Source: Zoogloea sp.
GTDB lineage: Bacteria > Pseudomonadota > Gammaproteobacteria > Burkholderiales > Rhodocyclaceae
DNA: 64,000 bases
Strand: one strand, 5' to 3'
Assembly (NCBI RefSeq): GCF_041916735.1
Contig: NZ_JAYRYY010000017.1
The notes below the pieces were generated by a model. That model searched no databases. It saw only the letters and a list, made by a program, of their open reading frames with translations, and was not told the DNA's origin. Positions 1-64,000 of this stretch are shown here, piece after piece. Every line of letters starts with the position of its first letter. The first letter of the stretch is position 1. The position numbers were made by a program, and so were the translations under genes.

Positions 1-417
1 GATCTGGGGCAGCCAGCTGTCCTGGTCCAGCACGGCATTGCCGAGCACCCGCAGCTTGACCCCGAAGACGTCCTGATTGAAGGCGAATCCGTTCCCCAGC
101 CCGAGTGCGCCGCCCACCTCGCGGGTGTTGAAGCGCTGGCGGGCGTAGGACAATTCGAGGCGATCCCACAGGCCCACGGCGACGCCGCCCGTGGCCAGCC
201 CGTAGTCCTGGGACCACACGCCGGTGTAGAAGGCGCTGGCGCCGATCTGGTCGCGGGTGCCGTAACCGGCGATCACCGCCCACGGCGTCAGCCCCCCGCC
301 GGCCGAGCCTTCCAACTGGGTGACGCCGCCCGTGAGCAGCAGCTTGTCGCTGCCGGCGAGGGCGGGCAATGCGGCCCCCCAGGCAAGCATGAGGGTCAGT
401 TTCTTGATAACGTGCAT
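1..417 (-). CDS. DUF3034 family protein, predicted exported/outer-membrane beta-barrel (N-terminal part only; runs off the window edge)
   Basis: Manual translation: MHVIKKLTLMLAWGAALPALAGSDKLLLTGGVTQLEGSAGGGLTPWAVIAGYGTRDQIG...GVKLRVLGNAVLDQDSWLPQI. Signal peptide followed by the GGV..EG.AGGG.TPWA motif I associate with DUF3034; GGAGG RBS upstream. Confidence 0.8.
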   Translation of the reverse strand, partial: MHVIKKLTLMLAWGAALPALAGSDKLLLTGGVTQLEGSAGGGLTPWAVIAGYGTRDQIGASAFYTGVWSQDYGLATGGVAVGLWDRLELSYARQRFNTREVGGALGLGNGFAFNQDVFGVKLRVLGNAVLDQDSWLPQI

Positions 418-481
418 GGCAATCTACCTCCCGAGGTCTTGAATTGGGCGGCGCATTCCTCACCGGGTCCGCCGCACCCCA

Positions 482-510
482 ATTACGCGGGGTGTGGCAA
501 TCCGGATGCA
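482..510 (-). promoter_or_regulatory. Putative ECF sigma promoter TGCATCC-N16-CGTAAT driving the DUF3034 gene
   Basis: Reverse complement of 482-510 reads TGCATCC ggattgccacaccccg CGTAAT; same motif and spacing as 542-570 and 2261-2288. Confidence 0.75.
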
Positions 511-541
511 CACGGGCTTGCCCGCCCGCCATGGCCGGTCC

Positions 542-570
542 TGCATCCGCCAACGCGCCGTGTGCGTAAT
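542..570 (+). promoter_or_regulatory. Putative ECF sigma promoter TGCATCC-N16-CGTAAT driving the sigma/anti-sigma operon
   Basis: TGCATCC (542-548), 16-nt spacer, CGTAAT (565-570), about 105 nt upstream of the sigma start; ECF genes are commonly autoregulated. Confidence 0.75.
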
Positions 571-677
571 GGGGGAACACGCTGCCGTTCATGCTGGTCT
601 GCGCGCAGCGCCCCCGATCCACTCCCGGAGTTGTCCGAAATGGCCTCTGACGCCTGTCACTGCAAGGAGCGATGTCC

Positions 678-1352
678 ATGACCGAGGAGCTGCTGCCGGT
701 GATCCCGCCTGGCACCGCCCGGCCGCCCGGCCCCCTTGATGAGGGAGAAACGGGTGTGCCCCGGCGAGAAGAATGGGCTGCGCCGGATGATCTTGAACTG
801 GAGGCTTGTCTGAAACGCATCGGCGGTGGCGACGAGCTTGCCCTGGCCGACCTCTACGACGCCACCTGTGGTCGGGTGAATGGCATCGTCCTGCGCATCG
901 TCCGGGATACCGTGGCTGCCGAAGAGGTGGTGGAGGATGTCTTCTTCCAGGTATGGCGTCAGGCACTGCGCTACGATCCGGCCCGCGGTCGGCCGTTGGC
1001 GTGGATACTGACCATTGCGCGCAGCCGTGCGCTGGACCATCTGCGTCGCGCCGACCCGGCCGTGTGTCATCCCGAACCGCATACGCTGCTGGAATTCGAA
1101 CCCCATGCCGGCGGCGACCCGCCCGATCTTCTCGCCGCCTGCCAGGACAGCAGCCTCGTGCACGCCGCCCTGGCGGCCCTTGATCCCATACCGCGTCAGC
1201 TGGTGGCTCTGGTCTTTTTCCGCGGCCTTACCCACGAGGAAGTCGCCCAGCATGCAGGCCTGCCCCTCGGAACCGTCAAATCCCACGTCCGGCGTGCGTT
1301 GCTGAGTCTGCGTGCAACGCTGACCGCGCATATCGACAGGAGCACTGCGTGA
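678..1352 (+). CDS. ECF RNA polymerase sigma factor (SigK/RpoE-like)
   Basis: Region 2 (LADLYD...AEEVVEDVFFQVWRQA.RYDP.RG.PLAWILTIARSRALD) and region 4.2 (GLTHEEVAQHAGLPLGTVKSHVRRAL). AAGGAG spacing favours ATG 678 over 672. Confidence 0.92.
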   Translation: MTEELLPVIPPGTARPPGPLDEGETGVPRREEWAAPDDLELEACLKRIGGGDELALADLYDATCGRVNGIVLRIVRDTVAAEEVVEDVFFQVWRQALRYDPARGRPLAWILTIARSRALDHLRRADPAVCHPEPHTLLEFEPHAGGDPPDLLAACQDSSLVHAALAALDPIPRQLVALVFFRGLTHEEVAQHAGLPLGTVKSHVRRALLSLRATLTAHIDRSTA

Positions 1353-2185
1353 TGATGAACAACAAACACATGCTTGATCCCGACGATCCGGCCGGCGGGG
1401 GTGATGTGCACGACCATCTGCTCGAAGCCATTACGCCCGTCCCCTTGTCCCCCGATCGGGCTGATGCCGTGAAGCAGCGTCTGCTCACCCGTATCCGCGC
1501 CAGCCGCACTGCCGGTGCCGACTTCATCCATGTGCGCCTTGAGGAGGGCGAGTGGGGCCGTCTGGTGCCCGGCGTTCGCGTCAAGCGCCTGAGTGGCGAC
1601 GCCCGCTCGGTGCTGCTCGAACTGCAACCCGGCGCGGCGATCCCCTTCCATCGTCATCATGAAGACGAGGAATGCGTGGTGCTCCGCGGTGAGGCCCAGT
1701 TGGGCGATATCACCGTGGGGGTCGGCGACTATCACCTGGCCCGTTCCGGCAGTCGCCACGGTATCGTGCGTTCGGCTCGCGGGGCCCTGCTCTACCTGCG
1801 CGGCACGCCCATCGGCCATGGTATGGAGGTCGCCAGGGACGTGATCAGCGCCCTGCTCCCCGGTCGCGGTCAGGTGCCCCTCACGGTGCACCGCGACGAG
1901 GGAGAATGGACCGAACGCCAGCCCGGTGTCCGCCTCAAGCTGCTGCATGACGACGGGCACGAGCGCTCCCTCCTGCTCAGCCTCGCCCCGGGCGCCCATG
2001 CCGACTTCCGCGATCCGCCCCTCGACAGGGAATGCCTGGTGATCGAAGGCGAGGCCTTTGCGGGTGACAGGTTGCTGCGCGCCGGCGATTACCAGCTCGC
2101 CCCTGATGGAGTGCGGCAGCCGCCCTTAAGCAGCGACGTGGGCAGCCTGCTTTTCGTGCGTTCGTCGAGCCGGCCGGCCGCCTGA
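1349..2185 (+). CDS. ChrR-like anti-sigma factor with tandem cupin domains
   Basis: Overlaps the sigma stop (GTGA). Two cupin repeats (W..LVPGV.VK.L...S.LLEL.PG..IPFHRHHEDEECVVLRG and W...PGVRLKLL...SLLLSLAPGA...ECLVIEG). Confidence 0.82.
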   Translation: MMMNNKHMLDPDDPAGGGDVHDHLLEAITPVPLSPDRADAVKQRLLTRIRASRTAGADFIHVRLEEGEWGRLVPGVRVKRLSGDARSVLLELQPGAAIPFHRHHEDEECVVLRGEAQLGDITVGVGDYHLARSGSRHGIVRSARGALLYLRGTPIGHGMEVARDVISALLPGRGQVPLTVHRDEGEWTERQPGVRLKLLHDDGHERSLLLSLAPGAHADFRDPPLDRECLVIEGEAFAGDRLLRAGDYQLAPDGVRQPPLSSDVGSLLFVRSSSRPAA

Positions 2186-2260
2186 GGGGGGTGTCCGCGC
2201 CCTGCGGGCCGGGTGACTGCGTCTTCTGACGTGGCACCCGGCCCGCGGTGCTTCAGGCCG

Positions 2261-2288
2261 TGCATCCAGGCCGGTATGGGCTGCGTAG
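2261..2288 (+). promoter_or_regulatory. Putative ECF sigma promoter TGCATCC-N16-CGTAG driving ferritin-like/cytochrome c genes
   Basis: TGCATCC (2261-2267), 16 nt, CGTAG (2284-2288), 47 nt upstream of ATG 2335. Confidence 0.72.
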
Positions 2289-2334
2289 AGGGGTTGAAGC
2301 ACCCGTTCCCATCCCCTCGTCAAGGAGTCAGACC

Positions 2335-2913
2335 ATGTCCGCCAATACCCTTCCTGCCCGCCGCAACTTCCTGTCCACCTCCGGCAAGGCCACCCTCTCG
2401 GTTGCCGCCATCGCCCTGCTTGCCGGGCGCCCCGATCTGGCCTCAGCCGCCCCAGGCGACATGGGCAAGGATGTGGACATCCTCAACGTCGCCCTGGGCC
2501 TCGAACACGAGGCCATCAACGCCTACCAGCTTGGCGCGGGCAGTGGCCTCTTGCAGAAGCCGGTGCTCGACGTGGCCGTGCTGTTCCAGTCCCATCACAA
2601 GGGGCACCGGGACGCGCTCATTGCCACCATCGAGAAGATGGGCGGCAAGCCGGTGATGGAAAGATCCCTCGACGACTACGCCAAGGCCCTCAATGCCGGC
2701 ACGCTGAAAAGTCAGGCCGATGTGCTGGCCCTGGCCACACGGCTCGAACTCGGCGCCGCCAATGCCTATCTTGGGGTGATCCCGTCCTTCAAGGACGCGG
2801 CGCTGGCCCAGGTGGCCGGGCGCCTCGCCGCCGACGAAACCATGCACTGGACGGCCTTGTCGTCCGCGCTGGGTCGCACGCTTCCGGCCAAGCCGCTGAG
2901 CTTCGGCGCATGA
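2335..2913 (+). CDS. Tat-exported ferritin-like (four-helix dimetal) protein
   Basis: Twin-arginine signal PARRNFL; ferritin-like ligand pattern LEHEAINAY, HHKGH, LELGAANAY, DETMH; AAGGAG RBS. Confidence 0.85.
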   Translation: MSANTLPARRNFLSTSGKATLSVAAIALLAGRPDLASAAPGDMGKDVDILNVALGLEHEAINAYQLGAGSGLLQKPVLDVAVLFQSHHKGHRDALIATIEKMGGKPVMERSLDDYAKALNAGTLKSQADVLALATRLELGAANAYLGVIPSFKDAALAQVAGRLAADETMHWTALSSALGRTLPAKPLSFGA

Positions 2914-3272
2914 AGCCCGCACTGTGCCTGGCCCTGGCCGGCCTGGCGGTGCTTGCGGCACCTGCCGGGGCGGCCGATGACGCCGACCCGGGCCGCGCCC
3001 TCTATGAGGCGCGCTGCGGTGGCTGCCACGCCCTCGCCGCGGACCGGGTCGGGCCGCGCCATGCCGGGGTGATCGGCCGCAAGGCGGGCAGCATCGCCGG
3101 CTTTGCCTACTCCCCGGCGCTCGCCCGCTCGCAGATTGTGTGGACCGAGGAGAGCCTGGAGCGCTGGCTGCGTGACCCGGAGGCCCTGGTGCCGGGCCAG
3201 CGGATGAACTTCCGGCTTGGCGACGCGGAGGAGCGGCGGCGGATCGTCGATTACCTGAGCCGCAATCGCTAG
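2910..3272 (+). CDS. Class I c-type cytochrome (cytochrome c2-like)
   Basis: Signal peptide, CGGCH heme motif, VGP, GR.AGS..GF.YS.AL, PGQRM axial Met; ATGA overlap with the ferritin-like gene. Confidence 0.92.
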   Translation: MKPALCLALAGLAVLAAPAGAADDADPGRALYEARCGGCHALAADRVGPRHAGVIGRKAGSIAGFAYSPALARSQIVWTEESLERWLRDPEALVPGQRMNFRLGDAEERRRIVDYLSRNR

Positions 3273-3276
3273 CGTC

Positions 3277-4230
3277 TCACGCTACCCGGTTGCGCGCCTC
3301 CCCGGCGGCGAAGGCTTCGATGTTGCCGATCAACTGGTCCGCCAGGGCCTGCATGGCCTCCCGGCTGGACCAGGCCACGTGGGGGGTGAGGATGAAGTTG
3401 CCCGCGTCCAGTAAATCGTGAGCGAGAAGGGGATTGTCCCGGGGTGGCTCCTCGCTCAGCACGTCGAAGCCGGCGCCGCCGATCTGCCTGTGGCGCAGGG
3501 CCTCGGCGAGGGCTGCTTCATCCACCAGACCACCGCGGGCGGTGTTGATGAGCAGGGCGCCGGGCTTCATGGCGGTGAGCTCTGCCGCACCGATCATGTG
3601 CCGGGTGGCGTCGTTGAGGGGGCAGTGCAGGCTGATTACGTCGGCTTCGCGGAGTAGCTGCGGGAAGGCCACGTAGCCTTCGCGCACCGTGTCGGCGCCC
3701 TTGCGCTCGCCGCGGATCACCCGCATGCCGAAGGCCTCGGCGAGGCGGGCGACGCCGTCGCCCAGGGTGCCGCTGCCGAGAATGCCCAGGGTCTGGCCGG
3801 CCAGGTCGCGGATGGGGTAATCGAAATAGCAGAACTGCTCGCTTCGCTGCCAGCGCCCGGCCGCCACCGAGCGGTGGAAGGGGCCGATCTGCCGGGACAG
3901 GGCCAGCAGCAGGGCAAAGACGTGCTCCGGCACGGTCTCGCGGGCGTAGCCGCGCACGTTGGAGACGACAATGTCGCGGGCCCGGCAGGCCTCCAGATCG
4001 ATGTTGTTGTAGCCGGTGGCGGCAATCGCCACCATCTTCAGTCGTGGCACGCCGGCCAGGATGTCGGCGGTCAGCAGGCGCTTGTTGACGACGGCAATGG
4101 TGGCGTCGGCCAGACGGGCCGCCACGTCTTCCTGGCGGGTGGCGTCGAATTCAATCCACTCGTGGGCAAAGGCCGGGCGCCGGACCTGGGCGATCAGGGC
4201 GCCGGCTTCAAGATTGACGATGCGGTGCAT
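3277..4230 (-). CDS. hprA: D-2-hydroxyacid dehydrogenase (glycerate dehydrogenase/hydroxypyruvate reductase-like)
   Basis: ATGYNNID, G.LG.G.LG Rossmann motif, DVISLHCPL, LINTARGGLVDE, DVL..EPP, LTPHVAW. Confidence 0.85.
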   Translation of the reverse strand: MHRIVNLEAGALIAQVRRPAFAHEWIEFDATRQEDVAARLADATIAVVNKRLLTADILAGVPRLKMVAIAATGYNNIDLEACRARDIVVSNVRGYARETVPEHVFALLLALSRQIGPFHRSVAAGRWQRSEQFCYFDYPIRDLAGQTLGILGSGTLGDGVARLAEAFGMRVIRGERKGADTVREGYVAFPQLLREADVISLHCPLNDATRHMIGAAELTAMKPGALLINTARGGLVDEAALAEALRHRQIGGAGFDVLSEEPPRDNPLLAHDLLDAGNFILTPHVAWSSREAMQALADQLIGNIEAFAAGEARNRVA

Positions 4231-4308
4231 GGGGCTTCCTGGAGCGGGGGGAGCCCAAGCATAGCGCGCCCCGGCGGCCGGGCAGAACCGGGGTTTACCG
4301 CAGGCGGC

Positions 4309-4941
4309 TCAGAACTCCACGCCGGCCTGGGCGGCGATGCCGGCCTTGAAGGCGTGCTTGACGACACCCATCTCGGTGACGGTGTCGGCGGCTTCGATCA
4401 GGGCCTCGGGGGCGCCGCGGCCGGTGACGATGACGTGCTGCATTTCGGGCCGGCTGTTGATGTCGTGGAGGACTTCGGCCAGGTCCAGGTAGGCGTACTT
4501 GAGGGCGATGTTGAGTTCGTCGAGGACGACCAGGCCGATCTCCGGATTGTCCAGGAAGCGCCGCGCCTGTTCCCACCCGGCTTTGGCGCTGGCCATGTCG
4601 GCACTGCGGTCCTGGGTGTCCCAGGTAAAGCCGTCGCCCATGACGTGCCAGCTCACCTCGGGCTGGCGGCGGAAGAAGGCTTCCTCACCCGTGTCGGAGC
4701 GGCCTTTGACGAACTGCACCACGCCCACCTTCATGCCGTGGCCGATGGCCCGGGCGAGTACGCCAAAGGCGGCGCTGGACTTGCCCTTGCCGTTGCCGGT
4801 GTTCACCAGCAGCAGGCCGCGGGTGTCGGTGGCGGCGGCGATGGCCGCGTCAACCACGGCCTTCTTGCGCTCCATGCGGGCCTTGTGGCGGGCGTTGCGT
4901 TCTTCGTCGGTGGACGTTGCGTTCAGGTCGGTTGCGCTCAT
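4309..4941 (-). CDS. cobO: Cob(I)yrinic acid a,c-diamide adenosyltransferase
   Basis: TGNGKGKSSAAFG, VVQFVKG, GFTW, VLDELN, VIVTGR, AD.VTEM..VKHAF..G..AQ.GVEF. Confidence 0.96.
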   Translation of the reverse strand: MSATDLNATSTDEERNARHKARMERKKAVVDAAIAAATDTRGLLLVNTGNGKGKSSAAFGVLARAIGHGMKVGVVQFVKGRSDTGEEAFFRRQPEVSWHVMGDGFTWDTQDRSADMASAKAGWEQARRFLDNPEIGLVVLDELNIALKYAYLDLAEVLHDINSRPEMQHVIVTGRGAPEALIEAADTVTEMGVVKHAFKAGIAAQAGVEF

Positions 4942-4970
4942 GGCTTCTCTCGGGGGTGGTTGTGACCGGT

Positions 4971-5753
4971 TCAGACCGGCACGAACAGGGTGTGTTCGCC
5001 ATCGGCGATGGCCCGCAGGGGGTGGCCGAAGGCGGCAGACAGACGCCCAGTGGTGAGCACCTCGGCCGCCGGGCCGATCACGTGGCCGCCCTCACCGTTG
5101 AGCAGCAGCACATGGCTGGCGTAGCGGGCGGTGAGGTTGATGTCATGGAGGACCATCACCACTCCCGCACCACTGCCGGCCAAGCCGCGAAAATGATCGA
5201 GAACGGCAACCTGATGGTGCAGATCCAGGTGGGCCAGGGGTTCATCGAGCAGATACAGGCGTGGCTGCTGGACGAGCAGGGTGGCAATGGCCAGGCGCTG
5301 GCGCTCGCCGCCGGAAAGGGTGGGTACCTGGCGCGTGGCAAAGCTTTCCAGGCCCATCTGCGCCAGGGCGGCCAGGGCAATCGCTTCGTCGTCCGGGCCT
5401 TCCCAGTCCCAGCGGCCCAGGTAGGGGTGGCGGCCGACCAGGGCGGTTTCCAGCACTGTGGCGCTGAAGAAGTCGGGCTGGCTTTGGGCGAGCAGGCCGC
5501 GTAGGCAGGCCTCATGGCCCCGGGGCCAGCCGGCGTAGGGCTGGCCGGACAGCAGCACGGCGCCACGGGCGGCATCGCGCAGGCCGGCGAGGGTATGGAG
5601 CAGGGTGGTCTTGCCGGCGCCGTTGCGGCCAAGGATCACCAGGGTGTCTCCGGCCTGGAGGGTGAAATCCAGCTCGCGACACACCTCCCGGCGCCCCACC
5701 TGGACGGTGAGCCGTTCGGCGGCCAGCACGGGGGGGCGGGCATCCATCTTCAT
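4971..5753 (-). CDS. btuD: Cobalamin/Fe3+-siderophore ABC transporter ATP-binding protein
   Basis: Walker A GRNGAGKTT, LSGGERQR signature, LLDEP, HD; ATGA-coupled to the permease. Confidence 0.88.
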   Translation of the reverse strand: MKMDARPPVLAAERLTVQVGRREVCRELDFTLQAGDTLVILGRNGAGKTTLLHTLAGLRDAARGAVLLSGQPYAGWPRGHEACLRGLLAQSQPDFFSATVLETALVGRHPYLGRWDWEGPDDEAIALAALAQMGLESFATRQVPTLSGGERQRLAIATLLVQQPRLYLLDEPLAHLDLHHQVAVLDHFRGLAGSGAGVVMVLHDINLTARYASHVLLLNGEGGHVIGPAAEVLTTGRLSAAFGHPLRAIADGEHTLFVPV

Positions 5754-6784
5754 CGCGGGTGACGGGCCAGCAGGAACAGGAACACGGGCACGCCGATCAG
5801 GGCGGTGAGCACCCCCACCGGCAGCTGGATGGGGGCCACGACGGTGCGTGCCGCGGTGTCGGCGGCGCACAGCAACACACCGCCGGCCAGGGTGGCGGCG
5901 GGCAGCAGCAGGCGCTGGTCGTTGCCGATGGCCAGGCGCACCAGGTGGGGCACGATCAGGCCGATGAAGCCTACCGAGCCGACGGTGGTGACCGCTACGG
6001 CAGTGAGCAGGGAGCCCAGACCGTAGACCAGCCCGCGCAGGCGCCCGACCCGCACGCCGAGGGCGCGGGCGGTGACTTCGCCACGGGTCAGCAGGTTGAG
6101 TTCGCGGGCGAAGGGCAGGGCCGCCGCAAGTCCGACGGCCAGCAAGGCCAGGGCCGGCCACGGCCGGGTGGCGCCGCTGGCGTCACCCATCAGCCAGAAC
6201 AGCATGCCCTTGACCCGCCCCTCCGGGGCCAGACTGAGCATCAGGGCCACCGCCGCGCCGCAGCCGGCGGCGACGATGACGCCGGTGAGGAGGAGACGGG
6301 TCTGGGTCCAGGACCCGTCTCCGTGGGCCAGCCCGAAGACCAGCAGGGTGGCGCCGAGGGCGCCGATGAAGGCTCCCGCGTCGATCCAGCCGGCCACGGC
6401 TCCGGCCAGGATGGCACCCAGCGCACCGACGGCAGCCCCGCCGGAGATCCCCAGCACGTAAGGATCGGCCAGGGGGTTGCGCAGCAGCACCTGCATCAGC
6501 GCACCGGCCAGGGCCAGCAGGCCACCGCAGGCAAAGGCGGCCACGGCCCGCGGCAGGCGCAGGCTGCGGATGATGTCGGCCTCCATGCCACCTTCGGTGC
6601 CGGAGAGGGCGGTCAGGAGGTCGTCGAAGGAGACCGGCAGGGCGCCGGCCGAGAGGGACCAGACAAAGGCCGCGAGAGCCGCCAGCACCAGGCCGGCGAG
6701 CACTGCCGCGGCGCGGCGGCGCAACGACAGCATGCCGGTGTTGCACCTTGCGGCCTGCTCCTGGGCCATGGTCCCTCCGCTCAT
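5750..6784 (-). CDS. btuC: FecCD/BtuC family ABC permease
   Basis: LRLPR, Q.LLRNPLADPY.LG.SGGAA, G.VGFIGL.VPH..R, LPVG..TAL.G.PVF. Confidence 0.9.
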   Translation of the reverse strand: MSGGTMAQEQAARCNTGMLSLRRRAAAVLAGLVLAALAAFVWSLSAGALPVSFDDLLTALSGTEGGMEADIIRSLRLPRAVAAFACGGLLALAGALMQVLLRNPLADPYVLGISGGAAVGALGAILAGAVAGWIDAGAFIGALGATLLVFGLAHGDGSWTQTRLLLTGVIVAAGCGAAVALMLSLAPEGRVKGMLFWLMGDASGATRPWPALALLAVGLAAALPFARELNLLTRGEVTARALGVRVGRLRGLVYGLGSLLTAVAVTTVGSVGFIGLIVPHLVRLAIGNDQRLLLPAATLAGGVLLCAADTAARTVVAPIQLPVGVLTALIGVPVFLFLLARHPR

Positions 6785-6787
6785 GTC

Positions 6788-8593
6788 TTACTTCGGAGCG
6801 TAGCGTACGCCGACGAAGACGTTGGCGCCGGGGGTGTTGTAGCCGTAAGCGGTCTCGTATTGCTTGTCGAGCAGGTTGTTCATCCGCCCTTCAACGGCCC
6901 ATTCGTGGGTGAGGGCGTACTTGGCATAGGCGTTGAGTACGCCATAGCCGCCCAGCGGACGGATCTCGTTGGCCCGGTCGTAGCGGTCGCCGGAGCCGCG
7001 CCACTCGACACCCATGGTGAGCGCCTGGATGCGCCGGCTGATGGAAAGGTTGGCGAACTTGTTGGCGCGGCGTTGCAGGCGCTTGTCCGTGTCGGCGTCC
7101 TTCGGGTCGAGGAAGTCCACGCTGGCGCTCAGGTCGAAGCCGGCCAGTTGTCCACCGTAACCCAGGGTGATGCCCTCGAGCTTGGCATTGGCCACGTTGC
7201 GGGGGATGAAGTTCTGGTCGTTGGCGATCAGGTTGCTGATGCGGTTGCGGTAATAGGTGGCGCTCAGGTTGTGGCTGCCCTTTTCCCACAGCAGGCCGAT
7301 TTCCTTGTTGTAGGCATTCTCGGGCTTCAGCTCGGGGTTGCCGAAGCCCGGGTAGTACAGCTCGTTGAAGGTCGGCGCCCGGAAGGCTGAGCCGATGCTG
7401 CCCTGGACGCGCAGGGTTGGCAGGATCTGGTAGCCGTAGCCGGCGTAGCCTGTGGTCTTGCCGCCGTACTGGGAGTTGTCGTCGTGGCGGGCGTTGAGCT
7501 GCAGGCGGTGGGCGTCGATGCTCGCCGTCCAGCCGAGCAGGAAGGAATTGACCGAGCGGCTGACATCGAAGGTGCCTTCGTTGGTGGCCTTTTGGTGCAG
7601 GTTTTCGTAGGCGGCAAGCAGGCTGCCCACCGGCAGGCGCACATCGTGCTGCCACATGAACTGGTTCTGGGTGGTCTTGATGGTGGCGCCGTTGGGAGCG
7701 TAGGAGGCGAAGTTCTCGTAATCGTCGATGGACTGGCCGAAGCGCACGGTGCTGGTCCAGATGTCGGTGAACCGGTTGCGACTGTAGAGGTTCCAGGCGC
7801 TCTGGGCGGCGTTGTTGTAGTTGTTGTAGGTCCGGCCCGAGTCGTACATGGAGCGGCTTTCGGCATAGAGCACCGAGCCGCCCAGTTCGTGACCAGCGGC
7901 AGGGCGCCAGGCGAAGTTGCCCGAGAAATTGCCGTTGCGGTACAGGTCGTTGTCGGGGTTGTAGGTGGACAGCTTGCGGTTCTGCGCGCTGAAGCTGTCC
8001 GTCTGGGAATAGCCGCCGCGTGCCGAATAGGATATCTGCTCGGTGCCGCCCGCCACGCCGGCGGAGACTTCACGGGTGCCGTAGCTGCCGGCGCCCACGA
8101 AGGCATTGATCTTCGGTTCGCCGCGGCCTTTTTTGGTGATGACCTGTATCACACCGCCGATGGCGTCGGCACCATACAGGGCCGAGGCGGGGCCGCGGAC
8201 GATCTCGATGCGTTCGATCTGGGACAGGGGAATGTCCTGCCAGGCGGCCGTGCCCAGGGTGGCGGAGCCCAGGCGCATGCCGTCCACGAGGAACAGGGTG
8301 TGCTTGGAGTTGGTGCCGCGGATGGAGATGTCGGTGGCCTTGCCCGGGCCGCCGTTGGAACTCATCTGGATGCCGGGCTGGCGGGCCAGCAGTTCGGGCA
8401 GCGAGAAGCTCGGGCCGGCCCGTTCGATACTCTCGCGGTCGATCACCGTGGTGTCGGCGATGGCCTCGTCGGCACGCTGGGCCTGACGGGTGGCGGTCAC
8501 GGTCACGGTGGGTTGATCGGTCCCGGCGGCCAGTGCTGGGGTAGAAAAAGCGGCAGCGACCGCGATGGCGGCAGCGGAAAGGCGGATGATCAT
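6788..8593 (-). CDS. btuB: TonB-dependent vitamin B12 receptor
   Basis: Signal peptide, TonB box TVTVTATR, plug motifs (IRGTNSKHTLFLVDG, IERIEIVRGPASALYGADAIGGVIQVIT), C-terminal N.LDK.YE...GY..PG; lies downstream of a cobalamin riboswitch. Confidence 0.93.
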   Translation of the reverse strand: MIIRLSAAAIAVAAAFSTPALAAGTDQPTVTVTATRQAQRADEAIADTTVIDRESIERAGPSFSLPELLARQPGIQMSSNGGPGKATDISIRGTNSKHTLFLVDGMRLGSATLGTAAWQDIPLSQIERIEIVRGPASALYGADAIGGVIQVITKKGRGEPKINAFVGAGSYGTREVSAGVAGGTEQISYSARGGYSQTDSFSAQNRKLSTYNPDNDLYRNGNFSGNFAWRPAAGHELGGSVLYAESRSMYDSGRTYNNYNNAAQSAWNLYSRNRFTDIWTSTVRFGQSIDDYENFASYAPNGATIKTTQNQFMWQHDVRLPVGSLLAAYENLHQKATNEGTFDVSRSVNSFLLGWTASIDAHRLQLNARHDDNSQYGGKTTGYAGYGYQILPTLRVQGSIGSAFRAPTFNELYYPGFGNPELKPENAYNKEIGLLWEKGSHNLSATYYRNRISNLIANDQNFIPRNVANAKLEGITLGYGGQLAGFDLSASVDFLDPKDADTDKRLQRRANKFANLSISRRIQALTMGVEWRGSGDRYDRANEIRPLGGYGVLNAYAKYALTHEWAVEGRMNNLLDKQYETAYGYNTPGANVFVGVRYAPK

Positions 8594-8743
8594 TTTATGG
8601 TTTCTCCCTTGCCCGGCCGCGTCCCCGCCGCCGGGTGGATTGCGCATGGCGGCGCCGGGGGAGGTTTTGCAGAGAGAGTCCGGAAAGATCCATGACCGCG
8701 CTCGTCGCCACCACCCCGTGGCACTGCCGCTTCATGTGATCAA

Positions 8744-8970
8744 GGCCGGTATCCGGGCTCGCAGGCGGGGCCGGCAGGGCAGCAATGATGCCGAGCCGGA
8801 CGTGGTGTATCGCCTTCCCAGGCCAGTGGCCCAGTGGCGGTGTGACACACTTTGCGCTTGCTTACCGTTGCGGGGGCAGCACAGGCATTGCGGCTTCGGC
8901 GAGAAGCACGCGCACCTGTTTCCCGTTTAACTCCGGGTCTGGACGACCTGTGGAGCACCTGGAACACGTT
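8744..8970 (-). ncRNA. Cobalamin (AdoCbl) riboswitch
   Basis: Minus strand contains the conserved B12-element blocks in order: AGGTGC, GTTAAACGGGAA.CAGGTG, AATGCCTGTGCTGCCCCCGCAACGGTAAG, GCCACTG, TGGGAAGGC, GAGCCCGGATACCGGCC; upstream of btuB. Confidence 0.95.
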
Positions 8971-9074
8971 TGCCCGGTAAAGTGCTTGATGCACCGGACA
9001 GCCTGACATAATACCACCTAAATCAGATACTTCCTGAAATTGACCTCCGTTCACGGAACGATTCAAGCGTCCTT

Positions 9075-9620
9075 ATGCCCTGCGAATTGATAATCGGCGG
9101 CGCCCGTTCGGGCAAGAGCCGCCATGCCGAACAACGTGCTGCCGAAAGTGGTCTGTCGGTGCATGTGATTGTCACGGCCGAAGCACTCGACGAAGAGATG
9201 CGCCTGCGCATCGCCCGCCATCAGGCTGATCGGCCTGCCGGCTGGAAGGTGGTGGAAGCACCGCGGGGGCTGGCGGCGGCGCTGACGGCCGAAGCCGCCG
9301 AGGGGCGCTGCGTGGTGGTCGACTGCCTGACCCTGTGGCTGGCGAATCTGCTCGCGGGTGCTGAAAACCTGCCGCCCGGCGCCGATGCAGAGCAGCTTCC
9401 GGCCCTGACTACGGAACGCGCGGCCTTGCTTGGATTGATTCCGACACTGCCGGGCAAGGTTCTATTCGTGGCCAATGAGGTTGGTCTTGGCCTGGTTCCC
9501 GAAACACCCCTCGGCCGGCTCTTCCGGGATGAGGCTGGCCGTCTCAACCAGGCGGTGGCGGCCCTGTGCGATGGTGTGACACTCGTTGCCGCCGGCCTGC
9601 CCTTGAGGCTGAAGGGGTGA
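9075..9620 (+). CDS. cobU: Bifunctional adenosylcobinamide kinase/adenosylcobinamide-phosphate guanylyltransferase
   Basis: GGARSGKSR, DEEMR.RI..HQ..RP..W...E, VVDCLTLW, VANEVGLG..P...LGR.FRD.AG.LNQ. Confidence 0.95.
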   Translation: MPCELIIGGARSGKSRHAEQRAAESGLSVHVIVTAEALDEEMRLRIARHQADRPAGWKVVEAPRGLAAALTAEAAEGRCVVVDCLTLWLANLLAGAENLPPGADAEQLPALTTERAALLGLIPTLPGKVLFVANEVGLGLVPETPLGRLFRDEAGRLNQAVAALCDGVTLVAAGLPLRLKG

Positions 9621-9780
9621 TGCTTCGCCGCACTGGCGTTGTAAATAGTTGGTTGGCATGTTGATGGCAGGGGGTGGAAATAAGTCACATCCAGAAGGTG
9701 TGCCAGCTCACTGCGAACGCCCCTTGGGCAGTGCACCATCGAAGCCATTACAAAAATTTACAGCGGGAGGCGTCGATACC

Positions 9781-10089
9781 ATGGATACCCAGCATCTTGC
9801 CGGCGGCGTAGGCCAGCCTTGCCGGATTGCCCTGCCCTCGCAGCCTGGTAGCGGCGCCACCTGGTATGTGGATTCGTCCGCCAGCCCGCTTCGCGTCACC
9901 CTTGAGCAAACCGTCGATCAACAGGGTGCCCGCCGCCGTGGCAGTCAGGTTTTCCTGGTGGTGGGTGAAGCGCCGGGTGACTACGAACTGCGATTCGTGC
10001 TCAAACGCGCCTGGGAAAGCCAGGTGCGCAACAGCCGGCGAGTCGTCTTTCAGGTGCGCGGTAATGATCGCCGTGGCCTGTGCAGCTGA
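9781..10089 (+). CDS. Protease inhibitor I42 (chagasin)-like protein, divergent
   Basis: G....I.LPSQPGSGATW ... G.Q.F...G..PG.Y.LRF..KRAWE matches the I42 fold pattern (L.SNPTTGY.W ... G...F....G...L.F.Y.RPWE); GGGAGG RBS before ATG 9781. Confidence 0.65.
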   Translation: MDTQHLAGGVGQPCRIALPSQPGSGATWYVDSSASPLRVTLEQTVDQQGARRRGSQVFLVVGEAPGDYELRFVLKRAWESQVRNSRRVVFQVRGNDRRGLCS

Positions 10090-10191
10090 GTTTTCTTGCC
10101 GTGCCGACAAGCTGCCGGTACGTGGGGTGAAGCCGCGCTTGTAATTAACTGTGCTCCGTCCTAGCATCCGCGGCCTTGACCCTGCCTGCCG

Positions 10192-11235
10192 ATGCGCCCC
10201 ATGAACATCTCCATTGCCCGTCCCGATCGTGCCCTTGCGGCCGCTCTCCAGCAGCGCATCGATGCCAAGACCAAGCCTCTCGGGGCACTTGGGCGACTTG
10301 AGGCGCTGGCCCAGCAGATCGGCCTGATCCAGCAGTCCCTCTCCCCCGAGCTGCGCAGGCCGCACATGCTCGTCTTTGCCGGTGATCACGGCGCGGCGCG
10401 TGCCGGTGTCTCGGCCTATCCCCAGGACGTGACCTGGCAGATGGTCGAGAACTTTCTCGCCGGCGGGGCAGCGATCAATGTCTTTGCCCGTCAGGCAGGC
10501 ATGGCCCTGTCGGTGGTGGACGCGGGGGTGGCACGGGATTTCGGCAAGCGCCCCGGGCTGATCGACGCCAAAGTGGCCCCGGGAACCGCCAACTATCTGG
10601 AAATGCCAGCCATGGACGCGACCCGTCGGGATGCAGCCATGGCCCGAGGGCGCGAGCTGGCCCGCGAGCTGGCCGAACAGGGCTGCAACGTGGTGGGTTT
10701 TGGCGAGATGGGCATCGGCAACACCGCTTCGGCGTCACTGCTGACCCACTGCCTGACCTGCGCCGAGCTTGACATCGTAGTTGGCCGCGGCACAGGGCTG
10801 GACGACGCTGGTCTGGCCCGCAAGCGCCGGCTCCTCGCCCAGGCCGTGGCCCGTGGCGGGCGGGTGGCCGATCCGCTGGAAGCCCTTGCCCAGTATGGGG
10901 GTTTCGAGATCGCCATGATGGCCGGGGCCATGCTTGGTGCTGCCGAAGCGGGCATGATCCTGCTGATTGACGGTTTCATCGTTACCAGCGCCCTGCTGGT
11001 GGCCCACAGCCTGTGCCCGGCGATCCTCGACTACTGCGTGTTCGCCCACCGCTCCCAGGAGCCCGGCCACGCCGTGCAACTCGCCCATTTCAACACCGAG
11101 CCCCTGGTCCAGCTTGATCTGCGGCTGGGGGAAGGTACAGGCGCCGCGCTGGTGTACCCGCTGGTACAGGCGGCGGTGAACTTCCTCAACGAGATGGCGA
11201 GCTTCGACTCTGCCGGTGTAAGCGGTCAGGCCTGA
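10192..11235 (+). CDS. cobT: Nicotinate-nucleotide--dimethylbenzimidazole phosphoribosyltransferase
   Basis: [58 protein letters not shown]. Confidence 0.96.
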
Positions 11236-11251
11236 ACCCGATCGGCCACCC

Positions 11252-12025
11252 ATGATCCGCACCCAGATCGAGCTATTTTTCATCGCCCTCGGTTTCTTCA
11301 CCCGTTTGCCGGTACCCGGTTGGGTCGAGTTTGCCCCGGAAAAGCTGGGTCAGGCGGCTCGATTCCTGCCGTGGGTCGGCTGGATCGTCGGCCTGATCAG
11401 TGCGCTGGTATATGGTTTGGCCGTGCAGGTGCTGCCTGTCGACCTGGCGGTCGTCCTCGCGATGGCGGCGGGCATCCGGACCACCGGCGCCTTCCACGAG
11501 GACGGTTGGGCCGACACCTGCGATGGGCTAGGCGGCGGCTGGAACCGCGCGCAGATCCTGGCGATCATGAAGGATTCGCGGATCGGCAGCTATGGCACCA
11601 TCGGCCTGGTCCTGATGCTCCTCGCCAAGTACCTCGCGCTGGTCGATCTGGGCGCTGAGCAGGACTATCCCGTGATCGCCGCCCTGTTGGTGGCACATCC
11701 CCTGTCGCGGCTTACGGCGGTGAGTCTGATGGCCGTTCTCGATTACGCGCGGTCCGACGACAGTGCCAAGTCCGCCACCGTCGCCCGCCGGCCGACTTTG
11801 GCCGAGCTGGGTATCGCGACCCTGGGGGGCGTCCTGCCCTTGCTGCTGCTCGATCCCGTCGAAGCCTTCCTGGTGCTGGTGCTTGCCGCCGTCGTCGGGG
11901 TGCTGGCCATGCGCACCTTTGCCCTCCGGCTGGGGGGCTATACCGGGGACTGCCTGGGGGCCACTCAGCAGGTCGCGGAATTGATCATCTACCTGGGACT
12001 CCTGGGCGCATGGAACTTTACCTGA
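11252..12025 (+). CDS. cobS: Adenosylcobinamide-GDP ribazoletransferase (cobalamin synthase)
   Basis: [42 protein letters not shown]. Confidence 0.96.
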
Positions 12026-12561
12026 TCCGCCATCCTCGACCTGAGGTGCCGCCCGGAACCTGCTATGGCCAGCTCGACCTTGGACTCGCGGAATCGCCGC
12101 AGAGCGTAGCCGAGCGTCTGCGTCCGCTGCTGCCCGATACCTATGCCCTCTATGCCAGCCCCCTGCGCCGGGCTCGCCTGCTGGCCGAGGCCCTGGGCAG
12201 TCCCGAGGTGGATCCACGCCTGATGGAAATCCACTTCGGCGAGTGGGAGGGCCGCAGTTTCGACGAGATCGGGCAGGTCGCGCTGGATGCCTGGTCGGCC
12301 GCGCCCCTCGATTTTGCTCCGCCGGGGGGGGAGTCACCCCGCCAGATGGCTGCCCGCGCCCTCGATTTCCTGGCGTGTCTGCGCCAAGCCAACCCGCCGG
12401 CTGCGGTGGTGGTTGCCCATGGCGGCCCCCTGCGTGCCCTGGCCGGCCGACTGCTGGGGCTGCCACCTGAGCACTGGCTGGGTCTGGATTTTGCCTTTGG
12501 CGAGGCGACGCGCCTCGATCTCCACGACTGGGGCACCGTGCTGCGCTGGTTCAATCGCTGA
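12010..12561 (+). CDS. cobC: Alpha-ribazole phosphatase (histidine phosphatase family)
   Basis: LIRHP, CYGQLD.L, SPL.RA, E..FG.WEG, PPGGES, V.AHGG; overlaps cobS. Confidence 0.9.
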
Positions 12562-12677
12562 AGGGTGTGGATACACGCCGGGGCGAGCGCGAAGCGCCGG
12601 CTTTCGATGCATCCCGACGCGACTGACTTCCGTGCACGTCATATACTCGGGGTTCCCTTTTTCCAAACCCCTGTGCC

Positions 12678-13517
12678 ATGGACTTTTTTTCCGCCGACGA
12701 CGGCGAACGAATCCATCTCAAGATCTCCGGCCGCGGAACTCCGCTGGTGCTGCTCCATGGCTGGACTTCCACCCACCGGGACTGGAACCCTTTCCTTGAA
12801 GCATTCGAGGCCTGCCACCGGGTCTTTCGCTGGGACGCCCGCGGCCATGGCGGCCATGGGCTCAGGTCCGCCAGCGTGCCGACGGTGGAGCGCATGGCGC
12901 GGGATCTCCACACCTTGCTGGAACACTACGGTCTCGAACAGGCGGTGGTGGTGGGGCACTCCATGGGCGCCCTGACCCTTTGGCAGTATCTCCGTGACTT
13001 CGGCTGCGCCGGCCTGTCTCGGGTGGTCTTCATTGATCAATCGCCCAAGCTGCTTACCGATGCCGGGTGGCAACGGGGGATCTACGGCGATTTCGATCAT
13101 CGTCGCAATGCGCAGTTCATGCGCGAGCTGGAGAGTGACTTCGCCGAAAGCGTCCTGCGTCTGGCGGCCTTCGGCCACAATGAGCGCTCCCGCACCAAAT
13201 ACCTGGAAAACGGAAGCGGCATCGAGACCGCCCGCCAGCGCCTGCGTGCCCTGGACCCACGGCCTCTGATCGACTGCTGGGCCAGCCTCACGGCGGCCGA
13301 CTACCGGGATGTACTGAAGACCATCGCCATCCCCGCGCTGCTGGTGTACGGAGGGGCCAGCAATTTCTACTCCACCGGCACCGCTGAATATGTGCGCGAC
13401 AGCATTCCCAATGCCTTGTTGCAGGTCTATGAAGGGGTCGATCACGCACCTCACCTGTGGGAACGCGCCCGCTTCATCCAGGATGTGCTGGACTTCATCG
13501 CCCAGCCCCCGGCCTGA
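12678..13517 (+). CDS. Alpha/beta fold hydrolase
   Basis: LLHGW, D.RGHG, GHSMG nucleophile elbow, HAPH. Confidence 0.88.
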   Translation: MDFFSADDGERIHLKISGRGTPLVLLHGWTSTHRDWNPFLEAFEACHRVFRWDARGHGGHGLRSASVPTVERMARDLHTLLEHYGLEQAVVVGHSMGALTLWQYLRDFGCAGLSRVVFIDQSPKLLTDAGWQRGIYGDFDHRRNAQFMRELESDFAESVLRLAAFGHNERSRTKYLENGSGIETARQRLRALDPRPLIDCWASLTAADYRDVLKTIAIPALLVYGGASNFYSTGTAEYVRDSIPNALLQVYEGVDHAPHLWERARFIQDVLDFIAQPPA

Positions 13518-13538
13518 GCGCGACTGAGCTGCCCGGTG

Positions 13539-15185
13539 TCAGCCCTGGGCGAGGCGTGCTTTCAGCACCGCCGCTGAGGCTTCCGAAACCACCAGGGTGA
13601 GTTTCATGGTCGCCCGGGTGGCCCCTACGAAGAGTCGGCGCATGGCCTTGTCATCGAGCATGTCGAAATCGATCTCGGTGAAGATCACGCAGGGCGCCGC
13701 CCTGCCCTTGAAGCGCAGCACCGAGTCGATGAGGATGTCGCCCTCGGTCAGTATCGGATTGCCCAGCAGGTCGTAGTGGCCGGTGGGCGCGCGGAGGCTG
13801 TAAGGCCCGAGTCGGGTCAGGGGGCTGAGGGCGGAATGCTCGCGCCCCCGGTAGCTGATCAGGGCAATATGACTGCGCTTGAACCCCAGCCCGATGGCCT
13901 TGGTGATGGCAGCCACCGAACGGCTTACCAGTTCGTCCGGAGTGGCGTAGGTAAGGATGTCCACTTCGGGGCCGGTGAGGGGGCTGCCGGCGACCACCGG
14001 CTCGGCCAGGGGCAGGAGCAGGCGGAAGGTGGCGAGGATGTCCCGCGGGCTGCGGTAGTTGGTGTCGGAGCGCAGGGTCACCCAGCCCGGCAGGGCGGTT
14101 TCGGGACGGCCGTAGAGGTTCTGCAGGGGGTCTTCCAGCCACCAGGCGCGACCATCGGGGCGCAGGAAGCGCAGGAGATTGTCAGCCCAGCCGGCCTGGA
14201 AGTCCTGCCCCTCATCAATGATGATCTCGTCAAAGCGGTCGGTGGCCGAGGGCGCATACCCATCCAGAAAGGCCTCCAGGCGGTCGAACACGCCGGGCTG
14301 GCTGAAATCGGGCACCTGCCCAAAGGCGCGGCTGAGCCGGTCGGCGAACTGGTGGTAGGTGGCCACTTCGCCTCCGGGTGGGGCAATCAGCGCGATGTGG
14401 TCGGCCAGCGGCCGGTTGTAGCACACGTATAGGGGCCGCCGCCCTGCCGCCAGGGCGTCCCGGTAGGCGGCCATCGCCAGTTGAGTCTTGCCCGAGCCTG
14501 CCGTGCCGATCACACGGATGCGAAAGGGCGTGCACTCGATGCGCCGCGCCCATTCAGCGAGGCCACCAGAGAGGCGCGTGTACATGGCATGGGCATCGTC
14601 AACGACCGCATGCACCTCCGGCACCAGTTGCAGCACCTCACCCAGGAATCGATGGACACGAGCCCTGTCCGGCACCGCCTCGCCGTGGTCGGGCAGGATG
14701 GCGCGGATGATGGGCACCAGGAAATCGCGCTTGGTGGCATCGACGATGCGGGCCGGGTCGATGCCTGCGGTGCCGGCCTGCTTCACCCGGTAGTCGGGGC
14801 AGTAAAGCAGAGCCTCCACCGGCACCGCCTCGCCGCCACAGGCGCTCCTCAGGCGGCGGGTCAGGGCATCCACGTTGCGCGCCAACTGCACGGGAACGCT
14901 CTTGTCGCGGTCGGCATAGCGCTTCACCAGCCCTTCCGGCGTCTCCGCCAGAAAGCCGGATTTCTGCTCGATCAACAGCACCTTGCCGGTGGGCCCCACC
15001 ACGGCGAAGTCGATCTCGCCCACCAGGGCGTGATCGGCCTGGGCGATCCGCGTCCAGTGCACACCGTGGTACACGGTGTAGCTGTCGTCCAGCCCATCCG
15101 CGAGGAGGGCGAGGGTTTCGATCTCGCGCAGGGCCGCGCCGATTGCCTTCAGCTCGCGCCAGCCAGCAGGATGAACAAGGGCCAT
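13539..15185 (-). CDS. NERD nuclease domain fused to a compact SF1 (UvrD-like) helicase/ATPase
   Basis: N-terminal EIDF.VV...V.LIEQKSG (PD-(D/E)xK), Walker A GTAGSGKT, Walker B IIDEGQDF, NYRSP, RFKG..A..V and LFVGATRA (UvrD C-terminal). Confidence 0.85.
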   Translation of the reverse strand: MALVHPAGWRELKAIGAALREIETLALLADGLDDSYTVYHGVHWTRIAQADHALVGEIDFAVVGPTGKVLLIEQKSGFLAETPEGLVKRYADRDKSVPVQLARNVDALTRRLRSACGGEAVPVEALLYCPDYRVKQAGTAGIDPARIVDATKRDFLVPIIRAILPDHGEAVPDRARVHRFLGEVLQLVPEVHAVVDDAHAMYTRLSGGLAEWARRIECTPFRIRVIGTAGSGKTQLAMAAYRDALAAGRRPLYVCYNRPLADHIALIAPPGGEVATYHQFADRLSRAFGQVPDFSQPGVFDRLEAFLDGYAPSATDRFDEIIIDEGQDFQAGWADNLLRFLRPDGRAWWLEDPLQNLYGRPETALPGWVTLRSDTNYRSPRDILATFRLLLPLAEPVVAGSPLTGPEVDILTYATPDELVSRSVAAITKAIGLGFKRSHIALISYRGREHSALSPLTRLGPYSLRAPTGHYDLLGNPILTEGDILIDSVLRFKGRAAPCVIFTEIDFDMLDDKAMRRLFVGATRATMKLTLVVSEASAAVLKARLAQG

Positions 15186-15294
15186 GGCTTTGGGTTACAG
15201 TGATTTGCGAACGGGCGCCGCTTAATGGCGCGCCGACCATTCTGTCAGCACAGGCGGCCGTTTGTCATGCCGCCCGCAAAAGGAAGCCCTGCCC

Positions 15295-15759
15295 ATGAAG
15301 ATCCCGACTCTACTTACCCTGCTGACCGGTCTGGCCCTGTCCGCCCCTGCCCTGTCCGACGAAATCGGATGCGTCACCACCACGTGGAAGCTGATCGGCG
15401 CCAATCACAAGGTTTGCGTGGAAGCCTTCAAGGACGCCAAGGTGCCCGGTGTCACCTGCCACGTCAGCCAGGCCCGCACCGGCGGCGTGTCGGGAAGCCT
15501 GGGCCTGGCCCAGGACCCGTCCCAGTTCTCGCTGGCATGTCGCCAGACGGGGCCCATCACCGCACCGGCCAGGCTGCCGGAGAGCGAGGTGGTGTTCTCG
15601 GAAGACACGTCCCTGGTCTTCAAAGAGACCCGCGTCGTTCGCATGTGGGACAAGGCCAACAACACCCTCGTTTATGTTGCCATCAGCCGCAAGCTGATCG
15701 ACGGCGCCCCTGCCAACAGTATTTCCACGGTGCCGGTGATGCCCTGGGGAGGGCACTGA
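15295..15759 (+). CDS. creA: CreA family periplasmic protein
   Basis: Signal peptide; EAF.D..VPGVTC.VS.A..GGV.G.LGLA.D.S..S.ACRQ.GPI; FK...V.R..D...N.LVY...S.KLIDG.P.NSIS.VP. Confidence 0.92.
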   Translation: MKIPTLLTLLTGLALSAPALSDEIGCVTTTWKLIGANHKVCVEAFKDAKVPGVTCHVSQARTGGVSGSLGLAQDPSQFSLACRQTGPITAPARLPESEVVFSEDTSLVFKETRVVRMWDKANNTLVYVAISRKLIDGAPANSISTVPVMPWGGH

Positions 15760-15771
15760 AGCCACACCCCG

Positions 15772-17073
15772 TCAGGCTTCGGTGGCTTCGGGTGGCGGTT
15801 CGATGGGCAGAGTGATGGTGAACGTGGTGCCCTTGCCCACTTCGCTGCTCACCTCGATGTGGCCGTGGTGGCGTTCGACGATGCCCCAGGAGAGGGACAG
15901 GCCAAGGCCGGTGCCCTGGCCCACGGGTTTGGTGGTGTAGAAGGGTTCGAACACCCGCTGTAGATCGGTGGCCGGGATGCCCTTGCCCGTGTCCGTCACG
16001 CTGATCCACACCGCGTCGTCCCCCTTGCGGCCGGTGCGCAGGGTGATCAGGCCCTGGTCTGGGATGGCCTGGGCGGCATTCACGATCAGGTTCATGAAAA
16101 CCTGGTTGAGCTGCGAGCCCAGGCAATACACAGGGGGCAACTCGCCGAATTCCTTGACGACTGTGCAGTGGTATTTGAACTGGTTGCGCGCCATGTTGAG
16201 GGTGGACTCCAGGCCGTGGTGCAGGTCCGCCCAATGCCATTCGGTCGAGCTGGTGTGGGAATAGTCCTTGAGGTCACTGACGATCCGGCGCACCCGGTCC
16301 ACCCCTTCGACTGACTCCCGGAGCAGGGACAGGATGTCCTCGCGCAAAAAGTCGAAGTCGAGCTGGCGACGCTGTGCGGCGGGTTCGGCAAAGGGGGTGG
16401 GGTCCGGCAGGCTGCTCACCGCGCGTTCGTAGGCATCCACCAGGGCCAGCAGATCGCCCACATAAGTCGTGAGCGTGCCCAGGTTGGAGCCCACAAAGCC
16501 CACCGGGTTATTGATCTCATGGGCAACGCCCGCCGCGAGCTGCCCCAGAGAGGCCATCTTCTCGGCTTGCAGGAGTTGCAGCTGTGTCTTTTCGAGCGCC
16601 TGGGCGCCGTGTTCAACCTTGTGCCGGAGGCGCTGGTTGTTGTGGTCCAACATGTCCCGCGCGGCCTTGGCTTCGAGCTGCACCTGGACCCGGGCATTCA
16701 CCACCGCCGCGCGGATGGGTTTGTGGATGTAGTCCGCCGCGCCCAGGGCAAAGCCGCGTTGTTCGCTGTCCTCGTCCATCAGGGCCGTCACCAGGATCAC
16801 CGGGATGTCCCGGGTGGCCGGCGTCTGGCGCAGGCGCGTCAGGACGTCAAAGCCGTCCATGCCCGGCATCATCACGTCGAGCAGAATCAGATCCGGTCGC
16901 GGATCACCGGCGGCGGCCTCAAGGGCCGCCTCGCCACTGTCGGCCGACACCACCCGGATGTGGTCGGGCAGCACGCCCTGCAGCACCATGCGATTGACGG
17001 GCTCGTCGTCCACAACCAGAACGGTGTTCCGGTAAGCCGTGGTGCGATGGGGTGTGCGGTCCATGTGATCCAT
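15772..17073 (-). CDS. Receiver domain + histidine kinase (REC-HisKA-HATPase); start uncertain
   Basis: VLVVDDEP, DLILLDVMMPGMDG, GVAHEINNP, NLIVNAAQA, DTGKGI, FEPFYTTKPVGQGTGLGLS. Confidence 0.9.
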   Translation of the reverse strand: MDHMDRTPHRTTAYRNTVLVVDDEPVNRMVLQGVLPDHIRVVSADSGEAALEAAAGDPRPDLILLDVMMPGMDGFDVLTRLRQTPATRDIPVILVTALMDEDSEQRGFALGAADYIHKPIRAAVVNARVQVQLEAKAARDMLDHNNQRLRHKVEHGAQALEKTQLQLLQAEKMASLGQLAAGVAHEINNPVGFVGSNLGTLTTYVGDLLALVDAYERAVSSLPDPTPFAEPAAQRRQLDFDFLREDILSLLRESVEGVDRVRRIVSDLKDYSHTSSTEWHWADLHHGLESTLNMARNQFKYHCTVVKEFGELPPVYCLGSQLNQVFMNLIVNAAQAIPDQGLITLRTGRKGDDAVWISVTDTGKGIPATDLQRVFEPFYTTKPVGQGTGLGLSLSWGIVERHHGHIEVSSEVGKGTTFTITLPIEPPPEATEA

Positions 17074-17247
17074 GATGAAATTCCACTGCTTCAGCAAATT
17101 GGTGATTATTGTATTTTTGTTAATTTTAGCAATTTGTTGATCTTCCTGCCCGTGCAGGTTTCCCGCGCGGATGCCCAGAAAGCGCCGTTCCGCCATTCTT
17201 TCACGGACGGCCTTCACCCATGTGCTCATCGTGCATTCGGAGCCAGG

Positions 17248-17261
17248 TTGATACCCGTCAA
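17248..17261 (+). promoter_or_regulatory. FNR/DNR-type box upstream of nirJ
   Basis: TTGAT-ACCC-GTCAA, one mismatch to TTGAT-N4-ATCAA, centred about 65 nt before the nirJ ATG. Confidence 0.8.
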
Positions 17262-17319
17262 GGCTGTATGGCCGGGCGGACGCGGACAATCACTCCAGAT
17301 ACTTTCGGAAGGCCAGGCC

Positions 17320-18510
17320 ATGTTCCGTATTTCCAGCTACGTTCGCGAAATTGTTACGCCGACCCCCCTCGGCCCGCGTCGGCATCCCCCTGGGCCGGTG
17401 GTCATCTGGAACCTCATCCGGCGCTGCAACCTGACCTGCAAGCACTGTTACTCCATCTCCACCGACAAGGACTTTGCCGGCGAACTGGATACGGGAGAAG
17501 TCTTTCGGGTCATGGACGATCTGAAGGCCTTTCGGGTTCCGGTGCTGATTCTCTCCGGTGGCGAACCGCTGTTGCGGCCGGACATCTTCGAGATTGCCGC
17601 CCGGGCCAAGGCCATGGGCTTCTACGTTGGCTTGTCATCCAACGGCACGCTGATCGACGAGCACAACATCGATCGTATTGCCGCCGCCGATTTTGATTAC
17701 GTGGGTGTCAGCCTGGATGGCATCCGCGACACCCATGATCGCTTTCGCCGCCTGGAGGGCGCCTTCGACCGTTCCCTCGCCGGCCTGCGCCGCTGCCGCG
17801 ATCTGGGCGTGAAGGTGGGTGTGCGCTTCACCATGACCCAGGACAACGCGGCTGATCTGCCCGGCGTGCTGCAACTGGTGGAGGACGAGGGGATCGACCG
17901 CTTCTACTTTTCTCACCTCAACTACGCCGGTCGCGGCAACAAGAACCGCGCCGACGATGCCCGCCACCAACTGACCCGCGATGCCCTCGAATTGCTCTTC
18001 GAGACCGCCTGGGGCTGCGAGCAACGCGGTCAGGACAAGGATTTCACCACTGGCAACAACGATGCCGACGGCCCCTTCTTTCTGCAATGGGTGAAGCGCC
18101 GCTTTCCCCAGCGGGCGGCCCACATCGAAGCAAAGCTGATGCAGTGGGGGGGGAATTCCAGCGGGGTGAACGTGGCCAACATCGACAATCTGGGCAATGT
18201 GCACCCGGACACCATGTGGTGGCACCACACCCTGGGCAATGTGCGGGATCGCCCCTTCGGCGAGATCTGGCACGACACGTCCGACCCGCTGATGGCCGGC
18301 CTCAAGCAGTCGCCCCGCCCGGTGAAGGGGCGCTGCGCCGACTGCCGTTTCCTGGCCATGTGCAATGGCAACACCCGCGTGCGCGCCCAGCAGCTGACCG
18401 GCGACCCCTGGCAGGAAGACCCGGGGTGCTACCTCGACAACGCCGAGATCGGCGTGGCCCGGGGCGAGCGCCTGGAGGTGAAGCCCTGGGTACGCCTGCA
18501 ATCCGCCTGA
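17320..18510 (+). CDS. nirJ: Heme d1 biosynthesis radical SAM protein
   Basis: MFRIS start, PPGPVVIWNL.RRCNL.CKHCYS (CxxxCxxC), FYFSHLNYAGRG, QWGGNSSG.NVANIDNLG.VHPD, C-terminal SPASM cysteines. Confidence 0.95.
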   Translation: MFRISSYVREIVTPTPLGPRRHPPGPVVIWNLIRRCNLTCKHCYSISTDKDFAGELDTGEVFRVMDDLKAFRVPVLILSGGEPLLRPDIFEIAARAKAMGFYVGLSSNGTLIDEHNIDRIAAADFDYVGVSLDGIRDTHDRFRRLEGAFDRSLAGLRRCRDLGVKVGVRFTMTQDNAADLPGVLQLVEDEGIDRFYFSHLNYAGRGNKNRADDARHQLTRDALELLFETAWGCEQRGQDKDFTTGNNDADGPFFLQWVKRRFPQRAAHIEAKLMQWGGNSSGVNVANIDNLGNVHPDTMWWHHTLGNVRDRPFGEIWHDTSDPLMAGLKQSPRPVKGRCADCRFLAMCNGNTRVRAQQLTGDPWQEDPGCYLDNAEIGVARGERLEVKPWVRLQSA

Positions 18511-18593
18511 CCGACCGGGACGAATTCATTCGTCCGGGGGCGCTGATCGACGGACAGAGGGCGGATGAATCCGCCCCAACGAGGAATCACAAG

Positions 18594-20153
18594 ATGAAAC
18601 GCCTGTTCTCCACGCTCGCCCTGGCCGCGTTGGCCCTCGCCAGCCAGACCGCATTCTCCGCCGAGCCTTCGGCCCTCTACACCCAGCACTGCCTGTCCTG
18701 CCACGGTGCGAATCGCCTGGGGGCCATGGGCCCGGCCCTGCTGCCGGAAAGCCTGGAGCGCCTGAAACGCAAGGACGCCCTCGCCACCATCCGCGACGGA
18801 CGCCCGGCCACCCAGATGCCGGCCTTCGGGCAAACACTGACGGGTGCCGAGATCGAGGCCCTGGCCGAGTGGATCCACACCCCGGTCAGTCCGGCCCCGA
18901 CCTGGAGCGAGGCGGACATCCGCAATTCTCGGATAGAGCACTTCCCCGCGGGCAGCCTGCCCGATGCGCGCCAGGGTGCGGTGGCCAAGGCCGACCCGAT
19001 GAACATCTTCATCGTTGTGGAGGCGGGTGATCACCATGTCAGCGTGCTCGACGGCGACCGGATGGAGCGCATCCACCGCTTTCCGTCCCGCTACGCCCTG
19101 CATGGCGGCCCCAAGTTCAGCCCGGACGGGCGCTACGTGTACTTTGCCTCCCGGGACGGCTGGATCAGCAAGTTCGACATCTGGAACCTCCAGGTCGTCA
19201 CGGAAATCCGGGCCGGCGTCAACACCCGCAATGCCGCCGTGTCGGCCGACGGCCGCTACGTTGCCGTCGCCAACTACCTGCCGGGCACCCTGGCGATCTT
19301 CGATGCAGACCTCCACCTGCTTCGGGTGATCGATGGCGCCAACCTGAAGGGTGATCAGAAATCACGCATTTCCGCGGTGTACGACGCGGCGCCTCGGCGC
19401 AGCTTCGTTGCCGCGCTGAAGGACATTCCGGAACTGTGGGAGATCAGCTACGACCCCGCCGCCCAGGACATCGCCACCGGCTTTGTTCACGACTACAAAT
19501 ACAAGGAAGGGGCCTTCATTCCGGGTTTTCTGAACCCCCGCCGCAGCCCGCTGGAACACGTACTGGACGATTTCTTCTTCACCCAGGACTACAGCGAAGT
19601 GCTGGGCACCTCCCGGGAGGGGCGTGGCCAGGTGGTCAACCTGGATGTCCGGCGTAAGATCGCCGACCTTGACCTCACCGGCATGCCCCATCTGGGCTCG
19701 GGAATCTCGTGGCAGTACCAGGGGCGACCGGTCGCGGCCAGTACCCACCTGAAGGACGCCACCGTCAGCGTCCTTGATCTGAAGGACTGGAAGACGGTCG
19801 CCACCATCCCCACCCTCGGGCCAGGCTTCTTCCTGCGCAGCCACGAGAACAGCCCCTACGCCTGGGTCGATTCGATGATGAGCCCCACCGCCCGCGACAC
19901 CCTCCAGGTCATCGACAAACGCAGTCTGGAGGTGGTGGCGCGGATTCGCCCCGAGCCGGGCAAGACCTTCGCGCACGTGGAGTTCGACCGCCATGGCCGC
20001 TATGTGATCGCCAGCCTGATGGAGAAGGACGGCGCCCTGATCTTCCTCGACGCCGCCAGCTTCCGGGAAATCAAGCGCCTGCCGGCGAGCAAGCCCATCG
20101 GCAAGTACAACCTGTTCAACAAGATCCAGCGCTCGGAAGGCACCAGCCACTGA
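18594..20153 (+). CDS. nirN: Cytochrome c / heme d1-binding beta-propeller protein (dihydro-heme d1 dehydrogenase)
   Basis: Signal peptide, CLSCH, RLG.MGPALLPE.L.R, DP.N.F.VVE.GDHH, LHGGPKFSPDGR, GPGFFLRSHE, H.EF...G, KP.GKYN; follows nirJ. Confidence 0.88.
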   Translation: MKRLFSTLALAALALASQTAFSAEPSALYTQHCLSCHGANRLGAMGPALLPESLERLKRKDALATIRDGRPATQMPAFGQTLTGAEIEALAEWIHTPVSPAPTWSEADIRNSRIEHFPAGSLPDARQGAVAKADPMNIFIVVEAGDHHVSVLDGDRMERIHRFPSRYALHGGPKFSPDGRYVYFASRDGWISKFDIWNLQVVTEIRAGVNTRNAAVSADGRYVAVANYLPGTLAIFDADLHLLRVIDGANLKGDQKSRISAVYDAAPRRSFVAALKDIPELWEISYDPAAQDIATGFVHDYKYKEGAFIPGFLNPRRSPLEHVLDDFFFTQDYSEVLGTSREGRGQVVNLDVRRKIADLDLTGMPHLGSGISWQYQGRPVAASTHLKDATVSVLDLKDWKTVATIPTLGPGFFLRSHENSPYAWVDSMMSPTARDTLQVIDKRSLEVVARIRPEPGKTFAHVEFDRHGRYVIASLMEKDGALIFLDAASFREIKRLPASKPIGKYNLFNKIQRSEGTSH

Positions 20154-20154
20154 C

Positions 20155-20502
20155 TCAGCACCCGAGGGCGGCGCGCTTTTCCTGATACAGCCGGCGGCGG
20201 CTCGTGAGCTGCTCGATGGTTGCAGGAGACTGGGGTAGCTGCATGGCCGCATCGACCCCGCGGATCACCTCCAGCAATTCCTCGCACAGGGCGGCGCGGG
20301 TGGCCGGGTCGTGGGGTGCGACCACGTCCAGCCGTTCGGCGGCCAGCGCCGGTTGAGGTGGGGCAGGAGGCATGGATGGATGGCGTGGCGTATCGGTTTC
20401 CCGCTCTGAGGCCATGGGGGCGACCATCCGGTAGTGGTCCGACCAGTAGGCGATGGCAACGGCCAGCAGCAGGGCGGTGAGGAGGGCGGAGCCTTCCTTC
20501 AC
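20155..20502 (-). CDS. Hypothetical membrane-anchored protein with a C-terminal Cys pair
   Basis: N-terminal hydrophobic helix, Pro-rich linker, LCEEL...IRGVDAAM...LGC-stop. Confidence 0.55.
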   Translation of the reverse strand: MKEGSALLTALLLAVAIAYWSDHYRMVAPMASERETDTPRHPSMPPAPPQPALAAERLDVVAPHDPATRAALCEELLEVIRGVDAAMQLPQSPATIEQLTSRRRLYQEKRAALGC

Positions 20503-20588
20503 GATGTGATCTCGTTCAACATGGCGCGGAATGTAACATCAGGCCACCTGGGCGGGGCACTGCCCGGCATTGGGAATGCATCGACGGA

Positions 20589-20602
20589 TTGAGCAGGGTC
20601 AA
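20589..20602. promoter_or_regulatory. DNR/FNR-like palindrome upstream of the DUF2249 gene
   Basis: TTGA-GCAGGG-TCAA, a perfect TTGA-N6-TCAA about 75 nt before ATG 20671, between divergent genes. Confidence 0.62.
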
Positions 20603-20670
20603 GGCCGGCGATTGCCCCGAAGGCCACTCTCCGATGTCAGCACCATCTCCATAGCCGAGGATTGACCGAA

Positions 20671-20910
20671 ATGCAGCCAAGCCAAGCCCCCGTGATTGTC
20701 GACGCCCGCGGCCTGATGCCGCCCGAGCCCCTCAACCTGACCCTTGAGGCCCTGGATGTCCTGCCCCCCGACGGCGAAGTGATATTGCTGCTCTATCGGG
20801 AGCCTACGCCCCTCTACGATGTGCTGCGTCGTAACGGCTATGCCCATCGCACCGAAATCCGCGATGGCGGAGAGTTCGCCGTTCATATCCGCCACGCGGC
20901 CCGCGTCTAG
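20671..20910 (+). CDS. DUF2249 / TusA-like small protein
   Basis: VDARGL.PPEP....LEAL..L, REP.PLY..L...G. Confidence 0.8.
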   Translation: MQPSQAPVIVDARGLMPPEPLNLTLEALDVLPPDGEVILLLYREPTPLYDVLRRNGYAHRTEIRDGGEFAVHIRHAARV

Positions 20911-20923
20911 CCCGAGCGCGGGC

Positions 20924-21616
20924 TCAGTCGTGCTCGGCAAGTTTGGCTGCGTCGTGAATGATGATGTGCTTGCCCTGCACCGAAATGAGCCCCGCGTCGG
21001 ACAGTTCGTGGAAGATGCGCGACAAGGTCTCGGGCGTCAGGCTCAGGCGCGAGGCAATCACCTGTTTGCTGGTGGGGAGGTCCACCTTCCGCTCGCCCTG
21101 GGCGATGCATGGAGCGGTTTCGGCAAGCTGGAGCAGGTAGCCGATGACCCGTTGGGTGGACGAGCGCAGCGCGTAGGACTCCACGTCCCTCACCATCGAG
21201 TGCAGGCGGATCGACATTCCCGCCAGCAGCTTGCGGGCAAAGCGCGGGTCCTGCTCGATCTGCTCGAACACCGCGCTTGCGCCGATATGCAGCACCAGGG
21301 TGTCCGCCAGGGCTTCGCCCAGCACCGGGTAGGGCTGGTCGAGGAACATCACGGCCTCGCCGAAACTCTGCAACGGCCCGAGGATCTCCACCACTTTCTC
21401 GTTGCCCTGGGCCGAGGTGAAGGCCAGCTTGACCTGCCCCCAGACCACCAGGAAAAAGCCCTTGGGCTGGTCGCCCCGCTGAAACAGCCGGTCGCCCTTC
21501 TGCACGCGTCGTTCCCGGGTGGCCGCGGCCATGTGGGTCAGATCCTCCGGGGACAGGGCGCTGAAGAGCGGCATTCGGCTGAGAAGGCCGGGGATATCGA
21601 TTTTGTCGATGGTCAT
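20924..21616 (-). CDS. dnr: Crp/Fnr family regulator, DNR/NnrR type (no FNR Cys cluster)
   Basis: LF..G, GQVKL, G.EKVVEILGP..SFGEA.MF, C-terminal HTH ASRLSLTPETLSRI; adjacent to nnrS and nir genes. Confidence 0.85.
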   Translation of the reverse strand: MTIDKIDIPGLLSRMPLFSALSPEDLTHMAAATRERRVQKGDRLFQRGDQPKGFFLVVWGQVKLAFTSAQGNEKVVEILGPLQSFGEAVMFLDQPYPVLGEALADTLVLHIGASAVFEQIEQDPRFARKLLAGMSIRLHSMVRDVESYALRSSTQRVIGYLLQLAETAPCIAQGERKVDLPTSKQVIASRLSLTPETLSRIFHELSDAGLISVQGKHIIIHDAAKLAEHD

Positions 21617-21708
21617 GGCACTGGCTATTGATCCGGGCGACGTGCCCAGCGCGGATTCTAACCCCGTCCATCGCTTCCGACAGGTCCGTACTCCCTCTCT
21701 ACTCCTTT

Positions 21709-22965
21709 ATGAATAAGCCCATCCGTCTCCATACCCGCGTCGGCGAGCCGGCCGATCCGCCATCTGCCGGGCCTTCCGGTCCGCTCTTGTTCGCCGCTCC
21801 GCACAGGGCCATGTTCCTCGCCGGTGTCGTCCAGGCGGTACTGATCTTTCTGCCTTGGACTTGGGAGATGCTGGCCCGCGCTGGCGTTGTCGGCGGCGTG
21901 GTGTGGCCCTGGCCGCCGGGCTGGGTGCATGGGCTGTGGGCGCTCTACGGCGTATTTCCCTTCTTTGCGTTCGGTTTCCTGTTCACCGCCATGCCGCGCT
22001 GGCAGGGGCTGCCCGATACCCCCGGGCGCACGCTCCGGCCGGTGTGGTGGTTGATGTGTGCTGGCTGGTTAGTCTTTGACGGCGGCCTGCTGGCCGGTCA
22101 GGGCGGGCTATGCGCGATCGGTCTGGGGGTGGTGCTGGCCGGATGGGTGTGGGCCCTGCGCCGTCTCCACCCCATCGCCTTCAAGCCCGGCGCGCCAAGG
22201 CTGCACCCGGGCAGCGCCTGGGGCGCGCTGGCGGCGGGTGCGCTGGGGCTGCTGGCGTGGGTGGGCTACGCCCTTTCCGGAGAGCCCATCCTGGCCCGGG
22301 CAGGCATTGCCATCGGGGTGTGGTGGCTGCTGGCACCCCTCTTCATGGTGGTCAGCCACCGCATGATTCCGTTCTTTTCGGCATCGGCACTGCCGCGCTA
22401 CGAGGTGGTGCGCCCGGATGCCGCCCTTCGGGTGCTCATCGGGGCCAGCCTGATTCATGGTGCGCTGGCGGCCGCGGACCTGGCCGCCTGGGCGTGGCCG
22501 TCCGATCTCCTCGCCGCCGCGACCGCCCTGTGGCTGAGCGCCCGGTGGCAGCTCAGGCGCAGCCTTGCCGTTCCCTTGCTGGCCATGCTCCACCTGGGTT
22601 TCCTGTGGCTGGGCATTGCCTGGCTGCTGAGCGGCGTGCACGGGCTTGTTCCGGCCAGCGGCCTTGGCCTGGCGCCCCTTCACGCGCTGACGGTGGGTTA
22701 TTTCGGATCAATGACCCTGGCGATGGTGTCGCGGGTGAGCCTGGGTCACGCCGGCCAAGCCCTGGTGGCCGACGCCCTGATTTGGCGGCTGGCCCTTGGC
22801 CTGCATGCCGTCGTCCTCCTGCGGGTTCTCGCCGATTGGGTGCCGGGTGGCCAGACCGGGTTGCTGGTGGCGAGCAGCCTCGGCTGGCTGGCGATCTTCG
22901 TGCCATGGGCGATACGTCTGATCCCGCTTTATCTGCGCCGCCGCGCCGACGGCCGCCCAGGTTGA
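21709..22965 (+). CDS. nnrS: NnrS family NO-response membrane protein
   Basis: APHR.MF..G, H.....G..PFF.FGFLFTA.PRW, LLAMLHLGF.WL, LHA.TVG..G.M.LAM.SRVSLGH.G, R.DG.PG end. Confidence 0.9.
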   Translation: MNKPIRLHTRVGEPADPPSAGPSGPLLFAAPHRAMFLAGVVQAVLIFLPWTWEMLARAGVVGGVVWPWPPGWVHGLWALYGVFPFFAFGFLFTAMPRWQGLPDTPGRTLRPVWWLMCAGWLVFDGGLLAGQGGLCAIGLGVVLAGWVWALRRLHPIAFKPGAPRLHPGSAWGALAAGALGLLAWVGYALSGEPILARAGIAIGVWWLLAPLFMVVSHRMIPFFSASALPRYEVVRPDAALRVLIGASLIHGALAAADLAAWAWPSDLLAAATALWLSARWQLRRSLAVPLLAMLHLGFLWLGIAWLLSGVHGLVPASGLGLAPLHALTVGYFGSMTLAMVSRVSLGHAGQALVADALIWRLALGLHAVVLLRVLADWVPGGQTGLLVASSLGWLAIFVPWAIRLIPLYLRRRADGRPG

Positions 22966-23097
22966 ATCCATGAACTATGACCGCATTGCGTTCAATTTGT
23001 GGACGCCGCCGTCATGAAAGCGGGACTTCCTACCTTAGCCGGAAGGCGTTGAGCGGGCATCATCGGCCGCAAACTGCCTCACCCGGATCAGCTCAGG

Positions 23098-26000
23098 ATG
23101 AAAAACAAGCCCACACCGACGGCCGACTGCCGCCCCGCAGAGAGCCACCTGTCACCCGAATGCACCCTGTTCGACGCGCTGTCCTGCCTGATAACCCGTG
23201 GCCTTGGCGCCATTCCGGTAGGCGAGCCGGGCGAACAGCAGAAGATTCTGGATGCAAGCACGCTGGTCAAGGCCTGGCAGGCCGGTCTTCCTGGCGAAAC
23301 CCCGCTTTCGGCGCTGACGCTCGAACCCGCCGACGCTGCGCGTCCGGAGGTGCCGGGCGCCGAAACCCTGATCAACGGCCTGCCGCTGTTGCTGTGGCTG
23401 AAGGATCGCCAGGGGCGCTTTCTGCTCGTCAATCAGAGTTTTGCCGAGTCGTGCGGGCAGGCATCGCCCCAGGCGGTGCTGGGAAAGACCGACCTGGATC
23501 TGTGGCCGCGGGAGAAAGCCGAGCTGTATCGCACCCAGGACGCCGAAGTGATGGACAGCGGGCGCCCCCGCACCCTGATCGAAGAGATCAACGACAAGGG
23601 CACGCCCACCTGGTTCGAAACCTACAAGGCCCCCGTGCGCAGCCGTGACGGCCGCATCCTCGGTACGCTCGGGTTCGCCTGTGACATCAGTGAACGCATG
23701 CGCCAGGAGGCCGCCTCCCGCCACGATCAGGCCCAGCTTGCCTATGTGCTGGCCACCATCGGCGAAGGGGTGTGGGATCGGGATCTGCTCACCGACCGGG
23801 TGACCCACAATCCGCGCTGGTGTGAGCTGCTCGGGCTCGACGAAAGCTATCTGGCACATCCGTCGGCGGACTTGTTGGCGCTGGTGCATCCGGACGACCG
23901 GTCGCGGGTCTCCAGGGTCATCGACACCTGCCTCTGCGGGGGCGGGGCGTATTGCTGCGAATATCGCATCCGCCATGCCAACGGGCACTACCTGTGGGTG
24001 CGTGACCGGGGCGACGTGGTCGAGCTGGACGAGCACGGCCAGCCTCTGCGCATGGTTGGCAGCATCGCCGACATCACCCACGCCCGCGAGACCGCCGAGG
24101 CCTTGCAGGAAAGCCAGACCCGCTACCAGCAGGTGTTCAATAACGTCCGTGAGGTGATCTTCCAGACCGATATCTTTGGCAACTGGGAGCTTCTGAATCC
24201 CGCCTGGACGGACATCAGCGGCTTCACGGTCGACGAATCCCTGGGACGTAATTTCGGCGACTTCCTGCATCCGGACGACCGTGCCCACAAGTACAGCGCC
24301 TTCAAGCCGATCATTGCCCGCACCCTGCCCCATTGCAGCGCCACCCTGCGCCTGCAATGCCGGGATGGCAGCTACCGCTGGATGGACATCTTCATCCGTG
24401 CGCAGCTCAATGAGGCCGGTGAGATCATCGGAACCTCCGGCACCCTCAACGACGTCACCGCCCGGGTTGCCGCCGAAGACTATCTGCGCCTCACCGCCAG
24501 CGTCTTCCGCCATGCCCACGAGAGCATCATCATCACCGACCCGAGCGCCTGCATCCTGGAGGTGAACGACAGCTTCTGCGCCCTGACTGGTTATACCCGC
24601 GACGAAGTCATCGGTCAGAACACGCGCATCCTGCGTTCGGGAATGCACGAGCCGGCTTTCTACGAACATATCTGGGCCGAACTGCTTGAAACGGGGACCT
24701 GGCAGGGCGAAACCTGGAACCGCAAGAAGAACGGCGAACTCTACGCCCAGCTTGGCAATATCTCGGCCGTGCGCAACGAAGCCGGTCAGACCACGCACTA
24801 CGTCGGCCTTTTCACCGACATCACCGACATCAAGGAGAGCCAGCGCCATCTCGAGCACCTGGCCTACCACGACGCCCTGACCCAGCTTCCCAACCGCAGC
24901 CTGCTCGCCGACCGTATGCAGATGGCGCTGGCCCAGGCCGAGCGCAACCATACCCTGGCGGCCGTGGCCTACCTGGACCTGGACGGCTTCAAACCGGTCA
25001 ATGACAACCTCGGCCACGACGCGGGCGACCTGCTGCTGGTTGAGATCGCCCGCCGCCTTCAGGCATCGACTCGGGCTGGCGACACGGTAGCCCGCCTGGG
25101 GGGCGACGAATTCGCACTGATCTACAACGGTCTCGAGCACAGCGACGAATGTGAGCAGGTCTTTGCCCGTCTGCTTGCCAGCATCGCCGAGCCGGTCACC
25201 ATCGAGGGCATGGAGCTGCGTGTCACCGCCAGCATTGGCGTGACCCTGTGCCCCCTGGACGGCTCCGATCCGGAGACCCTGCTAAGCCATGCCGACCGGG
25301 CCATGTATTTGGCCAAGCAGGCCGGCCGCAACTGCTTTCACCTCTTCAACCCGGAGCGTGACCGCGCCCTGCGGGCCCATCGCGATGCCCAGATCCGCGT
25401 TGAAACCGCCCTATGCGACGGCGAACTGGAGCTGCATTACCAGCCCAAGATGGATGCCCGCTCCAACCACCTTACCGGCGTCGAAGCCCTGATCCGCTGG
25501 AAACACCCGCAACTCGGGCTGCGTCTGCCCGGCGAGTTTCTGCCCATGGTCAGCGAATCGCGTTTCGAAGTGGAATTGGGTAACTGGGTCTTGGCCACCG
25601 CCGTCGCCCAGTTGGACAGCTGGTGCCAGGCGGGCTTCTCCACCCCGATGAGCGTCAATATCTCCGCGCGCCACCTGCTCCATCCGGATTTCGTCGCCGA
25701 ACTCAAGAGCGTCCTCAAAGCCCACCCCGGCGTGGACGCCGGACTGCTCCAGTTCGAAGTGCTCGAAACCGCTGCGCTCGGCGACGTCAAGCGCATCGCC
25801 GCGATCATGGCCGAATGCAACAGTCTGGGTGTGAGTTTCGCCATTGATGACTTCGGTATCGGCTTTGGCGCAGTGAACAGCCTGCGCAGCCTGCCCGTGC
25901 GAAGCATCAAGATCGATCGCTCCTTCATTCACAACATGCTCAACGATGACGACGATCTGGCCACCGTGCAGAGCGTCATTGGCCTGGCCACCGCCTTTCA

Positions 26001-26154
26001 TCGGGAAGTCATCGCCGAAGGCGTCGAAACCTCCAGCCATTGCCAGGCGCTGCTCAAGCTCGGCTGTCATCAGGTCCAGGGCCACGGCATCGCCTATCCG
26101 ATGACGGCCGCCCGCATGCAGGCGTGGATGCAGGAGCACGCCCGCCGGCACTGA
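23098..26154 (+). CDS. Multi-PAS diguanylate cyclase/phosphodiesterase (PAS x4-GGDEF-EAL)
   Basis: Four PAS/PAC repeats, AYHDALT.LPNR, RAGD I-site + RLGGDEF, EALIRW, DDFG. Confidence 0.93.
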   Translation: MKNKPTPTADCRPAESHLSPECTLFDALSCLITRGLGAIPVGEPGEQQKILDASTLVKAWQAGLPGETPLSALTLEPADAARPEVPGAETLINGLPLLLWLKDRQGRFLLVNQSFAESCGQASPQAVLGKTDLDLWPREKAELYRTQDAEVMDSGRPRTLIEEINDKGTPTWFETYKAPVRSRDGRILGTLGFACDISERMRQEAASRHDQAQLAYVLATIGEGVWDRDLLTDRVTHNPRWCELLGLDESYLAHPSADLLALVHPDDRSRVSRVIDTCLCGGGAYCCEYRIRHANGHYLWVRDRGDVVELDEHGQPLRMVGSIADITHARETAEALQESQTRYQQVFNNVREVIFQTDIFGNWELLNPAWTDISGFTVDESLGRNFGDFLHPDDRAHKYSAFKPIIARTLPHCSATLRLQCRDGSYRWMDIFIRAQLNEAGEIIGTSGTLNDVTARVAAEDYLRLTASVFRHAHESIIITDPSACILEVNDSFCALTGYTRDEVIGQNTRILRSGMHEPAFYEHIWAELLETGTWQGETWNRKKNGELYAQLGNISAVRNEAGQTTHYVGLFTDITDIKESQRHLEHLAYHDALTQLPNRSLLADRMQMALAQAERNHTLAAVAYLDLDGFKPVNDNLGHDAGDLLLVEIARRLQASTRAGDTVARLGGDEFALIYNGLEHSDECEQVFARLLASIAEPVTIEGMELRVTASIGVTLCPLDGSDPETLLSHADRAMYLAKQAGRNCFHLFNPERDRALRAHRDAQIRVETALCDGELELHYQPKMDARSNHLTGVEALIRWKHPQLGLRLPGEFLPMVSESRFEVELGNWVLATAVAQLDSWCQAGFSTPMSVNISARHLLHPDFVAELKSVLKAHPGVDAGLLQFEVLETAALGDVKRIAAIMAECNSLGVSFAIDDFGIGFGAVNSLRSLPVRSIKIDRSFIHNMLNDDDDLATVQSVIGLATAFHREVIAEGVETSSHCQALLKLGCHQVQGHGIAYPMTAARMQAWMQEHARRH

Positions 26155-26304
26155 AACCGGTTTCCCGGTGCGCCCATCCTTCGCGCACCGGGTCGCCCAT
26201 GCCCGTGACCCCGCGCGATGCGCCGCGGGCGCCATTTCGTGCGACCATTCGCGGCGCGGCCGATTTCCCCTGGCCGGCTTCCCGCAACAACCGCATACCC
26301 AACC

Positions 26305-27069
26305 ATGGAATTCCTGACCGACCCGCAATTGCTGATCGCATTTCTGACCCTCACCGCCCTCGAGCTGGTGCTGGGGATCGACAACGTGATCTTCATTTCC
26401 ATCCTGGTGGACAAGCTCCCCCCCGAAAAGCGCGCCTTCGCCCGCCGCCTCGGCCTCTTCCTGGCCATGTTCATGCGCATTGGCCTGCTGATGATCCTGT
26501 CCTGGCTGGCCGGCCTCACCGAGCCCATGGTCACGGTACTCGGCCGCGGCTTCTCCGGGCGCGACCTGATCCTGCTGGCCGGCGGTCTCTTCCTCGTCTG
26601 GAAGAGCACCCAGGAAGTCCATCAGCTGATGGAAGGCGAGGAAGGCGAAGCCTCCAGCGCGGTCAAGGCCACCTTCAGCGCGGTGATCCTCCAGATCATT
26701 CTCATCGACATCGTCTTCTCGCTGGATTCGATCATCACCGCCATCGGCATGGTCAATAACCTTCAGGTGATGATCGCCGCGGTAGTTGCCTCGGTGGGCC
26801 TGATGATGGTGGCCTCGGCGCCCATCGGCGAGTTCGTCTCCCGCCACCCCACCGTCAAGATGCTGGCCCTGTCCTTCCTGCTGGTCATCGGCGTGGTCCT
26901 CATCGCCGACGCCTTCGGACACCATGTGCCCAAGGGCTACATCTACTCGGCGATGGCCTTCTCGGTCATGGTGGAAATGCTCAACCTGCGCATGCGCAGC
27001 CGGCAGGCTGCCAAGGTCGAGCCGGTGCAACTCCACGAACCCTATGTGCGTGAAGGCAACAAGCAGTGA
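26305..27069 (+). CDS. TerC family integral membrane protein
   Basis: LELVLGIDNVIFISIL, GRDLILL.GGLFL.WK, DIVFSLDSIITAIG, HP.VKMLAL.FL, KGYIY.AM.FS. Confidence 0.92.
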   Translation: MEFLTDPQLLIAFLTLTALELVLGIDNVIFISILVDKLPPEKRAFARRLGLFLAMFMRIGLLMILSWLAGLTEPMVTVLGRGFSGRDLILLAGGLFLVWKSTQEVHQLMEGEEGEASSAVKATFSAVILQIILIDIVFSLDSIITAIGMVNNLQVMIAAVVASVGLMMVASAPIGEFVSRHPTVKMLALSFLLVIGVVLIADAFGHHVPKGYIYSAMAFSVMVEMLNLRMRSRQAAKVEPVQLHEPYVREGNKQ

Positions 27070-28049
27070 CGGCGCCCTTCGGGCCGCTCACTCCTGATTT
27101 CATCCTCGGCGCGGTGGAGGCCTCCGGCCTCCGCTGCGATGGCCGCCTGCTGACCCTCAACAGCTATGAAAACCGGGTCTATCAGGTCGGCATCGAGGAC
27201 GCCGTCGCCCCCTTGATCGCCAAGTTCTACCGCCCGGGGCGGTGGAGCGACGCAGCGATTCTCGAGGAACACGCCTTCCTGGCCGAGCTGGCCGAAGCTG
27301 AGATCCCGGCCGTGGCGGCCCTTGAGATCGGCGGGCACACCCTGCACCACCACGAGGGCTTCCGCATTGCCCTCTTTCCCCGGCGGGGCGGGCGGGCGCC
27401 CGAACTGGACGATCCTGAAGTGCTGGGCTGGCTCGGGCGCTTTCTTGGCCGCATCCACGCCGTGGGCGGCACCCGGCCCTTCATCCACCGCCCCACGCTG
27501 GATATCCGCAGCTTCGGGGAAGCCCCGCGGGATACCTTGCTGGCCTCTCCCTTCCTGCCGTCCGAACTGCGCGACACCTGGTTGTCGGTGGTGGAGCAGG
27601 CCCTCGACGGGGTGCGCCGCTGTTTCGAGCACGCCGGCCCCCTGCCACAGATCCGTCTGCATGGCGACGTGCACGGGGGGAACGTGCTGTGGACCGACGC
27701 CGGCCCCCATTTCGTGGATTTCGACGATGCCCGCAACGGCCCTGCCGTTCAGGATCTTTGGATGCTCCTCTCCGGTGATGCCCAGGCCATGGCCCGGCAG
27801 CTCGACAGCGTGCTGGAAGGCTATGAGCAGTTCGCCAGCTTCGATCCACGCAGCCTTCATCTGGTCGAAGCCCTGCGTACCCTGCGCCTGATCCACTACG
27901 CCGGATGGATCGCCACCCGCTGGGACGATCCGGCCTTTCCGGCCGCCTTCAGCTGGTTCGATTCGCCGCGCTACTGGCAGGACATGATCCTGTCGCTGCG
28001 TGAACAGGTGGCCTTGATGGATGAATCGGCGCTGACGCGGCTGTTCTGA
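27066..28049 (+). CDS. srkA: Stress response Ser/Thr kinase SrkA (YihE/RdoA)
   Basis: LNSYENRVY, AKFYRP.RWS...ILEEH.F, RLHGD.H.GN, DFDD...GPAVQDLWMLL, LRTLRLIHY.GW.A.RW.DPAFP. Confidence 0.93.
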   Translation: MTAPFGPLTPDFILGAVEASGLRCDGRLLTLNSYENRVYQVGIEDAVAPLIAKFYRPGRWSDAAILEEHAFLAELAEAEIPAVAALEIGGHTLHHHEGFRIALFPRRGGRAPELDDPEVLGWLGRFLGRIHAVGGTRPFIHRPTLDIRSFGEAPRDTLLASPFLPSELRDTWLSVVEQALDGVRRCFEHAGPLPQIRLHGDVHGGNVLWTDAGPHFVDFDDARNGPAVQDLWMLLSGDAQAMARQLDSVLEGYEQFASFDPRSLHLVEALRTLRLIHYAGWIATRWDDPAFPAAFSWFDSPRYWQDMILSLREQVALMDESALTRLF

Positions 28050-28079
28050 CACGAGGCCGGCCGCCCCGGCGGCGAACGC

Positions 28080-28589
28080 TCAGGCCGTGGCTTCAGGCGC
28101 CTGGAAATCCCCGCTGCGGAAAGCTTCCAGCAGGCGACGCATGCGCCCTGCATCCTCCTCCGTGAAGCCCTGCTTGAAGTCCGTCAGCACCAGCCTGGCG
28201 CGAGTGGGCCAGTTGCCCGGCGCGTCGTCCACCGCCAGCCACTGGGCGCCCGGCGCCCGGCGTTCCAGCCACTGCCTGGCTTCGCGCTCGCGCAGGCCGT
28301 AAAGCTCATTGGGTGTGCGGGGAAAAAGGGTGGGCGAGCAGTCGATCACCCTCGCCCGGACGTCCTCGGCAAAGCGCGCCGACAGCTTCTGCAGGGAAAA
28401 CAGGGTGCGCCAGTCGGAAGAAATGATCACCCGCGTCTCCGGGTATTCGCGCAGCACCGACTCCAGCAGCGGCAGGCAGCGAAAATCCTCCGCCTCGCCC
28501 CACGGATGGGTCACCCCGTCGAAATCGAGGAAGACGTAAACCGGGGCAAGGACCGCCGGGGGGGTGATTTTGGCCATTTTTTGATGCAT
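28080..28589 (-). CDS. HAD-superfamily protein (Swiss-army-knife RNA repair-like HAD_SAK type); start uncertain
   Basis: VFLDFDGVTHP, VIISSDWR, RE.E...WL, W.AVDD. Confidence 0.75.
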   Translation of the reverse strand: MHQKMAKITPPAVLAPVYVFLDFDGVTHPWGEAEDFRCLPLLESVLREYPETRVIISSDWRTLFSLQKLSARFAEDVRARVIDCSPTLFPRTPNELYGLREREARQWLERRAPGAQWLAVDDAPGNWPTRARLVLTDFKQGFTEEDAGRMRRLLEAFRSGDFQAPEATA

Positions 28590-28724
28590 CGCAACAAGGG
28601 CACTGAGGAAAGGCGGAAACTTGCCGTTTAAAGAAAACTCACTACGTAACACTCACACTGGACTATTCTAAGGTCAGCAATTGTTGCAGTGCGGTAATTT
28701 TTCTCGATCCAACGGAGCCCAGCC

Positions 28725-29504
28725 ATGAAACCCATTATCAACCTTGAAGGCAAGGTCGGCCTTATCACCGGCATCGCCAACGAAAAATCCATCTCCACCG
28801 GCGTTGCCGAATCCTGCATCGAAGCCGGTGCAAAGGTCATCATCACCTACCAGAACGAGAAGACCCTGGCTTTTCTGGAGCCCATTGTCACCCGCCTGGG
28901 TGTCGAGGATGTGCTGCTGCTCGACGTGACCAAGCCCGAGACCATGGACGAAGTCTTTGCCAAGATCGACGCCAAATACGGCAAGCTCGACTTCGCCATC
29001 CACTCCATGGCCTTCGCCAAGCGCGACGACCTGCACGGCCGCGTGGTGGATACCTCCGCCGACGGCTTCGCCCTGGCCATGGACGTCTCCACCCATTCCT
29101 TCGTGCGCCTGGCCCGCAAGGCGGAGCCCCTGCTGGACAAGGCCGGTGGCGGTTCCCTGATCACCATGACCTACCTGGGGAGTGAAAAGGTTATCGCCAA
29201 TTATGGCGTAATGGGCCTGTGCAAGGCGGCCCTCGAAGCCGCCACCCGTTACATGGCCTTCGAGCTGGGCCCCAAGAACATCCGCGTCAATGCCATCTCC
29301 CCGGGCCCGCTGATGACCCGTGCCGCTTCCGGCATCGCCGGTTTCGACGGCCTGATGGCGGCTGCGGTGGATCGTTCCCCGCTGCATCGCCTGGTGACGC
29401 CGGAAGACATCGGTGCGCTGACCGCCTTCCTGGTCTCCGACGCCGGCCGCAACATGTCCGGTGGCGTGCATTTTGTGGACGCCGGGTACAACATCATCGC
29501 GTGA
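28725..29504 (+). CDS. fabI: Enoyl-ACP reductase
   Basis: GLITGIANEKSI..G.A, D..IHSMAFA, TYLGSEKV..NY.VMG..KAALE, RVNAISPGP..TRAASGI. Confidence 0.93.
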   Translation: MKPIINLEGKVGLITGIANEKSISTGVAESCIEAGAKVIITYQNEKTLAFLEPIVTRLGVEDVLLLDVTKPETMDEVFAKIDAKYGKLDFAIHSMAFAKRDDLHGRVVDTSADGFALAMDVSTHSFVRLARKAEPLLDKAGGGSLITMTYLGSEKVIANYGVMGLCKAALEAATRYMAFELGPKNIRVNAISPGPLMTRAASGIAGFDGLMAAAVDRSPLHRLVTPEDIGALTAFLVSDAGRNMSGGVHFVDAGYNIIA

Positions 29505-29520
29505 CAGCTGCCGGTCTGCG

Positions 29521-30114
29521 ATGATCGACCACCCTGCCGCCGGAAAGGGGGAGACAACAGCCAGCGTCTCCCTGTCCGATCCGGTACCGGCCCACCCCCT
29601 GCTCGACGGTCTGCCTGAACTCGGGCGGGGGGAGTCCTCCATCGTTCTCGACCCGGGTGACGGTCAGCGGGTCTTCAAGATCGTCAGTTCGCCCGCCGAC
29701 TACTTCTACCTCGCCGCCGACGATCGCCCCAGGGGCGTCCATTTCCCCCGCCTCTTCCACGACCACGGCGTCATCGGCATGGCCAGCTCGGGCTATTCCT
29801 TCCGCCTGCTCGAGATTGAACGCCTGCAACCCGTTTCCGGTGAGGCTGAGCAGCTTGCCCGCCTGCTCTCCCGGGCCTACTGGGAGGGCTGCGAGAAGTG
29901 GGCCAACATGGGGGTCAATCGTGGCCGCCTGGCCCTCTACCACATCAGTCAGGAACCGCCGCCAGGCCTGCCCGACAGCCTGGTTCAGGCCATCGCATCC
30001 CTTTCCGACTTCATCGAGGAGTATCCGGTGCAGCCCGACATCCTCAACCCCCACAACCTCATGATGCGCCCTGACGGCACGCTGGTGCTGTCTGATCCCG
30101 TGTTCCTGCCCTGA
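29521..30114 (+). CDS. Small atypical protein-kinase-like fold protein
   Basis: Gly loop LGRGESSIV, beta3 Lys VFK, catalytic-loop-like DILNPHNLMM, metal-binding LSDPV near the C-terminus. Confidence 0.6.
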   Translation: MIDHPAAGKGETTASVSLSDPVPAHPLLDGLPELGRGESSIVLDPGDGQRVFKIVSSPADYFYLAADDRPRGVHFPRLFHDHGVIGMASSGYSFRLLEIERLQPVSGEAEQLARLLSRAYWEGCEKWANMGVNRGRLALYHISQEPPPGLPDSLVQAIASLSDFIEEYPVQPDILNPHNLMMRPDGTLVLSDPVFLP

Positions 30115-30137
30115 GGGCGTGTGCCGCGCGGACACGT

Positions 30138-30161
30138 AAAAAAGGCGACCCGAAGGTCGCC
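30138..30161 (-). terminator. Rho-independent terminator of the PEP-CTERM gene
   Basis: Minus strand GGCGACC-TTCG-GGTCGCC-TTTTTT: perfect 7-bp stem, UUCG loop, U-tract. Confidence 0.85.
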
Positions 30162-30185
30162 AGAGTGTTGCTGTGAAGCCCGGAC

Positions 30186-31094
30186 TCACACCTTGCGGCG
30201 GCGGGCGCCCAGACATCCCAGCCCGGCCAGCAGCAGGGCCAGCACACCGGGTTCAGGCACCGGCTGAGTACTTGGGTTGTTGGGATCAACTACGGGGTTG
30301 TAGCTGCCGTCAAAGATCCAGCGGCGGATGTCATGGTCCGCGGTAGCCGCACCCGTACCCGAGGTGAAGCCAATGTAGGCGTCGGTGGTGCCGAGCAGAG
30401 CCACCAGGTCAACCGCATAGCTCATCAGGATGGTTGTCGGCCGAGTGCTGTTCAGGGACAGGCGAACTTCAAGCATGTCCGTTGCTCCGTTGTAGTCCAC
30501 CCAAGCATGGAAGATGGCTTGGCTGTCGAGCTGAGCGGGCAGGGTATCTGCCCGCACCACCGAGCACACGTTGCCATTGACGTTGATGCCGGCATGATTG
30601 CCGTTGTTACCGTCACAGGAACCGTTATCCCAGTTGTCGAATTCGACCCCGATGCTGGGGCTCAGGCCTTCGTAACCGATGCCCCCGCCACCGCCGCCAG
30701 CGGTGTTGGAAACGGTCTGCACCGTAAATACAATTCCGTCTGCACCGCCGTTGCCCTGGTTCGTGTATTGGAACTCGAAGTAGCTGCTGAAGGACGCATC
30801 CGAGGCCAGGGAGAAGGGATTGGTCAGGAAGGCGCTGCCCGACTGACCATAGTCGTTGGTCAGACGTAGCACGCGCTGGTCACCGGGATTGGGGCCGACC
30901 ACCCCCTGAGCGCCGGTGTTTATGCTGGCCGTTGCTCCGTTGAGAGTGAAATCGGCCAGACTATTGAAGTTCTGCATGCTGACCACGGCGGCCTGGGCCT
31001 GGGTAGCTCCGGCCAGTGCAGTCGTAACGGCCAGAGCCGACAGGAGGTGGCGAGCACCACCGGTGGGAATCGAACATCCGGACAAAAGGGGCAT
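30186..31094 (-). CDS. L-type (legume) lectin domain protein with PEP-CTERM sorting signal
   Basis: Signal peptide; GADGIVF, IGVEFDNW, NHAGIN, AWVDYNG, YIGFTSGTG; C-terminal VPEPGVLALLLAGLGCLGARRRKV. Confidence 0.9.
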   Translation of the reverse strand: MPLLSGCSIPTGGARHLLSALAVTTALAGATQAQAAVVSMQNFNSLADFTLNGATASINTGAQGVVGPNPGDQRVLRLTNDYGQSGSAFLTNPFSLASDASFSSYFEFQYTNQGNGGADGIVFTVQTVSNTAGGGGGGIGYEGLSPSIGVEFDNWDNGSCDGNNGNHAGINVNGNVCSVVRADTLPAQLDSQAIFHAWVDYNGATDMLEVRLSLNSTRPTTILMSYAVDLVALLGTTDAYIGFTSGTGAATADHDIRRWIFDGSYNPVVDPNNPSTQPVPEPGVLALLLAGLGCLGARRRKV

Positions 31095-31166
31095 GGGTCT
31101 GTCTCCTCATGGTTGTTGGGAGCGCCCGGCAGACACGATTTGGAGCGCATCCTACCCGAGCGAGCA

Positions 31167-31182
31167 AGCAGGCTCCATACCT
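31167..31182 (-). promoter_or_regulatory. Putative sigma54 (-24/-12) promoter of the PEP-CTERM gene
   Basis: Minus strand AGGTATGGAGCCTGCT = GG-N10-GC, followed upstream by an A/T-rich tract. Confidence 0.6.
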
Positions 31183-31245
31183 AAAATCTTAACCCATTGA
31201 AAAACAAAAAAATGGTGATGTCCTGTGGCCGGCAACCGACGGCAT

Positions 31246-31262
31246 CGTAAAGAATTCTGACA
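31246..31262 (-). promoter_or_regulatory. Putative enhancer (PrsR-type activator site)
   Basis: Minus strand TGTCAG-AATTC-TTTACG resembles the TGT(A/C)AA-N5-TT(T/G)ACA palindrome I recall upstream of PEP-CTERM genes. Confidence 0.45.
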
Positions 31263-31283
31263 GTCCGCCGGAAAGTCCGGCGA

Positions 31284-32192
31284 TCAGATCACCGCGTCCC
31301 TCACCTCGCCACCCAGCGCCTCCAGCAGCGCAGGGATCAGACGTGACAGTTCTCCGCTCATCAGGGCGAAATCGGCTTCCATCTGCATATCGGCGGCGTC
31401 GGCCTGGCGTTCGGCTTCTTCCTTGATCACATCGAGGAAGGCCACGCGCTTGATCTCCATTTTTTCGGTGAGGATGATCGAGATACGGTCGTCGAAGGTC
31501 ATCGCGAGGCGGGTCGGCAGCTTGCCGGCGGCCAGGTGGTCCTGCACGTCCTTGCCGTCGAGGGCGTGACGCACGTAGCGCACGGCAGCCTTCTCGTCGG
31601 TCACGGCACGCAGCTCGCAGTCCAGGTCGATGGTGAAGTTGCCGCAGGCCTGGTTGGCCGCCAGCCAGTCAGTCATCACCGACACCGGCGAGAGCTGGGT
31701 CTTGACCATCTTCACCGGCAGTTCGTCGAGGGTGTCGCGCAGGGCGTCCAGCACTTCCTCGGCACGGGCCGGGCTGGCCGCGTCGATCACCAGCCAGCCG
31801 CCTTTTGGGTCGATCCAGGCATACACCTTGCGGCGGCGGGTGAAGGCCCGGGGCAGCAGCTCCTGTAGCACCGCCTCCTTGATTTCCTTCATCTGCTTGC
31901 GGCCGGGCTTGAAGCCCTGCTGGGCCTCGATCTGCTCGGCCTTGTCGGCCGCCACCTCATTGACCACCGATGAGGGCAGCAGCTTCTGCTCGACCATCAG
32001 GGCGATCAGGAAGTGCCCGCCCACGGCCAGCACGAAACGGTCGTCCTTGGTTGGCGAACTCCAGCCCCGGCTCGCCATGTCCTGGCTGCCACAGGGCGCA
32101 AAGGGGCGGGCGGCGAGCTTTTCGTTGAGGGTTTCGACGGTCAGGCCCCAGTTTTCGGGGAGACGGTAAATCTGGAGATTGCGGAACCACAT
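31284..32192 (-). CDS. rdgC: Recombination-associated protein RdgC
   Basis: MWFRNLQIYRL, GW..P, EQK.LP.SVV, LLPRAF, TRLA.T..D..S..L, ADF.LM.GEL. Confidence 0.96.
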   Translation of the reverse strand: MWFRNLQIYRLPENWGLTVETLNEKLAARPFAPCGSQDMASRGWSSPTKDDRFVLAVGGHFLIALMVEQKLLPSSVVNEVAADKAEQIEAQQGFKPGRKQMKEIKEAVLQELLPRAFTRRRKVYAWIDPKGGWLVIDAASPARAEEVLDALRDTLDELPVKMVKTQLSPVSVMTDWLAANQACGNFTIDLDCELRAVTDEKAAVRYVRHALDGKDVQDHLAAGKLPTRLAMTFDDRISIILTEKMEIKRVAFLDVIKEEAERQADAADMQMEADFALMSGELSRLIPALLEALGGEVRDAVI

Positions 32193-32282
32193 GGCGGGAA
32201 ACGATCCGTGCTGATGGAAAGGAGGCGGCATTGTAGCGGCTCATCGCGGTACTGCCAGACCGTTCGGCGGATCATCCGGCGG

Positions 32283-32312
32283 TTGACACTCTGCAATTCA
32301 GAGTTATATGCT
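32283..32312 (+). promoter_or_regulatory. Putative sigma70 promoter
   Basis: TTGACA (32283-88), 18 nt, TATGCT (32307-12), upstream of ATG 32351. Confidence 0.65.
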
Positions 32313-32326
32313 CTGAATCACAGAGT
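32288..32326. promoter_or_regulatory. Tandem palindromic operators (A/G)CTCTG-N5-CAGAGT overlapping the promoter
   Basis: ACTCTG-caatt-CAGAGT (32288-32304) and GCTCTG-aatca-CAGAGT (32310-32326), 22 bp apart. Confidence 0.72.
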
Positions 32327-32350
32327 AAATTCAAGTGGAATTTCCCGATC

Positions 32351-33406
32351 ATGGCCGACCCCATATCCCGCCAGCTCGACAACATCCAGTCCATGCTCGT
32401 CCGTGGTCAGCGCAACCTGCGCATGGAGCGTCACAGCCTTGTGCTGTGGGGTCTTGGTGGGGCCGGGCTGTTCCTCTCCAGCGACCTGGTCTTTACTGCC
32501 GAGCAGATCCCGGATACCACCCAGCGGGCCCTGGTCTGGCTGGTCTTCATTGCCCTGGTGCTGGGCGGCGCAGGTTATGCGGACTGGCATCTGACCCGGC
32601 GCGTCAAGGCGGCCCGGGACGAAACCTGGTCATTCATCCACCGTCAGGTGGTCAAGCTGATGTGGCTGCTGATGGGCATCGGCGCATTGTTCACCTTCGC
32701 CACCTTCTTCTTCGGCGGGGCCTACATGCTGTGCACCGTGTGGCTGGTGCTGATCGGCCTGGCGCTATACGTGCATGGGCTGTTCTCGGAGGAAGTGCTG
32801 GAATGGGCCGGCGGCATCATCATCGCCATCGGTGTGGCCGGGCTGGCCGCCAGGCTGCCTTTCGAGACGATGAAATGGATCGCTGCCTCGGTGTTCGGGC
32901 TCGGCCTGCCGATGCTGTCCGGCCTGCTTGACCATGGTCGGGAGCGTCCCTTCGCCCTGCGTCTGGCCCAGGCCGCGGGCTGGACGGTGCTGGTGCTGGC
33001 CGCGCCCCTGGCCGGTCACCGCTACGCCTCCGCCCAGCTGCCCCCCGAGGTGCCGGTCACGCCGCTCGATACCTACCGGTCCGGCGCCGATTTGAGCGGG
33101 CTGCGCATTGTCGGCCTGCCCGCCGGCACCCGCGTGCCGGTGCGGGTCGAGGTGTCCGGTGATCTGTTCCGTCCGGCGGCCGATGCCATCCTGCCCCTGA
33201 CCCTCGACCAGCCCCTGGAGATCCTGGTGCGCGACGGTCAGCCCACCGGCGATGTACGCGCCCCGGGGGGGCCCTGGCGGCTGGCCCGGGAAACCCACTG
33301 GATCTCGATCCCGTGGATGCGCGCCAGCCTCGACCCCACCCATGGGCCGCAGGTCGAATCCGCGCTGGAGGTGAACTTCCAGGGTGGAAACGCCCGTCGT
33401 CACTAA
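32351..33406 (+). CDS. Uncharacterised polytopic membrane protein with a C-terminal soluble domain
   Basis: About 7-8 hydrophobic segments followed by a hydrophilic beta-rich C-terminal domain of ~120 aa. Confidence 0.8.
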   Translation: MADPISRQLDNIQSMLVRGQRNLRMERHSLVLWGLGGAGLFLSSDLVFTAEQIPDTTQRALVWLVFIALVLGGAGYADWHLTRRVKAARDETWSFIHRQVVKLMWLLMGIGALFTFATFFFGGAYMLCTVWLVLIGLALYVHGLFSEEVLEWAGGIIIAIGVAGLAARLPFETMKWIAASVFGLGLPMLSGLLDHGRERPFALRLAQAAGWTVLVLAAPLAGHRYASAQLPPEVPVTPLDTYRSGADLSGLRIVGLPAGTRVPVRVEVSGDLFRPAADAILPLTLDQPLEILVRDGQPTGDVRAPGGPWRLARETHWISIPWMRASLDPTHGPQVESALEVNFQGGNARRH

Positions 33407-33445
33407 CGCGGCCCCCCTTTTCCCAAGTCAAGAAGGAGTTCCACC

Positions 33446-33844
33446 ATGTTCCTGCGTTTCTCCGCCGGTGTGCTTGCCGCCCTCGCCCTCACCGCTTGCG
33501 CCAATCTAGGCAAGCCTGGTGCCGACGAGCTGGCACGGCTGCCCGTCGTCCGTTTCGGCGAAGCAGCGCCCGCCGGCCAGCCCTTCATCCTGCACTATCC
33601 GGCCGGTGCTCCCATGCCGGTGGAGGCGCGCATCCACGGCAGCCTGCTCGATGGCGAAGCCCGCAGCACCCTCACCGTGCGCACCCGTCAGGATGTCTAT
33701 ACCTACAAGCAGTGGGCCAGCCTGGACGGCAAAAACTGGAAGCCCGGCAATGAAGTGATCGGCGGAAACTTCGAAATCCGCGTGCCCGGCGAACAGGATG
33801 GGCGCAATCCGGGCTCGATGCGGGCAGAATTCAACCTGAAATAA
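33446..33844 (+). CDS. Uncharacterised lipoprotein
   Basis: Lipobox LALTAC; AAGGAG RBS. Confidence 0.8.
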   Translation: MFLRFSAGVLAALALTACANLGKPGADELARLPVVRFGEAAPAGQPFILHYPAGAPMPVEARIHGSLLDGEARSTLTVRTRQDVYTYKQWASLDGKNWKPGNEVIGGNFEIRVPGEQDGRNPGSMRAEFNLK

Positions 33845-33881
33845 GCAGACGGAAAGGCCCGCCCAGTGCGGGCCAACGCCC

Positions 33882-34211
33882 ATGGAACCCCTCGACGCCC
33901 TTCTCCACCAGCCCCTGCGCACCCAGCTTGCCGCTTTTCTCGCGGGGGCTGGCGAGGCCAGTTTTTCCGAACTCAAGCGAGGCCTGGAAGTGTCGGACGG
34001 CAATCTTGAGTCCCACCTCAAGAAGCTGATCGCCGCCGATTACGTGTCGCTGCGCCGCAGCGACGGCCCTGGCCGAAGCCAGACCAGCTACAGCCTGACC
34101 CCCACCGGGCTGGACGCCCTGCATCGCTACGTGAAGGCGCTCCAGAAGCTGCTGCCCATGGGTGACAGCCCTCCCCTGCCGGGCGGCCTGGCCCGGGACA
34201 GGGGGGGCTGA
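33882..34211 (+). CDS. Winged-helix transcriptional regulator (ArsR/MarR-like HTH_34 type)
   Basis: LLHQP.RTQL.A.L....ASFSELK..L.VSDGNL.SHLKKL..A.YV ... T.Y.LT..G..AL..Y. Confidence 0.88.
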   Translation: MEPLDALLHQPLRTQLAAFLAGAGEASFSELKRGLEVSDGNLESHLKKLIAADYVSLRRSDGPGRSQTSYSLTPTGLDALHRYVKALQKLLPMGDSPPLPGGLARDRGG

Positions 34212-34212
34212 G

Positions 34213-34899
34213 TCAGCCCTTGGCGGGCGTCTCGTCGCGCCAGCCGTTCTCGAAGACCACGGTTTCCAGGGGCATGCGCTCGGCCCATTGGTGGATCTCC
34301 AGCATCGGACGGGGGTAGAAGGCCTCCACGTGGCCGATGCACAGGATGGCCACCGGGCGGGCGCCCACGGGCATGCCCAGCAGCGTGGCCAGCTCGGCGG
34401 GGTCGAAGATCGACACCCAGCCCAGGCCGATGCCTTCGGCCCGCGCGGCCAGCCACATGTTCTGGATGGCGCAGGCCACTGAGGCCAGGTCCATCTCGGG
34501 CAGGGTGCGACGGCCGAAGACATGTTTCTCGCGACCGTCGGCCAGGGCCACCACGATCACCTCGCCGGCCTCCAGCAGGCCTTCCACCTTGAGGCGCATA
34601 AAGTCGTCTTCGCGCTCACCCAGGGCCTTGGCGGTGGCCCGGCGCTCCACCTCCACCAGGGCGTGCATGCGTTCGCGCAGGCCCCGGTCGGTGATGCGGA
34701 CAAAGCGCCAAGGCTGCATGTAGCCCACGCTGGGGGCATGGTGGGCGGCCCACAGCAGGCGCGCCAGGAGTTCCGGTGCCACCGGGTCGGGCCGAAAGTG
34801 GCGCATGTCGCGACGCTCAGCGATGGCCCGGTAGATGGCGGCCACGTCGGCATCGGGAAAACGGTGGGGGCTGGCGTCGGTGGAATCGACCATGATCAA
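34213..34899 (-). CDS. bluB: 5,6-dimethylbenzimidazole synthase
   Basis: YRAI.ERRDMRHF, AH.APSVG.MQPWRF, LKVEG, RRTLPEMD.ASV.CAIQN.WLAARAEG.G.GWVS. Confidence 0.95.
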   Translation of the reverse strand: MIMVDSTDASPHRFPDADVAAIYRAIAERRDMRHFRPDPVAPELLARLLWAAHHAPSVGYMQPWRFVRITDRGLRERMHALVEVERRATAKALGEREDDFMRLKVEGLLEAGEVIVVALADGREKHVFGRRTLPEMDLASVACAIQNMWLAARAEGIGLGWVSIFDPAELATLLGMPVGARPVAILCIGHVEAFYPRPMLEIHQWAERMPLETVVFENGWRDETPAKG

Positions 34900-34986
34900 T
34901 CCGCAATTGGCAGGGGGGCGATCGAATCGCCCGAAAAAAACCTTGTGCAGTGCCGGCGACGGGTGCTCCGACGCACGGCTCCCAGT

Positions 34987-36453
<1,467 letters not shown>

Positions 36454-36528
36454 GCCGGATTATCCCGGAAAGCGCCGGCCCGCGCCGGCGACACAGGAAA
36501 AAGCCCGGGAGGCGGCCTCAATGTTTGT

Positions 36529-37326
36529 TCAGTTGCGCAGCTCCTGCTGCCAGCGTGCCCGTTCCCGGGCCAGACGCTCCTGCACGCGTCGTTGCTCTTC
36601 CATCTCGGCGCGGCGCTCGGCTTCCTCCTTCATGCGCTGCTCGCGCTCGGCCTGCATGCGGGCGGCCTGCTCGGCGCGCTCCAGATCGGAGGACACCCGG
36701 TCGGCATAGTAGGTGCGCTCACGCAGGGCGTCCTCGCGCTTGCGTTCCTCTTCCCGGCGGGCCCGTTCCTGGCGCTCCTGCTCATAGCGGCTGGCGGACT
36801 CCGCCCGCTCCTGGCGTTCCCGCCGTTCCTGCTCGGCAATCTCCTCCTCGCTCATGTTGCCGTACATCTGGCGCCGCTCGGCGGCCATCACCCTTTCCTG
36901 GGCCTGGGCGGCCATCTCGCCACTGGCAACGCGCCCGGCCTGCTTGAAGGCAAAGAGGGAGAAGAAGATCTGGATCAGCATGCCCACGATCATCAGCCCA
37001 CCGATGATGGTCAGCATGATCCTGCCCGGTGTCCATTTCACATCGCTGATCTCCACCTTGAGGGGTGCGCCGCTCTCCAGCGGCAGGGGAGATGTCGCAG
37101 TGGTGTGGATCAGGCTGGCATCGTAGGCGGCGCGCCGGCCAGGTTCGGAAAGGATCCAGAAGGCTTCCTTGATGGCCTTGACGCGGTTGTCCGCATCCGC
37201 CGGCGGCAGGCCGTGCCGGCCCGATTGGTAGCGTTCCAGCAGCAGGAGATGGGCGGCCTGGATTTCTGCGGTGGTGGCGTCCGGGGCGACGCTGAGCAGG
37301 TCGTAAAGGGTTGATTTGGCCTTCAT
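36529..37326 (-). CDS. J-domain-like protein (no HPD) with a transmembrane helix and coiled coil
   Basis: TLYDLLSV...AT.AEI..A ... I.EA..ILS.P.RRAAYD; central TM segment; E/R-rich C-terminus. Confidence 0.78.
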   Translation of the reverse strand: MKAKSTLYDLLSVAPDATTAEIQAAHLLLLERYQSGRHGLPPADADNRVKAIKEAFWILSEPGRRAAYDASLIHTTATSPLPLESGAPLKVEISDVKWTPGRIMLTIIGGLMIVGMLIQIFFSLFAFKQAGRVASGEMAAQAQERVMAAERRQMYGNMSEEEIAEQERRERQERAESASRYEQERQERARREEERKREDALRERTYYADRVSSDLERAEQAARMQAEREQRMKEEAERRAEMEEQRRVQERLARERARWQQELRN

Positions 37327-37422
37327 GGGGTGGCAGACGCGGCTGAATGGGAATGCGGAAGAGATTATGGCCGACGCGCAGGATCTGCGGAAAGGTGGTG
37401 TTCTGCCTCCGGGCGGGCGGTT

Positions 37423-37740
37423 TCAGCCCCCAGGCCGGCAATCGGCGGCGCAGCGTAAATGGGCGGCCTCGCAATCGGCATCGCGTTCGGAGCGCCGCTT
37501 GTTCGCTTCGGCCTGACGCGCCTCCAGGCGCTCCATTTCGGCGCTGGCGTCGGAGCCCATGCGCACGTCCTGCCGCTGATAGACCCACCCGGCCCGTTCG
37601 GCCTGGTCGAGGGCGCGCGCGTCGCGCTGGCATCGGCTGCGCTCGGCGACGCACGTCTTTGCGCACAAGCCAATCTCTTCAGCCCGGGTGGGCAAGGCGG
37701 AGCCGAGGGTCAGGAGGATCAGGAAGAGGGCGCGGGGCAT
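37423..37740 (-). CDS. Hypothetical secreted six-cysteine protein
   Basis: Signal peptide; Cx3Cx6C near the N-terminus and Cx6Cx3C near the C-terminus. Confidence 0.6.
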   Translation of the reverse strand: MPRALFLILLTLGSALPTRAEEIGLCAKTCVAERSRCQRDARALDQAERAGWVYQRQDVRMGSDASAEMERLEARQAEANKRRSERDADCEAAHLRCAADCRPGG

Positions 37741-37836
37741 GTTTTGCGGGACGGGAGCAGGGCTGGCCGGAAGCTCTCCGGCTGCGGGATAATCGGGCTT
37801 GATTGCCTTCAGTCGTCACCATTAAAGGATAACACC

Positions 37837-38262
37837 ATGACAATGCGCTTCATGTTGGCCGGAGCCGCCCTGCTGCTGGGCAGCCAGATGGCAATGGCCC
37901 AGGCGAATCTGGGGGAGTTGCTGGAGCAGGGCGCAAAACGCCTCGACAAGGCCGAGGTGCAGGCGCTGCTGGTGGGCGCCACCCTGTCAGGGCCGACCAC
38001 CACGGGGGGCGATGTGCGCCTGGAGGTGAAGGCCGATGGCAGCCTCAGCGGCAATATCCGGGGTGTCCGATCCGTTGGCGTGATGGGCACCTGGAAGCTT
38101 GAGGACGACGGCCAGTTCTGCACCGACCTGACCAGCGCCGGGTCGCGGTCGATGCAGATTGCGTCCTGTAATCACTATTACCGCCGGGGGAGCGATTACT
38201 TTGCGGTGGATGCAGCCGCCACGCCCGATACCCTGGTCCGTCGGCGTGAGGTGAGCCGCTAG
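37837..38262 (+). CDS. Hypothetical secreted protein (DUF995-like beta domain)
   Basis: Signal peptide [21 protein letters not shown]; L...EV.ALL.G.T, G.W.L.DDGQFC; AAAGGA RBS. Confidence 0.65.
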
Positions 38263-38277
38263 GCCGTCAGCTTGCGC

Positions 38278-38978
<701 letters not shown>

Positions 38979-38982
<4 letters not shown>

Positions 38983-40199
38983 GAGCGGATCGCCTGAACC
39001 GGGTCCATGCGCGAAGCGCGGCGGGCCGGGATGAGCGCCGACAACAGCCCCACGCAGGTGGCCACCAGCGCCGCCATGACGATGAAGCGCGGCTCCAGCT
39101 CGGCGGCAAAGAGGGGCTGGCCATCAGCGTTGCGATAGATCGCCGAAAACACATTGAGCAGGGTGAAGGCCAGCGCGCTGCCGAGCACTGAGCCCACCGC
39201 CCCCACCACCGCCCCCTGGATCAGGAAGACCTGCAGGATCATGCTGCGGCTGGCGCCCATGGCCCGCAGGATGCCGATCTCCTTCTGCTTCTGCACCACA
39301 CTCACCACCAGCACGCTGGCAATGCCCAGGGCCACGATGATGACCACGAAGCTGCGGATCAGGTTGTTGGACACCGACTGGTTGCGCAGGGCCGCGAGCA
39401 GCTGGGCGTTGGTCTGCATCCAGCTTTCCACGGTGAGGCCGGTGGCACCCCGCAGGCGATCCGCCACCGGCTGGGCCTCGAAAATGTCGGCCACGGTGAG
39501 ATCGAGATTGGAGACCCCGCCCGGCAGATCGAGCAGGCTCTGGGCCAGGGGCAGGGTCACGAAGACCCAGCGGCGGTTGAGATCCTTGTTGCCGATGTCG
39601 AAGATGCCGCCCACCTGCAACAGCTCGTCGCGACCGTTGGGCAGGGCCACGCGGAGTTTGTCATCCATGCGGATGCCCAGATCCTTGGCCAGTTCGCTGC
39701 CGATGACCGCCCGGGTGCCTTCCACGGCGAAGCGCCCGGCCACCATGTATTCCTCCATGCGCACGATGCGCCGGTAGCGTTCGGCATCAATGCCCATCAG
39801 GGCCACCGATTTGTTGGCCTGACCCCGCACCGCGAAGGCCGGGCCGGTCACCACCGGCGATACCGCGGTCACGCCGGGCATGTCGGCGGCCAGACGGGCG
39901 ATGTTTTCCCACTGATCAATGGAGCGCAGGCGCTGGGCACGGGGTTCGATGATGGAGGCAAAGCCGTCGTCGTCGATGGCCCGGCGGTTGGTCTCCTCGG
40001 CCGGTCGGATCACCACATGGGCCTGGCTGCCCAGCACCCGGTCCACGATCTGGGCCTGCAACTGGGTGATGAGCTGGGTCAGAAAGACGATCACCGCCAC
40101 GCCACCGGTGGTGCCGGCGAGGATCAGCAGGGTCTGCATGCGCCCCTCGCGCAGAAAGCGCAGGGCCACCAGCGGGGCAAAGGGGAGCCGGAACTTCAT
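38979..40199 (-). CDS. ABC transporter permease (MacB/FtsX-like)
   Basis: One TM, a large periplasmic domain, then three TMs; [10 protein letters not shown]. Confidence 0.92.
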
Positions 40200-40233
40200 C
40201 GTGCAAAATGTGGAGAGTAGGCGGCGGCCGCCA

Positions 40234-41472
40234 TCAGCGGGTCATGCCCTGGGGCACCTGCACGCCGGACACCTTGGGCTTGCGAGCCTCGCGGATGCGG
40301 ACCCGGTCACCCTCAAGGGCGCCGCTGGCGGGCAGTATCACTTCGTCGCCCTCGGCCAGACCACTCACCACCTCGACACGGCCGATGCCGCTCAGGCCGA
40401 GGCCGACCGCGGCACGTGTGGCGATGCCGTCCCGGGCCACCAGCACCCAGGGCTTGCCGCTGTCCACGTCGCGCACCGCCTCGGCGGGCAAAACCAGGGT
40501 GGCGTCCCGGTGACCGGTGATGGTCTCGACCGAGACCGTCATGTCCGGGCGCAGGAAGGCTTGGGCCGCGAGCACTCGAAAGCGCGTCTCGACGGTGCCG
40601 CGCTGGGGGTCCACCGCCGGTGCCAGATAGTAAAGCTCGGCGTCGAAAGGCTGGGCCGGAAAGGCGTCGGCCACGCCCCGGGCCTTCTGGCCGGGCTTGA
40701 GGAGGCGCAGGTTCTTCTCGTCGACGGTGGCGTAGACGCGGGTCTCGCCGGCCTCGGCGAGCTCCAGCAGCACCTTGCCGGCTGTGGCCACGTCACCGGG
40801 CTCGGCCTTGCGGGTCAGCACCACGCCGGCGGCCGGGGCGGTCAGGGTGAGCTGGGCAGCACGGGCGCGGGCATTGACGAGTTGGGCACGGGCCTGGTCC
40901 ACCCGGGCGCGGGCGGCCTCGCGTTCGCTCCCCCCGGCCTGCTGGGCGGCCAACTGGGCGCGGGCCGTGTCGGCGGCGGAACTGGCATTGGCCGCGTTGC
41001 GCAGGGCGTCGTCGGCCTTTGACTGGGCGTAGAAACCCTTGGCCACCAGCTGGCGGGCGCGTTCGGCTTCGGCCAGCGCCACCTTGCGGTTGGCCTCCGC
41101 CTGGGCGAGCTGTTGGGCGGCCACGGGCCGGGCCACGGTCTCGATCTGGGTGAGGCGCGCCTCGGCTTCGGCCAGAGCAGCGCCGGCCTGCGCCACCAGG
41201 GCTTCGGCATCATCGGCACGCAGACGGGCCAGCACCTGGCCCGGTCGAACGGGATCGCCCTCGCGCACGCGAACCTCCAGCACCGTGGCCGCCACCGGGC
41301 TGCCAATGACGATGCGCGCCGGCGTGGCGATACGGCCGGTGGCCACCACCGACTGGGTGAGCGGCGCGCGGACAACGCGGGCCACCTCCACGTCGCGTCC
41401 CCGGGGCCACAGCACGGCCGCGGCCACAACGCCGACCGCAGCCAGCGCAAGGATCACAATGCGGCGCTTCAT
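40234..41472 (-). CDS. Efflux periplasmic adaptor (MacA/HlyD-like membrane fusion protein)
   Basis: N-terminal anchor, lipoyl halves (V.EGD.V..GQ.LA; AP..G.V), helical hairpin, LRPDMTV. Confidence 0.92.
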   Translation of the reverse strand: MKRRIVILALAAVGVVAAAVLWPRGRDVEVARVVRAPLTQSVVATGRIATPARIVIGSPVAATVLEVRVREGDPVRPGQVLARLRADDAEALVAQAGAALAEAEARLTQIETVARPVAAQQLAQAEANRKVALAEAERARQLVAKGFYAQSKADDALRNAANASSAADTARAQLAAQQAGGSEREAARARVDQARAQLVNARARAAQLTLTAPAAGVVLTRKAEPGDVATAGKVLLELAEAGETRVYATVDEKNLRLLKPGQKARGVADAFPAQPFDAELYYLAPAVDPQRGTVETRFRVLAAQAFLRPDMTVSVETITGHRDATLVLPAEAVRDVDSGKPWVLVARDGIATRAAVGLGLSGIGRVEVVSGLAEGDEVILPASGALEGDRVRIREARKPKVSGVQVPQGMTR

Positions 41473-41963
41473 GCCGGCTCAGCCAGCAGTTTGTCGAGGA
41501 GAGCGTGGAGCTTGGGAAAGTCGGGCTCGCCCAGGAACTTCTGAACGACACGGCCCTGGCGGTCGATCACGAAGGTGGTGGGCGTCAGGCGCACCTCTTC
41601 GAAACCCTTGGCGGCCTCGCCGGTGGTGTCGAGTGCCACGGTGAAGGGCAGACCGTTGCGGGTCGCGAAATTGCGCACGTACTCGGGGGGGTCGTAACTC
41701 ATGGCGATGGCCACGGTTTCAAAGCCGCGGGGGGCAAACTTGCGATGGGTTTCCACCAGCCTGGGCATCTCGGCAACGCAACTGGTGCAGGTGGTGGCCC
41801 AGAAATTTACAAGGACCACCTTGCCCTTGAGGGCGCCCAGGCGCGCACTTTGACCGTCGAGGGTGGTGTACTTAACATCCGGCGCGGCCGGGTTGCCGCA
41901 GGCGTTAAGGAATGCAAGGAGAGCGACTGAGGCCAGAAGGCGCGTGATAGCCTTGAAAAACAT
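41469..41963 (-). CDS. TlpA-family thiol:disulfide oxidoreductase lipoprotein
   Basis: Lipobox FLNAC, VVLVNFWATTCTSC (CxxC), PTTF.ID..G. Confidence 0.9.
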   Translation of the reverse strand: MFFKAITRLLASVALLAFLNACGNPAAPDVKYTTLDGQSARLGALKGKVVLVNFWATTCTSCVAEMPRLVETHRKFAPRGFETVAIAMSYDPPEYVRNFATRNGLPFTVALDTTGEAAKGFEEVRLTPTTFVIDRQGRVVQKFLGEPDFPKLHALLDKLLAEPA

Positions 41964-41991
41964 TGTTCTTAACCGGAAGAGGAGGTGTGCC

Positions 41992-42675
41992 GTGCGTGGG
42001 ATTCTGCGAGCTTTGCTGCTGCTTGTCATCTGTGGTCAGGCCTGGGCCATCGGTCTTGCCGACCTGACCGACAAGGATGCCTCCGGCGGATTGCGGGAAG
42101 CGCTGGTCCAGGGGGCGGAGAAGGCGGTAGGACAACTGGGGAGCGATGGGGGTTTCCTCAACAACCCTAAAGTGAAGATCGGCCTGCCCGACAGCCTCGC
42201 GCCCCTGGAGGGCATGCTCCGCACCATGGGCCGCGGCAAGGATCTGGACGCCCTGGTTGCCACCATGAACAAGGCCGCCGAACAGGCCGTGCCCAAGGCC
42301 AAGCCCCTGCTCGTGGACGCGGTGCGGAAGATGAGTGTCGAGGACGCCAAGAAGATCCTCACCGGCGGTGACGATGCGGCCACCCGCTACTTCAAGGACA
42401 ACACCGCCGGCGCACTGACGGAATCCTTCCTGCCCGTGGTGAAGGAAGCCACCGACAAGTTGTCCCTGTCGGCCCAGTACAACAAGTTTGCCGGCAAGGT
42501 CAGCCAGTTCGGCGCGGCCAAGGGTGACGAGTTGAAGATCGAGAACTACGTGACCCGCAAAGCCCTCGATGGCCTCTTTCTGATGATCGCCGAAGAGGAA
42601 AAGGCGATCCGCAAGGATCCGGTGGGTGCGGCGGGCGGTCTGGCCAAGAAGGTCTTCGGCGCCATCGGGCAGTAG
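41992..42675 (+). CDS. DUF4197 domain secreted protein
   Basis: GLREAL..G...AV..L...GF, M.KAAE.AV, ILTGGD.AAT.YF, YVT.KALDGLF..IAEEEK.IR.DP. Confidence 0.9.
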   Translation: MRGILRALLLLVICGQAWAIGLADLTDKDASGGLREALVQGAEKAVGQLGSDGGFLNNPKVKIGLPDSLAPLEGMLRTMGRGKDLDALVATMNKAAEQAVPKAKPLLVDAVRKMSVEDAKKILTGGDDAATRYFKDNTAGALTESFLPVVKEATDKLSLSAQYNKFAGKVSQFGAAKGDELKIENYVTRKALDGLFLMIAEEEKAIRKDPVGAAGGLAKKVFGAIGQ

Positions 42676-42712
42676 AGGCCACCGTCGCGCGTCACAGGCC
42701 GAGTCGCCGATT

Positions 42713-43402
42713 GTGCATGCTCCGCCCCGCCTGCTCGCCCTGGGTGATACCGCATTCACGGTGGAGTTTGCCGCGCAGCCCTCCGCCGACATCCAGGCCC
42801 GGGTGCTCGGCTTCGCTGCTGCGCTGGCCGAGTTCAAGGGCGCGGGCAAGCTGCCCGGGGTGATCGAGTGGGTTCCCACCTTCCGCTCCGTCACGGTGCA
42901 TTTCGATCCCGATGACTGCGACCGGCGACGCCTCGCCGCCTGCCTCGAGGCGCTCGCCGCCGAAGGCCGACGGGCCACCGGCAGCGGGCGTGAGTGGGTC
43001 ATTCCGGTGTGTTTCGAGGGCGAGTTTGCGCCCGATCTGGACTCCGTGGCGGTCGCCCGGGGTTTGAGCCGCGAGGCGGTCATCGCGCAGCTCACGGCCA
43101 CCGAGTTCACCGTCTGCATGCTTGGCTTCCTGCCCGGCTTTCCCTACCTGAACGGCCTGCCGGCCAGCCTCGAGATGCCCCGCCTCGCCACCCCGCGTCA
43201 GCGGGTGCCGGCGGGTTCGGTGGCCATCGCCGGGCGCATGGGGGCGATCTACCCCTGGGACAGCCCCGGTGGCTGGCGCCTGATGGGGCGCACTTCGGTG
43301 ACCCTGTTCGACGTCTCCCGGGCCGAGCGCCCGGCCCTCTTCGCTCCCGGCGACCGGGTACGCTGGCAAGCCGTGGGGCCGGAAGCCCTGGCCGTATCGT
43401 GA
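42713..43402 (+). CDS. pxpB: 5-oxoprolinase subunit B
   Basis: LGD.A..VEF, VP.FRS..V.FDP, IPV.F...PDL, LGFLPGF.YL, PR...P..R.PAGSV.IAG...IYP..SPGGW.L.GRT. Confidence 0.92.
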   Translation: MHAPPRLLALGDTAFTVEFAAQPSADIQARVLGFAAALAEFKGAGKLPGVIEWVPTFRSVTVHFDPDDCDRRRLAACLEALAAEGRRATGSGREWVIPVCFEGEFAPDLDSVAVARGLSREAVIAQLTATEFTVCMLGFLPGFPYLNGLPASLEMPRLATPRQRVPAGSVAIAGRMGAIYPWDSPGGWRLMGRTSVTLFDVSRAERPALFAPGDRVRWQAVGPEALAVS

Positions 43403-44421
43403 ATGCCTGCCTGGAGATCCGCTCGCCGGGCCTCGGCGTCAGCATCCAGGATGCCGGCCGCCACGCTTACCGGCACATCGGCGTGCCCCTGTCCGGTGCC
43501 CTGGACCCGGTCTTTCTGGCCGCGGCCAACGGCATGCTGGGCAATCCCGCCGACGCAGCCGGCCTCGAGGTGCTCCTCGCTGGTCCGGTACTTGAAGCCC
43601 TGCACGCTCCGGTGCGTGTCGCCCTGGCCGGGGGTATGGGTGCCTGGCGCCGGAGTCCGTCAGGCAGTCGACTTAGCGTCCCTGCCTGGTCCACGCTCAC
43701 GCTCGGGGCGGGGGAGCAGCTGCATGTGGGGGGGCCACGGGGCGTCGGCTACATTGCCGTCGAGGGCGGTCTGCTTACAGCGCCCCTGCTTGGCAGCCGT
43801 TCCACCTACGCGCGCGCCGGGCTCGTCCATCCGGGCACGCTCCTGCCCTGTCAGGCCGCACGGGAACACGTCGGCGAGCGGTGGAACACCCCGCTGCTCC
43901 ATGAAATCGGCCCGATCCGCGTCATCCTCGGCCCGCAGGATGAGCACTTCACCGCCGCGGCCCTGGAGGCCTTCCTCTCCCAACCCTTCCGGATCACCCG
44001 CGAACGGGACCGCATGGGCATGCGCCTGGCCGGCCCGCTCCTGGCCCACAGCGCGCGGGGCGCCGACATCGCCTCGGACGGCATCACCCCGGGCGCCATC
44101 CAGGTGCCGGCCGACGGACAGCCCATCCTGCTCCTGGCCGATTGCCAGACGGTGGGGGGCTACCCCAAGATTGCCACCGTGATCTCCGCCGACCTGCCAC
44201 GCCTCGCCCACCTGCAACCCGGTGAGACGATCCACTTTTGCGCCGTTGATGCCGACGGGGCTGCCGTGGCCCGGCTGGCCCAGGCCCATCGCCTTGCCGA
44301 CTGGCTGGCCGCTGCCCGGCCGGCCCATGCCGCCGACCAACCCGACACGGCCCTGCTGCTGGCGGCCAACCTGGCCGGCGCGGCGGTGCGCGGTGACGAC
44401 CCCCACCTGTGGACTGACTGA
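43399..44421 (+). CDS. pxpC: 5-oxoprolinase subunit C
   Basis: IQD.GR..Y...GVP.SGALD, LGSRST, DRMG.RL.G, SDG..PGAIQVP.DGQPI.LL.D.QT.GGYPKIA.VI..DL..LA.L.PG. Confidence 0.92.
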   Translation: MNACLEIRSPGLGVSIQDAGRHAYRHIGVPLSGALDPVFLAAANGMLGNPADAAGLEVLLAGPVLEALHAPVRVALAGGMGAWRRSPSGSRLSVPAWSTLTLGAGEQLHVGGPRGVGYIAVEGGLLTAPLLGSRSTYARAGLVHPGTLLPCQAAREHVGERWNTPLLHEIGPIRVILGPQDEHFTAAALEAFLSQPFRITRERDRMGMRLAGPLLAHSARGADIASDGITPGAIQVPADGQPILLLADCQTVGGYPKIATVISADLPRLAHLQPGETIHFCAVDADGAAVARLAQAHRLADWLAAARPAHAADQPDTALLLAANLAGAAVRGDDPHLWTD

Positions 44422-44434
44422 ACGAGACCCGGCA

Positions 44435-45211
44435 ATGACCCCCATCCTCAACCTCAATGCCGATCTGGGCGAGAGCTTTGGCGCCTGGCAGATGGGCAGC
44501 GACGCCGAACTCCTGGACTGTCTCGACAGTGCGAGCATTGCCTGCGGCTTTCATGCGGGTGATCCGCTGGTCATGCGCAACACGCTTCGTCTGGCGAAGG
44601 CGGCCAAGGTGGGCGTGGGCGCCCACCCCTCCTTCCCCGACCTGCAAGGCTTCGGCCGACGTCCCATGACGCTGCCACCGGCCGAACTCGAAGCCATCCT
44701 GATCTACCAGATGGCCGCACTTGCCGGCATGGCCCGCACGGAGGGCGTGGACATGATCCACGTCAAACCCCATGGCGCCCTGTCCAACATGGCCTGCGTG
44801 GACCCCCGTCTGGCGGAAACCGTGGCGGGCGCGATTCGTGGGTTCGATGCGCGCCTGATCCTCCTTGCGCCCGCGTGCTCCGCCCTGGCCGACGCCGGCC
44901 GTCAGGCCGGGCTGCGGGTGGTGGAAGAAATCTTTGCCGACCGGGCCTATCTTGACGACGGCAGCCTGGTGCCCCGCAGCCGCCCGGACGCCATGATCCA
45001 CGGTGCCGCCGCTTCCCTGGCCCACGTGATCGCCATGCTCCAAGCCGGAGCCCTCATTTCCGTGAATGGCACCCATCGCCCCACCCGTATCGGCAGCATC
45101 TGCGTGCACGGCGATGGCCCGGAGGCCGTGGCCACCGCCCGCACCCTCAGGGCCGGGCTGCTCGAACGGGGCTACCGTCTGGCGGGCCTGGGGGCGATTG
45201 CCGACGGCTGA
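44435..45211 (+). CDS. pxpA: 5-oxoprolinase subunit A (LamB/YcsF)
   Basis: LNADLGESFGAW.MG.D, IACGFHAGDP, GAHPSFPD..GFGRR, HVKPHGAL.N, E.FADR.Y, SIC.HGD. Confidence 0.95.
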   Translation: MTPILNLNADLGESFGAWQMGSDAELLDCLDSASIACGFHAGDPLVMRNTLRLAKAAKVGVGAHPSFPDLQGFGRRPMTLPPAELEAILIYQMAALAGMARTEGVDMIHVKPHGALSNMACVDPRLAETVAGAIRGFDARLILLAPACSALADAGRQAGLRVVEEIFADRAYLDDGSLVPRSRPDAMIHGAAASLAHVIAMLQAGALISVNGTHRPTRIGSICVHGDGPEAVATARTLRAGLLERGYRLAGLGAIADG

Positions 45212-45297
45212 GCAGCATTCCCGGTGCCTCGGCCGCCCTTGCGGAACCCCTCGCGCCGCGCCGCGTCCACCACAGGTCGCATTGAGGAAGAACAACA

Positions 45298-46584
<1,287 letters not shown>

Positions 46585-46698
46585 ACGGCGGCGGGATCGG
46601 CGACCCCGGACCCTGCACGCACCCGCCGTCATCGAATCGTCACAGGCTTGTCATCATGAGAAGGCAGGCTCGCGGCTCCGAAGCTCCGCCCGACTGCC

Positions 46699-47712
46699 GT
46701 GCTGCCCACCGACGCCGCCTATGGCTCCGACCGTTCCGGCCTGATTTCCGGCTTCCTGTTCCATCCCGGTGCCCCGGGTCAGGCCATGGACACCGTCCAG
46801 GCGGGCCATTGGCTCGCCGGGCGGGAAGCGCCGAACGGGGCCTTTGCCTGGCTGCACTTCAACCTCGCCAATGCTGCCACCGAGCGCTGGCTGCGGGAGC
46901 ACCTGGGAGACGTGGAGGCCTTTTTCGATGCCCTCCATGAGGGCTCCCGTTCGACCCGCATCGAGTACGCCCACGACGCGCTGATCGCGGTGGTCAATGA
47001 CGTGCTCTACGAGTTCGACTTCGAACCCTCGCAGATCGCCACCCTGTGGATGTGCGTGGATGAGCGCACCCTGGTCAGCGCCCGCCTGCAACCCCTGCGC
47101 TCCATCGATCGCCTGCGGGCGGCGGTGAAGAACGGCGAGACCTTTGATTCCAGCGTGGCCCTGCTGACCCACCTGCTGCGCGACCAGGCGGATGTGCTGG
47201 TCCAGATCGTCCGCGCCGCCACCGAGCGGGTGGACAAGGTGGAAGACAGTCTTCTGCTGGGCCGCGTCAAGCACAGCCGGGCGCGGCTGGGCGCCCTGCG
47301 CCGGGTGCTGGTGCGTCTGCGCCGTCTGCTCGCCCCGGAACCCGGCGCCCTCTTCCGCCTGCTCAACCAACCCCCTGGCTGGATCGCCCAGGAGGACGTA
47401 CATGAGCTGCGCCATTCCACCGAAGAGTTCTCTGCCGTGCTCGGCGACATGACCGCCGTGCAGGAGCGCATCAAGCTGTTACAGGAAGAGATCGCCGCGC
47501 AGGTGACCGAAGAGACCAATCGCAGTGTCTTCGTGCTGACCATGGTCACGGTGCTGGCGCTGCCCATCAACATGATTGCCGGCCTGCTGGGCATGAACGT
47601 GGGGGGTGTCCCGCTGGCCGAACACGCCCACGGTTTCTGGATCGTCGTGGCGATCATCGCCAGCTTCACAGTGGCGGCGGCGTGGTGGGCATTCCGGGGG
47701 CGGGAGGAGTAG
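46699..47712 (+). CDS. CorA/ZntB family divalent cation transporter
   Basis: WLH.N, two C-terminal TMs with the LLGMNVGG.P signature. Confidence 0.88.
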   Translation: MLPTDAAYGSDRSGLISGFLFHPGAPGQAMDTVQAGHWLAGREAPNGAFAWLHFNLANAATERWLREHLGDVEAFFDALHEGSRSTRIEYAHDALIAVVNDVLYEFDFEPSQIATLWMCVDERTLVSARLQPLRSIDRLRAAVKNGETFDSSVALLTHLLRDQADVLVQIVRAATERVDKVEDSLLLGRVKHSRARLGALRRVLVRLRRLLAPEPGALFRLLNQPPGWIAQEDVHELRHSTEEFSAVLGDMTAVQERIKLLQEEIAAQVTEETNRSVFVLTMVTVLALPINMIAGLLGMNVGGVPLAEHAHGFWIVVAIIASFTVAAAWWAFRGREE

Positions 47713-47812
47713 CCCCCTCCACTGTGGGGTCGAATGAACCCACTTTCCTCAATTTGATGTCGTCTGACGCCCTGAGCTCGCCCGCCGTGGCTTTCCGTTC
47801 TTCCACGTCACA

Positions 47813-48306
47813 TTGGCCGGGTCTCGCCCCGGCGGGCGACCTTCTTCTTTGTTGTACGACAAAGAAGAAGGCAAGAAAACGTACCCCGCTGTCGCGCCCC
47901 CTTCGGGGGTTCCCTCCTTCCGGCAATGCCGGGCGGGGTCTTCGCAAACTCGCCCTTCGGGCTCAAACATGCGAAGCCCTTTTTCCGCCCGTCATCACCT
48001 CCAGTCGGCGCGCCAGAGGGGAATGGAAATGAAGGTGATCAAGGGCCAGTGCCCGACTCAATTTCCGCAGGGGCTCGGTGTATCCGAAAAGCCCGTTCCG
48101 CCCCGCCGAGCAGCGCACCAGCAGGCGGGGAAGTCCGGCGCGGCTGTCTGAGCCCGAAGGGCGAGTTCCGCGCCGGCCGCCTGATGGGAGCAGCGCAGGG
48201 CAGTCATTCGCGCAGCGAATGACCGGGGTGGCCGGGTCGCCTTTCTTGCCTTCTTCTTTGGCGAAGCAAAGAAGAAGGTCGCCCGCCGGGGCGAATTCCC
48301 GGCCAA
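47813..48306. repeat. Inverted doublet of REP/MITE-like elements (REPIN-like, ~490 bp)
   Basis: 47813-47878 is nearly the reverse complement of 48242-48306; inner IR 47947-47969 vs 48145-48167 matches 22/23; each end has a CTTCTTCTTTG...CAAAGAAGAAG hairpin. Confidence 0.85.
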
Positions 48307-48377
48307 CGATACGCAAAACACCGGAAACACAGCCCGCAGGGGCGCTCACCCCATCCCGCCCCCATCCCAACAGACCG

Positions 48378-49127
48378 CTAACGCCTGACCTGCGGCCCCT
48401 TCGCCACGTTCTTGGTCAGCAGCTTCCACGCCACACCAAAAACATCATCCCCCCGTGACACGGCCTTGCGGGGCAGGGCCAAGGGGTCTTCGGCGGGGGT
48501 GGCCGCTGCGCGCACGCAGGTGGTGCCGGTAACGTAGCCCGCCGCGGCGGCTGCCTGCACGGCGCGCAGGTCGTGACTGCCGTAGGGATAGCAGAAGTGA
48601 TCCACCCGGCGGCCGAGGAGATCTTCGAGTGCCCGCTTGCTGTCGCGGGTTTCGGCGGCGATGCAGGCGTCGTCCTGCTCGGCGAGGCGCAGGTGACTCT
48701 TCGAATGGGAGCCGATGGTGAAGCCCAGGTCCTGCACCTCGCGCAGCTGGGTGGCGTTCATCAGCGGCGCGGGCTCGGGACCGACGCCGGCGTCCCAGCT
48801 GGAGGTGGTGCCGACGAGGCCGCTCACGGCATACACGGTGGCCGGGTAGCCGTGGGCCTTGAGCACCGGGGCGGCGTTGGCGAGGAAGTCCACATAGGCG
48901 TCGTCGAAGGTCAGCACCAGCGGGCGGGGCGGCAGGGCGATCTCGCCGCGCAGGCCGGCGGCGGCATCGTCGAGGCTGACCACCGAATAGCCGAGCAGCC
49001 GGAACATCTTCATCTGGGCGCGGAAACGCGGCAGATGGCAGTAGAGGGCGCCGTGGGCCTTGACCCGGCCGGGGAAGTGACCGACCCGGTGGTACATGAG
49101 GATCTGCACCTGGGTCATCGGGCGCAA
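48378..49127 (-). CDS. Polysaccharide deacetylase (NodB/CE4), copy 1
   Basis: ILMYHRV, LTFDDAY, GSHSKSH, FCYPYG. Confidence 0.9.
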   Translation of the reverse strand: MRPMTQVQILMYHRVGHFPGRVKAHGALYCHLPRFRAQMKMFRLLGYSVVSLDDAAAGLRGEIALPPRPLVLTFDDAYVDFLANAAPVLKAHGYPATVYAVSGLVGTTSSWDAGVGPEPAPLMNATQLREVQDLGFTIGSHSKSHLRLAEQDDACIAAETRDSKRALEDLLGRRVDHFCYPYGSHDLRAVQAAAAAGYVTGTTCVRAAATPAEDPLALPRKAVSRGDDVFGVAWKLLTKNVAKGPQVRR

Positions 49128-50182
49128 GCCTCGCGATAGACGGCGATGGTTCTGTCGAACATGGCGTCCTCCGTAAAGCCGGCTTCGAAGCGCTGGCGGG
49201 CGCGGGCGCCAAAGGCCGCCCGCCGGGCCGGATCCGCCAGCAGCGGGGCGATGGCGGCCGCCAGGGCTGCCGGATCGTTCGGTGCCACCAGAGCACCGCT
49301 GGCCCCGTCCTCCACCACCTCGCCGATGCCGCCGACGCGGCTGGCGACGATGGGCAGGGCGCAGGCCGAGGCTTCAAGCAGGGTCAGAGACAGGGCTTCG
49401 CGCCGTGATGGGGCCAGTAGCAGATCAGAGGCTGCGAGCAGGGCCGGCACATCCTCCCGCAACCCGAGGAAACGGACCCGCTCGGCAATGCCGAGTTCCC
49501 GCGCCAGTGCCTGCATCTGCGGCCCCAGGTCGCCATGATGATCACCGGCCAGCAGCAGGGTCCAGCGTTGTTCGCGCAGGCGGGCCAGGGCGTGCAGGGC
49601 GGTGTCGTGGCCTTTGGCCGGGACGATGCGGGCTGCCATCAGCAGGCACGGTTCGTCGTCGGCCAGACCGAGGCCGTGCCGGGTGGTCTGGCGGGCATCG
49701 GCGGGTAGACGCGCGGCGATGTCGGCGATGCCGTGATGCACCATGCGGATGCGCGCCGGATCGTAGCCCTGGCGCTCCAGGAAGTCGGCCACCGCGCCCG
49801 ACACGGCGATGATGCGGTCGGCCCGGCCGAAGTGCTTGCCGGCATTGTCCGAATGGGCCGTGGCCACGTTGGGCAGGCCGGCGAGGCGGGCGGCCAAGCC
49901 GGTGTACCAGGCACCACGGGTGAGATGGCCGTGGAGGAGATCCACCCGTTGGCGGCGGGCGTACAGGGCCAGGCGGACCAGGGAGGGCAGGTCATACAGC
50001 CCCAAGAGGGGCAGGTCGATGCCGTCAAAGCCGTCGGCGCGGAGCTGCTGGCCGAGCCAGCCGGCCATGGGGCCGGCATACAGGCATTCATGGCCCCGTG
50101 TGCGCAGGCCGCGCATGAGTTGCAGGGCGTGGCGCTCGGCGCCGCCGCTCTTCATGCTGCGCAGGATGGTGAGGATCTTCAC
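49115..50182 (-). CDS. Glycosyltransferase family 4
   Basis: GGAERH, PS..EALS..LLEA.A...P.VA..VGG..E; GTG start coupled to the upstream GT. Confidence 0.9.
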   Translation of the reverse strand: MKILTILRSMKSGGAERHALQLMRGLRTRGHECLYAGPMAGWLGQQLRADGFDGIDLPLLGLYDLPSLVRLALYARRQRVDLLHGHLTRGAWYTGLAARLAGLPNVATAHSDNAGKHFGRADRIIAVSGAVADFLERQGYDPARIRMVHHGIADIAARLPADARQTTRHGLGLADDEPCLLMAARIVPAKGHDTALHALARLREQRWTLLLAGDHHGDLGPQMQALARELGIAERVRFLGLREDVPALLAASDLLLAPSRREALSLTLLEASACALPIVASRVGGIGEVVEDGASGALVAPNDPAALAAAIAPLLADPARRAAFGARARQRFEAGFTEDAMFDRTIAVYREACAR

Positions 50183-51261
50183 CGGCCGAGCACCTGATGG
50201 TAGAGGGCCAGGTTGCCGTCCACCATGCGGTCGATGGAGAACTCGGCCAGGATGCGCTGCCGGCCGGCCTCGCCGTACTGGCGACGCAGGGCCGGATCGC
50301 CAGCAAGGCGGTCGATGGCTGCGGCCAGTGCGTCCACGTCGCCGGGCGGGCACAGGATGCCGGTCACGCCGTCCTGCACGGCTTCGGGAAGCCCGCCGGC
50401 CCGGCTGGTGATGACCGGCACGCCGGCCGCCGCAGCCTGTAGCAGCGATACGCCCAGGCCTTCCATCTCGGCCGGATGCGCCAGCATGTCGAGACCGCCG
50501 ATCCAGCTCGCCAGATCGTGGCGGAAGCCGGTGAAATGCACCACGCTGTCAAGCCCGCGGGCGGCCACGTCGCTGCGCAGCTCGCCGAGCAGTGGCCCCT
50601 GACCGAAGACCAGCACCTGTAGTTCGGGGTAGCGTTCGACCAGCCCGGGCAGGGCGGAAAACAGGTAGCGGTGACCCTTGCGGGGAATCATCTGGGCCAC
50701 CATGCCAATCACCAGGGCGTCCTGGGGCAGACGGAACTCGGCGCGGAAGGCGGAGGGATCGACAGGTGCGAGGAAGGGGGTCGGGTCCACGGCGCTGCGC
50801 ACGCAGCTCACCTTGTCGGCGGCCAGCCCTTCGTCGAGCAGCACCTGGCGGATGGCCTCGGAGATGGTGATGACGTGGTCGTAGAGCCGGTATTTGATAG
50901 CCACGGCGAGGCGCGACTCGGGGTTGTCCACCCGCCGCGACAGCACGCAGGGCACGCCCGCCAGTTTGGCCGCCAGACCGCCCCAGGTGTCGGCGCCGCG
51001 GCGGCTGTGGAGGTGCACCAGGTCGGGCCGTTCGGCGCGGATCAGGCGCGCCAGACGGAAGACCAGGCCGATGTCACCGTCGCCGCCCATGCGGATGGGC
51101 AGCACCCTTACGCCGGCCGGTGGCTGGCGGCTCATCTCGCTGTCGATGGGGCAGGCCAGCAGGCTGTCGATGCCCCTGGCCGCCAAGCCTTCGGTGATGT
51201 ACTGCACCTGACGGGCACCCCCATAGAGGTGCTTGCCGGCTTCCACGTGGAGGATCTTCAT
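50179..51261 (-). CDS. Glycosyltransferase family 4
   Basis: ILH......YGG..QV, KG..YL, EGLG.SLLQA.A.GVP.I.S..GG.PE. Confidence 0.9.
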   Translation of the reverse strand: MKILHVEAGKHLYGGARQVQYITEGLAARGIDSLLACPIDSEMSRQPPAGVRVLPIRMGGDGDIGLVFRLARLIRAERPDLVHLHSRRGADTWGGLAAKLAGVPCVLSRRVDNPESRLAVAIKYRLYDHVITISEAIRQVLLDEGLAADKVSCVRSAVDPTPFLAPVDPSAFRAEFRLPQDALVIGMVAQMIPRKGHRYLFSALPGLVERYPELQVLVFGQGPLLGELRSDVAARGLDSVVHFTGFRHDLASWIGGLDMLAHPAEMEGLGVSLLQAAAAGVPVITSRAGGLPEAVQDGVTGILCPPGDVDALAAAIDRLAGDPALRRQYGEAGRQRILAEFSIDRMVDGNLALYHQVLGR

Positions 51262-52304
51262 GGCGTGGTGACTTGGGCGGCGAGCATGGCCCGGGCGCGT
51301 TCCAGCACCATGGCAGGGGTGATGTCGCGCAGGCAGGTGAACTTGCCGCCGCAGGTGGGGCGACGTCGGCACGGGGAGCATTCCAGGCCCAGCCAGATCA
51401 CGCTGCCGGTGGGCCGGCCGGTGTCGGTGTAGGGGCAGGTGGAGCCGAAGATGGCCACCGTGGGGCGGGCCAGGGCGGTGCCCATGTGGGTCAGGCCGGT
51501 GTCAACGCCGATGAGCAGGGCCGAGTGGGCGATCACCGCGACAGCCTCGGGCAGGCGGGTCTTGCCGGCCAGGTTGACGATGCGCGGGTCGGCGGCGGCA
51601 ATACGAGCGGCAGCCTCGGTATCGGCCGGGCCGCCGAGGATCACCGGGGTCAGGCCGGTGGCCTCGATCAGTAACGGGGCCAGGGCCTGCCAGGCGTCCT
51701 CGAACCAGTGCTTCTGGGGCCGCGTGGTGAAGGGGGCGAAGACGGCGTAGGCCCCCGGGGCCAGACCGTGATCGGCGAGGGTGCTGCGCACGGCCGCATC
51801 GGTCGCCGGGGCCACGCTGAGGGTGGGCAGGAAATCCCCCGCGTCAAAACCCATCTGGCGCGCCAAGTATTGGTATTCGGAGCCGATCCGGGCGGCCTCG
51901 CCTCCCCGCGGGATGACTTCGCTCATGAGCCACTGGCTGCCTTCCTTCGACCCCAGCCCGACCCGCCGGGGGGCCCCCGACAGCCAGGTGAGGAATCCGC
52001 TCTTCAGCAGACCCTGGAGGTCCAGGGCCAGATCGAAGCGGCGTGCGTGCAGTTCCCGCCGCAATTGGCCCACGCGCCGCAACAGTTCGAGGCGCTGGCC
52101 GGACTTCCACAGGCGTACCCACTCGGCCTTTGACCAGGGGATCACTTCATCGATGTCGCGGTCGGGCAGCAGCAGTTCGTGGATACCCGGCTCAACGAGC
52201 CAGGCGATATGGGCGTCCGGATGGCGGCGCCGGATGGCCCCGGGCAGGGCCGAGGCAAACACCACGTCACCGATGGCGGAGCTGCGCACGATCAGCACCC
52301 GCAT
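51258..52304 (-). CDS. Glycosyltransferase family 9 (LPS heptosyltransferase-like)
   Basis: VLIVR.SAIGDVV, DLQGLLKS, K.W, G.DTG..H...A...PT..IFG.T. Confidence 0.92.
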   Translation of the reverse strand: MRVLIVRSSAIGDVVFASALPGAIRRRHPDAHIAWLVEPGIHELLLPDRDIDEVIPWSKAEWVRLWKSGQRLELLRRVGQLRRELHARRFDLALDLQGLLKSGFLTWLSGAPRRVGLGSKEGSQWLMSEVIPRGGEAARIGSEYQYLARQMGFDAGDFLPTLSVAPATDAAVRSTLADHGLAPGAYAVFAPFTTRPQKHWFEDAWQALAPLLIEATGLTPVILGGPADTEAAARIAAADPRIVNLAGKTRLPEAVAVIAHSALLIGVDTGLTHMGTALARPTVAIFGSTCPYTDTGRPTGSVIWLGLECSPCRRRPTCGGKFTCLRDITPAMVLERARAMLAAQVTTP

Positions 52305-52460
52305 TGTCAGCTCCGCGCCATAGGGTGGAGCGCCGCAAATGGGGGCGGGCGGTGCGCAAGGGCGCAGGCGGGATCGGCGGGAAGCAGCGGCATCAACAAC
52401 GCGGGCGAGGGCGGGAAGGCGCTATTGTGCCCCAATCCGGCCTGCTTTCTTCCGCTGAAG

Positions 52461-53222
52461 TCAGGCAGGCAGGGGGTTGCGGCGGATGGGGGCGCTCTTG
52501 TAGGCGTTGCGCGCCAGGAGTTTCCAGAACAGTCCAAAGGCGGTGGTGCCTTGGTGTACGGCTTTGCGAGGCAGGGTCAGCAGATCATCGGCGGGGGTGG
52601 CGGCTGCGCGCAGGCAGGTGGTGCCGGTCAGGTAGCCCGCGGCGGCGGCGGCCTCCACGGCCCGCAGGTCATGGCTGCCATAGGGGTAGCAGAAGTGCTC
52701 TACAGGCGAACCCAGCACGTCCTGGAGCACCTTCCTGCTGTCGGCAAGCTCCCGGGTGATGGAAGCGGCGGAGTCCAGCGTGGCCAGGCGGGGATGACTC
52801 AGGGTATGGGAGCCCACGGTGAAACCCATGGCCTGAACCTCTTTCAACTGGGCAGCGTTCATCAGCGGGGCCGGGCTTAGTCCTTCGGGGGCGACCCAGT
52901 CGGAATGCCCTCCCAGTTTTCCGGCCACCGCGTAGACGCAGGCCGGATAGCCATGTTCCGCCAGCACCGGCGCCGCATGTTCGAGAAAATCCACGTAGGC
53001 GTCGTCAAAGGTCAGGGCGACGGCCCGGGGCGGCAGCTCAGTCTCACCGCGCAGGCCGGCAACGGCCGTATCAAGGCTGATCACGGGGTAGCCGAGGCGC
53101 CGGAGCATGCCCATCTGCGCCTTGAACCGGGGCAGGTGGCAATACTGGCCTCGATGGGTGGGCATGCGGTCGGGAAAATCGCCGACCCGGTGGTACATCA
53201 GAATATGGATACGTGCGGTCAA
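52461..53222 (-). CDS. Polysaccharide deacetylase (NodB/CE4), copy 2
   Basis: ILMYHRV, LTFDDAY, GSHTLSH, FCYPYG; visibly paralogous to 48378-49127. Confidence 0.9.
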   Translation of the reverse strand: MTARIHILMYHRVGDFPDRMPTHRGQYCHLPRFKAQMGMLRRLGYPVISLDTAVAGLRGETELPPRAVALTFDDAYVDFLEHAAPVLAEHGYPACVYAVAGKLGGHSDWVAPEGLSPAPLMNAAQLKEVQAMGFTVGSHTLSHPRLATLDSAASITRELADSRKVLQDVLGSPVEHFCYPYGSHDLRAVEAAAAAGYLTGTTCLRAAATPADDLLTLPRKAVHQGTTAFGLFWKLLARNAYKSAPIRRNPLPA

Positions 53223-53234
53223 GTGCAGCCCCTC

Positions 53235-53927
53235 TCACACCCTGGCTTGAACAAAAGCCCACACGATCAACCCGACGAAGCCCGTCCACACGCAGATATT
53301 GCGGATCTTCTTGAGGGAGCGCTGGAGCTTGACGCGCTGCCGGCTGGCCTGGAAATGCTCGACCACCGGGGTCTCGTCGCCCCGGTCAAAGATCTTCACG
53401 TAGCTGGATGGCAAGGCGGCGACGCGGAGGGTGGGCGTGCGCGCCATTGCCGCCGTGAAACTGTCCTGGTCCACCCCGAGCAGCATGTTCTCCTGGGCGT
53501 CGATCCACGACTGGACGAAGGTTCGCACGGCGGGCACATTGCGCAGAAAGAGCGTACCCGTAAGGTAGGGGTGGGACATGCCGCTGTCGGGGGACGCCTT
53601 GAATACACCCAGATCGGCCGGGAAGTCGTCAAACAGCACCAGGGGCGAACGCACGACGGAGTCGGCGTCGAGGTAGACGATGTTGCGATCCGGAAAGCGG
53701 GTCAGGCATTCGAGCAGGAACTCGGGTTTGATCCGGGTATTGGCCTCCCAGAAGCCTCGGCTGGCATAGCGTTTGAAGAAGCCGGGCGTGCCGGTGGCGT
53801 CCAGGGAGGCGCGCAGTGCCTCGGCCTCACGAGTGTAGTTATCGGTATAGAAGCAGCAAGCGACGAAAGATCCGTTGCCGGACCCTTCAATGAAGCGCTC
53901 TCCCTCTTTCAGATCATTTTGTGACAT
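53235..53927 (-). CDS. Putative GT-A fold glycosyltransferase (nucleotide-diphospho-sugar transferase-like)
   Basis: FYT..Y...A..L..SL, KP.F....L, VYLDADS (DxD), GTLF; C-terminal TM anchor. Confidence 0.65.
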   Translation of the reverse strand: MSQNDLKEGERFIEGSGNGSFVACCFYTDNYTREAEALRASLDATGTPGFFKRYASRGFWEANTRIKPEFLLECLTRFPDRNIVYLDADSVVRSPLVLFDDFPADLGVFKASPDSGMSHPYLTGTLFLRNVPAVRTFVQSWIDAQENMLLGVDQDSFTAAMARTPTLRVAALPSSYVKIFDRGDETPVVEHFQASRQRVKLQRSLKKIRNICVWTGFVGLIVWAFVQARV

Positions 53928-54076
53928 TCAGGTATCAGGGGTCTTTTTTCCGATTATCACCGAAAAGAACCCCCTGAAACCCACCGATCTTTACATTTGT
54001 AAGCAGATATTCGGGAACAAATCCCTTTCCTTTCAAATACCTGTCATCACCCTGTCAAAATGGCCGGGAACTCGGC

Positions 54077-55111
54077 TTACACACCGTTCAGGCCGGGCGC
54101 ATGCAGCTCCCTCATGCGACGCAGGACGTCGTCGACATGGATGGCCGACATGCCTTCGCCGACCAGCGCGTGCAACAGCGGATCATGGGCAAGGGGCGGT
54201 GTGACACCGAAAAGCCCGAGGGACGGCACGCCGTTGGCAACCGCCATGTTCAAGACCCCCGTATCGTTGCCCAGGCAGAACTGGCATTGGCGCAGCAGGG
54301 CGGCGGAGCGCTGGATGGATGCCTGAGTGGAGGCGACGAGGTTGCCGCGCAGGTGTGAAGGTGTGGCTTCGACGATGGCCCGGGCTGCGTCCGCCTCCGC
54401 CGGGCCGCCGAGCAGCACCACGGCGATGCCCTCTTCCAGCAGGTGCGTTGCCAGCTCCGCAAAGCGCGGCGCCCCCCAGTTCTTGCGGGCTTCCGAGGTT
54501 CCGATCGAGAAGGCATGGCGGTGGGGCGGGAATGCCCGCAGGTCTTTCTCGGCCTGGGCGAGGGCATCGGGCAGCACAGCCATGCGTGGTACGACCGGCC
54601 CATCGACCAGGCCGTGGGCAATACTGAAGGCGGTTGCCTCCGGGAACACCCAGTTGCCGGGCCCGGTGTAAGGCTGGATGAAAGCTTGTTCGGTAAGTAT
54701 CAGGCGTTCCAGGGCTGTGAAACCGAAGCCGATGCGCTGCGGAATACCGGCCAGGACGGCCATCAGCGCGTAGCGGGCCCGTCCGGAAAAGATGAAGATG
54801 CGCTCGTAGCGGCGGGCCCGCAGCGCGCGGATGAAGGCCAACTGGGCGAAAAAACCGTCATGCCGACCCTTGCGGTGCTCGGATTTGCGCGGCCGGTGAT
54901 CGTACTCGATCACCTCGTCCACCCAATTCTCGGCGGCCAGCACGTCGACGGCCCGGGATGACGGCCTCGCCATCACACTGGCCTTGCCCCCCGCGCTCCG
55001 TTCGGCGATTGCACGCAGGTAGGGCAGATGCCAGACCAGATCACCAATTCCGCTACGGTGGTGGACCACCAGGGTACGCGGGCGGAGTCCGCCTTCCAGG
55101 GGTTTGCTCAT
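54077..55111 (-). CDS. Glycosyltransferase family 9
   Basis: GIGDLVW, KNW....F.EL, GNDTG.LNMA.A.G.P..GLFG.T. Confidence 0.88.
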   Translation of the reverse strand: MSKPLEGGLRPRTLVVHHRSGIGDLVWHLPYLRAIAERSAGGKASVMARPSSRAVDVLAAENWVDEVIEYDHRPRKSEHRKGRHDGFFAQLAFIRALRARRYERIFIFSGRARYALMAVLAGIPQRIGFGFTALERLILTEQAFIQPYTGPGNWVFPEATAFSIAHGLVDGPVVPRMAVLPDALAQAEKDLRAFPPHRHAFSIGTSEARKNWGAPRFAELATHLLEEGIAVVLLGGPAEADAARAIVEATPSHLRGNLVASTQASIQRSAALLRQCQFCLGNDTGVLNMAVANGVPSLGLFGVTPPLAHDPLLHALVGEGMSAIHVDDVLRRMRELHAPGLNGV

Positions 55112-55845
55112 CGGCCCGCCTCCCGCTGGCGGCGCATCTCGGCCCGAAGCTGCCGGGCCATCAGCTTCACGGTCAGCTTGCGGCGCTGGGACATGGCGAC
55201 ACGGGCCAGATGCCGCAGGAAGGTCTTGCGGTCGCTGCTGCCATAACGTCCGACGATGGTGCTGGCGAGGCTCGGGTCTTCCTCGACCACGGTGGGCGTC
55301 AGGACGGGAATGCGCAGGCCATGACGCCAATACAGATCCAGGGTGTCGTCGATGGGGCAGTTCAGCGTATTCAGGCGCTGTAGCATCCGCCGTGCGCCGG
55401 TCTGGCTGACCAGGTAGCCCTGGGTGCCGCTCGGGTTCTTGGTGGGGAGCACAATGCGGGCGCCACCGGGCAGGATCGCCAGGGGCTCGCCACGGATGGG
55501 CCGCAATGCGGATAGACGCACGGCGTCAAAGGGAACCCCGCTGGCCAGCACCTGGTGCACGATCTCCATCAGGTTCGGGCTACAGCGCACGTCGTCTTCG
55601 AGGACGATGGCATGATTCAGACCGCGTGCGACCACCGTTTCCCAGAAGCGTACATGGCTGAGGTAGCAGCCGATCTCCCCCGCAGACAGATCGGGATGGG
55701 TGCCCGGTGGCAATGCCTCGGGCGGCACGCGGGCGCCCTCGACCGCGGGAAGGATCTCCGCTTTCAGGCCCAGGTCACGAAGATGGGCAAGGATCTGCTC
55801 ACGCCTTTCCGTGGCCCGCTCCATATTGATAACGAAGATATCCAT
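55108..55845 (-). CDS. Glycosyltransferase family 25 (LPS biosynthesis)
   Basis: IFVIN..RA.ERR, GEIGCYLSH, A.VLEDD, GTQGY.VS..GA, PID. Confidence 0.92.
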   Translation of the reverse strand: MDIFVINMERATERREQILAHLRDLGLKAEILPAVEGARVPPEALPPGTHPDLSAGEIGCYLSHVRFWETVVARGLNHAIVLEDDVRCSPNLMEIVHQVLASGVPFDAVRLSALRPIRGEPLAILPGGARIVLPTKNPSGTQGYLVSQTGARRMLQRLNTLNCPIDDTLDLYWRHGLRIPVLTPTVVEEDPSLASTIVGRYGSSDRKTFLRHLARVAMSQRRKLTVKLMARQLRAEMRRQREAGR

Positions 55846-55850
55846 GGGGC

Positions 55851-56744
55851 TCAGTCTTCCCGGTCCTGGCGATGTCCGAAGAGCTTCATGATGTCGCGTT
55901 TTTTCTTCTCCACCAGACCGGCCAGGCCATGACGGAGCCCCGCCAGGTGCCCCGGGCGGACGTGGATGGCGATGACCCGGGGGGTGCGCTCGATGGGCGG
56001 AAGGGTGTCGAGAATGGCATTCAATTCGTCGGCCGGTACGACGCCATCAGCCGCCAGTTTGCGGTAAAAGGCGCCGGAGGCCTGGATCGGCTTGACGTGG
56101 CGGATCACCGCCGTATCGATGATTCCGACCCGGCCACCCTCGGCACGCGCCAGATGACTGAAGGCGTAGTCACTGCCCCAGGTGCTGCGGGTAACCGGAA
56201 TGTCCGCCAGCTTGCGTGCCAAGAAGGCGGTATCGAAGCACGGGCACATGATCTCGACGAAATTGGTCTCGCGCCATTCGGCAAGGGGGTTTCTGAGCAT
56301 GATGCGCAGCGACCAGTAGCCGCTCCAGTCCTGGGCAGGATGGGACACGGTCAGCCCCAGGCGGTCGGCCTGCGCGAAGAAGGCCGACAAGCTGCCCACG
56401 GTCAGGTCCAGGTCGTCGTCGGCTAGCAGCACTTGGCGATAGGGGCTCAGATCAAGCCTGCCGGAGGTGACGCAGTCGCGGAAATGTTCCAGTTTGTTGT
56501 AACCGCCTGTTTCCGTGGCAATGGCAGCCGGATCGGCGGGCGTCGGCGTGTAACAACTGAGGAAGAGATCCCAGTTGCGCTCGGGTTCCTGCGCCAGCCA
56601 ACGGGGGTAGAGGCCATTGGCGCCAGTGCGCATGAACACAAGATAGGGCCGCGAGCCCGCTCGGGAGTCTGTCGGTGATTGAGACGGGAAGGCGGCAGGC
56701 TCCGACGAAGGCGCCGGGCTCGGCAGGGTGGGCGCAAGCGACAT
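55851..56744 (-). CDS. DUF707-like putative glycosyltransferase
   Basis: WDL.L..Y, Y..V.L.DDD, F......L.VS.PA, TNFVEIM.P.F, WG.D, I.I.D...V.H.KP. Confidence 0.65.
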   Translation of the reverse strand: MSLAPTLPSPAPSSEPAAFPSQSPTDSRAGSRPYLVFMRTGANGLYPRWLAQEPERNWDLFLSCYTPTPADPAAIATETGGYNKLEHFRDCVTSGRLDLSPYRQVLLADDDLDLTVGSLSAFFAQADRLGLTVSHPAQDWSGYWSLRIMLRNPLAEWRETNFVEIMCPCFDTAFLARKLADIPVTRSTWGSDYAFSHLARAEGGRVGIIDTAVIRHVKPIQASGAFYRKLAADGVVPADELNAILDTLPPIERTPRVIAIHVRPGHLAGLRHGLAGLVEKKKRDIMKLFGHRQDRED

Positions 56745-56872
56745 ATCGTCCGCATTGTGCCGTAATCCCTCGATTTGTGTGTCCCGACTTCGCCGGGGAA
56801 ATCTGTTGGTGGCTGCTTTGCGCTAACCTTCGGGAATTGCCCGTCTCGCCGGATCATCGGCCTGCCCCCTGG

Positions 56873-57679
56873 ATGCTCGATCTCCCCAACGTCAGTCTGG
56901 TCTGCCTCGATACCCGCCATCCGGAGCTCGCGGTTTTTGCGATGCGGCGCTGCCTTGATCAGGCCCGGTTTGGTGAAGCGGTGCTGCTGACGGTGGCGGA
57001 CTACGTCAGCCCCGATCAGCGCATCCGCGTCCAGCCAGTGATGCGCCTGCGCAGCGTGGCCGACTACTCGGCCTTCATCATCAAGTCCTTGGGCGCTCAG
57101 GTGGGCGGGAGCCATGTGCTGGTGATGCAATGGGACAGCTTCATTCTCGATGCCGCGGCCTGGGACCCGGCCTTCCTCGATTACGACTACCTGGGCGCCC
57201 CCTGGCCGCACCGGGTGCCGCCGGTGGGGAATGGTGGTTTTTCCTTGCGCTCCCGGCGCCTGCTCGATGCCCTTCAAGACCCGGCGATCCGCGATTTTCA
57301 GCCTGAAGACTACTGCATCTGCGAGCTTTACCGGGATCGCCTGGAAGGAGAGCACGGTGTCCGCTTTGCACCGCCGGAACTGGCACGGCGCTTCTCATTC
57401 GAGCTGGAGGCGCCGAGCGGGCCTGCCTTCGGCTTCCATGGCCTGTTCAACTTCCACCGGGCGCTGTCCGAGCCGGAGCTGCTGGCTTGGCTGGACAAGG
57501 CACCGGCAGGGCTGCTGCGTTCCATGCAGGGCCGCCGGTTGGTGAAGAACCTGATTCAAGCCGGTCGCAGCGCGCCGGCCCGGAAGATTCTCCAGGTGCG
57601 AGCCCGCGGTGGCCTCAAGTTGCGGCTCGATGCCCTCAAACTGGGCAGCCTGTTGGCGGCCCGGCGCCTGTGGACGTGA
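56873..57679 (+). CDS. DUF5672-like putative glycosyltransferase
   Basis: L.NV.LV..D, YS.F..K.L, VLV.QWD.FI.....W...FL.YDY.GAPW, VGNGGFSLRS.RL, ED...C, FGFHG. Confidence 0.78.
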   Translation: MLDLPNVSLVCLDTRHPELAVFAMRRCLDQARFGEAVLLTVADYVSPDQRIRVQPVMRLRSVADYSAFIIKSLGAQVGGSHVLVMQWDSFILDAAAWDPAFLDYDYLGAPWPHRVPPVGNGGFSLRSRRLLDALQDPAIRDFQPEDYCICELYRDRLEGEHGVRFAPPELARRFSFELEAPSGPAFGFHGLFNFHRALSEPELLAWLDKAPAGLLRSMQGRRLVKNLIQAGRSAPARKILQVRARGGLKLRLDALKLGSLLAARRLWT

Positions 57680-57685
57680 TGCCGG

Positions 57686-58975
57686 TCAGGTCCGGGGCGG
57701 CGTGGCGGGATGGGCGCCGGCCGCAAATATCGCCAGCAATACGCAGAACGCCAGCGTGCCGAGGGAAGAGGCAAACATCGACCCCACGTTGGAAAACACC
57801 AGCTCGCCGATCAGGAGCACCAGCCCCCAGGTGGCAAACAGGCGCTTGTCTGCGTCGGGGCTGCGCCGGGCCGCGATGAAGTGGCCCAGCGTGCCGGCCC
57901 AGAAGGCCAGCATGGCCAGGGTGCCCACCACTCCGGTGGTGGTGAGATGATCAATGAACAGGTTGTGCAGCCCACCGAAGGTGTTCAGGATTGGCGGCAG
58001 GGTGCCTGCCGCCACGGCAGACGCCACCGCGTTGCGGAAATTGCCCAGGCCGATTCCGAACACCGGATTGGCCAGAAACTGCTCCCAGCCCCACTGCCAG
58101 CTCAGCAGACGCAGGCCGAGGGATGTTTCCCGTGCGCTCGAAGACCCGGGGTCGGCGAGATAGGCCCGGACCTCGGAGATCCCTTCGGCCAGCCGCATGC
58201 CGACCAGTTCGCTGGCGAGCAGGGTGGCCAGCAGGGTTGATACGACACCCGTAATCACCCAGCGCCGGGGGATGGCGCGGCGGTCCGGCATGGTCAGGAC
58301 GGCCAGCGCCATCAGCGGCAATGCCGTCCACGCCGAACGGGTCTCGGATAACAGGGCCGCCATCAGTCCGCCCGCGATGGCCAGCACAGCCAGGGCTGGC
58401 GCTCCGGACAGGGGGCGGCCACCGACCGCGAGCCCCCCGGCCAGCCCGGCCACCGCCACCACTGCGCTGTAGTTGCCGAAGGGGCCGGGGCTCGAAAACG
58501 GCCCCATCGGCCGTCCGGAGTTGAGAGCCAGCAGCCCGGGGCCGCCACCGCTGCCGACAGCCAGAGCGGCCAGCGCACCCGCAGCCAGGCCAGCCAGGGC
58601 CAGACCGAACAGCATCGACCGGCGGGATATGCCCTGCTTGCGGAACAGCAGGTACACCAACAACGCGGCCAGCAGGTGGGCCGGCCGGTCAAGGGCCCGG
58701 GCGTTCCAGCCGAGCAGTGCCATATTGAGCAGGTAGGTGGCCGGGAGTGCTGCGCAGGCCAGCATGAAGCGCCGATCAAGACGGTCGGGCCGATACCCGG
58801 ACATGACGGCCAGCACCAGCCCGCCGGCGGCCATCAGGACAGCCAGATTGCGGGCCAGCCCGGCCGAGAGCATCAGCCCGAGCAGGAACAGGGGGGCAAG
58901 CCAGGGTTCCAGGCTGGCGGCAAGGCCGGGCAGCCAGGCGGCGGGCTGAGAGGAATGGTGGCGCTCAGTCGACAT
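57686..58975 (-). CDS. O-antigen ligase-like (WaaL/Wzy_C) membrane protein
   Basis: Many TMs; S.TR.AW; periplasmic loop with TS.GLRL..W...W..F...P..G.G; LHN.F.D. Confidence 0.82.
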   Translation of the reverse strand: MSTERHHSSQPAAWLPGLAASLEPWLAPLFLLGLMLSAGLARNLAVLMAAGGLVLAVMSGYRPDRLDRRFMLACAALPATYLLNMALLGWNARALDRPAHLLAALLVYLLFRKQGISRRSMLFGLALAGLAAGALAALAVGSGGGPGLLALNSGRPMGPFSSPGPFGNYSAVVAVAGLAGGLAVGGRPLSGAPALAVLAIAGGLMAALLSETRSAWTALPLMALAVLTMPDRRAIPRRWVITGVVSTLLATLLASELVGMRLAEGISEVRAYLADPGSSSARETSLGLRLLSWQWGWEQFLANPVFGIGLGNFRNAVASAVAAGTLPPILNTFGGLHNLFIDHLTTTGVVGTLAMLAFWAGTLGHFIAARRSPDADKRLFATWGLVLLIGELVFSNVGSMFASSLGTLAFCVLLAIFAAGAHPATPPRT

Positions 58976-60002
58976 CGAGTAGACAAACCCCGGTGGTGCG
59001 GAAGGCCTCCCTCATCTGGCGCATCTCGGCGTCGGACTTGAAGCGCACCCGGTTCCAGCCAAAGGCCACCACCCGGGTCGCCGCCGGGCTGGTCTGGCGG
59101 GCGAACAACAGGGCGCTTGAGCGTACTCCGACCACTGCGTCGTAGGGGGTGTTGGCGAGGTGTACTTCGAGGGGTTCGTCGAGGGTCACAAGGGTGTAGT
59201 CCGGATGATTGAGTTCCAGCTCGGGGTCTTTCGGGTGTCCCTTGTAAAAGATCTGCCCCATGCCTTCCGCCATCAGCCAGGCGTGTATCCCGGCGCTCAC
59301 CGCGTCGCGGTCGGCGGGCTTCATCAGGCCGGCGCCCACCAGCGGCTGACCGATGACCAGCGCGCGCCGCGGGCCTTCAGCCACGGCGGTGTCGCCACGC
59401 GGTGTGACCAGCGGCGGCAGGACGACCGTCCTGTCGGCGGGGTATTCGTGGGGCAGGCCGGGGAGCACGTAGATGCGATCGCAAAAGGCTGCGTCGGAGC
59501 CGATGCGATCGCCCGAAAAGCACCAGTAGTCGAGCTCCGGGGCGATCAGACGGCGCAGCTTGCGGGCGTATTGGGCCAGCCGCTTGCCCGCACTCAGGGG
59601 ATAACGGCGGATGCTGATGAGCCCGTCGGGCAGGATGCGCGCGCGCATCTGGTCGGCCCCGGCGGCCCGCGGCAGTGCGCGCAGGAAGTAGTTGATGGCC
59701 TCGGTATCGAAGACGGCGCTGTGGATGTGCAGGGTGGTGCAGCGGCCGACCATGCCGGCCACCAGGCGGATGTTGGCGCGCTGCCGGCGCAGGCGCCCGA
59801 AAGGGCCGGGCAGGGGTTCCCAGCGCGGCCACGGCATGTACGCCGCCGCATCCCAGTCGGCTTCGCGGACGATGGGGGTGACGCCGGGCTTGTACCACAC
59901 CAGCACCTGTCGGGCGCCCTGCTCGTGGGTTTCGGCGATGCGACGGGCAGCCAGATATTGCAGCGGCGAGGCGACGAAATAGACGGCGACGCGATCGCTC
60001 AT
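58965..60002 (-). CDS. CMP-sugar-dependent glycosyltransferase (sialyl-/Kdo-transferase-like, GT-B)
   Basis: YF..SPLQY start, YKGHPKD (HP motif) and GVRSSAL (S-S motif), as in bacterial sialyltransferase families. Confidence 0.65.
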   Translation of the reverse strand: MSDRVAVYFVASPLQYLAARRIAETHEQGARQVLVWYKPGVTPIVREADWDAAAYMPWPRWEPLPGPFGRLRRQRANIRLVAGMVGRCTTLHIHSAVFDTEAINYFLRALPRAAGADQMRARILPDGLISIRRYPLSAGKRLAQYARKLRRLIAPELDYWCFSGDRIGSDAAFCDRIYVLPGLPHEYPADRTVVLPPLVTPRGDTAVAEGPRRALVIGQPLVGAGLMKPADRDAVSAGIHAWLMAEGMGQIFYKGHPKDPELELNHPDYTLVTLDEPLEVHLANTPYDAVVGVRSSALLFARQTSPAATRVVAFGWNRVRFKSDAEMRQMREAFRTTGVCLLDVD

Positions 60003-60011
60003 GGGATGACC

Positions 60012-61757
60012 TCAGGCCTCATCCCGGGAAACCTGTTCACCGCTGGCCAGCAGGCGGGCATAGGCCTCGCCACGGGCGACGAGCTCGTCGTGGGTTCCGG
60101 CCTCGACGATGCGGCCATGCTCCATGACGATGATTCGGTCGGCGTCGCGGATGGTGGACAGGCGGTGGGCGATGACGATCACGGTGCGGTTGCGGCGCAG
60201 CTCGACCAGGGCATCCTTTACCGCCCGCTCGGACTCGTTGTCGAGGGCCGAGGTGGCTTCGTCGAGCAGCAGGATGGGGGCATCGCGCAGAAAGGCCCGG
60301 GCGATGGCGATGCGCTGGCGCTGTCCCCCCGACAGCTGGCTGCCATTGGCACCAACACGCGTGGCGAGGCCCTCGGGCTGCTTGTCGATGAATTCCATGG
60401 CGTGGGCGGCGCGGGCGGCGGCGATGATGTCGGCCTCGGGCACATCCGGCCGGCCGTAGGCGATGTTGGCAGCAATCGTGTCATCGAACAGCACCACTTG
60501 CTGCCCCACCCAGCCCAATTGCTGGCGCAGGTGGGCCAGGGGCAGCGCGTCGAGTCGGGCGCCATCCAGCAGGATGCGGCCGGCGGACGGTTCGAAAAAG
60601 CGTGCGATGAGGTTGATGAGAGTGGTCTTGCCGCTGCCCGAGGCGCCCACCAGGGCCACGGTCTGGCCGGGATGCACGTCGAGGCTGAAATGGCTGAGGG
60701 CCGCTTCGGCCTGACCGGGGTAGCTGAAGCTCACGTCGTCAAAGCGCAACTCGCCGATGGCGCGGGGAAAGAGGCCGGTTGCGGTATCCACCTCGGCGGG
60801 GGTATCGAGCAGCTCGAAGATGCTCTGGGCGCCGGCCAGGCCACGCTGGATCACCGCGTTGATGTTGGTCAGGCGGCGGATGGGCTCGAAGAGCATGGAC
60901 ATGGCGGTGACGAAGGAAACGAACTCGCCGGGGCTGAGCTTGTCCTGAGCCGACAGGGAGGTCGCCGTCCAGATCACCGTGGCCACGGCTGCGGCAGCCA
61001 GCACCTGGACCAGGGGCACGTTGACGGCCGACACCCGCACGGTGCGCATGGTCTGGCTGCGCAGGCGCTCGGCCACCTCGGCAAAGCGCCGGTCCTCGTG
61101 GTCGTGGGTGCCGAAGAGCTTGATCTCGCGCACGCCGCCGAGGGTCTCCTCGACCATGCCGGTGAGGCGACCGGTGGTTTCCTGCATCTCCTGGTTGGAG
61201 CCGCGCAGCTTGCGGCTGGCCACGCGGATCAGCCAGGCCACGACGGGGGCGATGGCGACGATGACCAGGGTCAGCTCCCAGGCGGTGTAGATGAGGTAGC
61301 CGGTGAGGCCGATGATGATCAGGGTGTCCCGCACCACGATGATCCAGGCGTTGGACAGGGCCGCGCCCACCTGGGGGATGTCGTAGAGGATGCGCGACAG
61401 CATGCGTCCGCCGGTCTCGGCCTGGTGCACCGGGATGGGCAGGTGCATCTGGTGGCGGAAGACCTGCTGACGCAGGTCGGTGATGGCCTTGTTGGCGATC
61501 CACTGGCTGGAGACGTTGGCGGCGTATTCGGCCACCCCCTTGGCCAGGAAGGCCAGCATCAGAAAGAGCGGCACCTGCCACTGGGCAACGTGGTTCTTCT
61601 TGATCAGGCTCTCGTCCACCAGGGGTTTGAGCAGGGCCGGCAGCACCGGCTCCAGGGACGCCGCGGCGATCATGGCCAGCACCGACAGGGCCACCACGCT
61701 GCTGTAAGGGCGGATGGAGCCGAGCAGGCGGCGGTATAGCAGGAAGGCGCTTTTCAT
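60012..61757 (-). CDS. msbA: Lipid A export ABC transporter
   Basis: Six-TM TMD plus NBD with GASGSGKT, LSGGQRQR, LLDEATSALD; LPS cluster context. Confidence 0.92.
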   Translation of the reverse strand: MKSAFLLYRRLLGSIRPYSSVVALSVLAMIAAASLEPVLPALLKPLVDESLIKKNHVAQWQVPLFLMLAFLAKGVAEYAANVSSQWIANKAITDLRQQVFRHQMHLPIPVHQAETGGRMLSRILYDIPQVGAALSNAWIIVVRDTLIIIGLTGYLIYTAWELTLVIVAIAPVVAWLIRVASRKLRGSNQEMQETTGRLTGMVEETLGGVREIKLFGTHDHEDRRFAEVAERLRSQTMRTVRVSAVNVPLVQVLAAAAVATVIWTATSLSAQDKLSPGEFVSFVTAMSMLFEPIRRLTNINAVIQRGLAGAQSIFELLDTPAEVDTATGLFPRAIGELRFDDVSFSYPGQAEAALSHFSLDVHPGQTVALVGASGSGKTTLINLIARFFEPSAGRILLDGARLDALPLAHLRQQLGWVGQQVVLFDDTIAANIAYGRPDVPEADIIAAARAAHAMEFIDKQPEGLATRVGANGSQLSGGQRQRIAIARAFLRDAPILLLDEATSALDNESERAVKDALVELRRNRTVIVIAHRLSTIRDADRIIVMEHGRIVEAGTHDELVARGEAYARLLASGEQVSRDEA

Positions 61758-62416
61758 TCCCGGTGCAGGACCTTATCGACGATCAGGCTGGCCCAGCCTT
61801 CGGCGCGGAAGCGGTTGTGCATGTCCAGGCGGTTGTACTCGGTGTCTACCCACTCCAGAAAGCCGATGGGCGACTGGCGGTTGCGCGCCACGTAGGTGGC
61901 GAAGAAGAAATCCAGTACGCCGGTCTTGGCCTGTTTGAAGTGGCCGTACTTCCAGCCCAGCTCGGCCATGGCGGCTTCGACCGGGTGGCCCAGGTGGAGG
62001 ATGCGGTACAGCGCCGCCCCCAGCCCGGCCCGGTCGGCCCCCGACTTGCAATGCAGCAGGGCCGGGTATTCGATGGTCTTGAAGAGCGCGTCCATGGCGT
62101 GCACCTCTTCGACTTCCGGCGGGGTGCGGGAGTACAGCTTGACGTCGTGGAGGGCCAGACCGAGCTGCTCGCAGGCTTCCTTTTCCAGGGCGTAGGAGCC
62201 GTAACCGTGGGCACCGCGCAGGTTGATCACGCTGCGCAGGCCAAGCTTGTCCCGATACTTGCGGAGCTGGGCCGGGCTGGGCTGGCTGCTGCGGTACATG
62301 CCGCCACCCAGGTCGTAGAAGTTGCTGTACACGGCGCGGACGGCGCCGTGATCCACCAGATGCATGTCCAGCCAGGCACGCACACGCCCGCTGGTGGTCG
62401 AGATGTCCATGATCAT
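61754..62416 (-). CDS. Cys-dependent (CX5R) tyrosine/dual-specificity phosphatase-like protein
   Basis: YRS.QP, VINLRG, HCKSGADRAG P-loop; overlaps the hldE stop and the msbA start. Confidence 0.88.
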   Translation of the reverse strand: MIMDISTTSGRVRAWLDMHLVDHGAVRAVYSNFYDLGGGMYRSSQPSPAQLRKYRDKLGLRSVINLRGAHGYGSYALEKEACEQLGLALHDVKLYSRTPPEVEEVHAMDALFKTIEYPALLHCKSGADRAGLGAALYRILHLGHPVEAAMAELGWKYGHFKQAKTGVLDFFFATYVARNRQSPIGFLEWVDTEYNRLDMHNRFRAEGWASLIVDKVLHRE

Positions 62417-63675
62417 GGCCGGGCGGGCAGCAACAGGTGAGGCCCGATCCGGGCCAGCAGATCGGCGTGGCCGGCCGGGTCGGCACTCACCACCCAATCC
62501 ACCTGGCGCAGGGCGGCAAGCACCGCCAGGGCGTCCGCGTCCGTGTCTTCGGGTTCGACGAGGAGTATCCGGTCGGCCTGGCGGCCAGCGTGTTCGAGCC
62601 GGGCCAGCAAGGCCATGCCCGGCACGCCGACGGGGCCGAGGATGACGGCAATGCGCTCGCCGGCGGCGCGGGCCCGCTGGGTGGCCCCGATCAGTGCGTC
62701 AACGCTCATGCGCCCGCGGGCCAGGGGCGAGGGCGCGTCCATGGCGGCGTAGAGTTCATCGAGAGACGCCGTGGCGGTGCCCAGCTTGCCCACCACCACG
62801 CCCGCCGCCAGATTGGCCAGGGCAGTGGCTTCAAGCAGGCTGAGGCCGGCGGCGATGCCGCAGCCGAGGGCCGCCGACACGGTGTCGCCGGCGCCGGTCA
62901 CGTCGTATACCTCCTGTGCCCGGGTGGGCTGGTGGTGGGCCGGCTGGCCGCGCTGAAGCAGGGTTACCCCCTGTTCGCCGCGGGTCACCAGCAGAGCCTC
63001 CAGATCCAGTTCGGCGCGCAGGGCTTCGCCACGGGCGATCAGGGTGGCTTCATCGGGGCAAGGGCCGACCACCGCTTCGAATTCCGACAGGTTGGGCTTG
63101 ACCAGGGTGGCGCCGTGATACCGGGAAAAGTCCGTGCCCTTCGGGTCCACCACCACCGGTACACCCCGGGTTCGGGCCAGGGCGATGAGGGCTGGCACAT
63201 CGGTGAGGGTGCCCTTGGCATAGTCGGACAGCACCAGCACATCGACACCCTTCAGGTGGGCGGCAAGCGCATCAGCCACCCGGGGGGCGTGGCGGGCGTC
63301 GAAGCGCTCTTCAAAATCCAGGCGGATGAGCTGCTGGTGGCGCGAGATGACCCGCAGCTTGGTGATCGTCGGCGCGTCCGCAAGACACTCGAAGGCACAG
63401 GCCACCCCTCGGGCGGTCAGGCTCTCGCCAAGCAGGCGGCCGGCCTCGTCGTCGCCGATCAGGCCGATGACCTGAGCCTGCGCACCCAGGGAGGCGGCAT
63501 TGAGGGCCACGTTGCCGGCACCTCCGGCACGTACTTCGTCATTCTTCACCTGCACCACTGGTACCGGCGCTTCCGGCGAGATCCGGGCCGTTGCCCCGTG
63601 CCAGTAGCGATCAAGCATCACATCGCCGCACACGAGCACACGGCAGGCGGAGAAGTCCGGCAGGGAAAAATGCAT
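62413..63675 (-). CDS. hldE: Heptose-7-phosphate kinase HldE/RfaE with a degenerate C-terminal adenylyltransferase domain
   Basis: GD.MLD.YW.G...RISPEAPVPV, GGAGNVA.N, LSDY.KG, KPN..EFE, DVTGAGDTV; the C-terminal domain lacks GCFDILH.GH. Confidence 0.9.
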   Translation of the reverse strand: MHFSLPDFSACRVLVCGDVMLDRYWHGATARISPEAPVPVVQVKNDEVRAGGAGNVALNAASLGAQAQVIGLIGDDEAGRLLGESLTARGVACAFECLADAPTITKLRVISRHQQLIRLDFEERFDARHAPRVADALAAHLKGVDVLVLSDYAKGTLTDVPALIALARTRGVPVVVDPKGTDFSRYHGATLVKPNLSEFEAVVGPCPDEATLIARGEALRAELDLEALLVTRGEQGVTLLQRGQPAHHQPTRAQEVYDVTGAGDTVSAALGCGIAAGLSLLEATALANLAAGVVVGKLGTATASLDELYAAMDAPSPLARGRMSVDALIGATQRARAAGERIAVILGPVGVPGMALLARLEHAGRQADRILLVEPEDTDADALAVLAALRQVDWVVSADPAGHADLLARIGPHLLLPARP

Positions 63676-63870
63676 GCGCAGGCAGGCACCCGCAAAGCCG
63701 GGTGCTGGAGAAATAAAGGCCGGATTATCGCATCAAGGGTGGAGGGTCGCGAAGGGGCGTTCCGAGATGTGTTCAGATCACCGTGCCGCCCGGGAGATGG
63801 GGTACGGCTTGCGGGGTATCCGGGCCTCGTCGCATACTGGGCAGGTCGTAGCTATCGGGAGGATCCTGTG

Positions 63871-64000
63871 ATGCGTGACCACTCACCGGCGCATGGAAGA
63901 GAGGTGGAGCCGGATGAAGACCTGCCGGAATCTTTCGGTGGGCTGGTGCGCTACGAGCGACATGTGCCTATCCACCAGGTGTCCTATTACCTGTGTGGTG
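63871..64000 (+). CDS. Probable CDS start running off the window edge (function not assignable)
   Basis: GGAGG RBS; open frame MRDHSPAHGREVEPDEDLPESFGGLVRYERHVPIHQVSYYLCG to the end of the window. Confidence 0.45.
   Translation, partial: MRDHSPAHGREVEPDEDLPESFGGLVRYERHVPIHQVSYYLCG

Follow-up and report, generated by a model that had tools for sequence, protein, structure and literature searches.

What binds the paired palindromes that lie over a promoter in Zoogloea sp. contig NZ_JAYRYY010000017.1, and to what would the operon behind that promoter respond? The window, the whole 64,000-nucleotide stretch of DNA that was analyzed, holds at this locus genes for a membrane protein, a lipoprotein and a small regulator, arranged as follows.

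32283-32288, plus strand: -35 hexamer TTGACA, from sequence reading and promoter scan
32288-32304, plus strand: operator O1, A-CTCTG-CAATT-CAGAG-T, an exact palindrome that fills the -35/-10 spacer
32305-32312, plus strand: -10 region from the promoter scan, within and beside the 7-nt spacer separating the palindromes
32310-32326, plus strand: operator O2, G-CTCTG-AATCA-CAGAG-T, an exact palindrome over the expected transcription start
32351-33406, plus strand: polytopic inner-membrane protein, 351 aa, with 7 predicted transmembrane (TM) helices (topology prediction, AF2)
33446-33844, plus strand: lipoprotein, 132 aa, lipobox LTAC, with Cys18 invariant in the family
33849-33867, plus strand: GC-rich hairpin GGCCCGC-CCAGT-GCGGGCC, from sequence reading, between the lipoprotein and regulator genes
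33882-34211, plus strand: HTH_34 winged-helix regulator, 109 aa, last gene of the operon and proposed autorepressor (PF13601 match)

Two palindromes are interleaved with the operon promoter

The core of the first palindrome, CTCTGCAATTCAGAG (32289-32303), directly abuts TTGACA, and that of the second, CTCTGAATCACAGAG (32311-32325), starts 22 bp after the first, with the 7-nt spacer TTATATG (32304-32310) between them. With flanks included, O1 reads ACTCTG-N5-CAGAGT and O2 GCTCTG-N5-CAGAGT. There are two choices of -10 element: TATGCT (32307-32312), at 18-bp spacing, gives TTGACA-18-TATGCT with 10 of 12 matches in the promoter scan, and TATATG (32305-32310) lies at 16-bp spacing from TTGACA; 0.2 promoter-like sites were expected in the region. 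Sequence reading and promoter scan together bear out the first-pass annotation, which had described a sigma-70 promoter overlapped by two CTCTG-N5-CAGAG palindromes 22 bp apart. As read from the sequence, a palindromic site overlaps the core promoter of the regulator's own operon, an arrangement that defines a putative locally autoregulated repressor operon.

The twin site is conserved across two proteobacterial classes

The twin site was kept in 74 of 81 orthologous loci, in sequences that are all distinct and of which 62 are perfect. Its hosts (Zoogloea, Gallionellaceae, Sulfuricella, Dechloromonas/Azonexus, Rivihabitans and Azospirillum) belong to two proteobacterial classes. In a distant clade, with a membrane protein only 22-24% identical and a regulator 45-48% identical, ACTCTG-N5-CAGAGT is likewise used twice. 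Conservation of the palindromes upstream of orthologous operons had been named at the outset as a test that could refute the proposal, and the proposal came through it. In loci with extra genes before the membrane protein gene, the twin site is shifted to the front of those genes.

Over the 74 loci the half-sites are nearly invariant, whereas the N5 spacers and flanks drift; an upstream alignment of 19 Zoogloea species gave the same picture, with the four half-sites and GTTGAC invariant and spacers and flanks variable. Among 67 distinct orthologous promoters, -35 logo positions 7 and 9-11 (T, G, A, C) are invariant and the remaining two -35 positions are kept in 63-66, and in the family consensus the inter-palindrome spacer reads TnATAAA, the next two letters being CT, while 64-66 promoters retain T31, A32 and T36. 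The half-sites themselves have changed 14 times, 3 times in O1 and 11 times in O2, so that O2 tolerates more change. Because all 14 changes were one-sided and none was compensatory, the palindromes are best read as a protein site and not as an RNA stem. Although each palindrome could fold into a stem of 5 bp around a 5-nt loop, RNA hairpins of the 5' leader are effectively refuted by these counts over 74 distinct sequences and by the position of O1, which lies upstream of the -10 and is not expected in a transcript from this promoter; a chance feature is excluded by the conservation, by the whole-genome count given below and by shuffling (two exact CTCTG-N5-CAGAG copies in the window against 0.07 expected, with 0 of 100 shuffles reaching two).

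The distance from O1 to O2 is 22 bp in 67 of the 74 loci and 23-24 bp in Azospirillum, and in the distant clade the palindromes lie 32 and 38 bp apart, centre to centre. The first-pass description of a spacing of exactly two helical turns consequently holds for most loci and fails for Azospirillum and the distant clade. Because this distance varies (22, 23, 24, 32 and 38 bp), a rigid same-face tetramer is not required. We also asked whether a dimer might bind the inner pair, CAGAG-N7-CTCTG, and rejected this: N5 is fixed everywhere, and the inner distance varies (7, 8, 9, 17 and 23 nt).

Each genome has a single twin site, linked to the regulator gene

The two palindromes are the sole exact copies of CTCTG-N5-CAGAG in the 4.6-Mb genome from which the window comes. 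One-mismatch single sites there numbered 40, against 67 for a reversed-pattern control, and stray single sites were at control level in the genome scans. All 11 genomes scanned had one twin site, always at this operon; no second one was found in the window's genome or in the 10 others. The operator had been put forward as a handle on the regulon of this regulator family. Single-site counts at control level and the lack of a second twin site in the 11 genomes ruled a wider regulon out.

The regulator gene lies downstream in every locus with enough DNA. Among 61 related genomes, its ortholog occurs in exactly the same 19 as that of the membrane protein. Given a single twin site per genome and this strict co-occurrence, the regulon would be this one operon. 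The pairing of palindromes with regulator is by linkage only, and another, genome-wide regulator might bind them, or none, with the operon's own regulator acting elsewhere. We regard this as very improbable: the one twin site per genome always marks this operon, site and regulator gene travel together over two classes and into the clade of 22-24% identity, and those of the 61 relatives that are without the operon have no ortholog of the regulator.

The regulator is a minimal winged-helix protein that probably represses its own operon

The regulator matched Pfam HTH_34 (PF13601) at 66.6 bits (cutoff 27, E 2.2e-18) over profile positions 1-80 of 80. MarR_2 was also matched above threshold (29.7 bits, cutoff 27), over residues 14-66 only, as was HTH_5 (24.5 bits, cutoff 22); the NCBIfam model HTH_metalloreg (26.5 bits, cutoff 55) and the PadR family model PF03551 (18.9 bits, cutoff 27) fell below theirs. 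Proteins of the MarR family are longer, typically about 140-150 aa, and their dimerisation helices at the N- and C-terminus form a ligand pocket; the structured part of the regulator comprises about 91-95 residues with no extra domain. Identity across families is 60-75% over residues 1-91 and the motif SDGNLxSHxKKL is conserved, and the tail is variable. We found no ArsR/SmtB metal ligands: the window's protein lacks Cys, none is conserved in 20 orthologues, His81 is variable, and the sole invariant His residues are H9 in helix 1 and H45 in the recognition helix. The best sequence match among solved structures was PH1061 of Pyrococcus horikoshii (PDB 1UB9; E 4.3e-5, regulator residues 7-91).

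MerR-type activators also bind in the -35/-10 spacer, where O1 is placed, and the regulator might accordingly activate, or both activate and repress, from the palindromes, for example by MerR-like distortion of the spacer. This is improbable. A promoter with a perfect TTGACA and a 16-18-bp spacer needs no activator, O2 lies over the expected start point, and the regulator is ArsR/MarR-like, not MerR. In metatranscriptomes the operon was present at a depth below both neighbours, a weak measure that comes from assembled contigs only, may include DNA and does not define a start site.

Conservation of the twin site, its overlap with the promoter, the single site per genome and the strict co-occurrence all fit the earlier proposal of autorepression, and we consider it very likely, from comparative sequence evidence, that the regulator represses its own operon's promoter through the twin palindromes. 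Regulator dimers would occupy the two 15-bp palindromes CTCTG-N5-CAGAG, with half-sites 10 bp apart; O1 in the -35/-10 spacer and O2 on the start point would then block the operon's own sigma-70 promoter. With both operators bound at its own promoter, the operon would therefore repress itself, and that promoter would be the regulator's only target.

The lipoprotein is related to the periplasmic domain of the membrane protein

The membrane protein is predicted to have an N-in cytoplasmic helix, seven TM helices and, at the C-terminal end, a beta domain in the periplasm (about residues 230-345). Its "in" loops have 14 K+R and its "out" loops have 1, and its AF2 pLDDT is 74.5. It belongs to no Pfam family (at E<=0.1, its sole hits were sub-threshold ones to DUF2964 and DUF973) and had no NCBIfam match, and Foldseek against the PDB returned nothing below E 1e-3. 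The family is small, with 183 representative clusters in 1.84 billion proteins. Residues invariant across both of its clades lie mostly on the cytoplasmic side (19 of 24). A catalytic metal site formed by H97, H142, E147 and E151 was considered and rejected, as the distant clade does not retain these residues; the sequence has no HExxH motif.

Alignment of the lipoprotein family with the family of the membrane protein's C-terminal domain (hhalign) gave a probability of 97.3% and E 2.4e-11 over 106 columns, and by this profile match the lipoprotein is a paralogue of the periplasmic domain. Its AF2 model is all-beta (pLDDT 83.7); it has no Pfam family, and Foldseek against the PDB again found nothing below E 1e-3. 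The only hints of an Ig-like sandwich in the periplasmic domain came from weak DsbD_N matches in 9 of 20 lipoproteins (best E 3.5e-4) and from a repeated match to a Calx-beta giant protein. By the sorting rule of E. coli, a lipoprotein without Asp at position +2 goes to the outer membrane, and the lipoprotein here has no Asp at that position.

The lipoprotein is absent from many loci, in which the pair of membrane protein and regulator persists. The three-gene system of the first-pass annotation is thereby reduced: going by gene content, the conserved functional core is the membrane protein with the HTH_34 regulator, and the lipoprotein is dispensable. The GC-rich hairpin between the lipoprotein and regulator genes is not followed by a T-run, and the terminator scan listed it for the minus strand only. 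It is not conserved, the gap at that place being only 6-15 bp in many relatives.

The signal may enter through the membrane protein

Comparison of sequences establishes the operator, its overlap with the promoter, the single site per genome, the gene linkage and the paralogy. What would release the repressor is a separate question. Many small winged-helix repressors are released by direct ligand binding, and small MarR/ArsR-type proteins can bind ligands at the dimer interface. It is quite possible that the same autorepression operates here with the regulator itself sensing a small cytoplasmic or membrane-permeant ligand, in the style of MarR or PadR, and with the envelope proteins only induced effectors, for example in immunity, transport or as a scaffold. 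If a ligand were bound at the regulator's dimer interface, the membrane protein would be an effector and not a sensor. The above-threshold MarR_2 and HTH_5 matches favor this, and the accessory hydrolases behind the same operator in relatives resemble a detoxifying output. Against it, the regulator has some 95 structured residues with no conserved Cys, metal ligands or extra domain. It is also far better conserved than the membrane protein, and the concentration of the latter's conserved residues on the cytoplasmic face is not obviously needed by a protein that serves only as output.

By analogy with SdpI/SdpR, we tentatively suggest that the membrane protein is the signal input and acts by sequestering the repressor. 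Counted in favor of input through the membrane protein were a regulator without conserved Cys/His ligands or an extra domain, the cytoplasmic location of most cross-clade invariant residues, and the persistence of the membrane protein-regulator pair where the lipoprotein is missing; counted against sequestration was the membrane protein's lack of homology to SdpI. An envelope or periplasmic cue would be sensed by the beta domain, with or without the lipoprotein. The highly conserved cytoplasmic face would then capture the repressor and derepress the operon, which would yield more membrane protein and whichever hydrolases the cassette carries.

More speculatively, and with less likelihood still of being right in full, the seven-TM protein could be the founder of a new sensor family that, in Gram-negative bacteria, signals across the envelope in one step; a new fold would then have acquired, independently, a logic like that of SdpI/SdpR. 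A periplasmic Ig-like beta domain, alone or with the paralogous, probably outer-membrane-anchored lipoprotein, would detect an envelope-acting compound or damage; the invariant cytoplasmic face would capture the HTH_34 repressor; and the cassette, together with recruited periplasmic serine hydrolases, would be switched on.

The operon forms a cassette that has recruited hydrolases

By its distribution, the operon is a self-contained mobile gene cassette of about 2 kb, carried by Zoogloea and by other bacteria of freshwater and wastewater. In 8 Zoogloea genomes without the operon, rdgC and bluB are directly adjacent. Accessory genes behind the same operator in relatives encode a PF00144 beta-lactamase-type lipoprotein (as in Gallionellaceae, where the operator also drives such a serine hydrolase), an S9 peptidase, an alpha/beta hydrolase, a GNAT protein and an S26 signal peptidase. 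PADLOC found no known anti-phage defence system, its sole hits being the regulator's generic winged-helix similarity to Csa3, with nothing for either envelope protein. Counted here as hydrolases are the beta-lactamase/PBP-type enzyme, the two peptidases (S9 and the S26 signal peptidase) and the alpha/beta hydrolase. That serine hydrolases of the periplasm have repeatedly come under this operator is a hint of an inducible defence of the envelope in bacteria from wastewater and iron-rich freshwater.

Discussion

Our literature search found no paper on an HTH_34/PF13601 regulator or on the half-site words of this operator; as far as such searches reach, this is the first clearly defined putative operator for a minimal winged-helix regulator of the HTH_34 type. 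Its 5-bp half-site code, CTCTG-N5-CAGAG, stayed fixed while the identity of the partner membrane protein fell to 22%. Made up of a single promoter, regulator and membrane protein, the system is compact, portable across classes and insulated by its single site per genome, and should therefore be easy to reconstitute in E. coli; it might also serve as an orthogonal repressor/operator pair. The regulatory logic is textbook, so the value lies less in a new principle than in an uncharted effector or sensor family, and the cassette offers a way into a group of membrane proteins without a Pfam family or PDB fold match.

Several known systems share parts of this design. PH1061 (PDB 1UB9) has the same winged-helix-only architecture of about 100 residues; it was deposited as a hypothetical protein, its similarity to the regulator is low, and neither an operator nor a partner or function turned up for it in our search. 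In RcsF/IgaA, an outer-membrane lipoprotein signals to a polytopic inner-membrane protein, and the cassette likewise pairs a lipoprotein without Asp at +2 with an inner-membrane protein bearing a periplasmic domain. This is an analogy only, with no sequence relationship; unlike in RcsF/IgaA, the output would run through a one-component repressor instead of a phosphorelay, and the lipoprotein is dispensable in many loci.

BlaI/BlaR1 and MecI/MecR1 combine a winged-helix repressor and two dyad operators with a membrane sensor-protease that has an extracytoplasmic sensor domain. As there, a pair of palindromic operators lies over the promoter from which a repressor and a polytopic membrane protein with a candidate extracytoplasmic sensor domain would be expressed, and in Gallionellaceae a beta-lactamase-type hydrolase (PF00144) is under the same operator. 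Unlike in those systems, no BlaI-type repressor or M56 peptidase model was matched (Pfam/NCBIfam, E<=0.1), and the cassette's membrane protein has neither the HExxH motif nor the PBP-like sensor domain of BlaR1; the His and Glu residues that the main clade conserves are lost from the distant one, which speaks against catalysis there.

A further comparison is with SdpR/SdpI of Bacillus subtilis, an ArsR-family autorepressor and a polytopic membrane immunity/signal protein (PMC2910880). The Zoogloea membrane protein differs from SdpI in its seven TM helices and periplasmic beta domain, and it falls below every Pfam threshold, that of the SdpI-family model included. The regulator gene comes last, the reverse of the SdpR/SdpI order. 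The cassette has Gram-negative hosts and includes a lipoprotein paralogue, and no toxin gene lies nearby. In both systems one operon carries a small winged-helix protein of the ArsR clan, an autorepressor (putative in Zoogloea), alongside a polytopic membrane protein. The regulator shows no evident sensor domain, its regulon would be the operon itself, and the conserved cytoplasmic face of the membrane protein could capture it.

A twin palindrome at the predicted promoter

Divergently from rdgC, the window carries a predicted promoter, two palindromes (O1 and O2) and three genes:

31284-32231, minus strand: rdgC, divergent from the operon's first gene
32283-32288: -35 hexamer TTGACA, in the intergenic region between rdgC and the membrane-protein gene
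32289-32303: O1, CTCTGCAATTCAGAG, directly abutting TTGACA
Between O1 and O2: AT-rich 7-nt spacer, TTATATG
32311-32325: O2, CTCTGAATCACAGAG
32351: start codon of the membrane-protein gene, downstream of O2
32351-33406, plus strand: membrane protein, 351 aa, no Pfam or NCBIfam family
33446-33844, plus strand: lipoprotein, 132 aa, lipobox LTAC, no family
33849-33867: GC-rich hairpin, 7-bp stem, no T-run, between the lipoprotein and regulator genes
33882-34211, plus strand: winged-helix regulator, 109 aa, Pfam HTH_34 (66.6 bits, cutoff 27)
Downstream of the regulator gene: bluB (TIGR02476), convergent

Because bluB is convergent, the three genes form a closed unit. A promoter scan called TTGACA-18-TATGCT (10 of 12 matches; 0.2 such sites expected in the region), with TATATG at 16-bp spacing as an alternative -10. 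The twin CTCTG-N5-CAGAG palindromes are present as the first-pass annotation had described them: the window holds two exact copies against 0.07 expected, two were reached in none of 100 shuffles, and the whole 4.6-Mb genome has no further exact copy. Judged from sequence, they occupy the -35/-10 spacer and overlie the expected start, as a repressor's sites would. The hairpin is kept in close relatives only, and could lower expression of the regulator relative to the structural genes.

Conservation of the twin site

Absence of the palindromes at orthologous operons had been named beforehand as a refuting result. By its named relatives the window falls in Zoogloea. A within-genus search found the membrane-protein gene in 19 Zoogloea species, in whose aligned upstream regions GTTGAC and all four half-sites are invariant and the N5 spacers, the stretch upstream of the -35 and the leader are all variable. 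A wider search using one genome per species added 80 loci from Zoogloea, Gallionella, Sideroxydans, Ferriphaselus, Sulfuricella, Dechloromonas, Azonexus, Rivihabitans and the alphaproteobacterium Azospirillum. Gene order is usually membrane protein, lipoprotein, regulator, and the regulator gene was found wherever downstream DNA sufficed. The twin site is kept in 74 of 81 loci, window included (all distinct sequences, 62 perfect), with the consensus GTTGACA-CTCTG-nATTn-CAGAG-TnATAAA-CTCTG-CAAAA-CAGAG-TTAA; among the seven others, two lack any upstream DNA and five have different genes there, and for these five a 3-kb flank may not reach far enough. In loci with additional genes ahead of the membrane gene, the twin site lies 0.2-2.6 kb further upstream, before those genes.

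The N5 length is the same in every locus while the distance between palindromes varies (7 nt in 67 loci, 8-9 nt in Azospirillum, 17 and 23 nt in a distant clade), so the dimer unit is CTCTG-N5-CAGAG, as originally proposed; the "two helical turns" between units prove typical and not obligatory. The N5 spacers of O1 and O2 (window 32294-32298 and 32316-32320) tend toward mutual reverse complements such as TTTTG/CAAAA (examples are loci L049, L052, L063 and L072). The match is exact in 19 of 74 loci and averages 3.05 of 5 positions, against 2.44 +/- 0.10 with partners shuffled; the 37-bp candidate operator as a whole thus often forms a single large dyad with the -10 at its centre. A-tract bending, tetramer symmetry and shared ancestry are possible origins.

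The strongest test of operator conservation is the distant clade. Searched by profile against 1.84 billion representative proteins, the membrane-protein family returned only 183 clusters and is therefore rare; contigs were identified for three of its most distant full-length members (L110, L111 and L112). Identity to the window's proteins is 22-24% for the membrane protein and 45-48% for the regulator. In all three the regulator gene abuts or overlaps the membrane gene, and the lipoprotein gene is absent. ACTCTG-N5-CAGAGT occurs twice upstream in two of the three, the first copy in L112 abutting a -35 hexamer, TTGACC; the third contig ends early and shows one copy with one mismatch. As the recognition-helix motif DGNLxSHxKKL is also kept across clades, half-site code and recognition motif have stayed fixed while the partner diverged almost beyond recognition.

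The site probably belongs to the operon's regulator

Half-sites are imperfect in 12 loci. The 14 changes there each affect one side only, with no compensatory change among them, which fits a protein site and rules out an RNA structure; 11 of the 14 fall in O2, a pattern that fits O1 as a strong primary and O2 as an auxiliary site. Each of 11 genomes scanned has exactly one twin site, with no excess of stray single matches over a reversed-pattern control, and a regulator ortholog is present in precisely the 19 of 61 related genomes that have the membrane protein. Since the site accompanies a single regulator gene from class to class and is present nowhere else in the genomes scanned, it is most simply that regulator's own operator. 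Comparison across loci shows a dedicated, self-contained operon whose predicted promoter is overlapped by two conserved candidate dimer sites linked to one regulator gene. The autorepression suggested at first pass thus draws support from site conservation, promoter overlap, one site per genome and regulator co-occurrence, and we consider it likely that the HTH_34 protein, acting at O1 and O2, represses the operon that encodes it. Metatranscriptome contigs give weak expression evidence: in two runs the operon is covered less deeply than rdgC and bluB, by contigs that may include DNA and cannot define the start.

A discrete indel unit

The rdgC-bluB slot (window 32232-34212) is variable in Zoogloea, with the three-gene cassette in 19 species and without it in 8. 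In the 8 complete-enough genomes lacking the operon (compared as L102-L109), rdgC adjoins bluB across a gap of 18-528 bp, which contains nothing, REP-like repeats (inverted repeats GGGGCGAATTCATTCGCCC in L103 and L104) or a different small membrane ORF (L105 and L106). Promoter, operators and three genes thus constitute a discrete indel unit of ~2 kb, which fits the patchy distribution, Azospirillum included. A Ca. Dechloromonas phosphorivorans MAG that holds the locus L065 has a second copy, L099. Its membrane gene seems to be frameshifted, with the C-terminal domain (3731-4018) read in a different frame, and both its O2 (CCCAG) and its -35 (CTCGACA) are degenerate; the copy is a paralogue in decay or else an error of long-read assembly.

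Membrane protein, lipoprotein and accessory genes

In its AlphaFold model (pLDDT 74.5), the membrane protein has an N-terminal helix followed by seven long helices and then a C-terminal beta domain. Hydropathy and charge (14 K+R on 'in' loops vs 1 on short 'out' loops) give an N-in, C-out topology, so the beta domain is predicted to be periplasmic. It is homologous to the lipoprotein by profile-profile comparison (probability 97.3%, E 2.4e-11, 106 columns), pairwise BLASTP reaching E 0.005 only. Neither model has a fold match in the PDB; weak DsbD_N matches and a repeated Calx-beta protein match suggest an Ig-like sandwich only. The giant Calx-beta/FG-GAP repeat protein P0368 (2047 aa) gives eight matches to profile columns 255-301, in the periplasmic domain, sharing an LPAGxxxPVxVxVSGD strand motif, which suggests a distant link to Calx-beta-type Ig-like sandwiches.

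In seven loci the regulator gene comes straight after the membrane gene with no lipoprotein gene between them, and in two more other genes take the lipoprotein's place; by this comparison the conserved core is membrane protein plus regulator. In L098:3001-3968 (Gallionellaceae), where the regulator gene overlaps the membrane-gene end, the membrane protein is seemingly the TM domain only (query residues 1-238), so the periplasmic domain, like the lipoprotein, may be dispensable. Both clades share 24 invariant residues, 19 of them in cytoplasmic loops or inner helix halves, including I12, M15, L16, G19, H28, L32, W33, G34, D78, L81, T82, K86, Q99, G143, F145, S146 and W152. A metal site was rejected: the distant clade does not keep the His and Glu residues that resembled one in the main, Zoogloea-type clade, so an enzymatic centre is unlikely. 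Distant-clade proteins have a conserved C-terminal Cys-x-Cys (CDC or CGC) that the main clade lacks.

Relatives carry accessory genes behind the same operator (L039:710-2975, L048:1135-2919, L074:497-2278, L069:965-2947, L112:4336-6318, L089:4019-4852, L053:1609-2319). They encode a GNAT acetyltransferase, an S26 signal peptidase, a ChrR-type cupin, single-pass proteins without assignment, a PF00144 beta-lactamase/PBP-type lipoprotein (593 aa), an alpha/beta-hydrolase lipoprotein and, in both clades, an S9 peptidase lipoprotein (660 aa). Most of the recruited genes encode hydrolases that are periplasmic or lipoproteins, a hint at what the cassette is for: they point to the envelope, and perhaps to a peptide-like or ester-like compound being broken down there.

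Input and comparison with known systems

For the input step, the membrane protein may be the sensor: triggering of its periplasmic domain would let the conserved cytoplasmic face capture the repressor, as SdpI captures SdpR (PMC2910880). We propose this with low confidence. The main rival at this step is that the regulator binds a ligand directly, leaving the membrane protein as effector only, which we find possible though short of probable. As an HTH_34 member the regulator belongs to the ArsR/MarR clan, with marginal MarR_2 and HTH_5 (ArsR) matches; no metal-ligand residues were found in it, and its closest solved structure, PH1061, is uncharacterised.

A literature search found no paper on any HTH_34 regulator or on the CTCTG-N5-CAGAG operator, and PADLOC returned no match for the system. 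SdpR/SdpI and BlaI/BlaR1 are alike in outline of working, but by Pfam and NCBIfam the cassette has neither the SdpI-family domain of the former nor the M56 or BlaI-type domains of the latter, and belongs to neither. Its proposed autorepression logic is ordinary; it is coupled to an uncharacterised membrane-protein and lipoprotein family, without Pfam family or PDB fold match, and to a candidate operator that is unusually well-defined and portable.
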